A stretch of DNA of 64,000 nucleotides from assembly GCA_965206595.1 (NCBI GenBank), contig OZ242214.1:5568001-5632000 (forward strand). The letters are read 5' to 3'. Below are positions 1-64,000 of the stretch, in pieces (the stretch's first letter is position 1; each line of letters opens with the position of its first letter). The position numbers and the translations under genes were made by a program. The notes under the pieces are model-generated. The model was given only the letters and a program-made list of their open reading frames with translations. It did no database searches and was not told the origin of the DNA. Origin of the DNA: Candidatus Latescibacterota bacterium. GTDB taxonomy: Bacteria > Latescibacterota > UBA2968 > UBA8231.

Positions 1-626
1 ACGTCGAGACGTCGCTGATGAGCCTGGCGCAGAAATCGAGAGCCGTAGGTATCCACATCATCCTGGCGACCCAGCGCCCCTCGGTAAACGTGATCACCGG
101 AGTCATCAAGGCGAACTTCCCGTCGCGCATCGGCTTCCAGGTGGCATCGAAAACCGACTCGCGCACCATTCTCGACATGAACGGCGCCGAGCGTCTGCTG
201 GGAAGGGGGGACATGCTCTTCCTGCCCGGGGGACAGGGGGAACCGATACGGATTCACGGCGCCTTCATTTCCGGGGAGGAGACCGAGCGGCTGGTCGCCT
301 CGATCCAGTCCTGCCAGTACGAGGCGGAGGAAGTCGCGATCTTCTTCGGCCGTTCCGATTTCGAGGCCGAAGCCGACGACCGGGACGAGCTGTTCGACGA
401 GGCGGTGCGCACCGTCATCGTGCACCAGCAGGCCTCGACCTCCTTTTTGCAGCGGCGCATGAAAATCGGATACTCACGGGCAGCCCGCCTGATGGACGAG
501 CTGGAGGCCGCAGGCATAGTCGGGGCCGCCTCGGGAGCCAGGCCGCGCCAGATTCTGGTCGAGGACCAGGGGCCGAGCGTCGCCGAAGCGGCCGCCGCCC
601 TGGACGAAGAGGAGGCGGCAGGATAG
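1..626 (+). CDS. ftsK: DNA translocase FtsK, C-terminal part (5' truncated by window)
   Basis: RAVGIHIILATQRPS, GAERLLGRGDML and gamma domain ASTSFLQRRMKIGYSRAARLMD. Confidence 0.95.
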   Translation, partial: VETSLMSLAQKSRAVGIHIILATQRPSVNVITGVIKANFPSRIGFQVASKTDSRTILDMNGAERLLGRGDMLFLPGGQGEPIRIHGAFISGEETERLVASIQSCQYEAEEVAIFFGRSDFEAEADDRDELFDEAVRTVIVHQQASTSFLQRRMKIGYSRAARLMDELEAAGIVGAASGARPRQILVEDQGPSVAEAAAALDEEEAAG

Positions 627-634
627 CCGCGGCC

Positions 635-1300
635 ATGTTCCTTCCTGCGCTGCTGGCCGGCCTTCTGGCGCTGTCCGCCGCCGTTCCGGCCGCCGCCGTT
701 ACCGGGGCGGAAGTCATCGAGCGCATGCAGGAGCGGCTGGCGAAATCGAAGAGTTTCTCCGCCCGCTTCGAGAAACGCTTCTACTGGGCGGTTCTCGACA
801 AGAGGCTCACCCAGAGCGGCCGCATCTACACGCGCAAGCCGGGGAAGTTCCGCGTCGAGGTGGGTGAGGACGTCGTCGTCGCCGACGGGCGCTCGATCTG
901 GGCCTACACCGAGCAGAACAAACAGGTGATCGTCAGCGATTACGCCGCCGACCTGCAGACGCCGTGGAAGATTCTCGTCGACTACACCGAGAGCTTCGCT
1001 CCGGTTTCGATCTCGGAGACCGAGGTTTCGGGGCGCTCCTGCTACGCCGTCGTGCTGCAGCCGCTGCGCCAGGGGGCCGCGGGGGAAGGCGGGAGCATCC
1101 AAAGGATGGAAGTCTGGGTGGATAAAAGGCGGTGGCAGCTGCTGCAGATCGAGCAGCTCGAGGAGAACGGCGACCTGCGCAGCTACGTCCTTGAGGACCA
1201 CAAGACCAACAAGAAGCTCGACGACGACCTGTTTCTCTTCGAGACCCCACCCGGTGTCGACGTGGTGGATCGCCGAACCCCCGGGACAGCGGCACCCTGA
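635..1300 (+). CDS. lolA: Outer membrane lipoprotein carrier LolA
   Basis: Signal peptide; SGRIYTRKPGKFR...VVADGRSIWAY motif; conserved position after ftsK. Confidence 0.85.
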   Translation: MFLPALLAGLLALSAAVPAAAVTGAEVIERMQERLAKSKSFSARFEKRFYWAVLDKRLTQSGRIYTRKPGKFRVEVGEDVVVADGRSIWAYTEQNKQVIVSDYAADLQTPWKILVDYTESFAPVSISETEVSGRSCYAVVLQPLRQGAAGEGGSIQRMEVWVDKRRWQLLQIEQLEENGDLRSYVLEDHKTNKKLDDDLFLFETPPGVDVVDRRTPGTAAP

Positions 1301-1551
1301 CCGGGTGTCCTGTCCCAACAGACGCCATTCATCCTTCGATCCATTGAGGGCAAATCGCGGTTCACGCCATGTACTCTTCGTGGGATTCCTTCCCTCTATC
1401 CCTGGCGGCGTTGCCTTTGCTCGCCGTACACCAACGCTCTCCTGACCCAGGCGCCTTGCGAGCCGGGCGCCGCGGCGGCGGAATTCCGGTAACCTGTTTC
1501 CCGGGCCGGAAACCAGGTCCTGCGGCAGGGCCGCACGGACCGGCGAGCGGA

Positions 1552-3231
1552 ATGCACCTTCTCCTCAACGCCCGGCGGTCGCTGCTCCTCTTCTTGACGG
1601 CCCTGCTGGTGCCGCCGGTGGCGGTCTATGGCGATTCCGTCCCGCCCGTCGAAAGCGTATGGGTGTTCCTGCGCGACAAGCCCGCGGGCGACCGGCGTCT
1701 CGAGTGGCCCCGCCCGGAGGCGCTGTTGTCCTCGGCGCGGCTCGATCTCGACGTCGACGGCGAGTACATCGACGCCATTCGGGCGACCGGCGCGGCCATC
1801 CGCACCTGCTCGCGCTGGTTCAACGCCGTCAGCGTCGACGCCACCCCGGAACAGATGGAGCGCCTCGTCGCCCTTCCCTTCATGCGCGAAACAGCACCGG
1901 TGCGCCGAGCGGGGCGTGACCTGCTGCCCGGGCAGGGTGCGCCCCGGGCCTCGGCCAAAGCCGCCGCAAACGGGTACGGCCCGGGATTCGAGCAGCTCTC
2001 CAGCATCGGGGTCGTGGCCCTGCACAACCAGGGATTCACCGGAGAGGGGATCCGCATAGCCCTGCTCGACGCCGGCTTCCCCAACCGCGATCACAGGGCT
2101 TTCGCGCATCTCGACGTCGTTGCCGAACGCGATTTCGTCAACGGTGCTGCCGGGGAGACGGGCCCTTTCCCGCCCGGGAGAAATCACGGTACGCAGGTGC
2201 TATCGGTGCTGGCCGCCCGGGATCCGGGGCACCTGGTCGGCGCCGCCCCCGACGCCCGCTACCTGCTGGCGACGACGGAGGAAATCGAGCGGGAGCTGCC
2301 CCTTGAGGAGGACCTCTGGGTCGCCGGGGTCGAGTGGGCGGACAGCCTCGGCGCCGACGTCGTCAACTCCTCGGTGGGGTACAACCAGTTCGAGGACGGC
2401 ACCGGGTACAGTTACGAAGAGCTCGACGGCCGTACCGCCTTGGCCACGATCGCGGCCGAGATCGCCGTCTCCCGGGGCATCGTCGTCGTCGCCGCGGCCG
2501 GCAACGAGGGGAACAAGCCCTGGCGCTACGTCACCGTGCCCGCGGACGGGCCTAACGTGATCGCCGTCGGCGCCGTCGGCCTCGTGCAGAAGGAGATCGC
2601 CCCTTTCAGCTCCAGGGGCCCGACCGCGGACGGCCGCATCAAGCCGGACGTCGTCGCTCCCGGCATCAGCATCGTCGTCGTCGATACTTCGCAGCCGGAG
2701 CCGGAGGAATCCTTCAGTGGCTACCGGCGCGCTCGCGGGACCTCCTTCGCCACACCCCTGGTCAGCGGAGCGGCCGCCCTCCTCAGGCAGATCCATCCGG
2801 CCTGGACGCCTGCCGATGTCGCCGCGGCGCTCAAGGGAACCGCACTCGACCTGGGGGTGAGCGGCCCCGACACCACCTACGGCTGGGGAATGGTGAACGC
2901 CCTGGCGGCCAGCGGAGTCGAAATCGAGCTGCCGCGGCGCAGCCTCGCCCTCGCCCCGTTTCCCAACCCCCTGCGCTTCGGAAGGGCGCCTGAGGCGACA
3001 TTGTTCTTTCCGCTCGAGCTCGCTTCGGCTGACGAAGTCGAAATCAGCATTTTCACCGCTGCGGGACAGCTCGTCGGCGTTGCGAGCCAACGCCTGGAAG
3101 CGGGCCGCTTCACCCGCAAGGAGCAGGCCCTGCGCTGGCGCGCACCTGCGCATCTGGCGAGTGGAATCTATCTTTACAGGCTGCAGGGAGGAGGGGTGTT
3201 GCAGAGGGGGAAGATCGCCCTGATCAGGTAG
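1552..3231 (+). CDS. Secreted subtilisin-like S8 serine peptidase with FlgD/T9SS-like C-terminal domain
   Basis: Catalytic motifs LDAG, NHGT, AAGNEG, GTSFATP; C-terminal PFPNP...SGIYLYRL; start chosen at ATG 1552 before a signal peptide. Confidence 0.88.
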   Translation: MHLLLNARRSLLLFLTALLVPPVAVYGDSVPPVESVWVFLRDKPAGDRRLEWPRPEALLSSARLDLDVDGEYIDAIRATGAAIRTCSRWFNAVSVDATPEQMERLVALPFMRETAPVRRAGRDLLPGQGAPRASAKAAANGYGPGFEQLSSIGVVALHNQGFTGEGIRIALLDAGFPNRDHRAFAHLDVVAERDFVNGAAGETGPFPPGRNHGTQVLSVLAARDPGHLVGAAPDARYLLATTEEIERELPLEEDLWVAGVEWADSLGADVVNSSVGYNQFEDGTGYSYEELDGRTALATIAAEIAVSRGIVVVAAAGNEGNKPWRYVTVPADGPNVIAVGAVGLVQKEIAPFSSRGPTADGRIKPDVVAPGISIVVVDTSQPEPEESFSGYRRARGTSFATPLVSGAAALLRQIHPAWTPADVAAALKGTALDLGVSGPDTTYGWGMVNALAASGVEIELPRRSLALAPFPNPLRFGRAPEATLFFPLELASADEVEISIFTAAGQLVGVASQRLEAGRFTRKEQALRWRAPAHLASGIYLYRLQGGGVLQRGKIALIR

Positions 3232-3250
3232 CGCGCGCATGAGAACAGAC

Positions 3251-3745
3251 ATGACCAAGGAGAGCCGGAACACCGTCCGGCGCTCGCGGTTCCGAACCCT
3301 CAACCGTGTCGTGCTGATGTCGTGCGCCGTCTTCCTGCCCCTCTACCTGGCGATTCGCCTCACGGGTGGATCCGTGCACAAGCTCGAGCTGCTGCCCGAC
3401 CTGCTGGGGCGGGTGAAGAACCCGATCGTGTTGGAGGTTTTACCCGACGGAGTTCGCTACCTCCACTATTTCCAGGGGGAGCCGCAAGAGGGCCACAAAT
3501 TCGTCCTTGTGACCTTCCGCATGGAAGCGAGAATGAAAATCGGGTATGCGATCGTGCCGCGCTGTTTCAGACTTTCGGACAACGCCGGTACCCTGCATTA
3601 CCCGCTGTCGAGATCGCCCGTTTTCATCGAACGGGGGAACGAGTTCCGCCTGGATCAGGACGACGCCATCGAGGGGGAGCTGTTGTTCGAAATCCCGCGC
3701 GACCGCGACTCCGAGAGGCTCCTGTACGACCGCTACCAGGAATAG
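3251..3745 (+). CDS. Membrane-anchored hypothetical protein (DUF4352-like)
   Basis: N-terminal TM helix; PQEGHKFVLV...EGELLFEIP pattern. Confidence 0.55.
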   Translation: MTKESRNTVRRSRFRTLNRVVLMSCAVFLPLYLAIRLTGGSVHKLELLPDLLGRVKNPIVLEVLPDGVRYLHYFQGEPQEGHKFVLVTFRMEARMKIGYAIVPRCFRLSDNAGTLHYPLSRSPVFIERGNEFRLDQDDAIEGELLFEIPRDRDSERLLYDRYQE

Positions 3746-3881
3746 GCGGCCTGCCGTGGCGTCCGAGTCCCGGGGCGCGCTGGCCGTACCCGATTAAAAG
3801 AATTTTCACTCCGAGGGGAACCGCCCGCCAGGACCGGCTTTCCGGTTACGGGTTTTCCCCCATTCACACGGGAGAAGCGAC

Positions 3882-4989
3882 ATGTCTGGATTGGAGGAAA
3901 TCCTGACTGAGAGCAGGAAACGGATGGAACGGCTGCGGGGGTATCTTTGACTTTGACAACAAGAAAAAACAGCTCGTCGTAATCGAAGCGGAGATGTCTC
4001 GCGGCGACTTCTGGAGCGACAGAAAGAAGGCCGAGGCCATCACCAGGCAGTCGCGCGATCTCGAAGATCGGCTCAAGCCGTGGGAGGAGCTTGACCGGCA
4101 GCTGAGCGACCTCTCCGAGCTGCACGAGCTGGCCGCGGGCGAAGGGGACGGCGAGGCCCTGGCGGAATTCGAGCAGGAGGGGGAAGCCCTGCTGGTCCGG
4201 CTCGAGAACCTCGAGCTGCGCAACATGCTCGACGACCCGGACGATTCCAAGGACGCCATCGTCGTCGTGCACTCGGGGGCCGGGGGCACCGAGGCCTCGG
4301 ACTGGGCGGAGATGCTGATGCGGATGTACAACCGGTGGATCGAGCGCAGCGGCTTCCGCAGCCAGATCATGGACCTGCAGCCGGCGGAGGAGGCCGGCAT
4401 CAAGGGGGCGACCCTCGAGGTCACAGGCAAAAACGCCTACGGGTACCTCAAGGCGGAGGCGGGCGTGCACCGTCTCGTGCGCATTTCCCCGTTCGACGCC
4501 AACAAGCGCCGGCACACCTCGTTCGCGTCGATCTTCGTCTATCCCGAGGTGGACGAGATCCCCAACGTCGAGTTCAAGGAGGACGAGCTCCAGTACGAGA
4601 CCTTCAGGGCGGGGGGAGCCGGCGGCCAGCACGTAAACAAGACCTCCTCCGCGGTGCGGCTCACCCACCTCCCGACCGGGATCTCCGTCCAGTGCCAGAA
4701 CGAGCGCTCGCAGTTCAAGAACAAGGCGACCGCCCTGAAGGTGCTGACGGCGCGGGTCTACCAGCACTTCAAGGAGGAGGAGGCGAGGAAACAGGAAGCG
4801 GTCGAGAGCACCAAGAAGAGCATCGAGTTCGGCAGCCAGATCCGCAGCTACGTCCTCCACCCCTACAACCTCGTCAAGGACCACCGCACCGGACATGAAA
4901 CCGGCAACGTGCAGGCGGTGATGGACGGCCAGCTCGACGATTTCATCAGGGCGTTTTTGATGGAAAAATCTCGCTTGGGTTCAAATTGA
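3882..4989 (+). CDS. prfB: Peptide chain release factor 2, translated via programmed +1 frameshift
   Basis: ATG 3882 reads MSGLEEILTESRKRMERLRGYL then CTT TGA C; +1 frame joins the 3994 ORF carrying SPF and GGQ motifs. Confidence 0.96.
3936..3951 (+). promoter_or_regulatory. RF2 autoregulatory +1 frameshift site (GGGGG-TAT-CTT-TGA-C)
   Basis: Internal SD-like G run followed by the canonical CTTTGAC at 3945-3951. Confidence 0.95.
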
Positions 4990-5085
4990 CAAATCTTCGA
5001 AAATCCGATTTGGAAGGCGCGCGGTTTTTCCCGTCAAACCTGGCGCAGTCGTGGGAATCGTGATCGCCCTGGACGCAGGTACCGG

Positions 5086-6336
5086 ATGTCGTACGAGTTC
5101 TTCATAGCGAAGCGCTACCTCCAGTCCAAGCAGCACACCGGGTTCATATCGGTGGTCGCCTTCATCGCCGTGGGCGGCGTCATCCTCGGGGTGGCCGCCC
5201 TCGTCATCATGCTCTCGGTCACCAACGGTTTCTCCGGGGAGGTCCGAAACCGGCTGATCGGGATGAACGCGCATGTGTCCATTCACCGCTTCTACGGAGA
5301 GCCCATTCCCGCATTCGAGGAGGTGATCGAACGCGCCTCGGCCGAGGCAGGGGTGGTCGCCGCGGCCCCGGTTGTCGAGGGCAAGGTGGTGGTCGCCGGG
5401 GACCACAAGGAGATGGACGGGCTCTTCGTCTGGGGGGTCGATCCGGAGAGCTTCGCCCGTGTCTCCGACCTCACCGAGCATCTGTACGACAGCCGCGGCG
5501 AGTTGCGTCTCGGCGTTCTGCCGGGAAACAAGCACCCCGGCATCGTCCTGGGACGCCACCTCGCGGCGCGCCTGCGGGTGGGGATCGGCGACCAGGTGCT
5601 GCTGATGACGGTCAAGGGAATGGAGCGGGACGACCTGCTGCGCGGCATCACGCCGCGCCTCGACCCCTTCGTGGTGACCGACCTGTTCGAGAGCGGCATG
5701 TACCACTACGACGACAACTTCGGGTTCATCTCCCTCGACGAGGCGCGGCGCATCCTCGATCTCGGTGAAGCGGTGACCAACGTGCACCTGCGCGTCGCCG
5801 ATCTCGACGAAGCGAGCGGGGTTCGCAGCCGCCTCGAACGGGAGCTCGGCTACCCCTACCGGCTGACGGACTGGACGCAGCGCTTTCCCGAGCTTTTCGA
5901 GTGGATGGAGCTCGAGAAGTGGGTGATCTTCATCGCCCTCAGCCTGATCATCGTCGTTGCCGCTTTCAACATCATGTCGATTCTCAGCATGTCGATTCTG
6001 ATAAAGACCCCGGAGATCGGAATCCTCCGCGCCATGGGAGCGAGGGCCGGGGGCATTCGCCGCATCTTCGTCTTCCAGGGCGCCGTCATTGGCGGCTTCG
6101 GCACCGCGCTCGGATGCCTGTGCGGCTTCGCCGTCTGCTGGGTGCAGGCGCGCTTCGAGATTATCTCCATCCCGAGCGACATTTACATCATCAGCTCGCT
6201 TCCGGTCGACATGCAGTGGTCCGACTTCGTCGTGGTGTCGGCGGTCAGCCTCGGCATCTGCCTGCTGGCCTCCGCGTTCCCGGCTCGCCGGGCGGCATCC
6301 CTGCAGCCGGTCGACGCCATTCGCCATATCGCCTGA
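5086..6336 (+). CDS. lolE: Lipoprotein-releasing ABC permease LolC/E
   Basis: FIAKRYL...GVAALVIMLSVTNGF; C-terminal PARRAASLQPVDAIR. Confidence 0.9.
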   Translation: MSYEFFIAKRYLQSKQHTGFISVVAFIAVGGVILGVAALVIMLSVTNGFSGEVRNRLIGMNAHVSIHRFYGEPIPAFEEVIERASAEAGVVAAAPVVEGKVVVAGDHKEMDGLFVWGVDPESFARVSDLTEHLYDSRGELRLGVLPGNKHPGIVLGRHLAARLRVGIGDQVLLMTVKGMERDDLLRGITPRLDPFVVTDLFESGMYHYDDNFGFISLDEARRILDLGEAVTNVHLRVADLDEASGVRSRLERELGYPYRLTDWTQRFPELFEWMELEKWVIFIALSLIIVVAAFNIMSILSMSILIKTPEIGILRAMGARAGGIRRIFVFQGAVIGGFGTALGCLCGFAVCWVQARFEIISIPSDIYIISSLPVDMQWSDFVVVSAVSLGICLLASAFPARRAASLQPVDAIRHIA

Positions 6337-6340
6337 AGCC

Positions 6341-7033
6341 ATGGACGTTTCCGCCAGAGAGGTAGCCCTGTGCGCTCGCGGCATCCGCAAGAACTTCGTT
6401 TCCGGCGGCGGCGAGCTGCAGGTGCTGAAGGAGATCGATCTCGAGGTTGCGCGCGGAGAGATGCTGGCGATCACGGGAGCCTCCGGCGTCGGCAAGAGCA
6501 CTCTGCTCCACATCCTCGGAACGCTGGACTGGCCCACAGCGGGAGAGCTGGAGATCGAGTCCGTCGACGTCCTGCGACTCGGCGACCGGGAGCTGTCCGA
6601 CTTCCGCAACCGCAACATCGGGTTCGTGTTCCAGTTCCACAATCTGCTGCCCGAGTTCACCGCCCTCGAGAACGTGATGCTGCCCGCGATGATCGCCGTT
6701 AAGCCGGAACCGGGGGCGCGGGACCGCGCCGTCGCCCTGCTCGGTCAGGTAGGGCTCGAGCAGCGACTGCACCACCGGCCGGGAGAGCTGTCCGGCGGCG
6801 AATGCCAGCGGGTTGCCGTCGCCCGCGCGCTGATCCGCACGCCCTCGGTAGTGCTGGCCGACGAGCCGTCGGGAAATCTCGACACGGCCGCGAGCGAAAC
6901 CCTGCACGGGATGATGAGAGAACTGGCTCGCGCCGAGCGCCAGACCTTCGTGGTCATGACCCACGACCAGCGCCTTGCCGGCGCCCTGGACCGCCGAGGC
7001 TGCATCGAGGGCGGGATCCTCCATCTGAACTGA
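6341..7033 (+). CDS. lolD: Lipoprotein-releasing ABC ATPase LolD
   Basis: GASGVGKSTLLH, FQFHNLLPEFTALENV, LSGGECQR, DEPSGNLD; follows lolC/E. Confidence 0.9.
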   Translation: MDVSAREVALCARGIRKNFVSGGGELQVLKEIDLEVARGEMLAITGASGVGKSTLLHILGTLDWPTAGELEIESVDVLRLGDRELSDFRNRNIGFVFQFHNLLPEFTALENVMLPAMIAVKPEPGARDRAVALLGQVGLEQRLHHRPGELSGGECQRVAVARALIRTPSVVLADEPSGNLDTAASETLHGMMRELARAERQTFVVMTHDQRLAGALDRRGCIEGGILHLN

Positions 7034-7050
7034 TCCCGGGAAGCGAGATC

Positions 7051-7629
7051 GTGAACCCTGTCTGTGAATCCTGCAAGGAGCGCGAGGCGACGATTCTGTT
7101 CAGGCATATTCGCGGCAACGAGAAACGCACCCTCCGTCTGTGCTCTTGGTGCGTTTCGCAGAGGGCCCGGGAGTCCGAGGGAGAGTCCCCGGCACCTGCA
7201 GCCTCCGGCGCCGAGGGGCCGGAGACTCCGCCGAAGAAGCCGGCGGCCAAACAGATCAACGTGGTCGTCGGCCACTTGTCGCTGTCGGAGCCGGCCGAGC
7301 AGGTGGAATGCAGCGAGTGCGGAATGACCTACAAGGAGTTCCGCAAGGTCGGCCGCCTCGGGTGCAGCCGCTGCTACTCGGCTTTTTCCGCACAGCTCGA
7401 GCGCCTGTTCAAGCGCATCCACGGTGCCGCGCGCCACGAGGGGAAAGGGCCGCGGCCCTCCTCCCCCGAGTTCGGGGATGAATGGCAGAAGCTGAGAGAG
7501 GCATTGCGCAAAGCGGTCGCCGAGGAGGCGTACGAGAAGGCGGCCGCCATCAGGGACCGGATCGCCCAGCTGGAGGCGTCGGGAGGAACGGGGGCCTCGG
7601 GTGGGGATGCCGGCAGGTCGGAACCGTGA
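7051..7629 (+). CDS. mcsA: McsA, activator of protein-arginine kinase
   Basis: Four CxxC motifs (CESC, CSWC, CSEC, CSRC), GRLGCSRCY, C-terminal UVR domain; GTG start. Confidence 0.9.
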   Translation: MNPVCESCKEREATILFRHIRGNEKRTLRLCSWCVSQRARESEGESPAPAASGAEGPETPPKKPAAKQINVVVGHLSLSEPAEQVECSECGMTYKEFRKVGRLGCSRCYSAFSAQLERLFKRIHGAARHEGKGPRPSSPEFGDEWQKLREALRKAVAEEAYEKAAAIRDRIAQLEASGGTGASGGDAGRSEP

Positions 7630-8693
7630 ACTTCGACGCGCTCATCCAGTCGATGCCGGTCTGGCAGAGCGGCGCCGGCGACGAGGACGGAATCGTCGTC
7701 AGCTGCCGGGCCAGGCTGGCCCGCAATCTCGCCGGTTTCCCCTTCGAGACGAAGATCACCGATGCGGGGCGTGACGGGGTGATCGAGAAGGTCCTGGCGG
7801 CTGCCAAGAACTGCCCGCAGATGGACGGTTCCACCTTCTACGACATGAGCGCCCTCGACGGCAACGAGCGCAGAGTGCTGGTGGAAAGGCACCTGATAAG
7901 CCCGGCCCTCGCCGGCGGCAAGGGGCAGCGGGGGGTTCTGTTCAACACCGAGGAATCGCTCAGTGTCATGATGAACGAGGAAGATCACCTGCGCTTGCAG
8001 GCGATCTTCCCCGGGCTCGACGCGACCGGCGCCTGGTCCGCGGCGAACACTCTCGACGACGAGCTCTGCCGCGTGCTCGAGTACGTCTATTCGCCGGAGC
8101 TCGGCTTCCTCACCGCCTGCCCCACGAATACGGGGACGGGACTTCGCATGTCAGTGCTGGTTCACCTTCCCGGACTGGTGCTGACCGAGGACATGGAGAA
8201 GGTGGTCCAGGGACTTAACCAGTTGTCCTTCGCGGTCCGGGGAGTGTACGGGGAAGGCAGCAATCCCGCCGGCAACCTGTTCCAGCTCTCCAACCAGTCG
8301 ACGCTGGGCCCGGGGGAGGGGAAGATCGTCGAGGTGCTGCTGCGGCTGGCCGGGCAGGTGGTCGAGTTCGAACGCAACGCCCAGAAAACGCTGCTCCACG
8401 AAGCACGCTCCCGGATCGAGGACAAGGTGTGGCGGGCATACGGTTTGCTGTCGCAGGCACGGGTGCTGAGCAGCCAGGAGTTCATGAACCTGCTGTCCGC
8501 GGTGCGGCTCGGCTACAGCACCGGCCTGATCCGAAAGGTGACGCCGAGGTTTCTGAATCAACTGATGGTGGTCACCCAGCCCTCCCACCTGCAGGCGGCT
8601 GCTGGAAGGGCCCTGGAGCCGGAAGAGAGGGATGTTCGGCGCGCCGAAATGGTCCGTCAAAAACTGTCGGAATCCGCAGCCGAACAGCCGTAG
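7626..8693 (+). CDS. mcsB: Protein-arginine kinase McsB
   Basis: RLARNL, NEEDHLRLQ, LTACPTNTGTGLRMSV; GTG start overlaps mcsA stop. Confidence 0.93.
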   Translation: MNFDALIQSMPVWQSGAGDEDGIVVSCRARLARNLAGFPFETKITDAGRDGVIEKVLAAAKNCPQMDGSTFYDMSALDGNERRVLVERHLISPALAGGKGQRGVLFNTEESLSVMMNEEDHLRLQAIFPGLDATGAWSAANTLDDELCRVLEYVYSPELGFLTACPTNTGTGLRMSVLVHLPGLVLTEDMEKVVQGLNQLSFAVRGVYGEGSNPAGNLFQLSNQSTLGPGEGKIVEVLLRLAGQVVEFERNAQKTLLHEARSRIEDKVWRAYGLLSQARVLSSQEFMNLLSAVRLGYSTGLIRKVTPRFLNQLMVVTQPSHLQAAAGRALEPEERDVRRAEMVRQKLSESAAEQP

Positions 8694-8711
8694 AGAGGGG
8701 AGCAACCCTGC

Positions 8712-8740
8712 TTGACAGGCAAATGTGGGAAGGCTAGGTT
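8712..8740 (+). promoter_or_regulatory. Putative sigma70 promoter for clpC
   Basis: TTGACA-17 nt-TAGGTT; SD TAGGAGG at 8761-8767. Confidence 0.6.
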
Positions 8741-8773
8741 CGGAAAACAACGAAAGGGCGTAGGAGGTTGTAA

Positions 8774-11245
8774 ATGAATAACATGTTTACAGATGGCGTA
8801 AAAAGGGTGATGCAGTATGCCCGCGAAGAATCGGCGCGGCTGGGACACAATTACATAGGTACCGAACACCTGCTTCTGGGCATCATCAAGGAAGGCAAGG
8901 GCAAGGCGGTAACGGTTCTCGCCAACCTCGGGTTGAACCTCGATACGGTAAAGCAGTCTGTAGAGGATTACGTCGCCACCTCAGGCGGCACGATGACGAT
9001 CGGCGAGGTGCCCTTTACCCCCAGGGCCAAACAGATACTCGAAGTGGCCGCCAACGAGGCGAAGGAGATGAAGACGCAGTTCGTCGACATCGAGCATCTC
9101 CTGCTTGCGCTCCTGAAAGACAAGGAGGGGGTGGCGGCCCAGATACTCGCGGCCTTCGGAGTGGACTTCAAGACCGCCATGGAAGAGACCGTTGCGGTGC
9201 TCGAAGGCAAGTCCAGCAGCCAGAAAGAGAAGGGGAAGAAGAGCAAGACCCCCTTCCTCGACCACTTCGGCCGCGACCTGACGCAGCTCGCCCGGGAGGG
9301 CAAGCTCGACCCCGTCATCGGCCGCGAAAAGGAGATCGAGCGCGTCACCCAGATCCTCAGCCGCCGCAAGAAGAACAACCCCATTCTCATCGGCGACCCC
9401 GGGGTCGGCAAGACCGCCATCGTCGAGGGCCTGGCCCAGCGCATCGTCGAAAAGCGGGTTCCCCAGATTCTGCTCGACAAGCGCCTGGTCACCCTCGATA
9501 TGGGCGGCGTCGTCGCCGGGACCAAGTACCGGGGCCAGTTCGAGGAGCGCATCAAGGCGGTGCTCAACGAGCTGCATCAGAATCACGACGTGGTGATCTT
9601 CATCGACGAGCTGCACACCATAGTCGGCGCCGGCAGCGCCGAGGGCACGCTCGATGCCTCCAACATGTTCAAACCCGCCCTGTCCCGGGGAGAGCTGCAG
9701 TGCATCGGGGCCACCACTCTCGATGAGTACCGCAAGTACATCGAGAAGGACGGCGCCCTCGAACGTCGCTTTCAGAGCATCATGGTCGATCCCCCGTCCA
9801 TGGAGGACACCGTGGAGATCGTCAAGGGATTGCGGTCGAACTACGAAGCCCACCATCACGTCAAGTTCTCCGACGACGTCATCGCCTTCGCCGTTCGTCA
9901 GGCCGACCGCTACATATCGGACCGCTACCTGCCGGACAAGGCGATCGATGTCATCGACGAGACAGGGTCGCGGGTGCACCTTGCCCGGCTCAGTCCTCCC
10001 GAGGAGATCGGCAAGCTCGAAGCGGAGATCCAGGAAATCGAGCGCAGCAAGCTGGAGTGTTCCGAGAAGCAGGAGTTCGAGGAGGCTGCGCGCCTCCGCG
10101 ACGAAGCCCACCGCCTTCGCGAATCTCTGCAGCAGAAACGGCGGGCCTGGGAAGAGGAGGTGAGAAGCGAGGTCGTCGAGGTCAGCGAAGACGATATCGC
10201 CGAAGTGGTTTCCAGCGTCTCAGGAGTCCCGATCCAGAGGCTGGCGGCAAGCGAGAGCGAGCGGCTTCTGGCCATGGAGGACGAGCTCAGGAAGGTGGTG
10301 GTGGGGCAGGAGCAGGCGATCGCCACGATCTCGAAGGCGATCCGCAGAAGTCGCGCCGGCCTTCAGGATCCCAAGCGCCCCATCGGTTCGTTCATTTTTC
10401 TGGGTCCCACGGGGGTGGGCAAGACCTATCTGGCCGCCAAGCTCGCCGAGTTCCTGTTCGGCGACGAAGAGGCCCTGATCGCCGTCGACATGTCCGAGTA
10501 CATGGAGAAGTTCTCGGTGTCGAGGCTGATCGGCGCGCCTCCCGGCTACGTCGGGTTCGACGAGGGGGGACAGCTGACCGAGCGTGTGCGGCGGCGCCCG
10601 TATTCGGTGGTGCTGCTCGACGAGATCGAGAAGGCCCATCCGGACGTCTTCAACATCCTCCTGCAGATCCTCGACGAGGGGCGCCTGACCGACAGCACGG
10701 GTCGCAGGGTGGATTTCCGCAACACCGTGATGATCATGACCTCCAACGTCGGCAGTCGCGAAGTCGGCAGCGGCGGCGTGCTGGGCTTCCAGAAGGCGGA
10801 TGCGGACAGCTACCAGCAGGTGATGGAAAACAAGATTACCGACGCGATGAAGAAGACCTTCAACCCGGAGTTCCTGAATCGCATCGACGACGCCGTCGTT
10901 TTCCACGCCCTGCGCAAGGAGGACATCGCCGCCATCGTCGACATCACCCTCGGTGAGTTCAAGGAGCGCCTGGGGCATCGCGGCATCGCGGTGAGGATCA
11001 CCCCGGGGGCCAAGAACCTGATCGCCGAAAAAGGGTTCGATCTGGCATTCGGCGCACGTTACCTCAAGCGCACTGTCCAGAAGCTGCTCGAGGACCCGCT
11101 TGCGGAGGAGATCCTCCAGGGCCGCTTCAGCGAGGGTAGCCGAATCAGGGTCACCAAGAAGGGTGAGGAGCTCGTATTCGACGACGAACGGGAAAACGCC
11201 GAGGTCGTCGAACCGGGGAGCAGGTCCGCTGGCAAAGAGGGGTAG
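8774..11245 (+). CDS. clpC: ATP-dependent Clp protease ATPase ClpC
   Basis: Clp N-domain, two AAA modules ([16 protein letters not shown]), UVR middle domain, VLGF ClpP-binding loop. Confidence 0.95.
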
Positions 11246-11373
11246 CAGTAAAAGACCGCACTGTTGACGGCCGCGCTGCGGCTTGCGCCATTCGATAAGC
11301 CGTTTTGTCCAGAGGCGAACATCCTGGATAGAACGGCTTTTTGGATTCCGGCGCTCTTTCTTCGGAGGGTTCC

Positions 11374-13677
11374 ATGTATCCCATTCTCACATTCATGCGT
11401 TTCGGTCCGGCTGTCGCTGCGTTTTTCGCCGCGGCCTGGGTCGGGACCGCAAGCGCGCAAAACGTGATCTCGGAGGTCGAGATTCGGGGCGAGTTGCGCC
11501 GCGTCGCCCCATCCCTGATCCGTTCCACCCTGGGACTGGCGGAAGGAGTTGAGCTCTCGCAGGAGAACGTCCAGGAGGCGATCCGGGCGCTGCAGGGCCT
11601 CAACGTATTCGAAGACATCCAGGTGTGGGGCCAGGAAGCCGCGGAGGGGGTGAAGGTCATCGTCGTGGTGACGGAGTACCCCGCCCTCGAGGGAATTCGC
11701 TTCAAAGGGCAAAAGGAGCTGAAGGAGAAAGAGATGAAGGAGGCCCTCGGCCTCGTCATCGGCCAGGTCATGGCGCCGAGGGACATCGCCCGGGGGCGTC
11801 AGAAAATCCTCGATTTGTACAAGGACAAGGGGTATCTCCGGGCCGAAGTGGAGGGCCAGATATTCGACGCCGACGAGGAGGGCAAGGTCTACCTTCATTA
11901 CGATATCGACGAAGGGGACAAGGTGAGGATCCAGACCATCACCTTCACCGGCAACGAGGCGCTCGGCGACGGCAAGTTGAAGAAACAGATGGAGACCAAG
12001 GAAAACCGCTGGTGGCGCAAGGGGGAGTTCAAACCGGAGGTCTTCGAGGAGGACAAGCAGAAGCTGGTCGCCTATTTCCGCAGCGAGGGGTATCAGCAGG
12101 CGCACATCGTGCGCGACACGGTCTACTACGACGACACGCGCAAGAACCTGTTCATCGATCTCGAGGTGGAGGAGGGGGAGAAGTACCGGGTCGGAGCCAT
12201 CACCTGGAACGGCAACGAGCTCTTCGACGAACCCGAGCTCAGCGGCCACCTCGGCCTGGGCGAGGGGGATATCTTCAGCATGCCCTCGCCTCAGCTCGCC
12301 TTCAACGTCAAGAACGCCTACTTCGAGAAGGGCTACCTCGACACCGAGGTCATACCGAGCGAGATCACTCGGGGCGACAGCATCGACGTGCATTTCCAGA
12401 TCTACGAGGGGGAGCCGTTCAAGGTTCGCCGCATCGACATCAGGGGGAACGTCAGAACGCGCGAGAAGGTGCTGCGCCGTGAGTTGCAGCTGCACCCGGG
12501 AGCGGTCTACAAGCAGAGCGCCATGCAGGAGAGCCAGCGGCGCCTCTACATGCTGGGATACTTCAAGGATGTCCAGGTTCGCGATCAGGTCAGCCCGATC
12601 GCAGGGGACCGGACCATCGATCTCGCCTTCGAGGTGGAGGAACAGCGCACCGGGGCCGCCTCGATGGGCGCCGGGTACAGCGGCCGCGACAAGCTGGTCG
12701 GAACCATAGGGCTGCAAGTCCCCAATTTCCGCGGCAAGGGTCAGAACCTCGATTTCAGCTGGGAGTTCGGGTACCGGCGAGAGCAGTTCCTCGTCGGCTT
12801 CACCGAGCCGTGGCTGCTCGATACGCCCACCAGCTTCTCGTTCCGCGTGTACACGCTGAAGCAACAGTATTACAACGACTTCAGTTTCAAGCGCAACTCC
12901 GTCAGCATGCGGGTCGGAAGGCGCCTCGAGCGTCCGTCGAATTCCTCGGTCAGCTTGGGATACCAGCTCAGGGACGAGAAGTACAGCGACTTCGGCGAAT
13001 CCTTCGACGAGGATCTGCGCAGCTCCGGCCGCTACGCGCCGCGGACCACGAGCAGCATCGAGCTGAGCTTCCGGCGCGACACCCGCGACTTTCCGCAGTT
13101 TCCGACCTCGGGAAGCGTCGTCAGCTACACCCCGGAGGTCGCTTCCTCCTGGATCGCCGGCGACGTCGACTTCCACCGCCACGAGGTGGCCTGGAACTAC
13201 TACCGACCGCACTGGTGGAAGTTCGTCATTGCCCTCGAGTCGAAGGTCGCCTTCGTCGACGGCTTCTCCGACTGGGACGACAGCAACCTGTCGTTCTGGG
13301 ATCGCTTCACCCCGGGCGGGGTCGACTTGTGGGACGGCCAGGTGCGCGGCTATCGCGACGCCTCTCTCGGCCCCCGGGAGAACGGCACCAACGCCGGCGG
13401 GCGGTCGATGATGATCCTCAACCTCGAGTACCGGTTCCCGATTACGGAGCGCCAGGTCATCGGCCTGTTGTTCGCTGATGCCGGAAACTCATGGTTGGCA
13501 GTCACCGACCTCAACCCCACCGACCTCAAGCGCTCCATCGGCATCGGTTTCCGGGTCATGACACCGATGCTCGGGATGATCGGTTTCGACTTCGCCTACG
13601 GTTTCGACCGCCAAAGCGTCGACGGTGAGAGACCGGGCCTCCAGACGCACTTCCAGTTCGGTCCCAGGTTCTTTTAA
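11374..13677 (+). CDS. bamA: Outer membrane protein assembly factor BamA
   Basis: POTRA repeats, VRGY motif, C-terminal Phe; exact start uncertain (11374 or 11395). Confidence 0.93.
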   Translation: MYPILTFMRFGPAVAAFFAAAWVGTASAQNVISEVEIRGELRRVAPSLIRSTLGLAEGVELSQENVQEAIRALQGLNVFEDIQVWGQEAAEGVKVIVVVTEYPALEGIRFKGQKELKEKEMKEALGLVIGQVMAPRDIARGRQKILDLYKDKGYLRAEVEGQIFDADEEGKVYLHYDIDEGDKVRIQTITFTGNEALGDGKLKKQMETKENRWWRKGEFKPEVFEEDKQKLVAYFRSEGYQQAHIVRDTVYYDDTRKNLFIDLEVEEGEKYRVGAITWNGNELFDEPELSGHLGLGEGDIFSMPSPQLAFNVKNAYFEKGYLDTEVIPSEITRGDSIDVHFQIYEGEPFKVRRIDIRGNVRTREKVLRRELQLHPGAVYKQSAMQESQRRLYMLGYFKDVQVRDQVSPIAGDRTIDLAFEVEEQRTGAASMGAGYSGRDKLVGTIGLQVPNFRGKGQNLDFSWEFGYRREQFLVGFTEPWLLDTPTSFSFRVYTLKQQYYNDFSFKRNSVSMRVGRRLERPSNSSVSLGYQLRDEKYSDFGESFDEDLRSSGRYAPRTTSSIELSFRRDTRDFPQFPTSGSVVSYTPEVASSWIAGDVDFHRHEVAWNYYRPHWWKFVIALESKVAFVDGFSDWDDSNLSFWDRFTPGGVDLWDGQVRGYRDASLGPRENGTNAGGRSMMILNLEYRFPITERQVIGLLFADAGNSWLAVTDLNPTDLKRSIGIGFRVMTPMLGMIGFDFAYGFDRQSVDGERPGLQTHFQFGPRFF

Positions 13678-13694
13678 CCGCTCGAGAGGAGAGC

Positions 13695-14243
13695 ATGAAC
13701 AAGCTCGCGTTCCCATTACTGGCGCTGACGCTCCTGTGCGCCGCGGCAGCCGGCGCCGCCCAGAACATCGGTTACATCGACTCGGAAGTCCTGCGCGAGA
13801 AAATACCGGAGTTCAAGGACATGCAGAGGCAACTCGACCGCCTGAGGCAGCAGTACGAGCAGGAGGCGATGGACAAGCAGAGCAAGCTGGTGAAGCTGCA
13901 GGAGGACTTCCGCAAGCAGGAGCTGCTGCTGAGCGACGCCAAAAAAGCGGAGATGCAGTCGCAGTTCGAGGAGAGCACGATGCAGCTTCAGGAGTTCTCC
14001 AAGGCGAAGTTCGGACCCGCCGGCGAGCTGTTCCGCAAGAACGTCGAGCTGGCCGACCCGATCTTCACAAAGATCAACACCGCAATAGCGGAGATCGCCA
14101 AGGAGGAGGGCTTTGACTTCATTTTCGACGCCGCCACCAGCGGCGCCATCGTCTACGCCGATCCGGAGCGCTACAACCTGACCGACAAGCTGCTTGAAAG
14201 GCTGGAGAAACAGCGCGAGGAAAAGGAGACGGGGAAGCAGTGA
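13695..14243 (+). CDS. skp: OmpH/Skp periplasmic chaperone
   Basis: Signal peptide, IGYID, coiled coil, GFDFIFD; follows bamA. Confidence 0.9.
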   Translation: MNKLAFPLLALTLLCAAAAGAAQNIGYIDSEVLREKIPEFKDMQRQLDRLRQQYEQEAMDKQSKLVKLQEDFRKQELLLSDAKKAEMQSQFEESTMQLQEFSKAKFGPAGELFRKNVELADPIFTKINTAIAEIAKEEGFDFIFDAATSGAIVYADPERYNLTDKLLERLEKQREEKETGKQ

Positions 14244-14695
14244 CGTCGCATGAGGAAAACGGCGCCCTCGATCTCGTAGCGATAAAGGAGCTCCTTCCAC
14301 ACCGCTACCCCTTTTTGCTGGTAGACCGGGTGCTGGAATGCGAGCCGGGCAACCGCCTCGTCGGGATCAAGAACGTCACCGCCGGGGAGCCGTTCTTCCA
14401 GGGGCACTTTCCCGAGTTCCCCGTCATGCCCGGCGTCCTGGTGATCGAGTCCCTGGCGCAGGCGGGAACCGTGATGATGCTGCAGGATGCTTCCGACCGG
14501 GGCATCCTCTTTCTCGCCGGCCTCGACAAGGTCAGGTTTCGCCGGCCGGTGGTGCCGGGGGACCAGCTTCGGCTCGAGCTCCAGGTCCTGCAGAAACGTC
14601 CCGGCTCCTGCCGCCTGGCGGGCAAGGCATTCGTCGGGGAAGAGCTGGCCGCCCAGGCGGAGATCTTCGCTGTCCTGAAGCCGACCGCGTCGTAG
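14240..14695 (+). CDS. fabZ: 3-hydroxyacyl-ACP dehydratase
   Basis: LPHRYPFLLVDRV, FFQGHFP, MPGVL. Confidence 0.95.
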   Translation: MTSHEENGALDLVAIKELLPHRYPFLLVDRVLECEPGNRLVGIKNVTAGEPFFQGHFPEFPVMPGVLVIESLAQAGTVMMLQDASDRGILFLAGLDKVRFRRPVVPGDQLRLELQVLQKRPGSCRLAGKAFVGEELAAQAEIFAVLKPTAS

Positions 14696-14712
14696 CTGCC
14701 GCCGCTTCCGGG

Positions 14713-15639
14713 ATGCCCAGACTCAATCACGTAATCGAAGCCCAGCAGTTCGACCGCCAGCTCATGGGCGAGATCTTCACCATCGCTCGCGAGATGGAAG
14801 ACGTCGTCCAGCACTACGGGTCGAACATCCTGACCCGGCGCGTTATGGCCACCCTGTTCTACGAGCCGAGCACGCGCACGCGGCTCTCGTTCGAGTCGGC
14901 GATGCGGCGCCTGGGAGGCGGGGTCCTGACTACCGAGTCCGCCCAGCAGTTCTCCTCCGCGGCCAAGGGTGAAACCCTCGAGGACACGATCCGGATCGTC
15001 GCAGGGTATGCCGACGTCATTGTGTTGCGCCATTTCGAAAGCGGGGCGAGCAGGCGGGCTGCCGGGGTCTCGCCGGTTCCCGTTCTGAACGCCGGGGACG
15101 GCGCGGGCCAGCATCCGACGCAGGCCCTCCTCGACATGTACACGATCAACCGCGAGCTCGGCAGGATGGACGGACTAGCGGTGGCGATGGTGGGAGATCT
15201 CGCCAACGGGCGCACGGTGCGCTCTCTCTGCTACCTGCTGGCCAAGTTCGATTCGCCGAGGATCTGGTTCGTCGCTCCCCCGGTCGTCCGCATGGGGGAC
15301 GATATCAAGAGCTACCTGACCCGGCACAACGTCGCTTTCGAGGAGGCGGAAGACCTCGCCTCGGTGGCCGCCGAAGTCGATGTCATCTACCAGACCAGGA
15401 TACAACGGGAGCGGTTCGGCGACCGCATCGGGGACTACGAACAGGCCCGCGGGCAGTACGTCATCGATTCCTCCATACTCGAGTGCATGAAGAAGGATGC
15501 CATCGTCATGCATCCCTTGCCACGGGTAGATGAAATCACCCAGGAGGTCGATGCCGACCCCAGGGCGGCCTATTTCCGCCAGGCGCACAACGGCCTTTAC
15601 GTGCGCATGGCCTTGCTGCGCATGGTGCTGTCGGATTGA
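14713..15639 (+). CDS. pyrB: Aspartate carbamoyltransferase catalytic subunit
   Basis: FYEPSTRTRLSF, HPTQALLD, MHPLPR. Confidence 0.95.
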   Translation: MPRLNHVIEAQQFDRQLMGEIFTIAREMEDVVQHYGSNILTRRVMATLFYEPSTRTRLSFESAMRRLGGGVLTTESAQQFSSAAKGETLEDTIRIVAGYADVIVLRHFESGASRRAAGVSPVPVLNAGDGAGQHPTQALLDMYTINRELGRMDGLAVAMVGDLANGRTVRSLCYLLAKFDSPRIWFVAPPVVRMGDDIKSYLTRHNVAFEEAEDLASVAAEVDVIYQTRIQRERFGDRIGDYEQARGQYVIDSSILECMKKDAIVMHPLPRVDEITQEVDADPRAAYFRQAHNGLYVRMALLRMVLSD

Positions 15640-15653
15640 GCCGGATCGGCGGC

Positions 15654-15681
15654 TTGACCGTTGGCTGCGCGCCGTTATATT
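15654..15681 (+). promoter_or_regulatory. Putative sigma70 promoter for small basic protein gene
   Basis: TTGACC-16 nt-TATATT. Confidence 0.45.
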
Positions 15682-15719
15682 CGGCCCCTTCGTTCGCAGG
15701 TCAACCGGGAGAGCAGTCG

Positions 15720-15833
15720 ATGTCATCGAGCAAGGGCAGAGAGAGAGAGAAGGAGCTGAGGCGCCGCCGCAAACGCCGGGAGGAGCGTATCAAGAACCGG
15801 GTAAGGAAGGCAAAGGCGGCAAGCAGGAAATAG
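15720..15833 (+). CDS. 37-aa highly basic small protein (DUF6800-like)
   Basis: MSSSKGREREKELRRRRKRREERIKNRVRKAKAASRK; GGAGAG SD upstream; own promoter and terminator. Confidence 0.65.
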   Translation: MSSSKGREREKELRRRRKRREERIKNRVRKAKAASRK

Positions 15834-15881
15834 TCACAAGGCCGCGGAAACCCACATCGGTTCATCGCGGCGCGATGTTTC

Positions 15882-15922
15882 AAGAGAGCGGACAGCTGTC
15901 TCTGTCCGCTCTCTTTCTGTTT
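15882..15922 (+). terminator. Rho-independent terminator
   Basis: 14-bp stem AAGAGAGCGGACAG / CTGTCCGCTCTCTT followed by TCTGTTT. Confidence 0.75.
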
Positions 15923-15954
15923 GCAGGGAACCGTTCGTCCGTATCGGGGAGGCC

Positions 15955-16911
15955 ATGACTCTCAGAGTTGCGGTAGCCGGGGCAACCGGCATCGGAAAGC
16001 ACCACGCCAAGTGGTACCATCGCTGGGGATGCGACGTCGTGGGGTTTCTCGGCAGCTCGGAGGAAAGCTGTTCGCGAACGGAAGCGGCCCTGCGCGAGAT
16101 CTTCCCTTTTGCCGGGCGCGGCTACACGAGCCTGGCGGCTCTGCTCGATTCCGAAGAGCCGGATCTCGTCGACGTCTGCACTCCGAACGGGATGCACTTC
16201 GAACATGCCTCCGCAGCCCTCGACGCCGGTTGCCACGTCCTCTGCGAAAAGCCGTTGGTATGGGACGACTCCTCGGTGACCCTGCTGTCGCGGGCTCGCG
16301 AGCTCCTGCAGCGTGCGCGGGCGGCCAACCGGGTTTTGGCCGTCTGCACCCAGTACGCCTCCGCCCTGCCGCGATACGAGGAGCTGTACCGGGCAGAGCG
16401 CGTAAAGCCGCCGCCCGCGTCGCGGTTTTTCGCCGCGATGGAGACCGTTGCCCGCGGCCGCAAACGGGACACCCGGGAGATCTGGATCGACATGGGGCCG
16501 CACCCGATCAGCCTGCTTCTTGCCTGGTATCCGCGGGGGGAGGTGGTTCCCGGAACCCTGCGGACGCATTTCCATGACCGCGAGGCGAGGGCGGAGTTCG
16601 AGTTCTCCACGGCTTCCGGCCGCTGCCTGGTCGACATCGCGGTTCGCGACCGTGTCGAGGGCCCTCCGGTTCGCCGTTTCGGGGTTGACGGGTTCATCCT
16701 GGAGTGCACGGGGCGGCCCGACGAGACCGGCGTCTACCGCTCCGTGCTGTCGAGCGGCCTTCGCGAGACCGTCGGAGAGGATTTCATGTCCCTGCTTATC
16801 GGGAACGTGTGCGATGTAGTCCGCGGCTCGGCTCCTCGGCTGATCGTTCCCGGCGAGCTGGGGCTGCGCAACCTCGAGCTGCAACTGCAGGTGCTGCAGT
16901 CGGCCGGCTGA
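15955..16911 (+). CDS. Gfo/Idh/MocA family oxidoreductase
   Basis: VAGATGIG Rossmann motif, VCTPNGMH, HVLCEKP. Confidence 0.85.
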   Translation: MTLRVAVAGATGIGKHHAKWYHRWGCDVVGFLGSSEESCSRTEAALREIFPFAGRGYTSLAALLDSEEPDLVDVCTPNGMHFEHASAALDAGCHVLCEKPLVWDDSSVTLLSRARELLQRARAANRVLAVCTQYASALPRYEELYRAERVKPPPASRFFAAMETVARGRKRDTREIWIDMGPHPISLLLAWYPRGEVVPGTLRTHFHDREARAEFEFSTASGRCLVDIAVRDRVEGPPVRRFGVDGFILECTGRPDETGVYRSVLSSGLRETVGEDFMSLLIGNVCDVVRGSAPRLIVPGELGLRNLELQLQVLQSAG

Positions 16912-16921
16912 TCGGGAGGAG

Positions 16922-18652
16922 ATGGACCGCAGCGTTGCGGGGTGGCTGACGGTCATCCTTGCAGTGGGCTTCTGCCTGCGTCTGCTGGGAATCGATTTCG
17001 GTCTGCCCAACCCCAACTGCCGGCCGGACGAAGGGGTGCTCGTAAAAAAAGCGCTCGCCGTCGCCGGGGGCGATCTCAATCCCCACTTCTTCCACTACCC
17101 AAGCTTTCACATCTACACCCTTGCGGCCCTCTTCGGCGCCTGCTACGCGGGCGGCTGGCTCGCCGGCCTTTTTTCCACGCCGCAGGATTTCCTTCTGCAG
17201 TATTTCCTCGACCCCTCCGGCCTCTACCTGGCCGGCCGCATGTTCGGGGCGCTCCTGGGCACGGCCTCCGTTTACCTCGTGTACCTTGTCGGCAGACAGG
17301 CTGGCGGTGATCGGGCCGGGCTCACGAGCGCAGCCTTCTTGTCGGTCGCCTTTCTGCACGTGCGGGATTCGCACTACCTCACGGTCGATGTCCCGGCCAC
17401 CTTCTACATTCTCCTCGCTGCGGTTCTGCTGCAGCGGTTTCTGCAAACGGGAGGAGCAGGATGGCTGGCGACTTCCGCCCTGTTTTCCGGGATCGCGATT
17501 TCGACGAAGTACAACGCCGCGATCATCATGGCGGCGTTCGCGGGCTATCTCTGCGCCAGGGCGCTCGCCCATCGCAGGTCCAGTCAACAGCCCGGCGACC
17601 GTTCCCGCCCTCCCGTCTCGTTTCGGCACGCCGCCGCTTTCGCGGCCGTGACAGCCGGTGCCGCGGCGCTGGGCACCCCCTACGCCTTCCTCGATTTCTA
17701 CAGCTTTGCAGCCGACGTCATGGCGGAGAGGGAGCACTTCGCCACAGGTCACGGGCTGGATCTCGGTCGCGGCTGGACCTACCACGCGGCGACCACGCTG
17801 CCGGCTGCTCTCGGATGGCCCCTGTACGTGGCCGCTCTCGCAGGCTGTGTCGCGCTCCTTCGGGCCGGAGGGGCGCCCGCCATGCTCGTAGTGGCGGCGG
17901 TTCTCTACTACGCCGTCGCCGGCGCCGGAAAGACCGTGTTCTTCCGTTACATGCTGCCGCTGGTTCCGTTCCTGTGCGTGGCCGCGGCCTGTGGCCTCGA
18001 GCGGCTGTTCGCGGTCGTGCGGATGCGCGCACTCTGGAGAACCGCAGTCCTTCTCCTCCTCGCGGCGCCCTCGCTGTACGCCTCGGTCTGGCTGGGTATC
18101 CTGCTGCAGCGGACGGACACCCGCCTGCTCGCTGCCGAATGGATCGAGGCTCATGTTCCTGCCGGCAGTAGGATCGCCCTGGTGGGAAGCGACTTCGGGT
18201 ACCCGCGCCTGCATCCCGGCAGGGAGTGGCTGCGGCAGCAGCACGAGGATCTCCGCCGCGCCGGGCTGCCGGCGAAGTCACTGGCTCTGCAACTGCAGTA
18301 CGGGTTGTATCCTCCCAGTCCGAGCTACCACCTGCTCTCCGTTCTACCCGAGGACCCGCTTTCGCTGAGAAACAGGCTCGTCGATGCCTCTCCCGCGCAG
18401 CTGCTCGATTCGGGGGTGAACTGGGTCGTGACGCAGCGCCACCCGCTGCCCATTTCCCAGGTCGATCCGGAATTCGCCGAGCAGTTGCGGCGGCATGGGG
18501 AGGCAGTAGCGCATTTCACCTCCATGCGGGACAGCTCCCGGATGGCATTCGAAAGGACGGACGCGTTCTTCGTTCCTTACGCGGGGTTCGACCAAGTCGA
18601 CCGTCCCGGACCGGAGCTGACCATCCACAAGCTGGGCACGGCAGCCGATTGA
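16922..18652 (+). CDS. Membrane glycosyltransferase (GT39/PMT/ArnT-like)
   Basis: PDE motif after TM1, NPHFFHYPS, STKY, multiple TM helices. Confidence 0.8.
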   Translation: MDRSVAGWLTVILAVGFCLRLLGIDFGLPNPNCRPDEGVLVKKALAVAGGDLNPHFFHYPSFHIYTLAALFGACYAGGWLAGLFSTPQDFLLQYFLDPSGLYLAGRMFGALLGTASVYLVYLVGRQAGGDRAGLTSAAFLSVAFLHVRDSHYLTVDVPATFYILLAAVLLQRFLQTGGAGWLATSALFSGIAISTKYNAAIIMAAFAGYLCARALAHRRSSQQPGDRSRPPVSFRHAAAFAAVTAGAAALGTPYAFLDFYSFAADVMAEREHFATGHGLDLGRGWTYHAATTLPAALGWPLYVAALAGCVALLRAGGAPAMLVVAAVLYYAVAGAGKTVFFRYMLPLVPFLCVAAACGLERLFAVVRMRALWRTAVLLLLAAPSLYASVWLGILLQRTDTRLLAAEWIEAHVPAGSRIALVGSDFGYPRLHPGREWLRQQHEDLRRAGLPAKSLALQLQYGLYPPSPSYHLLSVLPEDPLSLRNRLVDASPAQLLDSGVNWVVTQRHPLPISQVDPEFAEQLRRHGEAVAHFTSMRDSSRMAFERTDAFFVPYAGFDQVDRPGPELTIHKLGTAAD

Positions 18653-18769
18653 ACGGCGCCGGGGAACAAGCCGGCGCTCTTTGATTGATCGTGAATTCCC
18701 TTCGGGGCGATGGAATACCAGCTGCCGGCAGGTTGTTTCAGGGGAAGCCGGAGCGCACTTTTCCCGGGT

Positions 18770-19609
18770 ATGAGCGATCGTTCTGAAACGAGCTGGACTC
18801 CCGCGATGCCGGACGTCGATTCGGTGTTCGCACAGTACCCCGATCCGTTGCGCGCCCTTTCAGAAGCGGAGATTCCCGCCATTCTGCTGCCCCGGGTGTA
18901 TCCCCGGGAGGAGTGCGACGGTCTGATCGGGCGATTTGTCGAGCGCAACCTGATGAAGGGCCCGGACGATTTCCGGCCGGGTGACCGGACGCGCATCGAC
19001 ATCGGTACCAGCCTCGGCAATCGGGGCAACGACCGCGAAGGGTTCCTCGCCAGCTCGGCGGCCACTCACGAGCTGTTCTCCACCCTGTTCGACGGCTTCG
19101 ATAACCCGGTACAGCTGATTTACGATTACCTGCAGCGGCTCGGCCGCGGCAAGAAGGTGATGACCGCCCGGGAGCCGGACGGGAGGCGCTACGGGCCGGC
19201 GATCTTCCGCATTCACTACGAATCGCACAGCTACAAACCCCACATCGATCACGTCACCCTGCGTGAAAAGCGGTTCGACTACGCCGTTACCCGCTTCGAG
19301 CACCAGTTCGCCGGCGTGCTCTGCCTGCAGAATGCAACGCGCGCTGCGCAAACCACTCAGGCGCTGCTGCACCGCTGTCTCTGGAGCGGGGAGGTGCAGC
19401 CGCACATCGAGCAGGGAACCTTCCCCGAGTACGCCGCGGTCCACCGGGTGCAGAACTACCGGGTCGATCTCGGTGCGGGAGACCTGTACTTCTTCAACAC
19501 CCGCTGCATCCACGAGGTCCCGCCCGTGGTCGGCAGCGATCCGCGCATCGTCCTCGCCGTGTTCATCGGCTACTCCCCGGACGATCCCGAGATCTTCGTC
19601 TGGTCCTAA
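18770..19609 (+). CDS. Putative 2OG-Fe(II) oxygenase
   Basis: PHIDH (HxD), GDLYFFN...HEV...R pattern. Confidence 0.6.
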   Translation: MSDRSETSWTPAMPDVDSVFAQYPDPLRALSEAEIPAILLPRVYPREECDGLIGRFVERNLMKGPDDFRPGDRTRIDIGTSLGNRGNDREGFLASSAATHELFSTLFDGFDNPVQLIYDYLQRLGRGKKVMTAREPDGRRYGPAIFRIHYESHSYKPHIDHVTLREKRFDYAVTRFEHQFAGVLCLQNATRAAQTTQALLHRCLWSGEVQPHIEQGTFPEYAAVHRVQNYRVDLGAGDLYFFNTRCIHEVPPVVGSDPRIVLAVFIGYSPDDPEIFVWS

Positions 19610-19860
19610 GCCCAGTGGGGCAATCCCGGCGCCCGGGCGGCGGTAGTCCGGCATGCCAATTTCTGGGACAGAACGCACGTCGTTTTATTCTAAGACGCAT
19701 AAAAAACAGCAGTTTGCGGTGCCCTTCCGAACAACCCCCGGTAACGCTGCTGCGGTTGCCGGGTGCGGAGAGGCTGCCTATCTTTGGTGACTCTGAACGC
19801 TTGGCCGCGGGCAGATAGCCTTGGTGCGAGCGCTCCAAACATGACGGAGAACAGGTTCCG

Positions 19861-20295
19861 ATGCCCAATTTCAGCGTCGAAATTCATGACGACGAGCATT
19901 TCGAAAAGGCGCTGCGGCGCTTTACGGTCAAGACCAAGAAGTGCGGCCTGATGCGCGATCTGAAGCGCAAACGGTACTATACCAAACCGTCGGCGCAGAA
20001 GAAGATCGATCGCCAGAAGAACATCAGGAGGCAGAAGAAGGCCGAAAGGTTGGCTGAGCTGGCAGCTGCCGGGATCGACCGTCGCAGCATGCGGGGTGGC
20101 CGGGGAAGGGGCCGAGGCGGTTATGGCAGTGGCAGCGGCGGCGGGTATGGCAGTGGCAGCGGTGGCGGGTATGGCAGTGGCAGTGGCGGCGGGTATGGCA
20201 GTGGCGGCGGCGGCGGGTATGGCAGTGGCAGTGGCGGCGGGTATGGCAGTGGCGGCGGCGGCGGGTATGGCGGCGGTGGAGGCCGCGGTCGTTAG
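19861..20295 (+). CDS. rpsU: 30S ribosomal protein bS21 with long Gly-rich C-terminal extension
   Basis: EHFEKALRRF...GLMRDLKRKRYYTKPS is the S21 signature; followed by RGG and GGYGSGSG repeats. Confidence 0.9.
   Translation: MPNFSVEIHDDEHFEKALRRFTVKTKKCGLMRDLKRKRYYTKPSAQKKIDRQKNIRRQKKAERLAELAAAGIDRRSMRGGRGRGRGGYGSGSGGGYGSGSGGGYGSGSGGGYGSGGGGGYGSGSGGGYGSGGGGGYGGGGGRGR
20116..20283 (+). repeat. Seven tandem 24-bp repeats encoding GGYG(S/G)G(S/G)G
   Basis: Unit approx. GGCGGGTATGGCAGTGGC(A/G)G(C/T)GGC repeated 7 times in frame. Confidence 0.95.
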
Positions 20296-21407
20296 GCCGG
20301 CTCTCCGCTGATCAGGGACATCAGCTCCACCCCGATAAACCGGTTCCGCCAGCCGCGCAGCAGCGCGTGCCGTTCTTCAGTCGCCTGCTCGCCATCCCTG
20401 ACCAGCGCCCTTACTTCCGAGCGCGTCGCCACCAGCGCGTGATCGATCCCCTTGTCGGCGCTCCGCTTTTCCAGAAGTTCGATCACGGCTTTGCTGCGCG
20501 CGGCGAAGGTTTTTTCGTAACGCGACCGCGGGTTCCCGTCGGGCAGCTCTTCCTCAGGAATCTCCAGTCCCGCTTTCACTGCGTCGACAACGGCTGTTCC
20601 GTGGCGGTGCAGGCGTTTGTCCCTGAACCGCAACAGTTCCCCGGTGCCGGCCGGCTTGCACTGCGCAAGCAGTAGCAGCGTCCGGTCGGACATCACCCAT
20701 CCTCGCGGCCGGTTGACTGCCCGCGCCTCGCACTCCCTCCAGGCAGTCAGCTCCCGCAGGACCGCAAGCTCTCGGCGCGAAAGCCGCCCCCGTCCCTTGA
20801 TCCGCTCGAACTGACCGCGGGGCTCGCGTTCCTCGTAAAGGCTCTCGTCGTCGAGGGCTGCCATATCCTCGCACATCCAGCTCTCGACGCCGCGCTCCCG
20901 CGCCCGGCGCAGGAGTTCCCGGTGCGCCGCGTGCAGAAAACGCACATCGTCGAGGGCGTAGCCGATCTGGGTTTCGCTCAGCGGCCGGCGCAGCCAGTCG
21001 GTCCGCGTCTCGGTCTTGTGCAGGTCGACCTCGACCAGCTCGACGAGCAGGTCGCGCAGTGAGATCGTCGAGGAGAGGCCGGCGAAACCTGCGGCGACGC
21101 GGGTGTCGAAGATGTTGCGCGGCGACACGCCGCTGGCGCGCCTGAGTATCGACAGGTCCTGGACGGCGTCGTGCAGGATTTTCGTGACCTTCGCATCCTC
21201 CAGCAGCTGTCCGAGGGCAGCGAGGTCGACGGCCGTGGCGTCGATCAGGTGAAGGTCGCTGTCAGAAAGGGCGAGCTGGACGATTCCGAGGTGTGGGTAG
21301 TAGGTGCGTTCCCAGACCAGTTCGGTGTCGAGCGCGACCAGGGGTTGCCGCCCGGCACGATCGACGAGTGCCGCCAGTTCCGCTTGCGAATCGATGAGCG
21401 CTGACAA
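20292..21407 (-). CDS. rnd: Ribonuclease D
   Basis: ALDTE exonuclease motif, FDT, TDWLRRPLS, YALDDV, HRDC domain. Confidence 0.9.
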   Translation of the reverse strand: MSALIDSQAELAALVDRAGRQPLVALDTELVWERTYYPHLGIVQLALSDSDLHLIDATAVDLAALGQLLEDAKVTKILHDAVQDLSILRRASGVSPRNIFDTRVAAGFAGLSSTISLRDLLVELVEVDLHKTETRTDWLRRPLSETQIGYALDDVRFLHAAHRELLRRARERGVESWMCEDMAALDDESLYEEREPRGQFERIKGRGRLSRRELAVLRELTAWRECEARAVNRPRGWVMSDRTLLLLAQCKPAGTGELLRFRDKRLHRHGTAVVDAVKAGLEIPEEELPDGNPRSRYEKTFAARSKAVIELLEKRSADKGIDHALVATRSEVRALVRDGEQATEERHALLRGWRNRFIGVELMSLISGEPA

Positions 21408-21422
21408 AGTTTGAGTTGGCGG

Positions 21423-22265
21423 CTAGTTCGCTGTTTCCCGAAGCCGTCCCGCGTCGTCCAGCTCGGGACGGTCGAGGCGCCTGTGGTAGGGGGGCTCGAG
21501 AATGGCCCGCTGTTCCGGTGTCATTCCCTCCAGCATCTGCTCGGGCCAGGGCATGTACCCCGTCGCGTAGGCGAGGTTGGCGGGGGTGTAGCGGTACAAC
21601 AGGGAGCGGCGCTCGCGCTCGGAGCGCCAGGGCAGGGTGCCGTGGGTCACCGCTTCGGTGAAGATGACGATGTCGCCGGCGCCGCAGCTGATCGGACGCA
21701 CGATTTCCCGGCGACGGTGCCACAGCTTGATCGGCCGCGGGCAGGCGAAGTTGGCCTTGTGACTGCCGGGGATGAGGCAGAGTCCGCCGTCCCCTTCCTC
21801 GACGTCCGACAACTGCCAGGCAACGACCGTCAGGCCGTTGTGCATCTGCCCGTCGCGGTAGATGTAGTACTGATTGGGGTCGAAATGCGGGCCGGAGGAA
21901 CCGTGCAAGGTGTGCCCCTCGGCTCCCTTGCGCATGGTGATGAGGCCGGGGCTGTGATCCATGCGGAACCCGGGACCGACGATCTGGTTGAGATAGGGCA
22001 CGATGCGAGGGTGGGACAGCATGTGGCGAAACACGTTGCGCCAAGGTTCCTCCCAGCCCAGCATGCCGCCGAGATCGCCGCGGCCCGTCGTTCCCTTGAG
22101 GCTCGTCGATTCACCCGACAGCGACAGGTCCCCGAGGCGGATGTTGATGGCGTCCGCGTGGTGGTCGATCGCGGTGTTGGCGGCGGCTACTTCGGCAGCC
22201 GTCAGCACCTGCTCCACTACGAGGTAGCCGTTGAGATCGAACAGGTACAGCTCTTCTTCGTTCAT
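21423..22265 (-). CDS. Phytanoyl-CoA dioxygenase (PhyH) family protein
   Basis: YLFDLNGYLVV, DGGLCLIPGSHK, GDIVIF..HGTLPW. Confidence 0.85.
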   Translation of the reverse strand: MNEEELYLFDLNGYLVVEQVLTAAEVAAANTAIDHHADAINIRLGDLSLSGESTSLKGTTGRGDLGGMLGWEEPWRNVFRHMLSHPRIVPYLNQIVGPGFRMDHSPGLITMRKGAEGHTLHGSSGPHFDPNQYYIYRDGQMHNGLTVVAWQLSDVEEGDGGLCLIPGSHKANFACPRPIKLWHRRREIVRPISCGAGDIVIFTEAVTHGTLPWRSERERRSLLYRYTPANLAYATGYMPWPEQMLEGMTPEQRAILEPPYHRRLDRPELDDAGRLRETAN

Positions 22266-22553
22266 GGCGGCTCGGTTCCCGACCGACAAGATATCCCCCT
22301 GCCCTTCAGGCGGCCAGGGGGAACCGGTCTGCCTGCCAGCCGTCAAGGTGCCGGTCAATTACTACCTGAGGGTCAGGGATGCGGCATGGCGAAATCAGGC
22401 TGCACCCCGGCATCGCCTACCTCGAGATCAATACCCCGCCGAACCTGCTGCAGGCGCAGGAACCCCCGGGGGAGATGAGGAAGCTCCTGGATCCGGAATG
22501 ACCCTGGGCCGGATCTGCTGCCGACGGAGAAACCGGACTGATCCAGAGGCCTG

Positions 22554-22922
22554 TCAGCCTTCCAGGGAGCGGAACGGCGCCTTGTTGACGTACTCCTCGA
22601 CGACCTTGCCCCCCACGAGGTGCTCGGTGATGATGCGCTCGAGCTTCTCCACGGTCATGCCGTAGTACCACACACCTTCCGGATAGACCACCACCGTGGG
22701 GCCGCGTTCGCAGACGCGCAGGCAGTCCGCCTTGGTGCGGTGGATTCCCCCATTTCGCGGGTCGCCGAGACCGAGCTCCCGCAGCCGTGTCTTGAGGTAG
22801 TCCCAGCACTTTGCGCCGGTGTCGTCGGAGTGGCACTTCGGCTTGGTCGGGGTCGCGCACAGGAAAATGTGGTGCTTGATCTCGACCTGTTCGACTTCGG
22901 GTAGTTGGGTCGGCTCGCTCAT
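22554..22922 (-). CDS. Thioredoxin-like [2Fe-2S] ferredoxin
   Basis: HIFLC...C...[18 protein letters not shown]. Confidence 0.9.
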
Positions 22923-23005
22923 CCGGTCCTTCCGTTTCCGTCGGTTTTCAGCGCGTATGAAGTTGCTCTGCAGGCGGTAGCCCGAGTGAACTTTTCAACG
23001 GGCTG

Positions 23006-24361
23006 TTATGGTTTCCACTCTTCATGCAGGGGGCGGTGCGTGAACCTTCGCCCCTTGCCTTCGTAATCGTCGACGATCTGCCCGTTTCCTTCGAGGATGT
23101 ACTTGTAGGAGGTCAGCCCTTCCAGCCCGACCGGGCCGCGGCTGTGCAGCCGCCCGGTGCTGATCCCGATCTCGGCGCCCAGGCCGTACCGGAAGCCGTC
23201 GGCAAAGCGGGTGGAGGCGTTGCGGCAGACCGAGGCGGAGTCGACGCTGCTCAGAAACAGGCGGGCCGCTTCGTCGTCCTCGGTGACGATGGCGTCGGTG
23301 TGGTGGCTGCCGTATTCGTTGATGTGATCGATCGCCTCGCGTACCGAGTCGACGACTTTCACCGCCAGCACCAGGTCGAGGTACTCCGTCGACCAGTCCG
23401 CCTCGGTGGCCGGGGTGACCGCTCCGCTGGCCCCGGCGAGCTCCAGGGTGCGCTCGTCGCCGCGAATCGCCACGCCCGTTTCGATCAGCGCGGGGACCGT
23501 GCGCGCGAAGAGGCGCTCGGCAATGCCGGTGTGAACGAGCAGGGTTTCGATGGCGTTGCAGACGGCGACGTACTGGGTTTTCGCGTCGACCGTTATCCGC
23601 ACCGCCTTGTCGAGATCCGCCGCCCTGTCGACGTAGACGTGGCAGATTCCGTCGGCGTGCCCCATGACCGGGATGTTGGTGTTGTTCATGATGTGCTGAA
23701 CGAACCGGTTGCTGCCGCGCGGCACGATCAGGTCGATCGACTCCTCCTGGCCGAGCAGCACCGAGACGTCCTCGCGGGTCTCCATCAGGGTGATCCAGCC
23801 TTCGGGAATACCGGCGCGGCGGGTGGCGCGCGCGATGCATCGCGCCAGGGCGGCGTTGGTTTCGGCCGCTTCCCGCCCCCCCTTGAGAAGCACGGCGTTG
23901 CCCGACTTCAGGCAGAGCGAGGCGATCTGCACCAGGGCGTCCGGCCGCGATTCGAAGATTACCCCGAGGACGCCGATCGGCACGGTGACCCGGAACAGGC
24001 GCAGCCCCTCGTCCAGCTCGCAGGCGTTCTGAGTCGCCCCCAGCGGGTCCTGCTGCGCGAGCACGCTGCGAACCATTTCCACGGTGGCGTCGAACTTGCC
24101 GCCGCCCAGGCCGAGCCGCTTGAGTAGCGGTTCATCCAGTTCCCCGGCGGCGACCAGCGCCGTCCCGTTCTCCAGGTCGGCGGCATTGGCGGCCAGGATC
24201 TGCTCTTTCTCGGCAAGCATCTGCTCGGCGATGGCGGCGATGGCGGCGTCCCGGGTGGGGGCCGAGGTCACGGCCAGGGCACGTGCCGCAACGCGCGCCG
24301 CGCGTGCGCGCTCGGCGACGTCGCCGCCGACCACGTCGACAGCGGCCGCTGCCGCGGTCAC
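23006..24361 (-). CDS. proA: Gamma-glutamyl phosphate reductase
   Basis: FESRPD, VCNAIETL, NASTRFADG, GAEIGIST..LHSRGPVG; GTG start overlaps htpG stop. Confidence 0.95.
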   Translation of the reverse strand: MTAAAAAVDVVGGDVAERARAARVAARALAVTSAPTRDAAIAAIAEQMLAEKEQILAANAADLENGTALVAAGELDEPLLKRLGLGGGKFDATVEMVRSVLAQQDPLGATQNACELDEGLRLFRVTVPIGVLGVIFESRPDALVQIASLCLKSGNAVLLKGGREAAETNAALARCIARATRRAGIPEGWITLMETREDVSVLLGQEESIDLIVPRGSNRFVQHIMNNTNIPVMGHADGICHVYVDRAADLDKAVRITVDAKTQYVAVCNAIETLLVHTGIAERLFARTVPALIETGVAIRGDERTLELAGASGAVTPATEADWSTEYLDLVLAVKVVDSVREAIDHINEYGSHHTDAIVTEDDEAARLFLSSVDSASVCRNASTRFADGFRYGLGAEIGISTGRLHSRGPVGLEGLTSYKYILEGNGQIVDDYEGKGRRFTHRPLHEEWKP

Positions 24362-26292
24362 GGTGACTCCTCCTTCAGCACCGACCCGGTCGCCAGGGTC
24401 ATCATCTTCTGAATCGTCCCCACCACCCGCTGCGGATCCTCGACGGTGCCCTCGGCGATCAGCACGTAGTCCACCAGGAAGTCCGCCCACTCCCTGAGCT
24501 GCTCCGACTCCCGGTGCTTCAGCAGCATTTCCCCCAGGTTGGCGATCGCCGGGTGTCGCGGGTTGATCTCGAGTACCCGCTTGGAGGGGGAGAAGCTGTC
24601 GTCGGCCATCTGCATCATCCGCTCCATCGTCTGACTCATCCCGCCCCTGGGGGTGACCAGCACACAGGGGCTGTCGGTCAGGCGCTGCGACTCCTTGACG
24701 TCGCCGACGCGGTTCTCCAGCTCCTTCTTGAGGAAGCTGACCAGCTCGATGGTGCGCTCCCTGTTCTCCTCCACTCCTTCGAGCTTCACCTCTTGCGACA
24801 GCTCGAGATCCTCGGCGTCGACGGCCTGGAACTTTTTGCCGTCGAACTCCTGCAGCGAGCCCACCACCCACTCGTCGACCGGGTCGGTCGTGTACACGAC
24901 CTCTAGGTCGCGCTTGCGGAAGGCCTCCAGCAGCGGGCTCTGCTCCACCGCCTCCCGGCTTTCGCCGCTCAGGTAGTAGATCACCTCCTGGTCGGAGGCC
25001 ATGCGGTCGACGTAGTCCTGCAGGGAGATCAGGCCCTCCCCTTTGTCGTCGCCGTCGGCGAGCTTCTGCGAGAAGCTGCTGAGGTAGCGCGCCAGCTTCG
25101 CGATCTGCTCCTTGTTCTCGAAGTCGCGGGCGACGCCCTCCTTCAGCACCATGCCGTAGGATTTCCAGAACGCGAGGTAATCCTCCGGTCTGTTCTTCGC
25201 CGTGTTCTCGAGCAGCGCCAGTACGCGGCGCACCAGCGTCTGCCGGATCCGGGCGACGACGGGATTGTTCTGCAGCGACTCGCGGGCGACGTTGAGAGGC
25301 AGGTCGTCGCAGTCGACGACGCCGCGGACGAAGCGCAGGTACAGGGGCAGCAGGTCGTTGCAGTCGTCCTGGATGAACACGCGGCGGACGTGCAGGTTGA
25401 CGGAGACCTTCGGCTCCGGCGCGAACAGCATCTCGAGCGGCGACTGCCTGGGGATGTAGAGGATGGCGTAGAACTGGATCGGCACGTCGACGGCGACGTG
25501 CTCCCAGGTGATCGGCTCCTGGTGGTCGCCGGTCAGGTGAGTGTAGAACTCCTTGTACTGCTCGTCGGTGATCTCGCTGCGCGCCCGCGCCCACAGGGCC
25601 GAGGCCTCGTTCGCCTGCTTGCCGGCGACCTTGATCGGGTAGGCGACGAAGTCGGAGTGCTTGCGGATCACCGCCTCGAGCCGGTGGGCGTCGAGGTACT
25701 CCTCGCAGTCGCCGCGCACGTACACCTTGATTTCGGTGCCGCGGTCCTTCTTGTCCCCCGTGGTGGCGATGGTGTAGCTGCCGCTTCCGGTCGATTCCCA
25801 GATCACCGCTTCCGCTTCCGGGTCGGCCGACCGGGTGGTCACCACCACCCGCTCCGCAACCATGAAGACCGAGTAGAAGCCGACGCCGAACTGGCCGATC
25901 AGCTGCAGCTTGTCCTTGTCGTCCTCGCTTTCTCCCAGTTCCCTGATTAACTCCGCGGAACCGGAGCGCGCGATGGTGCCGAGGTTGGCGGTGATCTCGT
26001 CGCGGGTCATGCCGATGCCGGTATCCCTGATCGTCAGGGTCTTGGCGCCGGTGTCGACCGACAGCTCGATCTGCAGCTCGGCGTCGGCGTCGACGACGGT
26101 GCGGTCGGTCAGCGAGCGAAAGCGGATCTTGTCGAGGGCGTCGGAAGCGTTGGAGATCAGCTCCCTGAGGAACACGTCCTTTTCGGTGTACAGGGAGTGG
26201 ATGAGGATGCGGAGGACCTGTTGCACCTCGGTCTCGAAAGGGCGTTCCTCGACGTTGGCGTCTTGCGCCGATACAGTGCTGTTCTCGGACAT
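24358..26292 (-). CDS. htpG: Chaperone HtpG (Hsp90)
   Basis: FLRELISNASDALDK, DTGIGM, IGQFGVGFYS, LEINPRHP. Confidence 0.97.
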   Translation of the reverse strand: MSENSTVSAQDANVEERPFETEVQQVLRILIHSLYTEKDVFLRELISNASDALDKIRFRSLTDRTVVDADAELQIELSVDTGAKTLTIRDTGIGMTRDEITANLGTIARSGSAELIRELGESEDDKDKLQLIGQFGVGFYSVFMVAERVVVTTRSADPEAEAVIWESTGSGSYTIATTGDKKDRGTEIKVYVRGDCEEYLDAHRLEAVIRKHSDFVAYPIKVAGKQANEASALWARARSEITDEQYKEFYTHLTGDHQEPITWEHVAVDVPIQFYAILYIPRQSPLEMLFAPEPKVSVNLHVRRVFIQDDCNDLLPLYLRFVRGVVDCDDLPLNVARESLQNNPVVARIRQTLVRRVLALLENTAKNRPEDYLAFWKSYGMVLKEGVARDFENKEQIAKLARYLSSFSQKLADGDDKGEGLISLQDYVDRMASDQEVIYYLSGESREAVEQSPLLEAFRKRDLEVVYTTDPVDEWVVGSLQEFDGKKFQAVDAEDLELSQEVKLEGVEENRERTIELVSFLKKELENRVGDVKESQRLTDSPCVLVTPRGGMSQTMERMMQMADDSFSPSKRVLEINPRHPAIANLGEMLLKHRESEQLREWADFLVDYVLIAEGTVEDPQRVVGTIQKMMTLATGSVLKEESP

Positions 26293-26527
26293 TTATTCTA
26301 TTGGCTCCGTGAAGCTGTTGAGCGGGAATACAGGCTGGCCGTTCGGCTTGGCAAAGAGAAAAAATGTAGGGAAGGGTGACCTCTCCGTAAATGCCGAACT
26401 GCTGTATCTCCTTGATCTGCCCGCAGTTAGCGCCGCAGAGAAGTGGGGCTGGGGATCGCCGCCGGGGCGGTCATCTGCGTCGAGGACCTCGAGGAGATGC
26501 CTCCGGCTTTTGCAGGAGGCGCCCGAC

Positions 26528-27301
26528 TCAGGGAAACCCGCGAAGACCCAGCTTCAAGGCCGCTGCCCGCGACAGCAGTCCGATCGCCCCGCCGAAGAGG
26601 TTGCCCCAGACGATCAGCCAGCCCAGGTGCTCGCGGATCACCTCCTCCATCATCCTTTTCACCGTCTCCGGGCTGAGCTCCTCGAGCTTGGTGCGCAGCA
26701 GCTCGTCGACCTTGGCGCGCAGCGCGGGGATGTCGATGCCAGCGCCGATTCTTTCCCGCAACTGCGGCTCGATGTCGGCCAGCAGGCCGGTGGTGAACTG
26801 GATGACGATGGTGCGCAGGATGTCGTTGCCCGCCATCCTGATCATCATGCCGAACGGCCCCTCCTTGAGCTTGTCGAGCTCGCGGTCGATCGCCTCCCGT
26901 GCCTCTTCCGACTCGACGAACTCGGCGAACCGGGCGGCGAGATCCGGGCCGGCTCCCAGGCCTCCTCCCTGCTCGCTGAAGAACCGGCGCAGGTATTCCT
27001 CGTTGAAGAAGTGCGCCATGATGAGGTCCTTGATGGCGGCGCGGATCTCGCGGAAGCGGTTGGGAATGACTCCGGACCCCCACAGCAGGGGCACCTTGTC
27101 GAAGAGCATCTTGACGGCCAGCCAGTTGGTGATGCCGCCGGCGAACCCGAACAGCCCCGCCGCCAGGATCCAGGGTCCGAGCGCGGTCCAGGCGGAGGGC
27201 CCGGCCCCCGCCGCGGCGTCGCTGCTGGCGACGACGCCGGCGACCAGCAGGGCAAACGATGCGAGGTTGCTTGCCCGCCCTTTCTCGATGCCTCTCCTCA
27301 T
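26528..27301 (-). CDS. DUF445 family membrane protein
   Basis: GGITNWLAVKMLF and EHLGWLIVWGNLFGG motifs; ATG overlaps ddl stop. Confidence 0.8.
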   Translation of the reverse strand: MRRGIEKGRASNLASFALLVAGVVASSDAAAGAGPSAWTALGPWILAAGLFGFAGGITNWLAVKMLFDKVPLLWGSGVIPNRFREIRAAIKDLIMAHFFNEEYLRRFFSEQGGGLGAGPDLAARFAEFVESEEAREAIDRELDKLKEGPFGMMIRMAGNDILRTIVIQFTTGLLADIEPQLRERIGAGIDIPALRAKVDELLRTKLEELSPETVKRMMEEVIREHLGWLIVWGNLFGGAIGLLSRAAALKLGLRGFP

Positions 27302-28398
27302 CGCAGGGTGGTCGTGTCCCGCCGGTCCCCGTGGCGCTCCAGGGCCAGCTCGATCAGCCGGTCGATCAGCTCGGAGTAACCGACGCCGCTCGCCTCCCAG
27401 AGCTTGGGATACATGCTGATCTCCGTAAAACCTGGCAGGGTGTTGATTTCGTTGACCAGCACCGTTTCCTCGGGGCCGGGAATGAAGAAGTCCACTCTCG
27501 CCAGGCCGGAAGCGTCGATAGCCAGGAAGGCCCGCCGCGCCACCTCGCGCACGCGCGCCGCGGTCTCCGGTCTGAGATCGGCCGGGATGATCAGCTCGGA
27601 GCCGTCGTCGATGTACTTGGCCTCGTAGTCGTAGAACTCGTTGCCCGGAACGACCTCGCCGATCGCCGAGACCACCGGGTCCTCGTAGCCGAGTACCGAG
27701 CACTCGACCTCGCGGCAGTTCTCGATTCCCGCCTCGATGACGATTTTGCGATCGTAGCGGGCCGCCTCCTCCATCGCCGGGGCGAACCCGGCTCCGTCGT
27801 GGACCTTCGATATGCCGACGCTCGATCCCATGTTCGCCGGCTTGACGAAAACGGGCCAGGACAACTCCCGTTCGACCTCGGTCCGGACCTTCTCCGGCTG
27901 CGAGCGCCAGCGGCTGCGCAACACAGCGACGTATTCACCTTGCGGCAGTCCCTCTGCCCGGAACACCCGCTTCATCATCTCCTTGTCCATGCCGACCGCG
28001 GAACCCAGCACGCCGGAGCCGACGTAGGCGATGCCGGCCAGCTCCAGCAGGCCCTGCACGGTGCCGTCCTCACCGTAGGGGCCGTGCAGAATCGGGAAGA
28101 TGACGTCGACCGCGCCCGCGCTCCCCATGCCGGTCCCGCTGCGCATCATCAGCTCCCCGCCGTCGTGGTGGTCGAGGACGAGCGGGGCCAGGCCGGTCCG
28201 GTTCACCGCTCCTTCCTCCAGCACCTTGGCGGCGTCTCCTGCGGCGAGCCAGCGCCCGTCCCGGTCAATGCCGATCATCGTCACGTCGTATTTGCCGCGG
28301 TCCAGCGCCTCGAGAACCGAGCGGGCCGAGCGCACCGACACCTCGTGCTCTGCCGAGCGTCCCCCGAACAGAATTCCGACGCGGATTTTGTCGTCCAA
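27298..28398 (-). CDS. ddl: D-alanine--D-alanine ligase
   Basis: FGGRSAEHEVS, HGPYGEDG, KPANMGSSVG, FYDYEAKY, NEINTLPGFT. Confidence 0.96.
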   Translation of the reverse strand: MDDKIRVGILFGGRSAEHEVSVRSARSVLEALDRGKYDVTMIGIDRDGRWLAAGDAAKVLEEGAVNRTGLAPLVLDHHDGGELMMRSGTGMGSAGAVDVIFPILHGPYGEDGTVQGLLELAGIAYVGSGVLGSAVGMDKEMMKRVFRAEGLPQGEYVAVLRSRWRSQPEKVRTEVERELSWPVFVKPANMGSSVGISKVHDGAGFAPAMEEAARYDRKIVIEAGIENCREVECSVLGYEDPVVSAIGEVVPGNEFYDYEAKYIDDGSELIIPADLRPETAARVREVARRAFLAIDASGLARVDFFIPGPEETVLVNEINTLPGFTEISMYPKLWEASGVGYSELIDRLIELALERHGDRRDTTTLR

Positions 28399-28535
28399 CC
28401 GTAGCTTCCTTTCCTTCTTTCGACCGGGTCGGACACAGGTGCCCGGCCGACTTTCCAAATATAGGGGAACGGCGTTTTTCCCTGCCGCGGCGGATCCGCT
28501 CCGCGGCGGTCTCCAGCCGGAGGTTTGTCACCGTC

Positions 28536-28985
28536 ATGGCCGCGTGCCTGTTCTGCGATATTGTCGCCGGCCGGCTCGATGCCGAGGTCGTCTACGAGGA
28601 CGAGGCCGCCATCGCCTTCCTCGACCACCGGCCGCTGTTCCCGGGCCACGTGCTGGTGTCGCCGCGCCAACACTGCGAGACGCTGCCCGACCTGCCGGCG
28701 ATCCGCCTCGCCCCGATCTTCGCCGCGGTGCAGCTGCTGGCGCGCGCCGTGGAACGCGGCCTCGACGCCGGCGGCAGCTTCGTGGCCATCAACAACAAGG
28801 TCAGCCAGAGCGTGCCCCACCTGCACGTGCACGTGGTGCCCCGTACCCGGGGAGACGGCCTGCGCGGCTTCTTCTGGCCGCGCCGTCCCTACGACGATGA
28901 CGAACACGCCGCGGCCGTGGCCGCGCGTCTGCGGGAGGCCGTCGCCGAACTGCAGGCGGAAACCGAAAGGGAAGGGGCAGGATGA
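28536..28985 (+). CDS. HIT family hydrolase
   Basis: CLFC N-terminus and QSVPHLHVHVVPR histidine triad. Confidence 0.92.
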   Translation: MAACLFCDIVAGRLDAEVVYEDEAAIAFLDHRPLFPGHVLVSPRQHCETLPDLPAIRLAPIFAAVQLLARAVERGLDAGGSFVAINNKVSQSVPHLHVHVVPRTRGDGLRGFFWPRRPYDDDEHAAAVAARLREAVAELQAETEREGAG

Positions 28986-29779
28986 TCCGCTACAGCTACA
29001 TGATCGTCGATCCGGTCTCGGCGTTTGCCGATGAGGAGCTTCCCCGGCTCTTCGACTTCGTGCGTGCCTGCGGGTACGAGGGGGTCGAGCTCAACTATTC
29101 CAGGGAGCTGGGGGCGGCGCTCGACCGCGTCCGCGGCCATGCCGTGGAATCGGGTCTCGCGATTCCGTCGATCCTGACCGGCAGGGGGTACGGAGAGGGG
29201 TTCTGCCTGTGCCATCCTGACGCCGGGGTCCGCGGCGCCGCGGTCGCCTACCTGGTCGAGCTGCTCGACGTCGCCGTCGAGTGCGGCTCGATCCTGGTGA
29301 TAGGCCTGCTCCAGGGTCTGCGCAGCGACGAGCCCGACCCGGAAGTCGCCCAGGTCCGTATCGCCGGCTGCCTGCGGGAAGTCGCCGCGGCGGCCGAAGA
29401 GAAGGGCGTCGAGCTGGTAATCGAGCCGATCAACCACCTTCAGGTCGGCTTCAACAACTCGGTCGCCGAGGTCTGCGCCCTCGCCGCGGAGGTCGCCTCG
29501 CCGGCGCTCGGTCCGATGGTCGACACGATCCACATGAACATCGAGGATTCCTCCCTGACGCAGCCGATCCGCGACTGCGGCGCCGACCTCAGGCACGTCC
29601 ATCTCTGCGAGAGCAACGGCGGCCTGTTCGGAAGCGGCAACATCGACTTCGGGCCGGTTCTGAAGGCGCTCGGCGAGATCGGCTACGGCCGTTTCGCCTC
29701 GGTCAAGGTCTATCGCAACGCCACCCACCGGGAGGCGGCGCGAACCAGCATCGAATACTTGCGCCGGCTCGGCGACTGA
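28982..29779 (+). CDS. Sugar phosphate isomerase/epimerase (xylose isomerase-like TIM barrel)
   Basis: IEPINH, DTIHMNIE, HVHL, GSGNIDF. Confidence 0.85.
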   Translation: MIRYSYMIVDPVSAFADEELPRLFDFVRACGYEGVELNYSRELGAALDRVRGHAVESGLAIPSILTGRGYGEGFCLCHPDAGVRGAAVAYLVELLDVAVECGSILVIGLLQGLRSDEPDPEVAQVRIAGCLREVAAAAEEKGVELVIEPINHLQVGFNNSVAEVCALAAEVASPALGPMVDTIHMNIEDSSLTQPIRDCGADLRHVHLCESNGGLFGSGNIDFGPVLKALGEIGYGRFASVKVYRNATHREAARTSIEYLRRLGD

Positions 29780-29973
29780 GCCCGGTGGGGGCCGCCGCGG
29801 CAGTGGTGTGAGCCGTCCGAATCGGTTACTGTTGTGCCTTCCCGCTTGGCGCCGGTTTCCCGCAATACGATGCCGGCCGCGGGAAGCGGCGACGGCTCGC
29901 ATGCTGCCCGGTTTCGTCCGGCTCCGGCCGGCAGCCCTACCACGGAGCTCGAAATAACCAGGAGTGAGAAAGA

Positions 29974-31053
29974 ATGGCCCGGGATTGGCTCCTTTTCGCC
30001 GGCACCTACACCGAAAACACCGACAGCAAGGGGATCTACACCTACCGCTTCGACGAAGAGAGCGGCGCCGTCGAGGCCACCGGGGAGGTCGCCGAGGTGG
30101 TCAACCCCTCTTTTCTGGCGCTCGATCCGCAGTGCCGCTGCCTCTACGCGATCGCCGAAGTCAGCGAGTACGAAGGTACCCCCGGCGGCGGGGCGCTCGC
30201 CTATTCCATCGACCCGGGCTCCGGCGCCCTGACCCCGATCAACCACCAGTCCACCGTCGGCCCCGGCCCCTGCCACCTCGTCGTCGAGGCCAGCGGCCGC
30301 TATGTGCTCGCCGCCAACTACGGGGGCGGCAGCGTGTCGATGCTGCCGATACGGGAGGACGGCGGTCTCGGACCGGCCTCCGACTTCGTGCAGCACGAGG
30401 GCTCCAGCATCGACCCCGAGCGGCAGCAGGAGCCGCACGCGCACTCGATCTTCAACGACCCGGGCAACGCCCACGCGTACGTCTCCGACCTCGGCATCGA
30501 CAAGGTGCTCGTCTACGATCTCGACCTCGACGCCGGGCGCCTGGTCCCCGGCGGCCACCACGGCGCCGTCCCCCCGGGGTCCGGGCCGCGGCACTTCGAC
30601 TTCCACCCCAACGGCAGGTTCGCGTACGCGATCAACGAGCTGACCAACACCGTCACCGTCTACGACTACGACGCCGGCAGCGGCCGCATCGACGCGGTCG
30701 AGACGGTATCGACCCTGCCCGGCGACTTCACCGGCACCAGCCATACCGCCGACGTCCACGTCACCGCCTCTGGCCGCTTCCTCTACGGCTCCAACCGCGG
30801 CCACGACAGCCTGGCGATGTTCGCCATCGACCAGGAGAGCGGCCGGCTCGAGTTCATCGGAACCGAGCCGACCCAGGGGCCCAACCCGCGCAACTTCGCC
30901 ATCGATCCGACCGACCGCTTCGTCCTGGCCGCCAACCACAACGGCGACAACATCGTCACCTTCCGCATAGACCAGCAGTCGGGAAGGCTCGAGCCGACCG
31001 GGGATTCGGCCTATGCCCCGGCCCCTGTCTGCCTGAAATTCATGCCGGTGTAG
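29974..31053 (+). CDS. 6-phosphogluconolactonase-like beta-propeller lactonase
   Basis: GTYT, NPSFL, ANYGGG, PHAH, GPRH, SNRGHDS, PRNF. Confidence 0.9.
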   Translation: MARDWLLFAGTYTENTDSKGIYTYRFDEESGAVEATGEVAEVVNPSFLALDPQCRCLYAIAEVSEYEGTPGGGALAYSIDPGSGALTPINHQSTVGPGPCHLVVEASGRYVLAANYGGGSVSMLPIREDGGLGPASDFVQHEGSSIDPERQQEPHAHSIFNDPGNAHAYVSDLGIDKVLVYDLDLDAGRLVPGGHHGAVPPGSGPRHFDFHPNGRFAYAINELTNTVTVYDYDAGSGRIDAVETVSTLPGDFTGTSHTADVHVTASGRFLYGSNRGHDSLAMFAIDQESGRLEFIGTEPTQGPNPRNFAIDPTDRFVLAANHNGDNIVTFRIDQQSGRLEPTGDSAYAPAPVCLKFMPV

Positions 31054-31080
31054 ACGATCCCGCTACAGGAGGCCGACCCC

Positions 31081-31238
31081 ATGGCACACACCTATGACGA
31101 GCTGCCATCAAGAGGCAGATCAGGGCGCTGAAGGTCGAGCGGGACGCCGCCATGCAGGCCAGGGACAAGAAGAAGCTGAAGGAAGTGCGCAGGGAAATTC
31201 ATCGACTCAAGCACAGGATTCACAAAGCCACAGTCTGA
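31081..31238 (+). pseudogene. Small basic protein gene with apparent internal deletion/frameshift
   Basis: AGGAGG SD, then MAHTYDEL in one frame and AIKRQIRALKVERDAA...IHRLKHRIHKATV* in another. Confidence 0.55.
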
Positions 31239-31273
31239 TCCGCCGCAAGCGGACGTATCGAGGAGAGCGACCC

Positions 31274-32059
31274 ATCAGACCGAACAAGCTCCGCCAGCTG
31301 CTCAACGAGGACAAACCTTCCCTCGGCACCCACATCCATTCGACCTGGCCGTCGATCGTCGAAGCGGTCGGCCACGCCGGGCACTACGACTACGTCGAAT
31401 TCGTCGCCGAGTACGGCCCCTTCGATCTCTACGCCTTCGACGATCTCGCCCGCGCCGCCGAGCTCCACGGCCTCGACAGCATGGTCAAGGTCGACCAGGA
31501 GCCGCGCGGGTTCATCGCCCAGCGCGCCATCGGCTCCGGGTTCGGATCGGTGCTTTTCGCCGACTGCCAGAACACCGACGACGTCAGGGAGTGCGTGAAG
31601 ATCGCGCGCCCCGACACCCCCGAGGACAAGGGCAGCTACGGCGTCGCCACCCGGCGCTTCTCCTACATGGGGTACGGCGGCGGCCCGGAATACGTCGAGG
31701 CTCTGCGGCAGATCGTCGTCGTCATCATGATCGAGAAGGCCGGCACCGTCGCCAATCTCGAGGAGGCGCTCTCCGTGGAGGGGGTCGACATGATCCAGTG
31801 GGGCGGCGGGGACTACTCGATGAGCGTCGGCAAGGCGGGCGAGCGGGGCTCGCCGGAGATCATGGCGACCGAGAAGAGGGTGTTCGAGACGGCGCTGCAG
31901 ATGGGGGTGCCCCCGCGCGCCGAGGTCAACAGCATCGACCACGCCAGGTACTACCTCGACATGGGCGTCAAGCACTTCTGCATCGGCACCGACATCGCCA
32001 TCCTCCACGACTGGTGGAAGAAGAACGGCGACGACTTCCGCAAGGCCATCGGAAGCTGA
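31274..32059 (+). CDS. HpcH/HpaI aldolase family protein (probable ATC start)
   Basis: RPNKLRQLL...LGTH, DYVEFVAEY, IMIEK, GGGDYS; SD GAGGAG 8 nt before ATC 31274. Confidence 0.85.
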   Translation: MRPNKLRQLLNEDKPSLGTHIHSTWPSIVEAVGHAGHYDYVEFVAEYGPFDLYAFDDLARAAELHGLDSMVKVDQEPRGFIAQRAIGSGFGSVLFADCQNTDDVRECVKIARPDTPEDKGSYGVATRRFSYMGYGGGPEYVEALRQIVVVIMIEKAGTVANLEEALSVEGVDMIQWGGGDYSMSVGKAGERGSPEIMATEKRVFETALQMGVPPRAEVNSIDHARYYLDMGVKHFCIGTDIAILHDWWKKNGDDFRKAIGS

Positions 32060-32153
32060 GCATCATTCCATCGCACCGGGGCGGCTTCTGAAGTGGGGGC
32101 CGCCCCCGGTGCGTTCCCCGGAGATCCCGGCAGGTCTCCAACCCTGCGGCGCC

Positions 32154-32825
32154 TCAGTCCAGCAGCTCGATTTTCCCCGAGGCGCCGTCTCTCAGCACGC
32201 AGAGCAGCAGCTCCCCCGAGCCGACCACGATTTCCACCGGGTTGGCGACCACCTCGTTCGAGATGCCGCCGCGTTTTCCGGGAACCAGGTCCTCCCCCTG
32301 CAGCGGCCACTTCAGCCCGGAGGTCGAGACTAGATTGGCCGGGCCGTCGAGCGGGCACAGCGAAATCTTCTGGCCCGCGCGCGCCCGGAAACGGATGCGC
32401 GATCCGACCCTTCGCAGTTCGCAGTGCTCGTCGACGAAACGCAGGTCCATCGTTGCTCCATACCGCTTGAGCAGACTGAGGTTCCAGAGCGTGTGATCGG
32501 TGCGGCGGCCGGTGAACCCGAGCAGCGCCGCGGCCTTCACGCCCAGGGCCCGGGCATGCTCGAGCACTTTCTGCAGGTCCGTAGTCTCCTGCTCGGCGAT
32601 GGCGATAACCCGCTCGCCGGGGAGCGCCGCCCGCGCTGCCGGGCTCACCGAATCGAGGTCCCCCACCAGGAAATCCGGCTCGAAGCCGGCTTCAACGGCG
32701 GCGTCGGCGCCGCTGTCCGCGCACAGCAGCAGCGGCCGCGGCCGCCTGTCCATCTCCGCCTCGACTAGCGCCCGCGAAGGGGGTTCTCCCCCTCCGACGA
32801 TGACGGCGTGGGCTGCCTCAGTCAT
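32154..32825 (-). CDS. thiN: Thiamine diphosphokinase
   Basis: CADSGA, GDLDS, QETTDLQK, GRRTDHTL, GLKWPL, GISNE; downstream of a TPP-regulated receptor. Confidence 0.92.
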   Translation of the reverse strand: MTEAAHAVIVGGGEPPSRALVEAEMDRRPRPLLLCADSGADAAVEAGFEPDFLVGDLDSVSPAARAALPGERVIAIAEQETTDLQKVLEHARALGVKAAALLGFTGRRTDHTLWNLSLLKRYGATMDLRFVDEHCELRRVGSRIRFRARAGQKISLCPLDGPANLVSTSGLKWPLQGEDLVPGKRGGISNEVVANPVEIVVGSGELLLCVLRDGASGKIELLD

Positions 32826-33038
32826 GGGCTTCGCCCCCGGCCGGGGGAAAGCACTGGTCCCGTCTCTGGATCCCGGCGCGGATTCGCGGCCTGCCGTTCT
32901 TCGCAACAGCTGCTTGGGCGCTTGCGGCCCCTCTGGAGAGGAGCCTGCCGAAGCTGTCTCTCGTCGTGGGGCGTATCCCACCGCTGCCGGCTGGCCGCGG
33001 GCCGGCTGGCGTCGTGACGACGCCAGAATCCCTTCGAT

Positions 33039-35408
33039 TTATTGGAGGACACTCGTCTTCAGGGTGACACCGAACTGCACCGGGTCGCCGTAGCTGAGGT
33101 AGAGGGTGTCTTCGTAGTCGGGCGGTTCCAGGCCGAAATTGAAGCCGCGCACCGCGTAGCGCTGATCGAGCAGGTTTCGCCCCCACAGGAGGAGGCTCCA
33201 GGATCCAGCCGCGTACTCGAGGCTGCCGTTGAGGAGCTGGTACGGCTCCGACTTCTGCTCATGGCTGTCGGAAAAGTAGAACTCGCTCATCGCCGACAGC
33301 TCGAGCCGTCCCCTCAGACCGGTGCGGTGGCGGTAGTCGCCGCCGATGCGCCAGGTCCGCGTCGGGGCGTGGGCGGCGGCCCGGTCCCCCAGCGTCACCT
33401 CCCCGTCTTCTGTGGGGAAAGCGTACTCGTCGACGTGGGTGACGAGCAGGCCCAGGGAGCCGCTCAGACGCAGGGACGGCGTCACCCGGAGGTTGTGCTC
33501 CAGCTCAAGGCCGCTGTTGCGCCCGGAGACGGCGTTGGCCGTGAAATAGAAGAAGCTGTTGGGGTCTCCCGGATCCTGCTGGCTCGACAGCTCGACCTGC
33601 TGGTCGGAACGCAGGGTATTGAAAAGGGTCAGGGCCGTGGTCGCGCGCCTCCCCGAGGAGCGGTACCCCAACTCCCAGTTGAGCACGTACTCCGGACCGA
33701 AGAGGCGGCTCGAGGCGGCCAGCCGCGGGTGCTGGTTGACCCCGCCGGCGCGGAACCCCCGCGAGACCGCGGCGTACAGGTTCCGCTTCGGCGCCAGAGT
33801 GTACGTCAGCGCCAGCTTGCCCCCGGGCAGCCACTGGGTGACCTCGAACTCCACCTGCTCGTCCCCGGAGTTGGTAGTTCCCTCGTAGGCGGTGGCGTTG
33901 CGGTCGACGCGGGCGTTGAGCGTCAGCCGCCAGCCGCGGGAAAGCTCGCGGACGTACTGGCTGTAGAAGGCGAGGTCGGCGATGTCGAAACGGCTCTGCA
34001 GGTCGGTGGCCTCGCCGCCGAACAGGTAGCCTCCGGCATCGTCGTTCTCCCGCAGGGACTTCAGGTAGGCGCCGGCGACCACGTCGCCGCTTCCGCCGCG
34101 GTCTTCCTTCAGCAGCCTGACCTCCTGCGTGAAGGTGGTCCGGTCCCGGAGGTTGCGGTCGAAGAAGTCGTAGCTCCATCCCTGCTCGTCCGGGTCAAAG
34201 CCGTACGGCTCCTGCTTCCAGAACTCGTCGTTGCCCCAGTCGCCGTCGTAGCTGTGTTCGAGCTCGGTGCGCCCCCAGGAGGTGATCGAGACCAGCTCGG
34301 CGCCGGCGCCCGCCATCGGCAGGCGGCCACGCAGGGAAGCGGCGTTTGTCGTCTGGCTGTCCACGCCCGGATTGTCGGAGTAGGTGACGAGGTCTTCGTT
34401 GTTGTCGGGCACCCAGGCGTCGTAGCCGTTGTCGAGGTCGGCGCGAAAAACCGTGGCGACGAGCGTCGCACCGGCGTCGTTCTCGTAGCGCAGCTTCGCC
34501 CGCAACAGGGTTTCGCGGCGCCGGTTCGAGTCGTCGATTCCGAGGTGCCGGTTCTCCCGGAAGCCGTTCGACCGCCCCCAGCTGCCCCCGACCCGCAGGG
34601 CCATCTCTTTCCCTGCCGGAAGGTTGAGGGTCGGGGCGAAGCGCAGCAGGCCGTCGCTGCCGGCCGAGACGGCTCCCCCCAGGCTCATGGACCGGGTGGG
34701 ATCCGCAGACTTGAGGTTGATCAGGCCGGCCATCGCGTTCGGCCCGAAGATAGTCGACTGGGGCCCCTTGAAGACCTCGGCCTGATCGAGGTCGTGCAGC
34801 ATCCCGGCCATGCCGAGGCCGCTCAGGTCGACGTCGTCCATCACGAAGCCGACCGAAAAGCTCGGCGGCCCTTCTCCGGCGTAGTGGCTGCGCTCGCCGA
34901 TGCCGCGAATCTGGAAATAGCGCGGGCGCGAGGTTCCACCCGCCCAGTTGAGATTGGGAACCGCGGGAATCAGCTCGTGCAGGTGGGCGCCTCCGGCAGC
35001 GTCGATGCGCCCCCGGTCGAGCACGGTCACCGCCGAGGGGATCTCCCCGAGCGCCTGTTCGGTGAGCCCGCCGGTGACGACCGTTTCCGCTACGGGCAGG
35101 GCCACCGGGAGCAGCCGTACGGTGATCGGCCTTGGGGCTCCCGGCAGCGCGCGAACGACCCCCGGCTCGTACCCGACGTGGCTGACCGCGGCCGAGTCCC
35201 CCGCTGCCAGCGGCAGCTCGAAGCGTCCGTCTGCGTCCGTGGCGACAGCGAGGTTTTTCGTAGTGAGGTTGGCGCCCGCCAGGGGTTGGCCGGTCGTCGC
35301 GTCTACGACCGTGCCTCGCACCGTTTCAGGAGCAGTGTAAGCGGTGGACGCCGCGATCAGGAGGGCGATCAAGGCCGGAAGGGCGGGGAACGGACTCGAG
35401 TGGCGCAT
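33039..35408 (-). CDS. TonB-dependent receptor, probable thiamine uptake
   Basis: Signal peptide, N-terminal carboxypeptidase-like domain, plug (IRGIG, EVFKGPQST), beta-barrel; TPP riboswitch upstream. Confidence 0.88.
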   Translation of the reverse strand: MRHSSPFPALPALIALLIAASTAYTAPETVRGTVVDATTGQPLAGANLTTKNLAVATDADGRFELPLAAGDSAAVSHVGYEPGVVRALPGAPRPITVRLLPVALPVAETVVTGGLTEQALGEIPSAVTVLDRGRIDAAGGAHLHELIPAVPNLNWAGGTSRPRYFQIRGIGERSHYAGEGPPSFSVGFVMDDVDLSGLGMAGMLHDLDQAEVFKGPQSTIFGPNAMAGLINLKSADPTRSMSLGGAVSAGSDGLLRFAPTLNLPAGKEMALRVGGSWGRSNGFRENRHLGIDDSNRRRETLLRAKLRYENDAGATLVATVFRADLDNGYDAWVPDNNEDLVTYSDNPGVDSQTTNAASLRGRLPMAGAGAELVSITSWGRTELEHSYDGDWGNDEFWKQEPYGFDPDEQGWSYDFFDRNLRDRTTFTQEVRLLKEDRGGSGDVVAGAYLKSLRENDDAGGYLFGGEATDLQSRFDIADLAFYSQYVRELSRGWRLTLNARVDRNATAYEGTTNSGDEQVEFEVTQWLPGGKLALTYTLAPKRNLYAAVSRGFRAGGVNQHPRLAASSRLFGPEYVLNWELGYRSSGRRATTALTLFNTLRSDQQVELSSQQDPGDPNSFFYFTANAVSGRNSGLELEHNLRVTPSLRLSGSLGLLVTHVDEYAFPTEDGEVTLGDRAAAHAPTRTWRIGGDYRHRTGLRGRLELSAMSEFYFSDSHEQKSEPYQLLNGSLEYAAGSWSLLLWGRNLLDQRYAVRGFNFGLEPPDYEDTLYLSYGDPVQFGVTLKTSVLQ

Positions 35409-35409
35409 A

Positions 35410-35455
35410 CTGAAAAAGCCGCTTTCTCCAGGTACGGGGAAAACGGCTTTTTCAG
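35410..35455 (-). promoter_or_regulatory. TPP riboswitch expression-platform hairpin (terminator/SD sequestrator)
   Basis: 12-bp inverted repeat CTGAAAAAGCCG / CGGCTTTTTCAG ending just before the ATG, with GGAGA inside. Confidence 0.75.
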
Positions 35456-35462
35456 GTGCTCG

Positions 35463-35545
35463 TCCGTTTTCCCTACGCTGGCATGATCCAGGTCAGGTTC
35501 GAAGGGTTCTGATCTCAGGCCGGATGATCGGCCGCCCCCAACGGA
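35463..35545 (-). ncRNA. TPP (thi-box) riboswitch
   Basis: Minus strand GGGG...CTGAGA...ACCCTTCGAACCTGACCTGGATCATGCCAGCGTAGGGA with P1 TCCGTT/AACGGA. Confidence 0.95.
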
Positions 35546-35741
35546 TGTTACGATGTTTCCCAAGGTAGACGACGGGGCAGGCGCGGGCAATGGGAGGTAT
35601 TTTCGAGTATGAGGGAGGCATAGAAATGACATCCACCCCCCGGACTGTCTGTCCGTTAACGGCCATGAGCAAGTTGAGATGGGGAGTATGACGGAACCCG
35701 AGGAGTCCCGTCGCAACCAGCCCTCAACGAGGAGCATGTGA

Positions 35742-36917
35742 ATGAAGATCACCGACGTGCGCACGCTCTGCCTCAGCCGCAAGCACGAACCCGACCACAT
35801 CTGGTTCAGCAGCGAGTTCCGCGTCTTCAAGGCGGACTGCCCTGTCGTCGTCATCGAAACCGACGCCGGCATCCAGGGTATCAGCGAACCATCGACCTAC
35901 GGGTATCCGCCGGCCCTGAGGGAGCGCGCCGAAGCGTTGAAATACAAGCTGATCGGCGAGGACCCGGAGGATCCGGCGCTGGTCCCGGAGAACACCGGGG
36001 ACCGCCTGGGCGACATCTTCAACGCCGGCATCGAGCTGGCGCTGTGGGACCTTCGCGGCAAGATCGCCGGCAGGCGGGTGGCCGACCTCATCCTCGACGA
36101 GCTTCCCGGCTCGCCGCCGCATCCGCGCGCGCGGATGCGGCTCTACGCCTCGGCCGGGGTCCAGTACGACTGGGACGACAACCCGGAGTCGGTGATCGAC
36201 GAAGCGGTCTCCCTCGCCGACCGCGGCTACACCGCCTACAAGATGCGGCTGGGCACGGCGTGGAGCTGGTCGGGGGTGACGGTCGAACGCTTTCTCGAGC
36301 TGGCCCAGGCCGTCACCGACGCGGTCGGCAGCCGCATGGAGCTGATGCTGGAGGGGAACTCCCGCCTCGACGAGGAGCAGGCGCTGCAGACAGGGCGCTG
36401 GCTCGACGAGCGCGGGTGGACCTGGTTCGAGGAGCCGCTGCCCAAGGAGGAGGTCGACGGGTACGCGCGGTTGAACCGGGCGCTCTCGATCCCGATCACC
36501 GGAGGGGAATCGAACAGCCGGCTGGCGGATTTTGAGCCTTTCTTCCAGAAGGGGGCCTATGCAAAGGGGCAACTCGACGTCGGGGTCTGCACCCTCAGGG
36601 AGGCTTTGCGCATCTGCCGCAGGGGTGGCGAATACGGAATCCCCGTTTTCACGCAGAACTGGCACAACGGCTTGCTGACGGTGGCCAACGCCCACCTGCT
36701 CGCCGCTCTTCCCGAGGAGCACGTGCTCGAGCAGTTCGTCGGGCAGGGTCCGCTGCAGTGGGGGATCATCGAGGGGGATCCGGTAGCGGACGGCTGGTTC
36801 ACCCTGCCGTCGGGCCCGGGTTGGGGCGTGGAGCTGGCCGCGGACCTCGAGGCGAAGTTTCCGTGGATTCCCGGCCGCTGGGGAGAGCATGAAGAGCGTC
36901 CGGCGAGTCGGGGCTGA
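35742..36917 (+). CDS. Mandelate racemase/muconate lactonizing (enolase superfamily) protein
   Basis: IELALWDLRGK, KMR, WFEEP, TGGE, PSGPGWGV. Confidence 0.88.
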   Translation: MKITDVRTLCLSRKHEPDHIWFSSEFRVFKADCPVVVIETDAGIQGISEPSTYGYPPALRERAEALKYKLIGEDPEDPALVPENTGDRLGDIFNAGIELALWDLRGKIAGRRVADLILDELPGSPPHPRARMRLYASAGVQYDWDDNPESVIDEAVSLADRGYTAYKMRLGTAWSWSGVTVERFLELAQAVTDAVGSRMELMLEGNSRLDEEQALQTGRWLDERGWTWFEEPLPKEEVDGYARLNRALSIPITGGESNSRLADFEPFFQKGAYAKGQLDVGVCTLREALRICRRGGEYGIPVFTQNWHNGLLTVANAHLLAALPEEHVLEQFVGQGPLQWGIIEGDPVADGWFTLPSGPGWGVELAADLEAKFPWIPGRWGEHEERPASRG

Positions 36918-37100
36918 AGCAGAAATGCCGGCGACTCCGGGGTTCCGCCGGAATTGGGGGCAGCCGCTGGTTCCGGTTTCCGGCAGCTTGCGGGTACGGC
37001 GCAGGCAGCGAAGACCGGGTCGAGGTGCGCGGCTGTCGGGCCGCAGCGGTCCGACAATCAAAAACCATTCGACAAGGAGCACTTCCGAAAGGTCCCGATC

Positions 37101-39890
<2,790 letters not shown>

Positions 39891-40088
39891 GTCTCGCTCG
39901 TTGCGCTGCCCGCGGGATCGCCATTCAGCGCGTCATTTTCCCGATCACCGACTGAAGTCGGCCTTGATGCGCCCCCAAGTATCGGGTGTCAGTATCTTGC
40001 CGGCGCCGCAGTCGCCGAAGAGATGGTCGATCCAGCGCACTAGACGCCAGATTCCGTCGTCGCCCTCGGAGGCCTCGGGGCGGACCCG

Positions 40089-41103
40089 TCACAAACCCGC
40101 TGCCGGGTCGACGACCTGAACCCACCAGGGAACCCCTCCGGTTTCATACCACCGCACCGGCTCGAGGGTTCCTGTATTCCCGTCGATGAGGTACTGCGCC
40201 AGCCGGTCGGCGCTCTCTCCCGCGGCGTACAGGAAGCGCCCGCCCGGCTCGATGTCGAAGGAGCGGGGCGTCTCCGGCGTCGCCGCGTGCCCGCGCGGCG
40301 CCAGCTCCCCCGTGGTTTCCGAGATCGAGAAGCAGGCGATGCTGTCGTGGCCCCTGTTGGCGGCGTAGAGGAAGCGGCCTCCGGGATGGATCAGCATGCG
40401 GGCGGTGGCGCCGCCGCTGAAACCGGGGGGCAGCGTGGTCGTCGTCCGCAGCGGACCCAGGGTGCCGCTGGCTTCGTCGAAGCGGTACTGGGTGACGCTG
40501 TTGCCCTGCTCGTTGCCGGCGTAGAAGCCAGCGCCCGTTGGGGTGGAAGTGCACGTGCCGCGGCCCCAGTTGCGCCCCTGCCGTCACCTTGGCAGGGGCG
40601 TTCGTCTCGAGCATCCCGCCGGCGAACCGCAGCTGGAAGATCGCGTTGGCCGGGCAGGTATGGGGGACGAAGAGGAACCGGTTCCCCGGATCGAGCGCCA
40701 GGCCGTGGGCATGCAGGTCGGTGTCGACGACCCATGAGAGGGGTTCGCGCGCGGCCCCGTCCTCGCCGACCGGGTAGACGGTGACCTTTCCCGAGACGTA
40801 GTAGGGGGTCAGGAGCCAGCGCCCGCCGCGGTCGGTCAGCAGGTAACCTGGGTCCTCGAGGCCGGTGTCGATGGTGTGGAGATGGGCGAGCCGGCCGCTG
40901 GCCGCGTCGATGCGGAAGCTGAGCAGTCGCCCGTTCGAGCGCATGGCCGCGTACAGGACCGGAAGGCGGCAGTGACGCCCCTGGACGCTCGGCGCCCCGG
41001 GGACCGGCTCGTTGCGCAGGTGCTCGAGGTCCCCGGTTTCGCGGTCGACGCGATAGCAGGCGAGCTTCTCCTCACCGGCGAGGGAGAGGTAGAGGAAGCT
41101 CAT
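40089..41103 (-). pseudogene. Beta-propeller lactonase, frameshifted
   Basis: N-part to GPRHVHFHPNGRW; an extra base near 40528 shifts frame; the continuation FYAGNEQGNS...ANRGHDS...PRSF ends at 40089. Confidence 0.8.
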
Positions 41104-41112
41104 CGCCGGCCT

Positions 41113-41919
41113 TCAGCTCCGCTGCGGAGGACGGTGCGGCACCAGGGGCTGCAAGATCTCGCGCCGCTCCGGGGTCAGCCGCTGCAGCAGCTCCGGCGAC
41201 GGCTCGTACCCGAAGCGGTGGCGGTACATGTCCGGCAGGTAGCGGAACACCAGTGACCGGCGCCGGCCCTCGTTGCTGCGCGCCGCCGACCCGTGAATCA
41301 GCATGTCGTTGATCAGCAGCGCATCCCCGGCCTCGAGATGCATTTCCGCGGTGCCCTTGATCTCCTCTCCCGGGACGGGGGTGATGCTGGTCCCCGAGGA
41401 CTGCTGCGGGTGCTGGAACGCCGACTTGTGGCTTCCGGGTATGAGCACGGTGGCCCCGTCCCCGGTCCCGATGTCGTCGAGGGCGGCGATCAGGGTCAGG
41501 TACTGGATGCACCACCTGCCGCCGTCGACGCCGCTGCGCACGCGCCCGTCCCCGAGCTTCCAGCCCCCCGAGTGCACCCCGATATAACCCCCTTTTCCGC
41601 GCAGGTTGAGGAAACACTCGTGGATGAAGGGGCCCCAGGATTCTCCGAGGTAGTGGCGCACCAGGCCGATCCAGGCCGGGTGGTCGATCAGGCGTTCGAA
41701 AGGCTCTCCCGCCTCGATGATGTTCTGCAGGTTGAAGCCATCGATGCTGCCGTAGGTGTGGGCTTCCATGTTGCCGAGCCACTCGCAATTCTCCAGCTCC
41801 GGCAGGCCGTCCGCCCAGTCGTTTAGCTCCTTCAGGTGATCGGCGTCGAGCGCCTTGGGCAGGATGCAGTACCCTCGCAGGTCGAAGAAGAACTCCTCCA
41901 TCTGGGTGGGGGCGGGCAT
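41113..41919 (-). CDS. PhyH family dioxygenase-like protein
   Basis: FFFDLRGY, DGATVLIPGSHKS, GDALL..HGS; SD CAGGAG before ATG 41919. Confidence 0.85.
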   Translation of the reverse strand: MPAPTQMEEFFFDLRGYCILPKALDADHLKELNDWADGLPELENCEWLGNMEAHTYGSIDGFNLQNIIEAGEPFERLIDHPAWIGLVRHYLGESWGPFIHECFLNLRGKGGYIGVHSGGWKLGDGRVRSGVDGGRWCIQYLTLIAALDDIGTGDGATVLIPGSHKSAFQHPQQSSGTSITPVPGEEIKGTAEMHLEAGDALLINDMLIHGSAARSNEGRRRSLVFRYLPDMYRHRFGYEPSPELLQRLTPERREILQPLVPHRPPQRS

Positions 41920-41960
41920 GATGTCGATCTCCTGGGCGGGGGAGCGGTGTCCGGTCGGCA

Positions 41961-42821
41961 CTACAGCGCCGCGCGGTTCCGCGATCGCGCGTCCCTGACC
42001 AGCGTGCCGCTGTGCAGCACCCCGCGCATGCAGCGGTCCCGCCAGTGGGCGGAGGCGTCCACCAGCTTCTCGCGGGTGTCGATCTCCGTGATCAGCACCG
42101 CGGGCCGGTGCCCACGCGCCTTGTTGACGATCATGCCTTCGGCGTTGACGACGAAGCTCGGCCAGGCGTAGCCGCGGGTGCCGTTGTTGGCGCTGACCGG
42201 GAAGTAGTTGCTCGCCGCGGCGGCCTGGAGGGTCGCGGGAACGCTGACCTTGTACTTCTCGCAGGCTTCCTGCGTCATGCCGGCATTGTGGAAGGAGACC
42301 AGCATCAGGTCGACCCCTTTCCGCTTGTACTCGCGAAAGAGCTCGGGATAGCGGAAATCGTGGCAGATCAGCAGTCCGCAGGTGAGGCCGCGCATCTGGA
42401 AGGTGACCAGCGACTCCCCGGGGCTGTAGTGGGCGAGGTCCCCTTCCTTGGCGCTGCCGCCGGTGCAGAACATCTTGTCGTAGCGCGTGACGAGGCGGCC
42501 GCGGCTGTCGATGACGTAGAGGGAGTTGTGCGGCTTGTGCCTGCCCGTGAGGCGGTGATTGCAGCCGATGACGACCCAGACGTGGTGGCGCCTCGCCGCG
42601 GCCATCACCTCCTGCATCGCCGCGGCGATGCGTTCCCAGTCGCCGCCATCATGGGAGTCGACCTCGACGCCGAGGTAGCCGGAGAGACAAGCCTCGGAGA
42701 AATGCACGAGTTGGGCCCCCCGGGCCCTGGCGGACTCGAGCTGGCTGAGGGCGGAGCGCAGATTCCGCTCGGGCTGCTTGTGGACGTGGAACTGGCAGGT
42801 CGCCAGGACTAGCTTTGCCAA
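41961..42821 (-). CDS. Carbon-nitrogen hydrolase (nitrilase superfamily)
   Basis: FSEACLSGY (E), RYDK (K), LICHDFRYPE (C) triad. Confidence 0.9.
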   Translation of the reverse strand: MAKLVLATCQFHVHKQPERNLRSALSQLESARARGAQLVHFSEACLSGYLGVEVDSHDGGDWERIAAAMQEVMAAARRHHVWVVIGCNHRLTGRHKPHNSLYVIDSRGRLVTRYDKMFCTGGSAKEGDLAHYSPGESLVTFQMRGLTCGLLICHDFRYPELFREYKRKGVDLMLVSFHNAGMTQEACEKYKVSVPATLQAAAASNYFPVSANNGTRGYAWPSFVVNAEGMIVNKARGHRPAVLITEIDTREKLVDASAHWRDRCMRGVLHSGTLVRDARSRNRAAL

Positions 42822-42851
42822 GGAAAGCCTCCTAAGGAATCGGATCCGATC

Positions 42852-44129
42852 TCAGTTGGTCTGCTCGACCTGCGGGGCCTCCGCGGGCCGCAGGTCGACG
42901 GCGACGATCTCGTTCTCGTCGCGCACGTAGAGCCTGCCGTCGGACAGGGAGGGAACCGTCCAGCAGCGCCCCTTCAGCAGCGCCACGTTGGCCTTCTCGA
43001 CGAAGCGCTCCGGGTTGGCCTCTGCAAGCCCCAGGTTCCCCTGCTCCCCGAGGAGGATGAGGTGGCCTGCGGCCAGGATCAGGGAGCCCTTTGCGTACCC
43101 GCGCGCCTGCCATTGCGTCGTTCCGTCCGCCGCGTCGATGCACTTCAGTATCGATTGGTCGAATCCGTACAGGTGCCCTTCGCGATATACGGAGGTGCCG
43201 AAATGGTTCTGCATTTCGCCGTTCCTCCAGATCTCCTCGACCCCCTCTCTGCCAACGCGCAGGACGGCCCCCTTGTCGCCGGAGGAGATGAAGATCCGGT
43301 CCGGAGGGATGAAGAGGGGGGTGGCGGCGCTGACGTCATAGCGGGTCTTCCAGGGAAAGCGCCACAGCTCCGTTCCCCTGTCCGGGGACAACCCGACCAG
43401 CGCATAGGCGTTGATGAAAGCGGCCTGCCGCATCCCGTCCACCGAGTAGGAGACCGGCGACGAGTAGCTCATCTTGTCGTCGAGGGCGGTCCAGACCGTC
43501 TGCCCCGTTCTCCGGTCGAGGGCGACCGCGGTGGCCGGTGCGGTGCGGTCGATCACCATGTCGACGAGAAAGCTGCCTTCGGCACCGCCGGCTTCGACCA
43601 GCAGCAGTTCCCCTTCGACGAGCGGTGAAGTGCTGAATCCCCACCTGGGGACCTGGCCGCCGAACTCGGCAACCAGGTCCTTCTTCCAGATCATCTCGCC
43701 GCTTTCGGTCATCAGCGCGAACAGTCCGCCCTCGGCCCCCAGGACGTAGACCACCTCCCCGTCGACGGTCGGAGTCGAGCGCGGGCCGTCGCCCCCCTGC
43801 TTCTCCTCGTAGTATTTCCCGGTGCGCACCCGCCACAGCTCCCGGCCGCTGGCCGCTTCAAGGCAGACGGCGTGCTCCCCCAGGGAGTCGGCGTACATCG
43901 TGAACAGGCGGCCGCCGGCCACGGACACCGCGGAGAAGCCGCGGCCGAAAGGTTTCCGCCAGATCACTTCCGGACCGGAGTCGGGCCATTCCAAAAGGAG
44001 CTTCTCTTCGCTGGAGGTGCCGTTGCGCATTGGGCCGAGCCACTGCGGCCACTCCGCCGCGGTCGCGGCGACGGCGCTGGTTAGAAGGACGGTCCAGAGG
44101 GCTGGAATCGCTGATTTGCTGGTGAACAA
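42852..44129 (-). CDS. Secreted PQQ-like beta-propeller repeat protein
   Basis: WPQWLGP.RNG, GPRSTP, SYSSP, repeated G...W motifs. Confidence 0.85.
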   Translation of the reverse strand: MFTSKSAIPALWTVLLTSAVAATAAEWPQWLGPMRNGTSSEEKLLLEWPDSGPEVIWRKPFGRGFSAVSVAGGRLFTMYADSLGEHAVCLEAASGRELWRVRTGKYYEEKQGGDGPRSTPTVDGEVVYVLGAEGGLFALMTESGEMIWKKDLVAEFGGQVPRWGFSTSPLVEGELLLVEAGGAEGSFLVDMVIDRTAPATAVALDRRTGQTVWTALDDKMSYSSPVSYSVDGMRQAAFINAYALVGLSPDRGTELWRFPWKTRYDVSAATPLFIPPDRIFISSGDKGAVLRVGREGVEEIWRNGEMQNHFGTSVYREGHLYGFDQSILKCIDAADGTTQWQARGYAKGSLILAAGHLILLGEQGNLGLAEANPERFVEKANVALLKGRCWTVPSLSDGRLYVRDENEIVAVDLRPAEAPQVEQTN

Positions 44130-44537
44130 GGCGTTTCTCCGTTTCCGTGGGTTCGAACCGGGGGCGGCGTGCCGGGGAACGCCGCACGGATGGAATATAC
44201 GGGGATCGGGCTATATAGAGCCGGGTGACAGGGAGAAACGCGGGCCTGACAGCGCTGCTGAACTGGCTCTGCAGGCGAGGCCGAGTCATGGCGCCCCGGG
44301 GGCCGAAGGCCAGGGGCAGTTCAGGGCCTTCGAGCCCCAGCGCGACGACCTGTTCGGGACTGGGAGCGCCTCCATGCGGCCGCTCTACGCACAGAAACGG
44401 TTCGAGATCGGCAGCCATACCCTCGAAGCCAGCCCCGCGGTCGGTCTCAGGCTCGACCTCGAATAGCCCTGCCCGGCGGGTTCACCTGTATATTTTCCAG
44501 CCTCGCAAGTTCGCCCCAATCGCACGAGAGCAGGACG

Positions 44538-45575
44538 ATGTCCGAGCTACAGCAGAAAAAACGCAGGATTCCCTGGCACCGTACCCGCATCGACCGCCGG
44601 CTCCTCGCCGAGCTCAACCGCCGCAGCGACCTCCTCGGGTTCGCCCAGACCCTGGGCTACCTCGCCACCCTGACGGCGACGGGGGCCTTCGCCTGGTGGG
44701 TCTCCATCCACTTCTCCTGGTACTGGTTCGCCGCCGCGGTCTTCCTCCACGGAACCTGCTTCGCCTTCAGCGTCAACGGGTTTCACGAGCTCTGCCACAA
44801 CTCCGTCTTCCGCACGCGGTCCCTCAACGTCTTCTTCCTTCACGTGCTCAGCTTCAGCGGCTGGCACAACCCGGTGCTGTTCTGGGCAAGCCACTCCGAG
44901 CACCACAAGTACACCCTCTACCCCCCCGAGGACGGCGAGGTGGTGCTGCCGGTCGAGATGACCCTGAAGGGGTACCTGCGCGGCGCCTTCGTCGACTTCC
45001 GGGGCTTCCACCAGAAGATCAGGATGACGTTCCTGAGGGCCTTTTTCCACAGGCTCAACCCCGGCTGGCACACCGTGCTGTTTCCGCCGCAGAACGTCGA
45101 GGAACGCCGCCGCCTGTTTCGCTGGGACCGCGTCCTCATCTCCGGGCATGCCGCCATCGCCGCGGCCGCGCTCTGGCTGGGCTGGTGGCAGGTGCTGCCG
45201 CTCTTCACCTTCGCCACCTTGTCCGGCCGCTGGCTGTTCCTGCTGTGCAACACCAGCCAGCACGTGGGGCTCACCGACGAGGTGCCGGACTTCCGCCAGA
45301 ACTCGCGCACCTTCCACCTCAATCCGGTGGTGCGCTTCCTCTACTGGCACATGAACTACCACATCGAGCACCACATGTTCGCGGCGGTGCCCTGCTACCG
45401 GTTGGGCAGGCTGCACCGGGCGATCCGCCACGAGCTGCCCCACTGCCACAGGGGACTGGTGCCGATGTGGCGCGAGATCGCCGGGATACTGCGGCGCCAG
45501 AAGCGGGAGCCCGGCTTCCGGTTCATTCCCGAGCTGCCGGAGAATCCCGAGGCCTCCGCCGCGGCTGGCACCTGA
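44538..45575 (+). CDS. Fatty acid desaturase family membrane di-iron enzyme (MocD-like)
   Basis: His boxes HELCH, HSEHH, HIEHH. Confidence 0.88.
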   Translation: MSELQQKKRRIPWHRTRIDRRLLAELNRRSDLLGFAQTLGYLATLTATGAFAWWVSIHFSWYWFAAAVFLHGTCFAFSVNGFHELCHNSVFRTRSLNVFFLHVLSFSGWHNPVLFWASHSEHHKYTLYPPEDGEVVLPVEMTLKGYLRGAFVDFRGFHQKIRMTFLRAFFHRLNPGWHTVLFPPQNVEERRRLFRWDRVLISGHAAIAAAALWLGWWQVLPLFTFATLSGRWLFLLCNTSQHVGLTDEVPDFRQNSRTFHLNPVVRFLYWHMNYHIEHHMFAAVPCYRLGRLHRAIRHELPHCHRGLVPMWREIAGILRRQKREPGFRFIPELPENPEASAAAGT

Positions 45576-45865
45576 GGCCGGGGCGGCAGAAGGTTTCGCC
45601 CCCGAACCTCCTCCAAAGCAGTTACCCTGTCGCCACCGGTTTTTTCAGGTCGGCGAGGCGGTTCATTCTGTTTTGGAGGACCCATCCAACCAGTCGAGGC
45701 GTATCCTGCACCTTGCGCGAACAGGGACAACCGGGAGCGGCCAGCGAGGTCCCTGCCTTCAGTCAATTCATCTGACGGTGGTGCTTCAAGCCGCGGTCTT
45801 CATGGCATGAAACCGCTCGTGCCTTGACCAGTCCCAAGTCATGACATGACATGCGGAACTGTCGA

Positions 45866-46870
45866 TCATCCCGGATCCCGCCAGGTCAGCACGATTCCGA
45901 GCGCCTTGTCCCGCTCCTCGCGCAGCAACCGGTAGGCTTTCTGCGCCTCGCCGCACGGCATGCGGTGGGTGGTCAGGCACTCGACGTCGAGCTCGCCGCG
46001 CGCAATCATCCTGAGGATCTGGCGGCGGTTGTACTGCTGGGTCCAGGGGAAGGCGGGGGTGGCCGTGGTCGGGCACTTGGGCTGATGGCAGCCCACCAGG
46101 GTGAGCTCCTTTTCGTGGAAGCTCATGAAGTCGATCTCGACGGTGCGGTGCCATATCGAGCCGAGCAGCACGATGCGCCCGCCGATGCGCGCCAGGTCGA
46201 AGGCCCCGGGCAGGACCTCCGGGTAGCCGGAAGCCTCGATGATCACGTCCAGGCCGCGGCCGCCGGTGATCGATTCCATCTCCGCCCGCAGGTCGACGCG
46301 CGCCGGATCGAGCAGGTGGGTCGCCCCTCGTGCCCCGGCGATCTCCAGGCGCTCGGGGACCGGATCGACGGCGGCGAGGAGCTCGCAGCCCGACCTCGCG
46401 GCCAGCTGCAGCGCCAGCTGTCCGACCAGCCCCATGCCGATCACAGCGGCGAACTCCCCCAGCTCGATGTTGGCCTTGCGGACCCCGTGCATGGAGACCG
46501 ATCCGAGAACCCCGAAGGTGCCCGCGTCGAAGGAGACGCCGTCCGGCAGCTTCGCCAGCGACTGCGGCGCCGCGCGCACCGTGACGTGGGAGGAATGGGA
46601 TCCGAGCGACAGAACGCCGTCCCCGACCTCGTACTCCTCCACCCCTTCGCCGAGGGCGGCGATCACCCCGGTGTTGGAGTAACCGGGTTTCAGGTCGTGC
46701 CCTCGCCGCTGCTCCTGGGAACCCAGCTCGGTGCCGGCGCTGATCAGGGTGCTGACTGTCTCGATCAGCACCTCGCCCCGTCCCGGCGGGCGTACCTCGA
46801 AGGCCTCGACGGCGACGCTGTTGTCGGGGCGGACGACCGCCCTGCGCCCCGTCGCCGGCAGCGGGCTCAT
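45866..46870 (-). CDS. Zinc-binding alcohol dehydrogenase (MDR) family protein
   Basis: ISAGTE, PGYS, GMGLVG, IEASG. Confidence 0.85.
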   Translation of the reverse strand: MSPLPATGRRAVVRPDNSVAVEAFEVRPPGRGEVLIETVSTLISAGTELGSQEQRRGHDLKPGYSNTGVIAALGEGVEEYEVGDGVLSLGSHSSHVTVRAAPQSLAKLPDGVSFDAGTFGVLGSVSMHGVRKANIELGEFAAVIGMGLVGQLALQLAARSGCELLAAVDPVPERLEIAGARGATHLLDPARVDLRAEMESITGGRGLDVIIEASGYPEVLPGAFDLARIGGRIVLLGSIWHRTVEIDFMSFHEKELTLVGCHQPKCPTTATPAFPWTQQYNRRQILRMIARGELDVECLTTHRMPCGEAQKAYRLLREERDKALGIVLTWRDPG

Positions 46871-47829
46871 CCGAGCGCCTGGTATGCTTCGTCAAGCCAG
46901 ACCACCATCTCGGCCGTGGCGTCGTTGCTCGGAGTCCCTCCCGTCCCGGTCATCGCCCACCAGCCGTCGGGGTGCTGCTGCTCGACGATGTGGCCTGCGG
47001 CCTTGAGCGCCATGTCGCGGTACAGGCTCTCCCGGGTCAGGGTCCACAGCACCGCCGCCGCCCACATGACCTTACCGGAACGCAGCAACCGGTAGAGGTT
47101 GTCGGTCGCGGTTTCCGCAAAGCGCATGTACTCCCTGGCCAAGGCGAGCCAGCGCCCCTCCCCGGTGGCCTGGTAGAGGCGGGCGAGAAAGCCGCCGGCG
47201 ATGCCCGGGTGGAAGAAGTACTGGTCCCCCTCGGCGGCGTTGACCAGGAGGTAGCGGATCGGGTCGGCGGGGTCGACGCCGGTCACCAGCCCCTCTGCGG
47301 GGGTCATGACCGTGTACAGCTCCTCCGGGTAGTTCGGCTGCTCCTCCATCATCCGCTGCATCCAGCCTCCGACGCCGCGGGCGACGTCGAGGCGGCCGGT
47401 GTAGAGAGCCGCCTGACCGCAGCCGCTGGTAACCCACAGGTCCTGCAGGGTGTGCGGCAGGCGCTCGGCCGGGTCGGAGTAGAAGCCGCCGCTGCCGTCG
47501 TGGAATCCCATCAGGAAGTCCATGCCCTTCTGCGCCAGGTCGAACTGGCCGAGCCGGGCGGCGCCGATGACGACCCAGGTGTTGAAGTAGGCGTAGTAGT
47601 AGCCGTCGGTGAATTCCGTTCTCGGGCCGAAGTCGCCTTCCGCGGTCATGCCGTTGCGGCGCACCCAGTCGAGGAGGCGGTTGGCGGCGTGCGTCTCGGC
47701 GCATGCCTGGAAGGCCGCCGGCACCTTGTAATACTCGGCGACGGTGCCGTCGCCGAAGCTGCCGTCTGCGTGCAGGTGCTGCAGCAGGTACTCGCAGCCT
47801 CTGTCCCGGGCGTGGCGCAAAGCCTTCAT
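46867..47829 (-). CDS. Hypothetical alpha/alpha-toroid (prenyltransferase/squalene-cyclase repeat-like) protein
   Basis: YLLQHLHADGSF, FHDGSGGF, QQHPDGWW QW-like repeats. Confidence 0.55.
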   Translation of the reverse strand: MKALRHARDRGCEYLLQHLHADGSFGDGTVAEYYKVPAAFQACAETHAANRLLDWVRRNGMTAEGDFGPRTEFTDGYYYAYFNTWVVIGAARLGQFDLAQKGMDFLMGFHDGSGGFYSDPAERLPHTLQDLWVTSGCGQAALYTGRLDVARGVGGWMQRMMEEQPNYPEELYTVMTPAEGLVTGVDPADPIRYLLVNAAEGDQYFFHPGIAGGFLARLYQATGEGRWLALAREYMRFAETATDNLYRLLRSGKVMWAAAVLWTLTRESLYRDMALKAAGHIVEQQHPDGWWAMTGTGGTPSNDATAEMVVWLDEAYQALG

Positions 47830-47977
47830 CGCACGTTTTCCTTTCTGCCGCGTCGGCTCACGGCCCCATTTCGCAGGATTGACAATGCGGCCGGATCCGC
47901 GCTCCTGCAAAGCGCATACCGGACAAGCCCCGGGCATCGCGGCTCCAGGGAGAAGAGCCTTCGCCGCTCAGGGGTGG

Positions 47978-48646
47978 TCAGCTTGTCGGTGATGGCGGCC
48001 CATTTGTCCGGGTGCCCTCCTCGGCGTCTCCCACCCCGTAGGCGAGGATGATCGATCTTCTCGGCCTGTCCGTTCTGTTGATCATCGAGGTGTGCCAGCC
48101 GTAGGTGTTGAACAGGATCGCGGTGCCGGCCGGGCCGGGAAAAACCTTGTGGCCCGGCATGGTCTCCAACCCGCCGGTGAGTTCGTAGGGACCTGAACCC
48201 GGTTTGTGGCTGCCGGGAACGAACGCAAAAGGGCCTCCGTCGGCGGCTACGTCGTCGACGGAGATCTGGACCTTGATCTGCTGCGGCTGGTCGAACGGGA
48301 TGTCGGGGTGCCAGCCGACGTAACTGACCGGGCTCACGGGCAGGGTCCGAACCTGCGCCCCCTTGAAGACGAGGTCTTCCCCGAGAAGGTCGACGAGCAG
48401 GCCGAAATACCCTGGGTGGCGGGCGAGGCCGATGAAGGCATCGTCCTTCTCCAGCGGCCTGGGTATGTCGAAGAATCCACCTGGCTGCGTAGCGGCGGCC
48501 ACACCCTCCAACCACCCGGGCTTGGCCTCGGCGGCGCAGCGGTCGAACGCCGTTCGCAGCCGCTGCAGGTCGTCGCCCGCGTAGGCCCCCGCGACCACCA
48601 GGTACCCCTCTTGGTCCCATTGGTCCCGCTGCGCTTCCGTCAACAT
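47978..48646 (-). CDS. PhyH family dioxygenase
   Basis: EGYLVV, GWHPD (HxD), VPGSHK, GWH..R. Confidence 0.88.
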   Translation of the reverse strand: MLTEAQRDQWDQEGYLVVAGAYAGDDLQRLRTAFDRCAAEAKPGWLEGVAAATQPGGFFDIPRPLEKDDAFIGLARHPGYFGLLVDLLGEDLVFKGAQVRTLPVSPVSYVGWHPDIPFDQPQQIKVQISVDDVAADGGPFAFVPGSHKPGSGPYELTGGLETMPGHKVFPGPAGTAILFNTYGWHTSMINRTDRPRRSIILAYGVGDAEEGTRTNGPPSPTS

Positions 48647-48678
48647 TTCTCACCTTCTCTCGTCGTGCATGGATGCGA

Positions 48679-49611
48679 TCACTGCCGTGGCAGGCCGGGA
48701 AACTTCAGAAGCCGCCCGGCCGTGCCTCCCATGATGCCGGACAGTTCCGCTTCCGACAACTCCGGCAGCAGTTCCCCGACGACGCGGACCACCCTGTCAT
48801 AGCCCGGATCTTCCGCGATCCAGGGAAAATCGGAGCCCCACATGAGGCGACCGGCTCCAAACCCCTGTTTCCTCCTTCTGGGAGCATGCAGGCGTTCGTG
48901 CCACTCCGTCAGGTCCCGGTAGGGCCACTCCTCGTTGCTGAAGGCGTACTGGCCGGACAGGAGCACGTTCGCGTTTCCGTACTGGTGCAGCCCCATGGTC
49001 GAGTACCGGGTCAGCGGGGGGAACTGGGAGAACAGGACGCGTGGCCGGCCCTTCTCGTCGGTGCCGGTGTTGCCCGCCCCCGGGCAGGCCAGCATGTGGT
49101 TGAAGACCACGCGAACGTCGGGAAACGCATCGATCAGGAAGGGAACCGTGTGGGCGTCGACTGCACGCGGGCAGAGCCAGAGAACGTAGTCCTTCTCGGC
49201 AGCGTGTTTCCAGATCGGGTAGGTGGCAAAGGTGCGGACGTCCATCGTCGCCAGTGGATCCGCCGGCCCCCCCAGTGACGACAACCGGAACCCGATCACG
49301 TCCCCGTCCGCCGCCAGCCGGTCCATGTGATCGTTCTGCTCCCGCGGCGAGACCTCGCCGGCCGGAATCAGCCCGATGCCGAGGAAGCGGCCCGGGTACC
49401 GCCGCAAACAGTGACGCAGGTAGGCGTGGTGTTCCAGCGCCCTGCCGCCGATCTGCACCAGCACCGCCCGATCCACCCGGCTTCCGGCCATCGCTTCCAG
49501 CAACTTCTCAACCGGCTCCTGGCGATCGGCGGGGAGTCTGTGCCCCGCCTGGCGCGGAAACTCCCGCGAGAGTCTGGCGAACACCTGCGCGTGGGCGTCT
49601 ATGCGGAGCAT
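48679..49611 (-). CDS. Amidohydrolase_2 family protein (lactonase-like)
   Basis: IDAHAQ, AVLVQ, VFNH, RLMWGSDFPW. Confidence 0.85.
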   Translation of the reverse strand: MLRIDAHAQVFARLSREFPRQAGHRLPADRQEPVEKLLEAMAGSRVDRAVLVQIGGRALEHHAYLRHCLRRYPGRFLGIGLIPAGEVSPREQNDHMDRLAADGDVIGFRLSSLGGPADPLATMDVRTFATYPIWKHAAEKDYVLWLCPRAVDAHTVPFLIDAFPDVRVVFNHMLACPGAGNTGTDEKGRPRVLFSQFPPLTRYSTMGLHQYGNANVLLSGQYAFSNEEWPYRDLTEWHERLHAPRRRKQGFGAGRLMWGSDFPWIAEDPGYDRVVRVVGELLPELSEAELSGIMGGTAGRLLKFPGLPRQ

Positions 49612-49717
49612 GGTTCCAGATTGCAGGATAGCTGCGAAACGCGGAGGCCAGGGGCAGTCGCTGCGCCTCCGCCGGGGAAACCGGCCGCGTCGACCCCGGC
49701 CGGGAAGCGCGGAGCCT

Positions 49718-50725
49718 CTACCCCCCGGCGCTCGCCGGGAGCTCCGGGATGAACTGGTAACCCGGGTCCACACGCTGCCTTCTCAAGGTCGCAATGATCT
49801 CGCGGTAGGTCTCGATGAGGCCGCGCGGGCAATGGGGAAGTTCGTGGCGGATGAGCTCGTGCAGCTTTCCCAGGTTGTAACACGGCACCGCGGCATACAT
49901 GTGGTGCTCGATGTGGAAGTTCATGTGGTAGTAGAGAAAGCGCGTGAACGGGTTGAGGATGACGGTGCGCGTGCACAGGCGGTAGTCGGGGACGTCGTCC
50001 TGCAGCCCGGTGTGCTGGGTCTGGTTGCACAGGAAGCGCAGCCAGCCGCCGTAGAAGACCCCAAGGGTCGTCAGCACCGGAAGCAGCCAGAGCCCCGTGT
50101 AGATCGAGACCCCGGCGATGGCGGCATGTCCGGCGAGCAGCAGGCGCGCCCAGTTGCGAAGGCGGCGGTTCTTCTCCCTGTCTTCGCGGGGAAACAGGTG
50201 CTCCTCCCATTCCCCTTCCAGGCGCCCGATGCTGTGCATCAGGGTCTTCCTGAGGTTGAGGTAGAGGGTCCACGGATCGAAGAAGGTGATGCGCAGGAAC
50301 TCGAGGGCGGTCAGCTTTTTCGGCAGCACGACCTCGAGGTCGTCCGGCGGGTGCAGGGTGTACTTGTGGTGGGCGGAGTGGCTGGCCCAGAACAGGACGT
50401 GGTTGCGCCAGCCGAGGAAGCTGAACAGGCGCAGGAAGAACCCATTGAGGAACCTGCTTTTGAAGACGGTGTTGTGGGACAGCTCGTGGGTGGCGTTGAG
50501 CAGGAAGACGTAGAAGGTCCCGTAGGCGAAGAGGACCGGCAGCAGCAGGTACCAGGTTTCCTGCACGGACCAGGCCAGCGCCCCGGTCGCGGCGATCAGG
50601 CCGATGTGGGCCCCGACCTGCAGCAGCCCCTTCCAGTCGCTACGCTGGTTGAGGGCTCTCATGGTCTCGCGGTCGACCGGAGTCCGGTACCAACCGATCG
50701 TGCGGGTAGTGGCAGCCACCGTCAT
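49718..50725 (-). CDS. Fatty acid desaturase family membrane di-iron enzyme (paralogue of 44538..45575)
   Basis: His boxes HELSH, HSAHH, HIEHH; shared WASH..HHKYTL.PP and HELPHC.RGL. Confidence 0.88.
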   Translation of the reverse strand: MTVAATTRTIGWYRTPVDRETMRALNQRSDWKGLLQVGAHIGLIAATGALAWSVQETWYLLLPVLFAYGTFYVFLLNATHELSHNTVFKSRFLNGFFLRLFSFLGWRNHVLFWASHSAHHKYTLHPPDDLEVVLPKKLTALEFLRITFFDPWTLYLNLRKTLMHSIGRLEGEWEEHLFPREDREKNRRLRNWARLLLAGHAAIAGVSIYTGLWLLPVLTTLGVFYGGWLRFLCNQTQHTGLQDDVPDYRLCTRTVILNPFTRFLYYHMNFHIEHHMYAAVPCYNLGKLHELIRHELPHCPRGLIETYREIIATLRRQRVDPGYQFIPELPASAGG

Positions 50726-50787
50726 GCGCAAGAAGATAACGCGCCCGGGTTCGAGGCACACCCCGGCACCGGAGTCTGCCGGGGGGA

Positions 50788-51867
50788 CTACTCCACTTCG
50801 GGTCCGATCCTCAGGGAGTGCGTTTTCACCAGGCAGAAGACCTCCTGCCCGGGGGCGATGCCGAGCTCGGCGACCGCCTCCGGAGTGACCTTGGCGGCCA
50901 GGCGGCGGCCCACGTCGACATAGACGAGGCGCGTGGCTCCGACGGCGCTGACCTCGGTCACCGTTCCCCGGAGGGCGTTGCGCACGCTCAACCCCTGGGG
51001 CCGGCCGCGGGCGAGAATGACGTCGTCGGCGCGCAGGCCGACGAAGAGGCGGGTTCCCGGCGGGCGGCCGCAATGCGGAATGCGCAGCAGCTGCCCGCCG
51101 CAGCGGGCGAGGCAGGCGTCTCCGGTGCCTTCTCCGGGGAGGATCTCGACGGGCAGCACGTTCTCAAAGCCGAACTCGTCGACGAGGCGGAGCACCCGGG
51201 GGTCGCAGGCGACGCGGAAGAAATCGCCGTGGGCGACGACGCGGCCGCTGTCGAGGACGATCACCTGGCCGGTCAGCTCGAGGATCTCCGCGGCGGAATG
51301 GCTGACGTAGAGGATGGGGATGCCGAGATCGGAGCGCACGTGGCGCAGGTAGGGGATGATGCGGCTCTTCAGTCCCCTGTCGAGCGAGGCCAGCGGTTCG
51401 TCCATCAGCAGCAGGCGCGGCGAGGACAACAGGGCGCGCCCCAGGGCGACGCGCTGGCGCTCCCCGCCGGACAGGGTGGCCGGGAGGCGGTCGAGGAGGG
51501 CGCCGATTTCCAGCAGCTCGCAGATTCGGTCCGGCTCGAAGCGGCGCTCTCCCTGGCGCAGCAAGTCGTACCCGAAGCGGAGGTTGTCGCCGGCGCTCAG
51601 GTGCGGGAACAGCAGGTCCTCCTGGAAGACGTACCCCAGCCGGCGCGCTTCGGGGGGCCTGTCGATCCCGGCGGCGTCATCGAACAGCACCTCTCCATCG
51701 AGCTCGATGCGGCCTGCGTCCGGTCGCATGAGCCCGGCCACCATGTTCAGGAGCGACGTCTTCCCCGCCCCGGAAGGGCCGTAGATGGCGGTCGCCGGGT
51801 AGCGGCATTCTACCTCGACCTCGAGGTCGAATGCGGCCAGCCCGCGGTTCAGGCGCAGGGACAGCAT
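50788..51867 (-). CDS. modC: Molybdate ABC transporter ATPase
   Basis: GPSGAGKT, LSGGERQRVALGRALL, DEPLASLD, TOBE SVRNALRG. Confidence 0.93.
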   Translation of the reverse strand: MLSLRLNRGLAAFDLEVEVECRYPATAIYGPSGAGKTSLLNMVAGLMRPDAGRIELDGEVLFDDAAGIDRPPEARRLGYVFQEDLLFPHLSAGDNLRFGYDLLRQGERRFEPDRICELLEIGALLDRLPATLSGGERQRVALGRALLSSPRLLLMDEPLASLDRGLKSRIIPYLRHVRSDLGIPILYVSHSAAEILELTGQVIVLDSGRVVAHGDFFRVACDPRVLRLVDEFGFENVLPVEILPGEGTGDACLARCGGQLLRIPHCGRPPGTRLFVGLRADDVILARGRPQGLSVRNALRGTVTEVSAVGATRLVYVDVGRRLAAKVTPEAVAELGIAPGQEVFCLVKTHSLRIGPEVE

Positions 51868-51872
51868 CTCTC

Positions 51873-52547
51873 TCACCCTCGCCGGGCGCGCCGCGCCGCC
51901 CACTCGCTGGCCAGCAGCGCTCCCAGCGATACGGCGATGGAGATCCACACCAGGCGCATGGCCGGCCCTTCCCCCCCGGGCTGGTTGAGGTAGGTGTAAA
52001 TGGCGGACGGAATCGTCCGCGTCTGCCCGGCGATGTTGGCGGCGAAGGTGATGGTCGCCCCGAACTCCCCGAGGCTGCGGGCGAAGGCGAGCAGGGCGCC
52101 GACCCACAGTCCCGGCGCCGCCAGACGCAGGGTGACGGTGAAGAACACCCGCAACGGCCCGGCGCCGAGGGTGCGGGCGACTCCCTCCAGACGCGGCTCG
52201 ACGTTCTCGATGGCGAGGCGTACGGCGCGCAGCGCCAGCGGGAAGCCGACAACCGCCGAGGCCAGGGCCGCCCCCTTCCAGTCGAACGCCAGGCTCACCC
52301 CGGCGACTTCGAGCAGCGGCCCGAAGAGGCCGCGGCGGCCGAACAGCAGGAGAAGCAGGTACCCGGTCACCACCGGCGGCAGCACCAGGGGCAGGTGGCA
52401 GAGCCCGTCGACGAGCAGCTTGCCGCGGAAGTCGCGGCGCGCCAGCAGCCACCCGAGGGCGGTGGCCGGCGGCAGGGTCAGGGCGACGCAGGCGAGGGCG
52501 ACGCGCAGGGACAGCCCCAGGACCTGCAGTTCCTCCGGCTGGAGCAT
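51873..52547 (-). CDS. modB: Molybdate ABC transporter permease
   Basis: LPLVLPPVVTGY, FARSLGEFGAT. Confidence 0.93.
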   Translation of the reverse strand: MLQPEELQVLGLSLRVALACVALTLPPATALGWLLARRDFRGKLLVDGLCHLPLVLPPVVTGYLLLLLFGRRGLFGPLLEVAGVSLAFDWKGAALASAVVGFPLALRAVRLAIENVEPRLEGVARTLGAGPLRVFFTVTLRLAAPGLWVGALLAFARSLGEFGATITFAANIAGQTRTIPSAIYTYLNQPGGEGPAMRLVWISIAVSLGALLASEWAARRARRG

Positions 52548-52552
52548 CGCCG

Positions 52553-53419
52553 TTACTCCGGGCGGGAGGTGACCCGCCGCGGCCGCGGCAGGACGGTGAA
52601 GCCGTGGTCCCGGAAGATCCGGGCCGCGGCCGGCGACAGCAGGCGGGCCATCGCGGCGCGCACCTGCGGGGAATCCCTGTCTGCGACGACGGCGGCCGGG
52701 TAGAGGATCGGGGCGTGCAGGCTGTCGGGGATCTCCGCGGCGACCTCGATGCGGTCGCTGGCCGCCGCGTCGGTGGCGTAGACGATGCCGGCGGAACAGG
52801 CGCCGCGCTCGACGAAGACCAGGGCCGCGCGCGCGTCGGGGGCCGGTACCAGCCGCGGCTCGAGCCGGGACCACCAGCCGAGCCGGACGAGGGCCTGCTT
52901 CGCGTACATCCCGGCCGGGACGTGGTCGGGGTCGCCGAGGGCCAGGCGGCCGGCGAAGCTGCCGGGGAAATCGAAATTCCCGGCGATCTCGACGTCGAGG
53001 CCGGATCCCGCCGGGGCGACGACGGCCAGGCGGTTGGCGAGCAGATCGACGCGGGTCGCCGTATCGATGCGGCCGCGCTGCTCGAGGAAATCCATCCAGG
53101 AGCTGTTGGCCGACAGGAACAGGTCGGCGGGAGCGCCGGCGTCGATCTGGCGCGCCAGCACGGAGGAAGCGGCGAAGGAGAGGCTGACTTCGGGTGAGCC
53201 CTCGTCCTCGAAGACTTCGCCCGCGGCTGCGGTCAGGCTCGCCGCGGCGAAGACGGTGACCTCGGCGGCGGCAGGGGAGAGGGAAGCCAGGACGGCAGCC
53301 ACCGCGAAGGAACCCCACCGGCCCGGTGCCGGCACCGCCTTTCCGATGCGCACGTCTGTCCCGGACCGGGGTCCGCCTGAACAGCCTGCCGGCTGCGCTC
53401 CCTCCCTCCGGAGTGGCAT
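52553..53419 (-). CDS. modA: Molybdate-binding periplasmic protein (start uncertain)
   Basis: VFAAASL, SSVLARQI..GAPADLFLSA, VPAGMYA, GIVYATDA; AAAGGAG SD before ATG 53419. Confidence 0.9.
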   Translation of the reverse strand: MPLRREGAQPAGCSGGPRSGTDVRIGKAVPAPGRWGSFAVAAVLASLSPAAAEVTVFAAASLTAAAGEVFEDEGSPEVSLSFAASSVLARQIDAGAPADLFLSANSSWMDFLEQRGRIDTATRVDLLANRLAVVAPAGSGLDVEIAGNFDFPGSFAGRLALGDPDHVPAGMYAKQALVRLGWWSRLEPRLVPAPDARAALVFVERGACSAGIVYATDAAASDRIEVAAEIPDSLHAPILYPAAVVADRDSPQVRAAMARLLSPAAARIFRDHGFTVLPRPRRVTSRPE

Positions 53420-53520
53420 ATCAGCTCCTTTGATCCGGTTGTGGGGATGCCGTTGCAACCACCGGCTGGGCCGGGACTGCCTGTTCGACTAGAACAACGG
53501 CCGGTGTGCGTGGTAGAGTT
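53420..53520 (-). promoter_or_regulatory. Structured modA leader, candidate Moco-family riboswitch variant
   Basis: Minus strand ACTCTA...GCATCCC...GGA..AAAGGAG resembles the ends of the Moco motif; internal hairpins present; no covariance model run. Confidence 0.35.
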
Positions 53521-54348
53521 AGATTGAAACACCCGCCCTGACAAGCCGGCCAGCGGTTCGAATGGCTTGCTCCGCAGCGCGCCCGCCGGGGAATCTCCTG
53601 ACATCGGTTCCATCCGCGTTCATACTGTAGATCAGGTTTTCCTGTAGATCAGGTTTTCGCCGTCACGATCTGACGAGAACGCGATTTCACGGCCGTTCGG
53701 ACCCCATGCCGGATTCCAATCCTTGCCTGAATAATCCGTCAGGCGGATTATCTCCCCGCTGACGACATTCACTACACAGATATTCAGGTAACCAAAGCGC
53801 CCGCTCTCGAAGGCGATCCGGGTTCCGTCCGGCGACCACGAAGCATGAGCGTCGAAATCGTCGTGATTGGTCAGGTTACGCAGGCGTCCTTCATGGTCCA
53901 CAAGATAAATCTCCGGATTGCCGTCCCGGTTTGTAGTGAAGGCCAGCGCCTCCCCGTCAGGAGACCAAGCAGGCAGGATTCCGTCAGGTACGATCAGCTT
54001 GGCATGTCCTTCGGGGTCCAGGTTGTAAATCTCAAATGACTCCCCTTGGCTTGCTGCGAAGGTGATCTCGCCGTTGGGATGCCAGGACAAACCTCCTGTA
54101 GCCGTCAGAGGTTGCGGTAGGGGTATGGTCTGCAACAGCTCTCCGGCAGGCGTTATGAGATGGAACAAACTCCCATCGGCAGTATGAAGGACATAGAAGA
54201 TGTACCGGCCATCCGGAGCCCATATCGGGGTAACCGCTCCGGAGTCAGATAACCGGCGAGCCTCACCGTCCTCAGAGCAGTATACGCTGCCGTCCAGATC
54301 GTGTGCACTGACCTGAGTGAGTAGTAGCAGAAGCGTGATGAAGGTCAC
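53519..54348 (-). pseudogene. TolB-like PD40 beta-propeller protein truncated by a 17-bp tandem duplication
   Basis: PAWSPDG, ASWSPDG, PAWGPNG repeats; present stop at 53632; removing one duplicate restores IYSMNADGTDVRR and a stop at 53519. Confidence 0.75.
53625..53658. repeat. 17-bp perfect tandem duplication CTGTAGATCAGGTTTTC x2
   Basis: Copies at 53625-53641 and 53642-53658. Confidence 0.95.
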
Positions 54349-55047
54349 TGTTGCACCGACGCTTTGATGCGTCCCCAGGTGATGGATTCGACGGCCGTGC
54401 TCCGGGCTGGAAGCAGCAGCCCATCGAGGAAGATGTCCGCTATCTGCATGCCCCTACCCGAATCTGCAAGACTTTCAACGTCCAAATCAGCAGGAAACCA
54501 TTCAGCGACTGGACAGGGATCACAAGGATTATGGTCCCGGTCCTGGTCGAAAATAGTGATGTCGAAGCCCACGATCCGGTTTGCAGACAGTTCGCTGAAT
54601 TCGGTTTGATCCATGGCATCCCAGGCACCCCACCAATCATAGGGGGTCACATACATCTCGATCACGCTCACAGTAGGTTGTTCTCCGGCTGCTGCCCCTC
54701 CCGCATCTCCATATGGAGGAGAGACTTTCCAGGAGGTGGGTTTTCCAGTAGAACCGATTTTACCCTCCCTAATATGGTTTTCCAGAGTAGGGCCACGTAT
54801 TGTTTCAGCTATAACGGAATAGCTCTGCGTTCTTCCTCCAATACTTATGAGTATGGGGTCATCGATATTTTTTACTCCTTGGCGTAGTCCCTCTCCTCCA
54901 CTATGATCGCCATCAATAGAGAATTGGACGCTGTCGAACACATGCATATATGGGTCCCAACCCTCTCCCCTACGTGCCAATATAGAGTGAGACATTTTCG
55001 CATCGGAGTTTAGAGTAGTCAGGAGGGCGGAAAGGAGAGCATTGCGG

Positions 55048-55500
55048 ATGGCTTCCCGTACTGGAAAGGCGGAGCGAGTTTCGTTGCCTGTGGAAGAGTC
55101 CACCCCCGAGGTTCCTCGTCTCGATCCGGAAGTGCCAGACAGAGCCAAGCGTCGGTATTTCAGTGCCCAGTATAAGCTGCGGGTACTGGAAGAAGCCGAT
55201 GTCTGCCGGGCTCCCGGGGAGGTCGGTGCCTTACTGCGCCGCGAGGGCCTGTACTCCTCGCAGCTGACCGCCTGGCGGCGGGCGCGGCGGGAAGGCTCGT
55301 TGCAGGCGTTGGCCACGCCGCGGGGTCCCCAAGGCCGTCGTCGGGACCCGGTGGCCAGCGACAACGAGCGCTTGCGCATGGAGAACGCCCGTCTGCGGCG
55401 GCGTCTGGAGCAGGCCCAAGTGATTCTCGAGATCCAAAAAAAAGCCTCCGAGATCCTGGGGATCCCCCTGAACCGGCCCGCCAACGGCGACGACGCATGA
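55048..55500 (+). CDS. IS3-family transposase OrfA (HTH)
   Basis: RRYFSAQYKLRVL..LLRREGLYSSQLTAWR, coiled coil, EIQKK with A8G slippery run at 55436-55444. Confidence 0.9.
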   Translation: MASRTGKAERVSLPVEESTPEVPRLDPEVPDRAKRRYFSAQYKLRVLEEADVCRAPGEVGALLRREGLYSSQLTAWRRARREGSLQALATPRGPQGRRRDPVASDNERLRMENARLRRRLEQAQVILEIQKKASEILGIPLNRPANGDDA

Positions 55501-56511
55501 GCGCGGCGGTCGAACAGTTGGCGACCACGGTCGGGGTGGCCCCGGCTTGCCGCGCCCTGGGGGTGGCCCGCGCTTCGGTCTATCGCCACCGCACCCCCCC
55601 GCTGCCGCGCCGGGACGCGGCGCCTTTGCCGTTCGCCTCGTGCCCTGGCCCCGGAAGAGCGCGCCCACGTACTGGCTACCCTGCACGAAGACCGTTTCGT
55701 CGACCAGGCCCCGGCCGCCGTATACGCGAATCTGCTGGAGGAAGGACGCTACCTGTGTTCCCAACGCACGATGTATCGTCTGCTGCACGGCGCCGGCGAG
55801 GTGCGGGAACGCCGCCGCCAGCGCCGCCACCCTCGGGCCGAGCCGCCGCGGCTGGTGGCCAGGGCCCCCAACCAGGTCTGGACATGGGACATTACCCGTC
55901 TGGCGGGCCCGCGTACAGGGGGGACGTATCCGCTTTACGTGGTGCTCGACCTGTTTTCGCGTTACGTCGTCGCCTGGATGGTGGCCACCCGGGAAAGCGC
56001 CGGCAGCGCACGGCGCCTGATCCGGACCGCCTGCCGCAAGCAAGCCATCGAGCCGGGGCAGCTGACCCTGCACCAGGACCGGGGCGCCCCGATGACGGCC
56101 AAGACCTTTTCGCAGCTGCTGGTCGATCTCGAGATCCTGGCCAGCTACAGCCGCCCGCGAACCGCCGACGACAACCCCTATTCGGAGAGCCAGTTCAAAA
56201 CCGTCAAATACGCGCCCACCTACCCGGGCCGCTTTGCCGACCCGGAGCAGGCGCGGGCGTATTTTCGCTCGTTCTTTCTCTGGTACAACACCCGCCATCG
56301 CCATAGCGGATTGGGCCTGCTGACCCCGGAGGCGGTACATCACGGGCGCGCCGAGGAGCTCCAGGCAGCGCGCCAATCCATCCTCGATGACGCCCATGCA
56401 CGACATCCCGAGCGCTTCGTAAAGGGGCCGCCCCAAGCACCGAAAATACCAGCCGAGGTGTGGATCAACCCACCCCCGACCATCATCGAATGCGCACGAA
56501 CAGGACAGTAA
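55497..56511 (+). pseudogene. IS3-family transposase OrfB (rve DDE integrase), frameshifted near 55600
   Basis: N-terminus MSAAVEQLA..ACRALGV in the 55497 frame; RALAPEER...WTWDIT...LDLFSRY...HQDRG...DNPYSES in the 55771 frame; C7 run at 55594-55600. Confidence 0.8.
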
Positions 56512-56891
56512 ACTTTCACGCGAAGTGTCTCATTTCCATTGACACGTTCCGCTCCATGGTAGTTGTGTGTGTTATAGTATTTATCATCTACGACAACAAA
56601 GGCTGCGAAAATCCGATTCGATTCATCATGCCAGGCTAGCCAGATACGTACGTCCAGATTGGATGGATGGGGCGAATCGAATTGAAAGCTTCTGAAATCC
56701 AGGATGGTCATACAGGGTTCGCCTATCTCGTACCATTCTTCGATCAGTCCATCGTGAATGTCGATCTTTTGCAGCATTTCATCGGTAATCTCATAGAAGG
56801 GAAATACCCTGCTCCCGCTGTGCGCTGAGGCTGCTGCGGAGGATATGATCAGAACGATCAGACAGATGGTCATGAATTACCTGTACCTTTC

Positions 56892-56932
56892 AAAAAACAG
56901 GCGGACAAGGCTCTAAGAGCCTTGTCCGCCTG
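56892..56932 (-). terminator. Rho-independent terminator
   Basis: Perfect 16-bp stem CAGGCGGACAAGGCTC / GAGCCTTGTCCGCCTG, 3-nt loop, U6 tail on the minus strand. Confidence 0.85.
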
Positions 56933-56949
56933 AAAGTGAGGCCGATTTC

Positions 56950-57213
56950 TCAGTCCTCGCAACGGTCACCCTGATCGCAGCATTCGCATGTTCCTTGCAT
57001 TGGGGTAGTCCATTGGGAGTGATTATGCCCCTTGAGGATGCAACTGTACTCACACACGCCCTCTGAAGCACTAGGGTAATGTTCGTGCCCCCAGTTGAAA
57101 CACGAATTCGGATTGCCGCCAGGGCTGTGAGCGTCCACAAACGACGTGCCAGCCAGAAGGACCCCACCAGCCAGCATGAGAACGGCTACGATTTGCTTCG
57201 TAAAGCGTGGCAT
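56950..57213 (-). CDS. Small secreted Cys/His-rich peptide (defensin-like CxxxC...CxC)
   Basis: 87 aa; GGGAG SD; signal peptide MPRFTKQIVAVLMLAGGVLLAGTSFVDA; 7 Cys; followed by a terminator. Confidence 0.7.
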   Translation of the reverse strand: MPRFTKQIVAVLMLAGGVLLAGTSFVDAHSPGGNPNSCFNWGHEHYPSASEGVCEYSCILKGHNHSQWTTPMQGTCECCDQGDRCED

Positions 57214-57489
57214 TCCAATCTCCCTTCCGCCCCGGTCGGTTCGGAAAGGCTGGTACGACCCACCGGGAAAGGTCATACCGGCCATGACACTCCATCACAG
57301 CAGACTCCAAAAAAAAAAGCAACGGAGAAAGTCAATAGGGGACATTCTGTTCAGAGTCTAGGAACAGCCAACCGTCTGCGCGGCCGAACCGTTCCGTTGC
57401 GGGGAGCCTGGCATCGCCGCCGGATCTCCTCCAACCTCTGCAGAGCGGCCAGATACCCGGCTCCCTGCCCTTCGTTTACAAAGGGGCTT

Positions 57490-58368
57490 TCACCACGGGC
57501 TGTCTCCTCTGGTGCGGCGCACCACGTAGAGGTTGCTCGCCAGGATGACCGCCGCTCCTGCCAGGGTCCAGGCGTCGGGGAAGTCGCCGAAACCGATGAA
57601 GCCGACGACGACCGCCCACAGGAAAAGGGAGTAGCCGAACGGCTGCAGGGCCGAGGCCTCGGCGTAACGCAATGCCTTGATCATCGAGAAATGGGCGGTT
57701 GCGCTGAGCGCGGCCACCAGCGCCAGCAGGCCCCAGTCCCCGGGAGCCGGCGGCAGCCAGTAGAAAGGGCCCGGCAGACTGAGGACGACCGCCCCGGCGA
57801 TCCCGGCGTACAGCAGCGACGTCTCCGGCCGGTCGGTGCGGCCGGCGAGGCGGGTGAGCATCTGGTAGACCGCCCACAGCAGGGCCGCCAGCAGCGGGAT
57901 GGCGGCCTCGGCACTCATGGTCGCGGTTCCGGGACGGAGGATCAGCAGCACCCCGGTGAATCCGGCGGCGACCGCAAGGAGCCGGTACAGGGAGACGTGT
58001 TCGCGCAGGAGCGGGGCCGACAGCAGGGTTACGATCAGGGGGGAGACTGCGGCCAGGGCGTGCACGTCGGCCAAGGGCAGGTGGATGAAGGCGATCACGA
58101 ACGTGGCCTGCTCGGCGACGAGAACGAGGGAGCGCGCCACCTGAATGCCGGTCTGCCGGGAGGCTAGCGCCCTGCGGATCCCCATCCCCCGGGAGGCCAG
58201 GGCGGCGACGGCGACGAGCAGCAGGTAGCGGACCCAGAGGATCTGCACGAAGGAGTAGGTCTTCGCCAGGTGCTTGTTGAGCCCGTCCATGACGGCGAAG
58301 AGCAGCATCGCCAGCAGCACGAGGGCGATCCCCCGCAGCGCCATCCTGGGTTCGGTCTCCGGCGTCAC
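57490..58368 (-). CDS. DMT/EamA family transporter
   Basis: About 10 TM helices; PLLREHV, ILRPG, ASALQPFGY, FGDFPD. Confidence 0.9.
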   Translation of the reverse strand: MTPETEPRMALRGIALVLLAMLLFAVMDGLNKHLAKTYSFVQILWVRYLLLVAVAALASRGMGIRRALASRQTGIQVARSLVLVAEQATFVIAFIHLPLADVHALAAVSPLIVTLLSAPLLREHVSLYRLLAVAAGFTGVLLILRPGTATMSAEAAIPLLAALLWAVYQMLTRLAGRTDRPETSLLYAGIAGAVVLSLPGPFYWLPPAPGDWGLLALVAALSATAHFSMIKALRYAEASALQPFGYSLFLWAVVVGFIGFGDFPDAWTLAGAAVILASNLYVVRRTRGDSPW

Positions 58369-58499
58369 GGTTGTTTACCGCTCCTCAGGCAGGTCCGGCA
58401 GCGCCAACGCAATCCATCGTAGGGTTGCCGCCGCGGCTCCTTCCGTCCTGCTGCGAACGGGGGACGCAGCGTGGTGCCCGGTGTGTGGGCGACCGTGGG

Positions 58500-59038
58500 T
58501 CACCGCATCTTCCCGCCCGGCGCGGGGTCACTGCCGGCCGCGGTCGGATAGAAGGGCAGGAAGTCGGTGTTCGGTGTGATTCCGGTGACGTCGTCACCGC
58601 GCCACTCGATCCGGTATTCGACGCCGTCGGTCGTTTCGCTGATGGTTCTGGCGGGCAGGTCGTATTCCATTTGAATCGCCGCTCCCGCCTTCGCTTCGCC
58701 GGCGAAGCGAAGCACCCGGTTCTGTCGAATCGGGCCGGCTGCCCTCCGGCCTTCACGGCGACGGAACCTGCCGGCGCCCACCCGGGCACGCGGATGAACA
58801 GCGGGGCCGCTTCCTTGAGAAGGACCTCGAGGCACCCCTTTTCCCGGCGCCGGGTGGTCACGCGGACCCTCTCGTCTTCGTAGTCGAGGTGGAAGTTGAT
58901 CCTCGTGCCCGCCGCGGTTTGCTCGGCGACGTGGCGATAGACGTCGCACAGGGTGTGCAGGCAGGCGGCGGTGATGTCGGTGGTCGGCAGAGTCCCGCCG
59001 TGCGGGTGGCGATGCATGCTCCCGAAAGCACCGAGCAC
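58500..59038 (-). pseudogene. C-terminal fragment of a larger (glycoside hydrolase-like) protein, frameshifted
   Basis: LFIRVPGWA in one frame and YDLP...YRIEWRGDDVTGI..PFYP in another; no N-terminal domain. Confidence 0.55.
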
Positions 59039-59085
59039 TCTTTCCTCGCGCCGCCTGCGCGCTGTCGAAGGGAAATTCCGAAAGC

Positions 59086-61017
59086 TCAGTAGGCGACGGA
59101 GAGGGTGCCGCTGCTGCTCTCGCGCTGGGACTGCAGCTCGATCCTCAGCCGGTACAGGTAAACCCCGGGCGGGACCAGCCTGCCGGAGTCGTCGGTGCCG
59201 TCCCAGTCGTGGGAGTACTCGCCGAGGGGATCCTCTCCGCTGTACAGATTCCTCACCAGCCTGGCCGACAGGTCGAAGATCGCGATGGAGACCGGCGCCG
59301 CGGAGGTCAGCCGCAGGACCTTGTACGAGATCGTCGCCAGATCGTTGACGCCGTCCCCGTTCGGGGTAAACGGGTCGGGCTCGGCCCGGGCCGAGAACAG
59401 CAACGAGCTGCTCAGAGACGTGGTCACCGACAGGCGCTCGCTCTCTACCTCGACGGCGGCATTGCCGGGGATGAGCCGCTGGCGCACCTCGAGCGGCCGC
59501 GTGGTGTCGAACACCCTGCCGTCGAACAGGGTCCCCACTTCCCTGAGCACCGGGGCGCTGAACACGACCTCGACCAGGGCGCCGCTGTCCGACGCCTCCA
59601 GCTTGCGCGGCAGCAGCACTTCGAACCCGAGCCCGTCGCCGCGGATGCGCCTTTCGAAAATCTCCTGACCGACACCGGCGATGCGCAGCGAGTCGACCGA
59701 CACGATCCCGGAAGGGGTCGAGATCTCCACGCCGTCGAAGCTGCCGTCCCCGGGGCGGATGGTCGGGCGGATGTAATAGGTGAATTGCGTCGGCTCGCCG
59801 ATCCTCGTCTCGGTCGGATGGATCTCGGCCACCAGCCCGCGCACCGCGGGAGGGACCGAGGCTTTGAACTCCAGGTAGTCGAGCTTGCCGCCGTCATCGG
59901 TGGTCGAGAAGAAATCCGTCCGTATCTGGAAGAACCGCCGCGGCCCCGGAGAGACGACGGAGACCTCCGGTGTCTCGAAGGGGTAGGGGCTCGACCAGAA
60001 GCTCCAGTTTTCGGCGTCGAGGCTCACCTGATCGGCGGGGTTTACCGGTTTGAGAACGTCGGACAGCCTTTCGTACTGCCTCTTGTATTCAATCAGGTCG
60101 AGGCTGCCGCCGCCGCCGCGAAAGCGGATGCTGTCCTGCTGCTCGGGGCGGGCTTCCCAGAAGATCACCGGGTGCGGGTCGGAGCCGGAGCGGGTGCGGA
60201 TGTCGACGCGGGCGAGCGGGTCCTGGCGGCCCGACCAGCGGATCTTCCCCCAGCTGGCGATATCCTCCATTTCGATCACCCCGGACTCGTACGCGGCCCT
60301 GGCGACGAAGCCGCCGCCGTAGAGCTCGAAGTCGGCGAGACCGACCTCCTTGGTCGTCTGCCGGAAAATCCGCAGCTGGATCGCCCGGGTGGTCACCGGC
60401 GGGTCGAGAAGCACCGAGACTTCCGGTTCGGTGTTCTCCTTCACCTCGGCTACGATCTCCCTGAAGTGGAGGATGCGGTTCGAATCGAAGCCCTCGGCGA
60501 TGCCGATGGTGAAGCGCTCGAGGAAGTGCTCCGGGTGGTCGGCCAGGGTGCGGAATCTCACCTCCCGTATCAGGAACCGCCCCCCGACGTCGAAGGTGAC
60601 GCGCTCCCAGATTTCGCGGTTGAAGCTCTCGGCGGCAAGCACCGGGTAGACGTGGGCGGTGGTCCGGTCCTGGTCGATCAGCAGCTCGCCGTCGAGGTTG
60701 TTGCAGGCATGGGAGTAGCTGGTGTTGATGACGCACGCTTTCCCCCCCCTGCTCAACAGGGTGGAGGCGATATCGTCGTCGGCGGCGAAGAAATGCGGCT
60801 GCACCGACTCGGACTGCAGCGAATCGAGGTGGAGGGCCTCCTGCAGCTGGGAGGGGGACCAGCCGATCTCGGTGAAATCGACGCCGAGGCTCGACAGGCT
60901 GTCCTTTTCGGCCGCAGTGAAGGGGGCACCGATCCGGTAAACGATCACGCAGAAGCCGTCTCTCGGGTACGGTGCGAGGACCAGGAAAGCGAGCGCAATC
61001 AGTCTACGCAGCGGCAT
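59086..61017 (-). CDS. Large secreted protein with C-terminal FlgD Ig-like domain
   Basis: Signal peptide; FTPNGDGVND, IFDLSARLVR, WDGTDDSGRLVPPGVYLY. Confidence 0.85.
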   Translation of the reverse strand: MPLRRLIALAFLVLAPYPRDGFCVIVYRIGAPFTAAEKDSLSSLGVDFTEIGWSPSQLQEALHLDSLQSESVQPHFFAADDDIASTLLSRGGKACVINTSYSHACNNLDGELLIDQDRTTAHVYPVLAAESFNREIWERVTFDVGGRFLIREVRFRTLADHPEHFLERFTIGIAEGFDSNRILHFREIVAEVKENTEPEVSVLLDPPVTTRAIQLRIFRQTTKEVGLADFELYGGGFVARAAYESGVIEMEDIASWGKIRWSGRQDPLARVDIRTRSGSDPHPVIFWEARPEQQDSIRFRGGGGSLDLIEYKRQYERLSDVLKPVNPADQVSLDAENWSFWSSPYPFETPEVSVVSPGPRRFFQIRTDFFSTTDDGGKLDYLEFKASVPPAVRGLVAEIHPTETRIGEPTQFTYYIRPTIRPGDGSFDGVEISTPSGIVSVDSLRIAGVGQEIFERRIRGDGLGFEVLLPRKLEASDSGALVEVVFSAPVLREVGTLFDGRVFDTTRPLEVRQRLIPGNAAVEVESERLSVTTSLSSSLLFSARAEPDPFTPNGDGVNDLATISYKVLRLTSAAPVSIAIFDLSARLVRNLYSGEDPLGEYSHDWDGTDDSGRLVPPGVYLYRLRIELQSQRESSSGTLSVAY

Positions 61018-61066
61018 GGCGGGCCTCCTTTTGCACGCCGGACTGGCGAAGCCGGTTTTTCTCAGC

Positions 61067-62011
61067 CTATCTGCTTTGCAGTACCGGCAGCAGATAGGCG
61101 AGGAGGACGCTGACTACCAGGCCGGCGGTGATTTTTCCGAAGTCGGTCAGCACCAGCCGGGACACCTCTTGACGGCTGCGGTGCTTCTCGTTCCAGGCGA
61201 TGGCGATCTCGCGCCCTGCGAGGAGGCCGACGAAGACCCAGGTCGTGCTCATCGGAAGGTGGCTCACCTCCTTGAACAGGAACAGCACGATGCCGTAGAT
61301 CAGGTCGACGAAGGTCGCCGAGCGGATGTCGGTGGTGTTCGTCTTCGTCAGCACCACTTTCTGTATGGCGCCGCCGTGGGTGTAAAGGATGATGGCGAGC
61401 AAGGCCAGCATGACGACGATGCTTGCCGTGAACCATCCCGCGGACAGTTCGCGCGGCAGGAAAACATAGATGTTCGCCAAGTCCTGTATCAGCCACTGGC
61501 TCCAGAGGAAACCGGTCGAACACCACTGAGCCACAATCCACCAAGGGCTCGTCGGCCCCTCCGTCCGGTTGAAGCGGGACTCAAGACCTCGGGTGACCAG
61601 TCTGTAAATGAGAATAGCGGCCACGAAGGCGGTCGCGTACCCCGACAACGACTTGATCAGCATGCTCGGCAGCGCCTTGGGGGCGAAGATCGTCAGGGTC
61701 AAGAAGGTGGTGCTGACCGGGATGCCCCGGCGGGTCAGCAAGAGCAGAACGAAAGGCGGGACGCAGTAAATCCAGCTGAAGTGCTCCGGCACCGGGATCG
61801 TCTGCAGCCTGCCGTAGGAGACATCGCCGTGAGCCATCCACCCATACACGAGGATCACTGTCAGGATGCTGCCGGCAAAGAGCCAGAGCACCCACCACGG
61901 ACGGTGGTCGTTGGAACTGAGAAAGGTCCCCAGCGTCTGGATGGCGTCGTTGCCGACGATGGAATACGCGCCGAGCAAGAAGCCGATGACCATCAGGGCT
62001 TCCTGGGTCAT
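61067..62011 (-). CDS. Membrane protein, PiT/PHO4-like phosphate transporter family
   Basis: GNDAIQ, GIPVSTT and LPMSTT repeated motifs; multiple TM helices. Confidence 0.6.
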   Translation of the reverse strand: MTQEALMVIGFLLGAYSIVGNDAIQTLGTFLSSNDHRPWWVLWLFAGSILTVILVYGWMAHGDVSYGRLQTIPVPEHFSWIYCVPPFVLLLLTRRGIPVSTTFLTLTIFAPKALPSMLIKSLSGYATAFVAAILIYRLVTRGLESRFNRTEGPTSPWWIVAQWCSTGFLWSQWLIQDLANIYVFLPRELSAGWFTASIVVMLALLAIILYTHGGAIQKVVLTKTNTTDIRSATFVDLIYGIVLFLFKEVSHLPMSTTWVFVGLLAGREIAIAWNEKHRSRQEVSRLVLTDFGKITAGLVVSVLLAYLLPVLQSR

Positions 62012-62079
62012 TTACAATCCTTTCCGGGAGGTTCGGACGACACTCCCAATAGATGCCGTTTTTTCGAACAGGTTCGAAA

Positions 62080-62760
62080 ATGGCACCTCATTCCGTACGG
62101 CGCCATCTACGCGTTGAAATCGAGGCTTACGACAGGACCATCCGCGCTTTCATCCCCGCTTACGAGGAGATGCTCGAAAGGACCGCGGAGGCCGTTGCCG
62201 AGGCGGGACCGGGAACGGTGACCGACCTCGGCGCCGGCACGGGCGCCCTGGCGCAGGCGGTGTTGCGGAGATGCGAGGGAGCGAGGGTCCTCCTGATCGA
62301 CGCCGATCCCGAGATGCTCGCCCAGGCGCAGGTGCGGCTGGCCCCTTTTGCCGCCCGGGTGCAGTACGCCGAGCGCCCTTTCCAGGGCCCGCTGCCGCCC
62401 TGCGACCTCGCGGTCGCTTCCCTGGCGCTGCACCACGTTTCCACCCTGGCCGAGAAACGGAAGATCCTCGGCGCGATTCACGCCGCGCTGCCGCCGCGCG
62501 GGGTTTTCGTGAACGCGGATGTGACCATTCCTGCCGAGCCGTCGGCTCGCCGGGCGGAATACGAGGCCTGGGCCGCCCACCTCGTCTCCTGCGGCATCGA
62601 GAAGGAGCAGGCGTACCAACACTTCCGGGAGTGGTCCGGCGAGGACACCTACTTCCCGCTGGAGGAGGAGCTGGCCGCCCTGGACGAGGCCGGCTTCGAG
62701 GCCGCCTGCCTGTGGCGGGTGGTGCCGCTGGCGGTGGTGAGGGCCGTCAAGCGGCCTTAG
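62080..62760 (+). CDS. Class I SAM-dependent methyltransferase
   Basis: DLGAGTG, SLALHH, GVFVNAD. Confidence 0.88.
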   Translation: MAPHSVRRHLRVEIEAYDRTIRAFIPAYEEMLERTAEAVAEAGPGTVTDLGAGTGALAQAVLRRCEGARVLLIDADPEMLAQAQVRLAPFAARVQYAERPFQGPLPPCDLAVASLALHHVSTLAEKRKILGAIHAALPPRGVFVNADVTIPAEPSARRAEYEAWAAHLVSCGIEKEQAYQHFREWSGEDTYFPLEEELAALDEAGFEAACLWRVVPLAVVRAVKRP

Positions 62761-63728
62761 GGCCGCGACACCACCACGAAGCCCACCGAATCGACCGACG
62801 CCGAGGCGAAGAAGCCCATCCCTCCCTCCACCGGGAAGAGGGGCCGCTCGAAATTGTCTCCCGCCAGGCCGCCGGCCCATCCCCCCTGCTCCTGCTGGTC
62901 GGCGCTAGTGCGGGCGTAATCGAACCAGTTGCGGTCCAGCGCAAAGACCTTCACGATGGAGCGCCCGGTGTAGTACACGGCGAACCACGGCCAGCGCAGG
63001 ATCCCCTCCCGGACCGCCAGAGGAGGCGACTGGTTCCTGCTCGGGTCCTCGTCCTCATCGTAGAACTGTTCCAGCTCCTCGTCGACGACGGCCGGGCTCT
63101 CGTCCAGGGAGAAGATCGCCGCCTGGTAGGCCTCCGCCTCCACCGCCTCCAGGTGGATCTCGAGCAGTCCTTCCGGGTAGAGAAGCTGGTTCTCCGGCGC
63201 ATCGTACACCCCGTTCCCGGCCTCGGCAAAGGACTTGAGGGTTTGCAGGATCTCGCCGGTCTCCCAGTCGAGGAGCACCGCCCGCCGCACCCGCAGCCTG
63301 CCGGGCGTGGTCGTGCGCCCCCCCACGCGCTGCCCTCCCACCTCGACTTCGAGCTGATACTCGGTCCGGGGTTCGACCCGGGGCGGGTCCGGCGGCGGCA
63401 GGTAGCGGCCGGGGTCGTCAGGATCGGCGGCGTACTCGAAGACCCGGTCGCCCTGGAGGATGCGGACCCGGGCGTCGGACACTCCCGCCGCCTCGCGGTC
63501 GTAAGGGCGGTCGGGGGCCAGGCTGCGCCGCACGAACAGGTCGGGCAGGGTCTGGTCGACCAGCAGCACGGCGTCGACCACCAGCTCGCTGTCCTCCTCC
63601 GCCGAGCCGAAGAGACTCCCCGGCTGGCGCTCGGCGGAGCACGCCGCCAGGCACAGAAGAAGCAGGAGGCAGAGCCCGGCGGGCGTTATCGGCCTGCCGA
63701 GCCGTGACGAGAAGGATTCAGGGGTCAT
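62757..63728 (-). CDS. DUF4249-like lipoprotein
   Basis: Lipobox LAAC; LVVDAVL, VSDARV, VEGGMGFFAS; downstream of a TonB receptor. Confidence 0.7.
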   Translation of the reverse strand: MTPESFSSRLGRPITPAGLCLLLLLCLAACSAERQPGSLFGSAEEDSELVVDAVLLVDQTLPDLFVRRSLAPDRPYDREAAGVSDARVRILQGDRVFEYAADPDDPGRYLPPPDPPRVEPRTEYQLEVEVGGQRVGGRTTTPGRLRVRRAVLLDWETGEILQTLKSFAEAGNGVYDAPENQLLYPEGLLEIHLEAVEAEAYQAAIFSLDESPAVVDEELEQFYDEDEDPSRNQSPPLAVREGILRWPWFAVYYTGRSIVKVFALDRNWFDYARTSADQQEQGGWAGGLAGDNFERPLFPVEGGMGFFASASVDSVGFVVVSRP

Positions 63729-63740
63729 CGGTCGATCCGC

Positions 63741-64000
63741 TCAGAAGACGAAGTTGAGGCCCAGGGTCGGCACGATGGGCAGCTGCTTGACCACTTCCGC
63801 CTTGGTCTCGGACTCGCTGGTGTCGTACAGCACAAACCACTCGTTGCGCCGGCTGTAGAGGTTGAAGACCTGCAGGTAGAGCTCGGATTCCAGGCCCAGC
63901 AGCATCAGGTCGCGGGTGGCGCTGACGTCGAGGCGGTGGTAGGGCAGCAGGCGGGCGCTGTTGCGCCGGGACGGCAGGACGTAGTCATGCACGACCCCGG
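63741..64000 (-). CDS. TonB-dependent receptor, C-terminal end (5' part outside window)
   Basis: RNSARL.PYHRLD, VFNLYSRRN, LPIVPTLGLNFVF. Confidence 0.8.
   Translation of the reverse strand, partial: GVVHDYVLPSRRNSARLLPYHRLDVSATRDLMLLGLESELYLQVFNLYSRRNEWFVLYDTSESETKAEVVKQLPIVPTLGLNFVF

Follow-up and report, generated by a model that had tools for sequence, protein, structure and literature searches.

Ribosomal protein bS21 is located where mRNA, the anti-Shine-Dalgarno (anti-SD) sequence and bS1 meet. Long disordered extensions of ribosomal proteins, typical of eukaryotes and organelles, are rare in bacteria, and tails of the RGG/RG or Gly-Tyr type are known from plant and cyanobacterial glycine-rich RNA-binding proteins, from FUS/hnRNP proteins and from the N-terminal RG region of eukaryotic uS5/RPS2. 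Closer to bS21 itself, the available part of one source (10.64898/2026.07.03.736309) places the Shine-Dalgarno (SD) duplex of E. coli between the two bS21 helices and describes, for the chloroplast protein bS21c, ~30 unresolved residues that span ~60 angstroms over the mRNA channel, with four conserved C-terminal residues contacting uS7c. In the portion of PMC7797042 at hand, the C-terminal region of Flavobacterium bS21 contacts the 16S 3′ tail, and that of Bacteroidetes bS21 helps to sequester the anti-SD, with Tyr54 stacking on rRNA. RG/GR low-complexity domains in bacteria were associated with RNA helicase and RNA-metabolism terms, according to an excerpt of PMC11132505. Full-text searches, with subscription journals outside their scope, found no description of a Gly-rich or RGG tail on a bacterial bS21, and the long S21 proteins found in databases are annotated merely as 30S ribosomal protein S21.

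Here we describe a bS21 that is doubled in size by such a tail. It is encoded within the window, by which we mean the whole stretch of 64,000 nucleotides that was analysed.

A single bS21 gene read through into a Gly-Tyr repeat

The rpsU coding sequence occupies positions 19861..20295 of the forward strand, starts at the first ATG following a stop and encodes 144 aa before a TAG stop. Ribosomal_S21 (PF01165) is the only Pfam domain of this protein and is matched at residues 5-58 (19873..20034; 48.2 bits against a cut-off of 27, E 9.1e-13), and the NCBIfam equivalog model TIGR00030 (S21p) matches residues 5-60 with 41.2 bits against a cut-off of 28.95. A PDB sequence search aligned the core to residues 4-60 of the 71 of E. 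coli bS21 and to other solved bS21 chains, and AlphaFold2 placed core helices at aa 14-28, 30-38 and 45-69, with blocks of 10 residues having pLDDT values of 72-94 across aa 1-70. No second S21 gene was found in the 7,053,161-bp genome (63.7% GC). This single match, together with conserved synteny, identifies the 144-aa protein as the ribosomal bS21 copy of the genome, neither an extra paralogue nor a phage copy. Upstream lies a WelO5-like 2OG/Fe(II) oxygenase gene (18710..19609, forward strand), a conserved neighbour used as synteny anchor, and downstream a convergent RNase D-like gene on the reverse strand (20292..21407; 3′-5′ exonuclease and HRDC domains), the stop of which shares 4 nt with that of rpsU; both were assigned by Pfam. 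This gene order was kept in 9 distinct loci out of 31, each of which came with only ~1.5 kb of flank.

Past a helical core of ~76 aa, the protein continues into a positively charged extension of 68 residues. It opens with the RGG/RG box MRGGRGRGR (aa 77-85; 20089..20115), which corresponds in alignment to DRRGRKRR, the basic C-terminal end of 80-aa relatives, continues with seven repeats of 24 bp, each translated as GGYG(S/G)G(S/G)G (aa 86-141; 20116..20283), and ends with RGR and the stop codon (20284..20295). Tandem Repeats Finder reported a period of 24 and 6.5 copies at 20116-20271, with 92% matches, no indels and a score of 270. The tail is composed of 44 Gly (65%), 10 Ser, 7 Tyr, 6 Arg and 1 Met, with no acidic residue, no Gln and no Asn, and its tyrosines recur every 8 residues in seven GYG triplets of the [G/S]Y[G/S] type. 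An RGG/RG motif region is defined by RGG-X0-4-RGG, or by at least three RG with spacers of 0-4 residues; the tail holds R78-G-G, R81-G, R83-G, R85-G-G and a terminal G-R-G-R, including an RGG-X4-RGG and four RG dipeptides. It is predicted to be intrinsically disordered, as the AlphaFold2 model has a pLDDT below 50 and no secondary structure from aa 84 to the C-terminus.

An open frame is by itself no evidence here, because a shadow ORF in a different frame (20096..20311) is open as well. Support for the coding frame comes instead from relatives that preserve it using different DNA, and from length differences that are all multiples of three (24, 27 and 48 bp). The sequence-only reading, which had proposed a genuine bS21 with an in-frame RGG and GGYG-repeat tail, was thus borne out by profile matches above the cut-offs and by a frame that reads through, and the stop directly after the S21 core that would have spoken against it is absent from contigs of three studies, which run through the core and on into the repeat array with 0-1 differences. 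These contigs cover 19700-20193 (X1), 19700-20151 (X4) and 19700-20169 (X5). In addition, X1 unitigs tile the entire array without a mismatch and include a 48-nt piece (20194-20241) that exists only in the duplicated seven-unit arrangement, X1 being possibly the source sample of the window itself. A further contig (X18), from an RNA library of a close relative, covers 19820-20105, differs from the window at 8 of 286 positions and runs on into the RGG-coding letters, where it ends inside the RGG box; X18 is a metatranscriptome library in which DNA carry-over is possible. A relative was found in only two RNA runs labelled sponge metagenome, X18 being one of them, with a small word share in each, on which we base no habitat claim.

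It is scarcely credible, therefore, that the fusion is false, produced by a missed stop or by errors of sequencing or assembly, or that the tail is untranslated. What speaks for such an artefact is that the four public runs consist of Logan contigs that break within the array, so that none spans the seven units end to end and the count of seven lacks an independent fix, and that the exact 144-aa sequence was not found in a collection of 15 billion proteins. Where X4, X5 and X18 leave portions of the array uncovered, this is nevertheless not evidence of absence, and versions of 120, 128 and 136 aa occur in the same frame in independent assemblies.

Turnover of the array and origin of the tail

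Repeat units 1-3 differ at synonymous sites only, and units 3 and 5, like units 4 and 6, are identical in their DNA. Units 3-4 and 5-6 form two identical 48-bp blocks (20164..20259), hence a very recent 48-bp tandem duplication. Deleting either block in silico gave the same sequence, the translation of which is a 128-aa database protein (P0001). The earlier suggestion that the repeats do not stem from a single recent slippage therefore holds for units 1-3, but at least one duplication is very recent. Near-identical cores carry 4, 5 or 7 units (120, 128 and 144 aa), in a sister species the units measure 27 bp instead of 24 bp and number five, all perfect, and another species has only one unit; the aromatic spacing is 8 residues in the species of the window and 9 in the sister species. 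On very short time scales, then, the array gains and loses units of 24-48 bp, by slippage or by unequal recombination, which agrees with the variable copy number that had been anticipated.

The tail was also found, as the sequence-only reading had required, in the rpsU orthologues of close relatives that were compared. In 25 genomes of this Gemmatimonadota family, S21 measures 66-67 aa in six, 80 aa in five, 84-92 aa in three and 93-144 aa, with a G-rich tail, in eleven, and GG[FY]G is carried by seven of the 25; five outgroup genomes have S21 of 61-72 aa. One syntenic locus thus holds a series from no tail (66 aa) through a basic tail (80 aa) to a long tail (93-144 aa), the latter consisting of an Arg/Gly block, a block of Gly with Phe or Tyr and a terminal RR. 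In a tree of the S21 core (64 columns, several weak forks) the 80-aa clade is nested beside the long-tailed genus. The tail of the window is the longest found in the family, the most regular, and Tyr-based, and most relatives have fewer aromatic contact points, which are based on Phe. In a wider metagenome set restricted to S21 of 79-252 aa (52 matches), 41 homologues have at least 35 aa past the IRRQKK anchor; at least two G[YF] are present in 33 of these 41 and an Arg lies within the last two residues in 37, so composition and architecture are maintained while the sequence turns over. Only five of the 41 have at least two Tyr, three of them being near-identical variants of the window protein. 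We conclude that this tail is an exaggerated, Tyr-based form of an older, family-wide Arg/Gly and Gly/Phe tail. Judging from these sequence comparisons, it was born through local repeat expansion within the lineage, not through ancestry shared with the RGG/RG and Gly-Tyr tails of RNA-binding proteins.

Within the genome, nothing comparable was found. A six-frame scan of all 7,053,161 bp returned five ORFs of at least 60 aa with at least two GG[YF]G, and rpsU has seven of them, while the other four ORFs have two each, scattered, leaving rpsU as the sole GG[YF]G-repeat ORF. A G-rich low-complexity window was present in only four ORFs genome-wide, the rpsU ORF ranking first. The tail exceeds what chance or base composition would give, and a genome-wide compositional effect as its source is ruled out by the two scans. 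Low-complexity S21 tails on differing cores do occur outside the family, in P0091 (RGG and GGF), P0198 (GGPGG/GGF) and P0121, a 107-aa S21 of Candidatus Poribacteria with an N/R/G-rich tail, and the ESM Atlas holds other S21 clusters of 108-122 aa. Back-translated low-complexity tail patterns matched at least 602 stretches when compared with genome contigs, and only one distant Gemmatimonadota locus was confirmed among the matches listed.

Could all of this be a near-neutral by-product? In that case, the exposed basic C-terminus of bS21 would simply tolerate GC-rich codon-repeat expansion with no dedicated function, and its Gly/Arg/aromatic make-up would reflect the expansions that are harmless, not those that are useful. 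We consider this unlikely, but a serious rival. S21 lengths from 66 to 144 aa within one family, an extreme variation that includes loss of the tail, the polymorphic copy number on near-identical cores and units that are perfectly identical both in the sister species and between the 48-bp copies, showing ongoing slippage, are all consistent with it, as are the long S21 proteins of several phyla with quite different tail chemistries (e.g. N/S/G-rich). On the other hand, it is the sole such expansion among all ORFs of a 7-Mb genome of 63.7% GC, the succession of basic block, Gly and aromatic block and terminal Arg recurs across genera despite the turnover, the aromatics are evenly spaced, and close relatives showed no tail with a frameshift or a truncating stop. 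Even if the tail were neutral, it would still be a clean case of rapid low-complexity growth on a protein of an essential machine. Whatever its role, the gene, its frame, the tail, the lineage pattern and the turnover of the array are, taken jointly, almost certain.

Putative expression signals and the possible role of the tail

Upstream of rpsU, a putative promoter is formed by TTGCCG (19756-19761), a 17-nt spacer and TATCTT (19779-19784) on the forward strand. It matches 8 of 12 consensus positions, for which reason it is absent from the output of a consensus scan; that scan returned neither promoters nor terminators at 19550-20450, and no terminator-like hairpin between rpsU and the RNase D-like gene. 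The block TTGC(C/T)-N17-CTAT(C/T)TT is retained upstream of rpsU in several genera (10 upstream regions aligned), and 19756..19784 may act as a promoter. A Shine-Dalgarno-like core, GGAG (19846..19849, forward strand), lies 15 nt upstream of the ATG. The genome does use SD sequences: its 16S 3′ end has the anti-SD CCTCC, GGAG peaks at -11 relative to heuristic gene starts, and SD motifs precede 995 of 2658 such starts as against 433 and 436 in controls. A full-length bS1 scored above the cut-off in five of five genomes, tailed and tail-less. With bS1 present and SD sequences in use, no missing function needs a substitute, and the idea that the tail replaces a missing bS1 or a lost SD use was rejected.

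A role of the repeat at the level of RNA is disfavoured too. Folding of 20090-20300 predicts a slipped ladder of G-C and G-U pairs (z = -2.29), 3 of 200 shuffles fold equally well, and relatives hold the protein composition with other unit lengths. An Rfam scan of 19400-20500 gave no match at E up to 1, i.e. no known leader or RNA element.

The reading that we favour, with a probability of roughly 45% once the function is included, is that of a functional single rpsU whose disordered tail serves as a flexible cationic and aromatic arm contacting RNA. The two bS21 helices would line the cavity of the 30S platform that holds the SD duplex and the 16S 3′ end, so the tail would emerge from the ribosome close to bS1, the anti-SD and the channel by which mRNA exits. 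In this position it may act as a flexible, non-sequence-specific arm, its Arg residues making phosphate and cation-pi contacts and its Tyr residues stacking, and could aid the capture or holding of mRNA 5′ regions or of the 16S 3′ end in initiation. Both the length of the arm and the number of its contact points would be tunable through the repeat number. Against this stands the observation that kin can do without the tail, which is absent from six of the 25 family genomes. The lengths of 120, 128 and 144 aa on near-identical cores would likewise be expected from relaxed constraint.

Arg-Tyr and [G/S]Y[G/S] chemistry drives the phase separation of FUS-type and RGG domains. Perhaps, then, as the sequence-only reading had more boldly suggested for a condensate-forming tail, Arg and Tyr act as stickers and Gly and Ser as spacers, giving each ribosome one multivalent arm for clustering and for reversible ribosome-mRNA co-condensation, e.g. 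under stress or in dormancy. With seven Tyr at even intervals and six Arg among Gly and Ser, no acidic residues and predicted disorder, the tail has the chemistry that such a module would call for, but a single 68-residue tail per ribosome is of low valence, its lack of Gln and Asn makes the composition not prion-like, no other protein of the genome has a matching tail as a partner, and the sparser, Phe-based contact points of most relatives fit it badly; we hold it to be highly improbable. A broader proposal, quite unlikely in our judgement, is that a eukaryote-style tail of RGG and Gly-Tyr type, placed by the anti-SD where mRNA exits, with contact points tuned by fast repeat change, causes ribosome self-association or mRNA co-condensation (for storage, dormancy or localised translation), or serves as an on-ribosome RNA chaperone shifting which mRNAs initiate. 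If this were true, the low-complexity S21 tails on differing cores, that of Poribacteria among them, and the rpsU of a close relative in sponge-labelled libraries would hint that habitats of this kind exert a common selective pressure.

A very unlikely role is that of a tether, in which a Gly-rich spacer with a terminal G-R-R or RGR anchor docks on a 30S element, e.g. rRNA or the head protein uS7, and so spans the mRNA channel and affects head-body dynamics or mRNA loading. The terminal Arg pair of 37 of the 41 long-tailed homologues, with a freely variable middle, points in this direction, and the bS21c extension reaching uS7c offers a precedent in the part of the source at hand (10.64898/2026.07.03.736309). 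Nonetheless, there is no sequence similarity with the plant extension, a spacer whose length ranges over ~20-68 residues would be unusual for a fixed distance, and the Arg-rich end is also simply the ancestral bS21 C-terminus.

Returning to the RNA-contacting arm, 68 residues rich in Arg, Tyr and Gly at the mRNA exit could change mRNA recruitment or ribosome-ribosome contacts. One orthologous locus offers a natural series of no tail, basic tail, Gly-Phe tail and Gly-Tyr repeat tail, with near-identical strains varying in repeat number. This is a ready system for studying the role of an RGG/aromatic low-complexity tail on the ribosome and the birth of such a tail by codon-repeat expansion.

The tail among known bS21 extensions and RGG domains

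Canonical bS21 of E. coli (71 aa) has the same PF01165/TIGR00030 core, a basic fold of two to three helices, and is likewise single-copy; the window protein differs from it by the ~68 extra low-complexity Gly/Tyr/Ser/Arg residues at its C-terminus. The PDB search matched 31 distinct sequences, all of them lacking a comparable tail. Land-plant chloroplast bS21c likewise has a long, largely unresolved C-terminal extension that departs from the platform and passes over the mRNA channel, as described in the accessible part of 10.64898/2026.07.03.736309. However, phmmer aligned only core residues 3-61 (5mmj_u, 5x8p_u, 6eri_BU), with no similarity between the two extensions, and that of bS21c has a defined uS7c-binding end, no Gly-Tyr repeat and an independent origin. 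In Bacteroidetes, lineage-specific changes at the bS21 C-terminus alter the handling of the 16S 3′ end and mRNA, in the text available from PMC7797042, yet that domain is short, less basic and ordered, in hosts without SD use, whereas the tail of the window is long, basic and disordered, in an SD-using host. A similar design is seen in S21 proteins of 100-134 aa from Gemmatimonadota MAGs, in which a Lys/Arg-Gly block is combined with GGFG units and with GRR at the C-terminus.

Beyond bS21, the earlier analogy with FUS and prion-like domains stands for the seven repeated [G/S]Y[G/S] triplets, a purely compositional likeness, but fails for the uncharged, Q/N/S-rich composition of those domains, the tail having no Gln, no Asn and six Arg. 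With glycine-rich RNA-binding proteins it shares a C-terminal tail of Gly, Tyr, Arg and Ser, a likeness to the plant tails that we draw from general knowledge, on a protein with neither an RRM nor a cold-shock domain. By this comparison, the tail appears nearer to the Gly-Tyr-Arg type of tail found on glycine-rich RNA-binding proteins than to FUS-type or prion-like domains.

The extended bS21 and its reading frame

A single-copy bS21 gene carries an in-frame, cationic Gly/Tyr/Arg tail that is predicted to be disordered. The rpsU ORF (19861..20295, + strand, 144 codons) starts at the first ATG following a stop and matches Pfam Ribosomal_S21 at aa 5-58 (48.2 bits, cut-off 27) and the NCBIfam S21p equivalog model TIGR00030 at aa 5-60 (41.2 bits, cut-off 28.95). 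Its core aligns with residues 4-60 of the 71 of E. coli bS21 and with many other solved bS21 chains, and PF01165 has a single match in the whole genome (7,053,161 bp), namely this gene. As every testable criterion gave the same answer, the feature belongs to bS21. The frame of the core runs on through MRGGRGRGR, seven 8-residue units (GGYGSGSG three times, GGYGSGGG, GGYGSGSG, GGYGSGGG and GGYGGGGG) and RGR to TAG; the sequence-only reading, which had described an S21 fused to such a tail, was right on all points. Tandem Repeats Finder reports a period of 24 bp, 6.5 copies, 92% matches and 0 indels, and the 68 tail residues comprise 44 G, 10 S, 7 Y, 6 R and 1 M, with no acidic residue. An AlphaFold2 model built from a 26-sequence S21 alignment (A1) places helices at aa 14-28, 30-38, 45-69 and 74-77, with a per-block pLDDT of 72-94 as far as residue 70, and from residue 84 to the end the tail has pLDDT <50 and no secondary structure. 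A comparable tail is absent from all 31 distinct PDB sequences matched.

The genome is one contig of 7,053,161 bp with 63.7% GC, at which all stop-to-stop ORFs of at least 60 aa were subjected to two six-frame scans. Five ORFs hold at least two GG[YF]G motifs; the S21 ORF has 7 and the remaining four have 2 each, widely separated within ordinary proteins. A looser scan for 30-residue windows with at least 14 Gly plus R/Y/F/S/N/Q/D returned four ORFs, S21 being the top one with 30/30. Since both scans single out the S21 ORF, its tail stands alone in this genome and is no by-product of GC-rich DNA. A second frame over the repeat is likewise open (20096..20311, + strand), thus openness of the frame alone proves nothing and the case for translation of the tail rests on comparison with relatives. 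That second frame, a 71-aa Ala/Val/Met-rich ORF, is a shadow of the repeat; nothing else points to a gene.

Public sequencing runs were inspected as Logan contigs. The sequence-only reading had named a stop right after the S21 core as refuting the tail; contigs of three studies begin upstream of the gene and read on past the core into the repeats with no stop on the way (run X1, 19700-20193, 0 differences; X4, 19700-20151, 1 difference; X5, 19700-20169, 1 difference). Further contigs reach into the array from its downstream side, starting at 20242 (X1) or at 20224 (X4, X5), and no array-spanning contig occurs among the Logan contigs examined. A 48-nt unitig of X1 (20194-20241, 0 differences) covers the junction from GGYGSGGG to GGYGSGSG, and its 31-mers are present in the duplicated arrangement only; because the window itself may stem from X1, the unitig serves as corroboration and not as independent proof. 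The tail is a real feature, and that it is an artefact is scarcely credible. In X1, two short contigs lack 3 nt of the array at 20241, in frame (depth 86 of 187); they may stem from a variant that occurs alongside or from a related organism one Gly codon short. From an RNA library labelled sponge metagenome (X18), a 304-nt contig over 19820-20105 represents a close relative with 8 differences, its loose end continuing into more Arg/Gly-coding letters; it is a weak sign of rpsU expression in that relative, since DNA carry-over is possible. A second RNA run labelled sponge metagenome is also listed for a close relative of this rpsU.

Tails among relatives and in wider databases

All 41 same-class genomes searched have an S21 match, as do 72/76 species genomes of the family, and across those 76 the window's own protein extends further than any match. 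S21 ORFs of relatives, taken from 30 loci, vary greatly in length. Five outgroup genomes from other families of the class have S21 of 61-72 aa with no tail. Within the window's family, 6/25 genomes have 66-67 aa and no tail, 5/25 have 80 aa with the basic end ...GLDRRGRKRR, 3/25 have 84-92 aa with a basic tail and 11/25 have 93-144 aa with a Gly-rich tail; GG[FY]G is found in 7/25. The window's ...GIDRRSMRGGRGRGR lines up with the ...GLDRRGRKRR of the 80-aa forms, and therefore the RGG box seems to be an ancestral basic C-terminus in altered form, with the Gly/aromatic units added onto it. The order WelO5-like oxygenase, rpsU and convergent RNase D gene recurs in 9/31 distinct loci, hence the rpsU locus is orthologous among relatives; each locus had only ~1.5 kb of flank, making misses in synteny uninformative. 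A maximum-likelihood tree was built from the 64 core columns, a short alignment that leaves 8/26 inner forks open. In it the tail-less genera form one group with support 87/90, its fork drawn open, and all extended forms the other (98/93). The 80-aa clade is nested next to long-tailed genera, so either tail losses or repeated gains took place. Nine relatives (G014, G015, G021, G022, G026, G030, G032, G042 and G063) gave two query matches each; a second S21 gene may lie behind part of these, others hit the Gly-rich tail region only, and MAG contamination may account for some.

A word-indexed search for the core, restricted to proteins of 79-252 aa, gave 52 homologues, one of which bears the title "30S ribosomal protein S21 [Gemmatimonadetes bacterium]"; on account of this title and of locus L032, a distant Gemmatimonadota locus, the lineage is placed in Gemmatimonadota. 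In the sequence set P0001-P0054, the motif IRRQKK, used as anchor, was found in 53 and followed by at least 35 residues in 41. Among these 41 long-tailed homologues, 33 have at least two G[YF] and 37 have Arg within the final two residues, the usual layout being a Lys/Arg-Gly block, GGFG(S/G) units and a terminal GRR. Only 5/41 have at least two Tyr, three of the five being near-identical variants of the window's own protein; the window's genus swapped Phe for Tyr and made the repeat regular. Across 1.84 billion cluster representatives, HMMER in exhaustive mode yielded 402 matches at E <=0.001. Among the 29 sequences retrieved out of 150 matches listed, there are S21 proteins with quite different cores yet low-complexity tails, such as P0091 (RGG + GGF), P0198 (GGPGG/GGF), P0123 (S/N/G-rich) and P0121 (N/R/G-rich), from a cluster with members titled Candidatus Poribacteria S21; the Poribacteria form (P0121/P0210-P0212) has 107 aa and an N/R/G/S-rich tail ending RRSY. 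A link through habitat between this form and the close relative of the window's rpsU in the library labelled sponge metagenome is conceivable. Moreover, the ESM Atlas holds S21 clusters with 108-122-aa representatives, one with 911 members. Long S21s thus exist already, labelled plain S21, and what sets the window's S21 apart is the chemistry and regularity of its tail. Full-text literature searches (subscription journals outside scope) turned up no paper dealing with a bacterial bS21 whose tail is Gly-rich or of RGG type.

Turnover of the repeat array

The sequence-only reading had held that the array was not a single recent slippage, and this stands for units 1-3, whose DNA differs synonymously only (codon 2 GGT/GGG, codon 7 AGC/AGT, codon 8 GGC/GGT), but not for the later units, as unit 3 is identical to unit 5 and unit 4 to unit 6 at the DNA level. 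In silico removal of either 48-bp block leaves one and the same sequence, whose translation is exactly the database protein P0001 (128 aa). P0053, with 120 aa and four Tyr units, falls into the 90% cluster of P0001, as does P0054 (128 aa, N54S, from a 2.38-Mb contig), and the A>G at 20021 in X4 and X5 is the N54S change of P0054; the 144-aa sequence itself is absent from that protein collection. Short-read assemblies may collapse repeats, so the 120- and 128-aa forms are provisional. In the same genus, the array of G001 consists of five 27-bp units without any difference between them (GGYGSGGGG, 136 aa), and G002 has one GGFGSGGGG followed by RRY (97 aa). The suggestion of variable copy number is thereby borne out, and the comparison of these arrays indicates that they grow and shrink independently, recently and always by multiples of three bases. 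Perhaps the tail was produced by near-neutral expansion, which we regard as less likely than an RNA-contacting role but as a serious alternative. From genus to genus the tail retains its composition and its layout in three parts, even as its length shifts quickly.

Gene surroundings, translation and possible role

A block TTGC(C/T)-N17-CTAT(C/T)TT lies 5′ of rpsU (19756-19784) and is kept in several genera (loci L003-L006, L009, L010 and L015). It is likely a promoter, which would leave a 5′ UTR of ~70 nt, and a consensus promoter scanner scores it under its threshold. At 20292-20295 the stop of rpsU shares 4 nt with that of the convergent RNase D-like gene (CGTTAG on the + strand, read as TAA on the - strand); this leaves no space for an intrinsic terminator between them, and none was found, so each transcript must enter the other gene. 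The gene sits between two 2OG/Fe(II) oxygenase-type genes, WelO5-like (18710-19609, +) and PhyH-like (21423-22358, -), the former syntenic with rpsU across genera and an unusual companion of a ribosomal protein gene.

The 16S 3′ end reads ...GGATCACCTCCTTTCT, hence the anti-SD is present; the conserved motif of the 16S 3′ end has a single match in the 7.05-Mb genome (G000:C1, around 6119939), which in this one pattern search suggests one rRNA operon. In a set of 2,658 long ORFs of high GC3, whose starts were set at the first ATG (a rough heuristic), GGAG, GAGG or AGGA occurs at -20..-4 in 995, against 433 and 436 in control windows, and GGAG peaks at -11. Given this excess over controls, the organism makes use of SD pairing, and its rpsU carries GGAG at -15. 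Protein bS1 scored above the curated cut-off in 5/5 genomes tested, tailed and tail-less alike. With anti-SD, SD use and bS1 all present, the tail shows no sign of substituting for a missing component, and with no Rfam match around rpsU and folding of the repeat RNA only slightly above shuffles (z = -2.29), nor does the repeat of being an RNA element.

According to 10.64898/2026.07.03.736309, the SD duplex of E. coli can sit in the platform cavity of the 30S subunit with one bS21 helix on either side, and according to PMC7797042 the 16S 3′ tail of Flavobacterium is touched by the C-terminal region of bS21, where a Tyr stacks. The tail would exit the ribosome next to the mRNA exit, the anti-SD and bS1, where it may act as a flexible, non-specific RNA-contacting arm, the repeat number determining its reach and count of contact points; we give this reading a probability of roughly 0.45. 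The tail could also tether the head to the platform with its terminal Arg pair as anchor, in the manner of the land-plant chloroplast bS21c extension, which crosses the mRNA channel over ~60 angstroms to uS7c (10.64898/2026.07.03.736309); this we consider improbable. The extended bS21 is of moderate interest because it offers a natural graded series for testing the effect of such a tail on the ribosome.

The tail has the motif pattern of RGG/RG regions, to which it is likened without being counted as a member; bacterial RG/GR low-complexity domains are associated with RNA helicase and RNA metabolism (PMC11132505). It shares the Gly-Tyr-Arg composition of glycine-rich RNA-binding proteins, although the protein lacks their RRM or cold-shock domain. 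Like FUS-type prion-like domains it has [G/S]Y[G/S], yet it is not Q/N-rich (0/68), and a role as condensation module appears more improbable still than a tether. With the chloroplast bS21c extension the parallel is one of position and not of sequence, the bS21c chains aligning over the core only.
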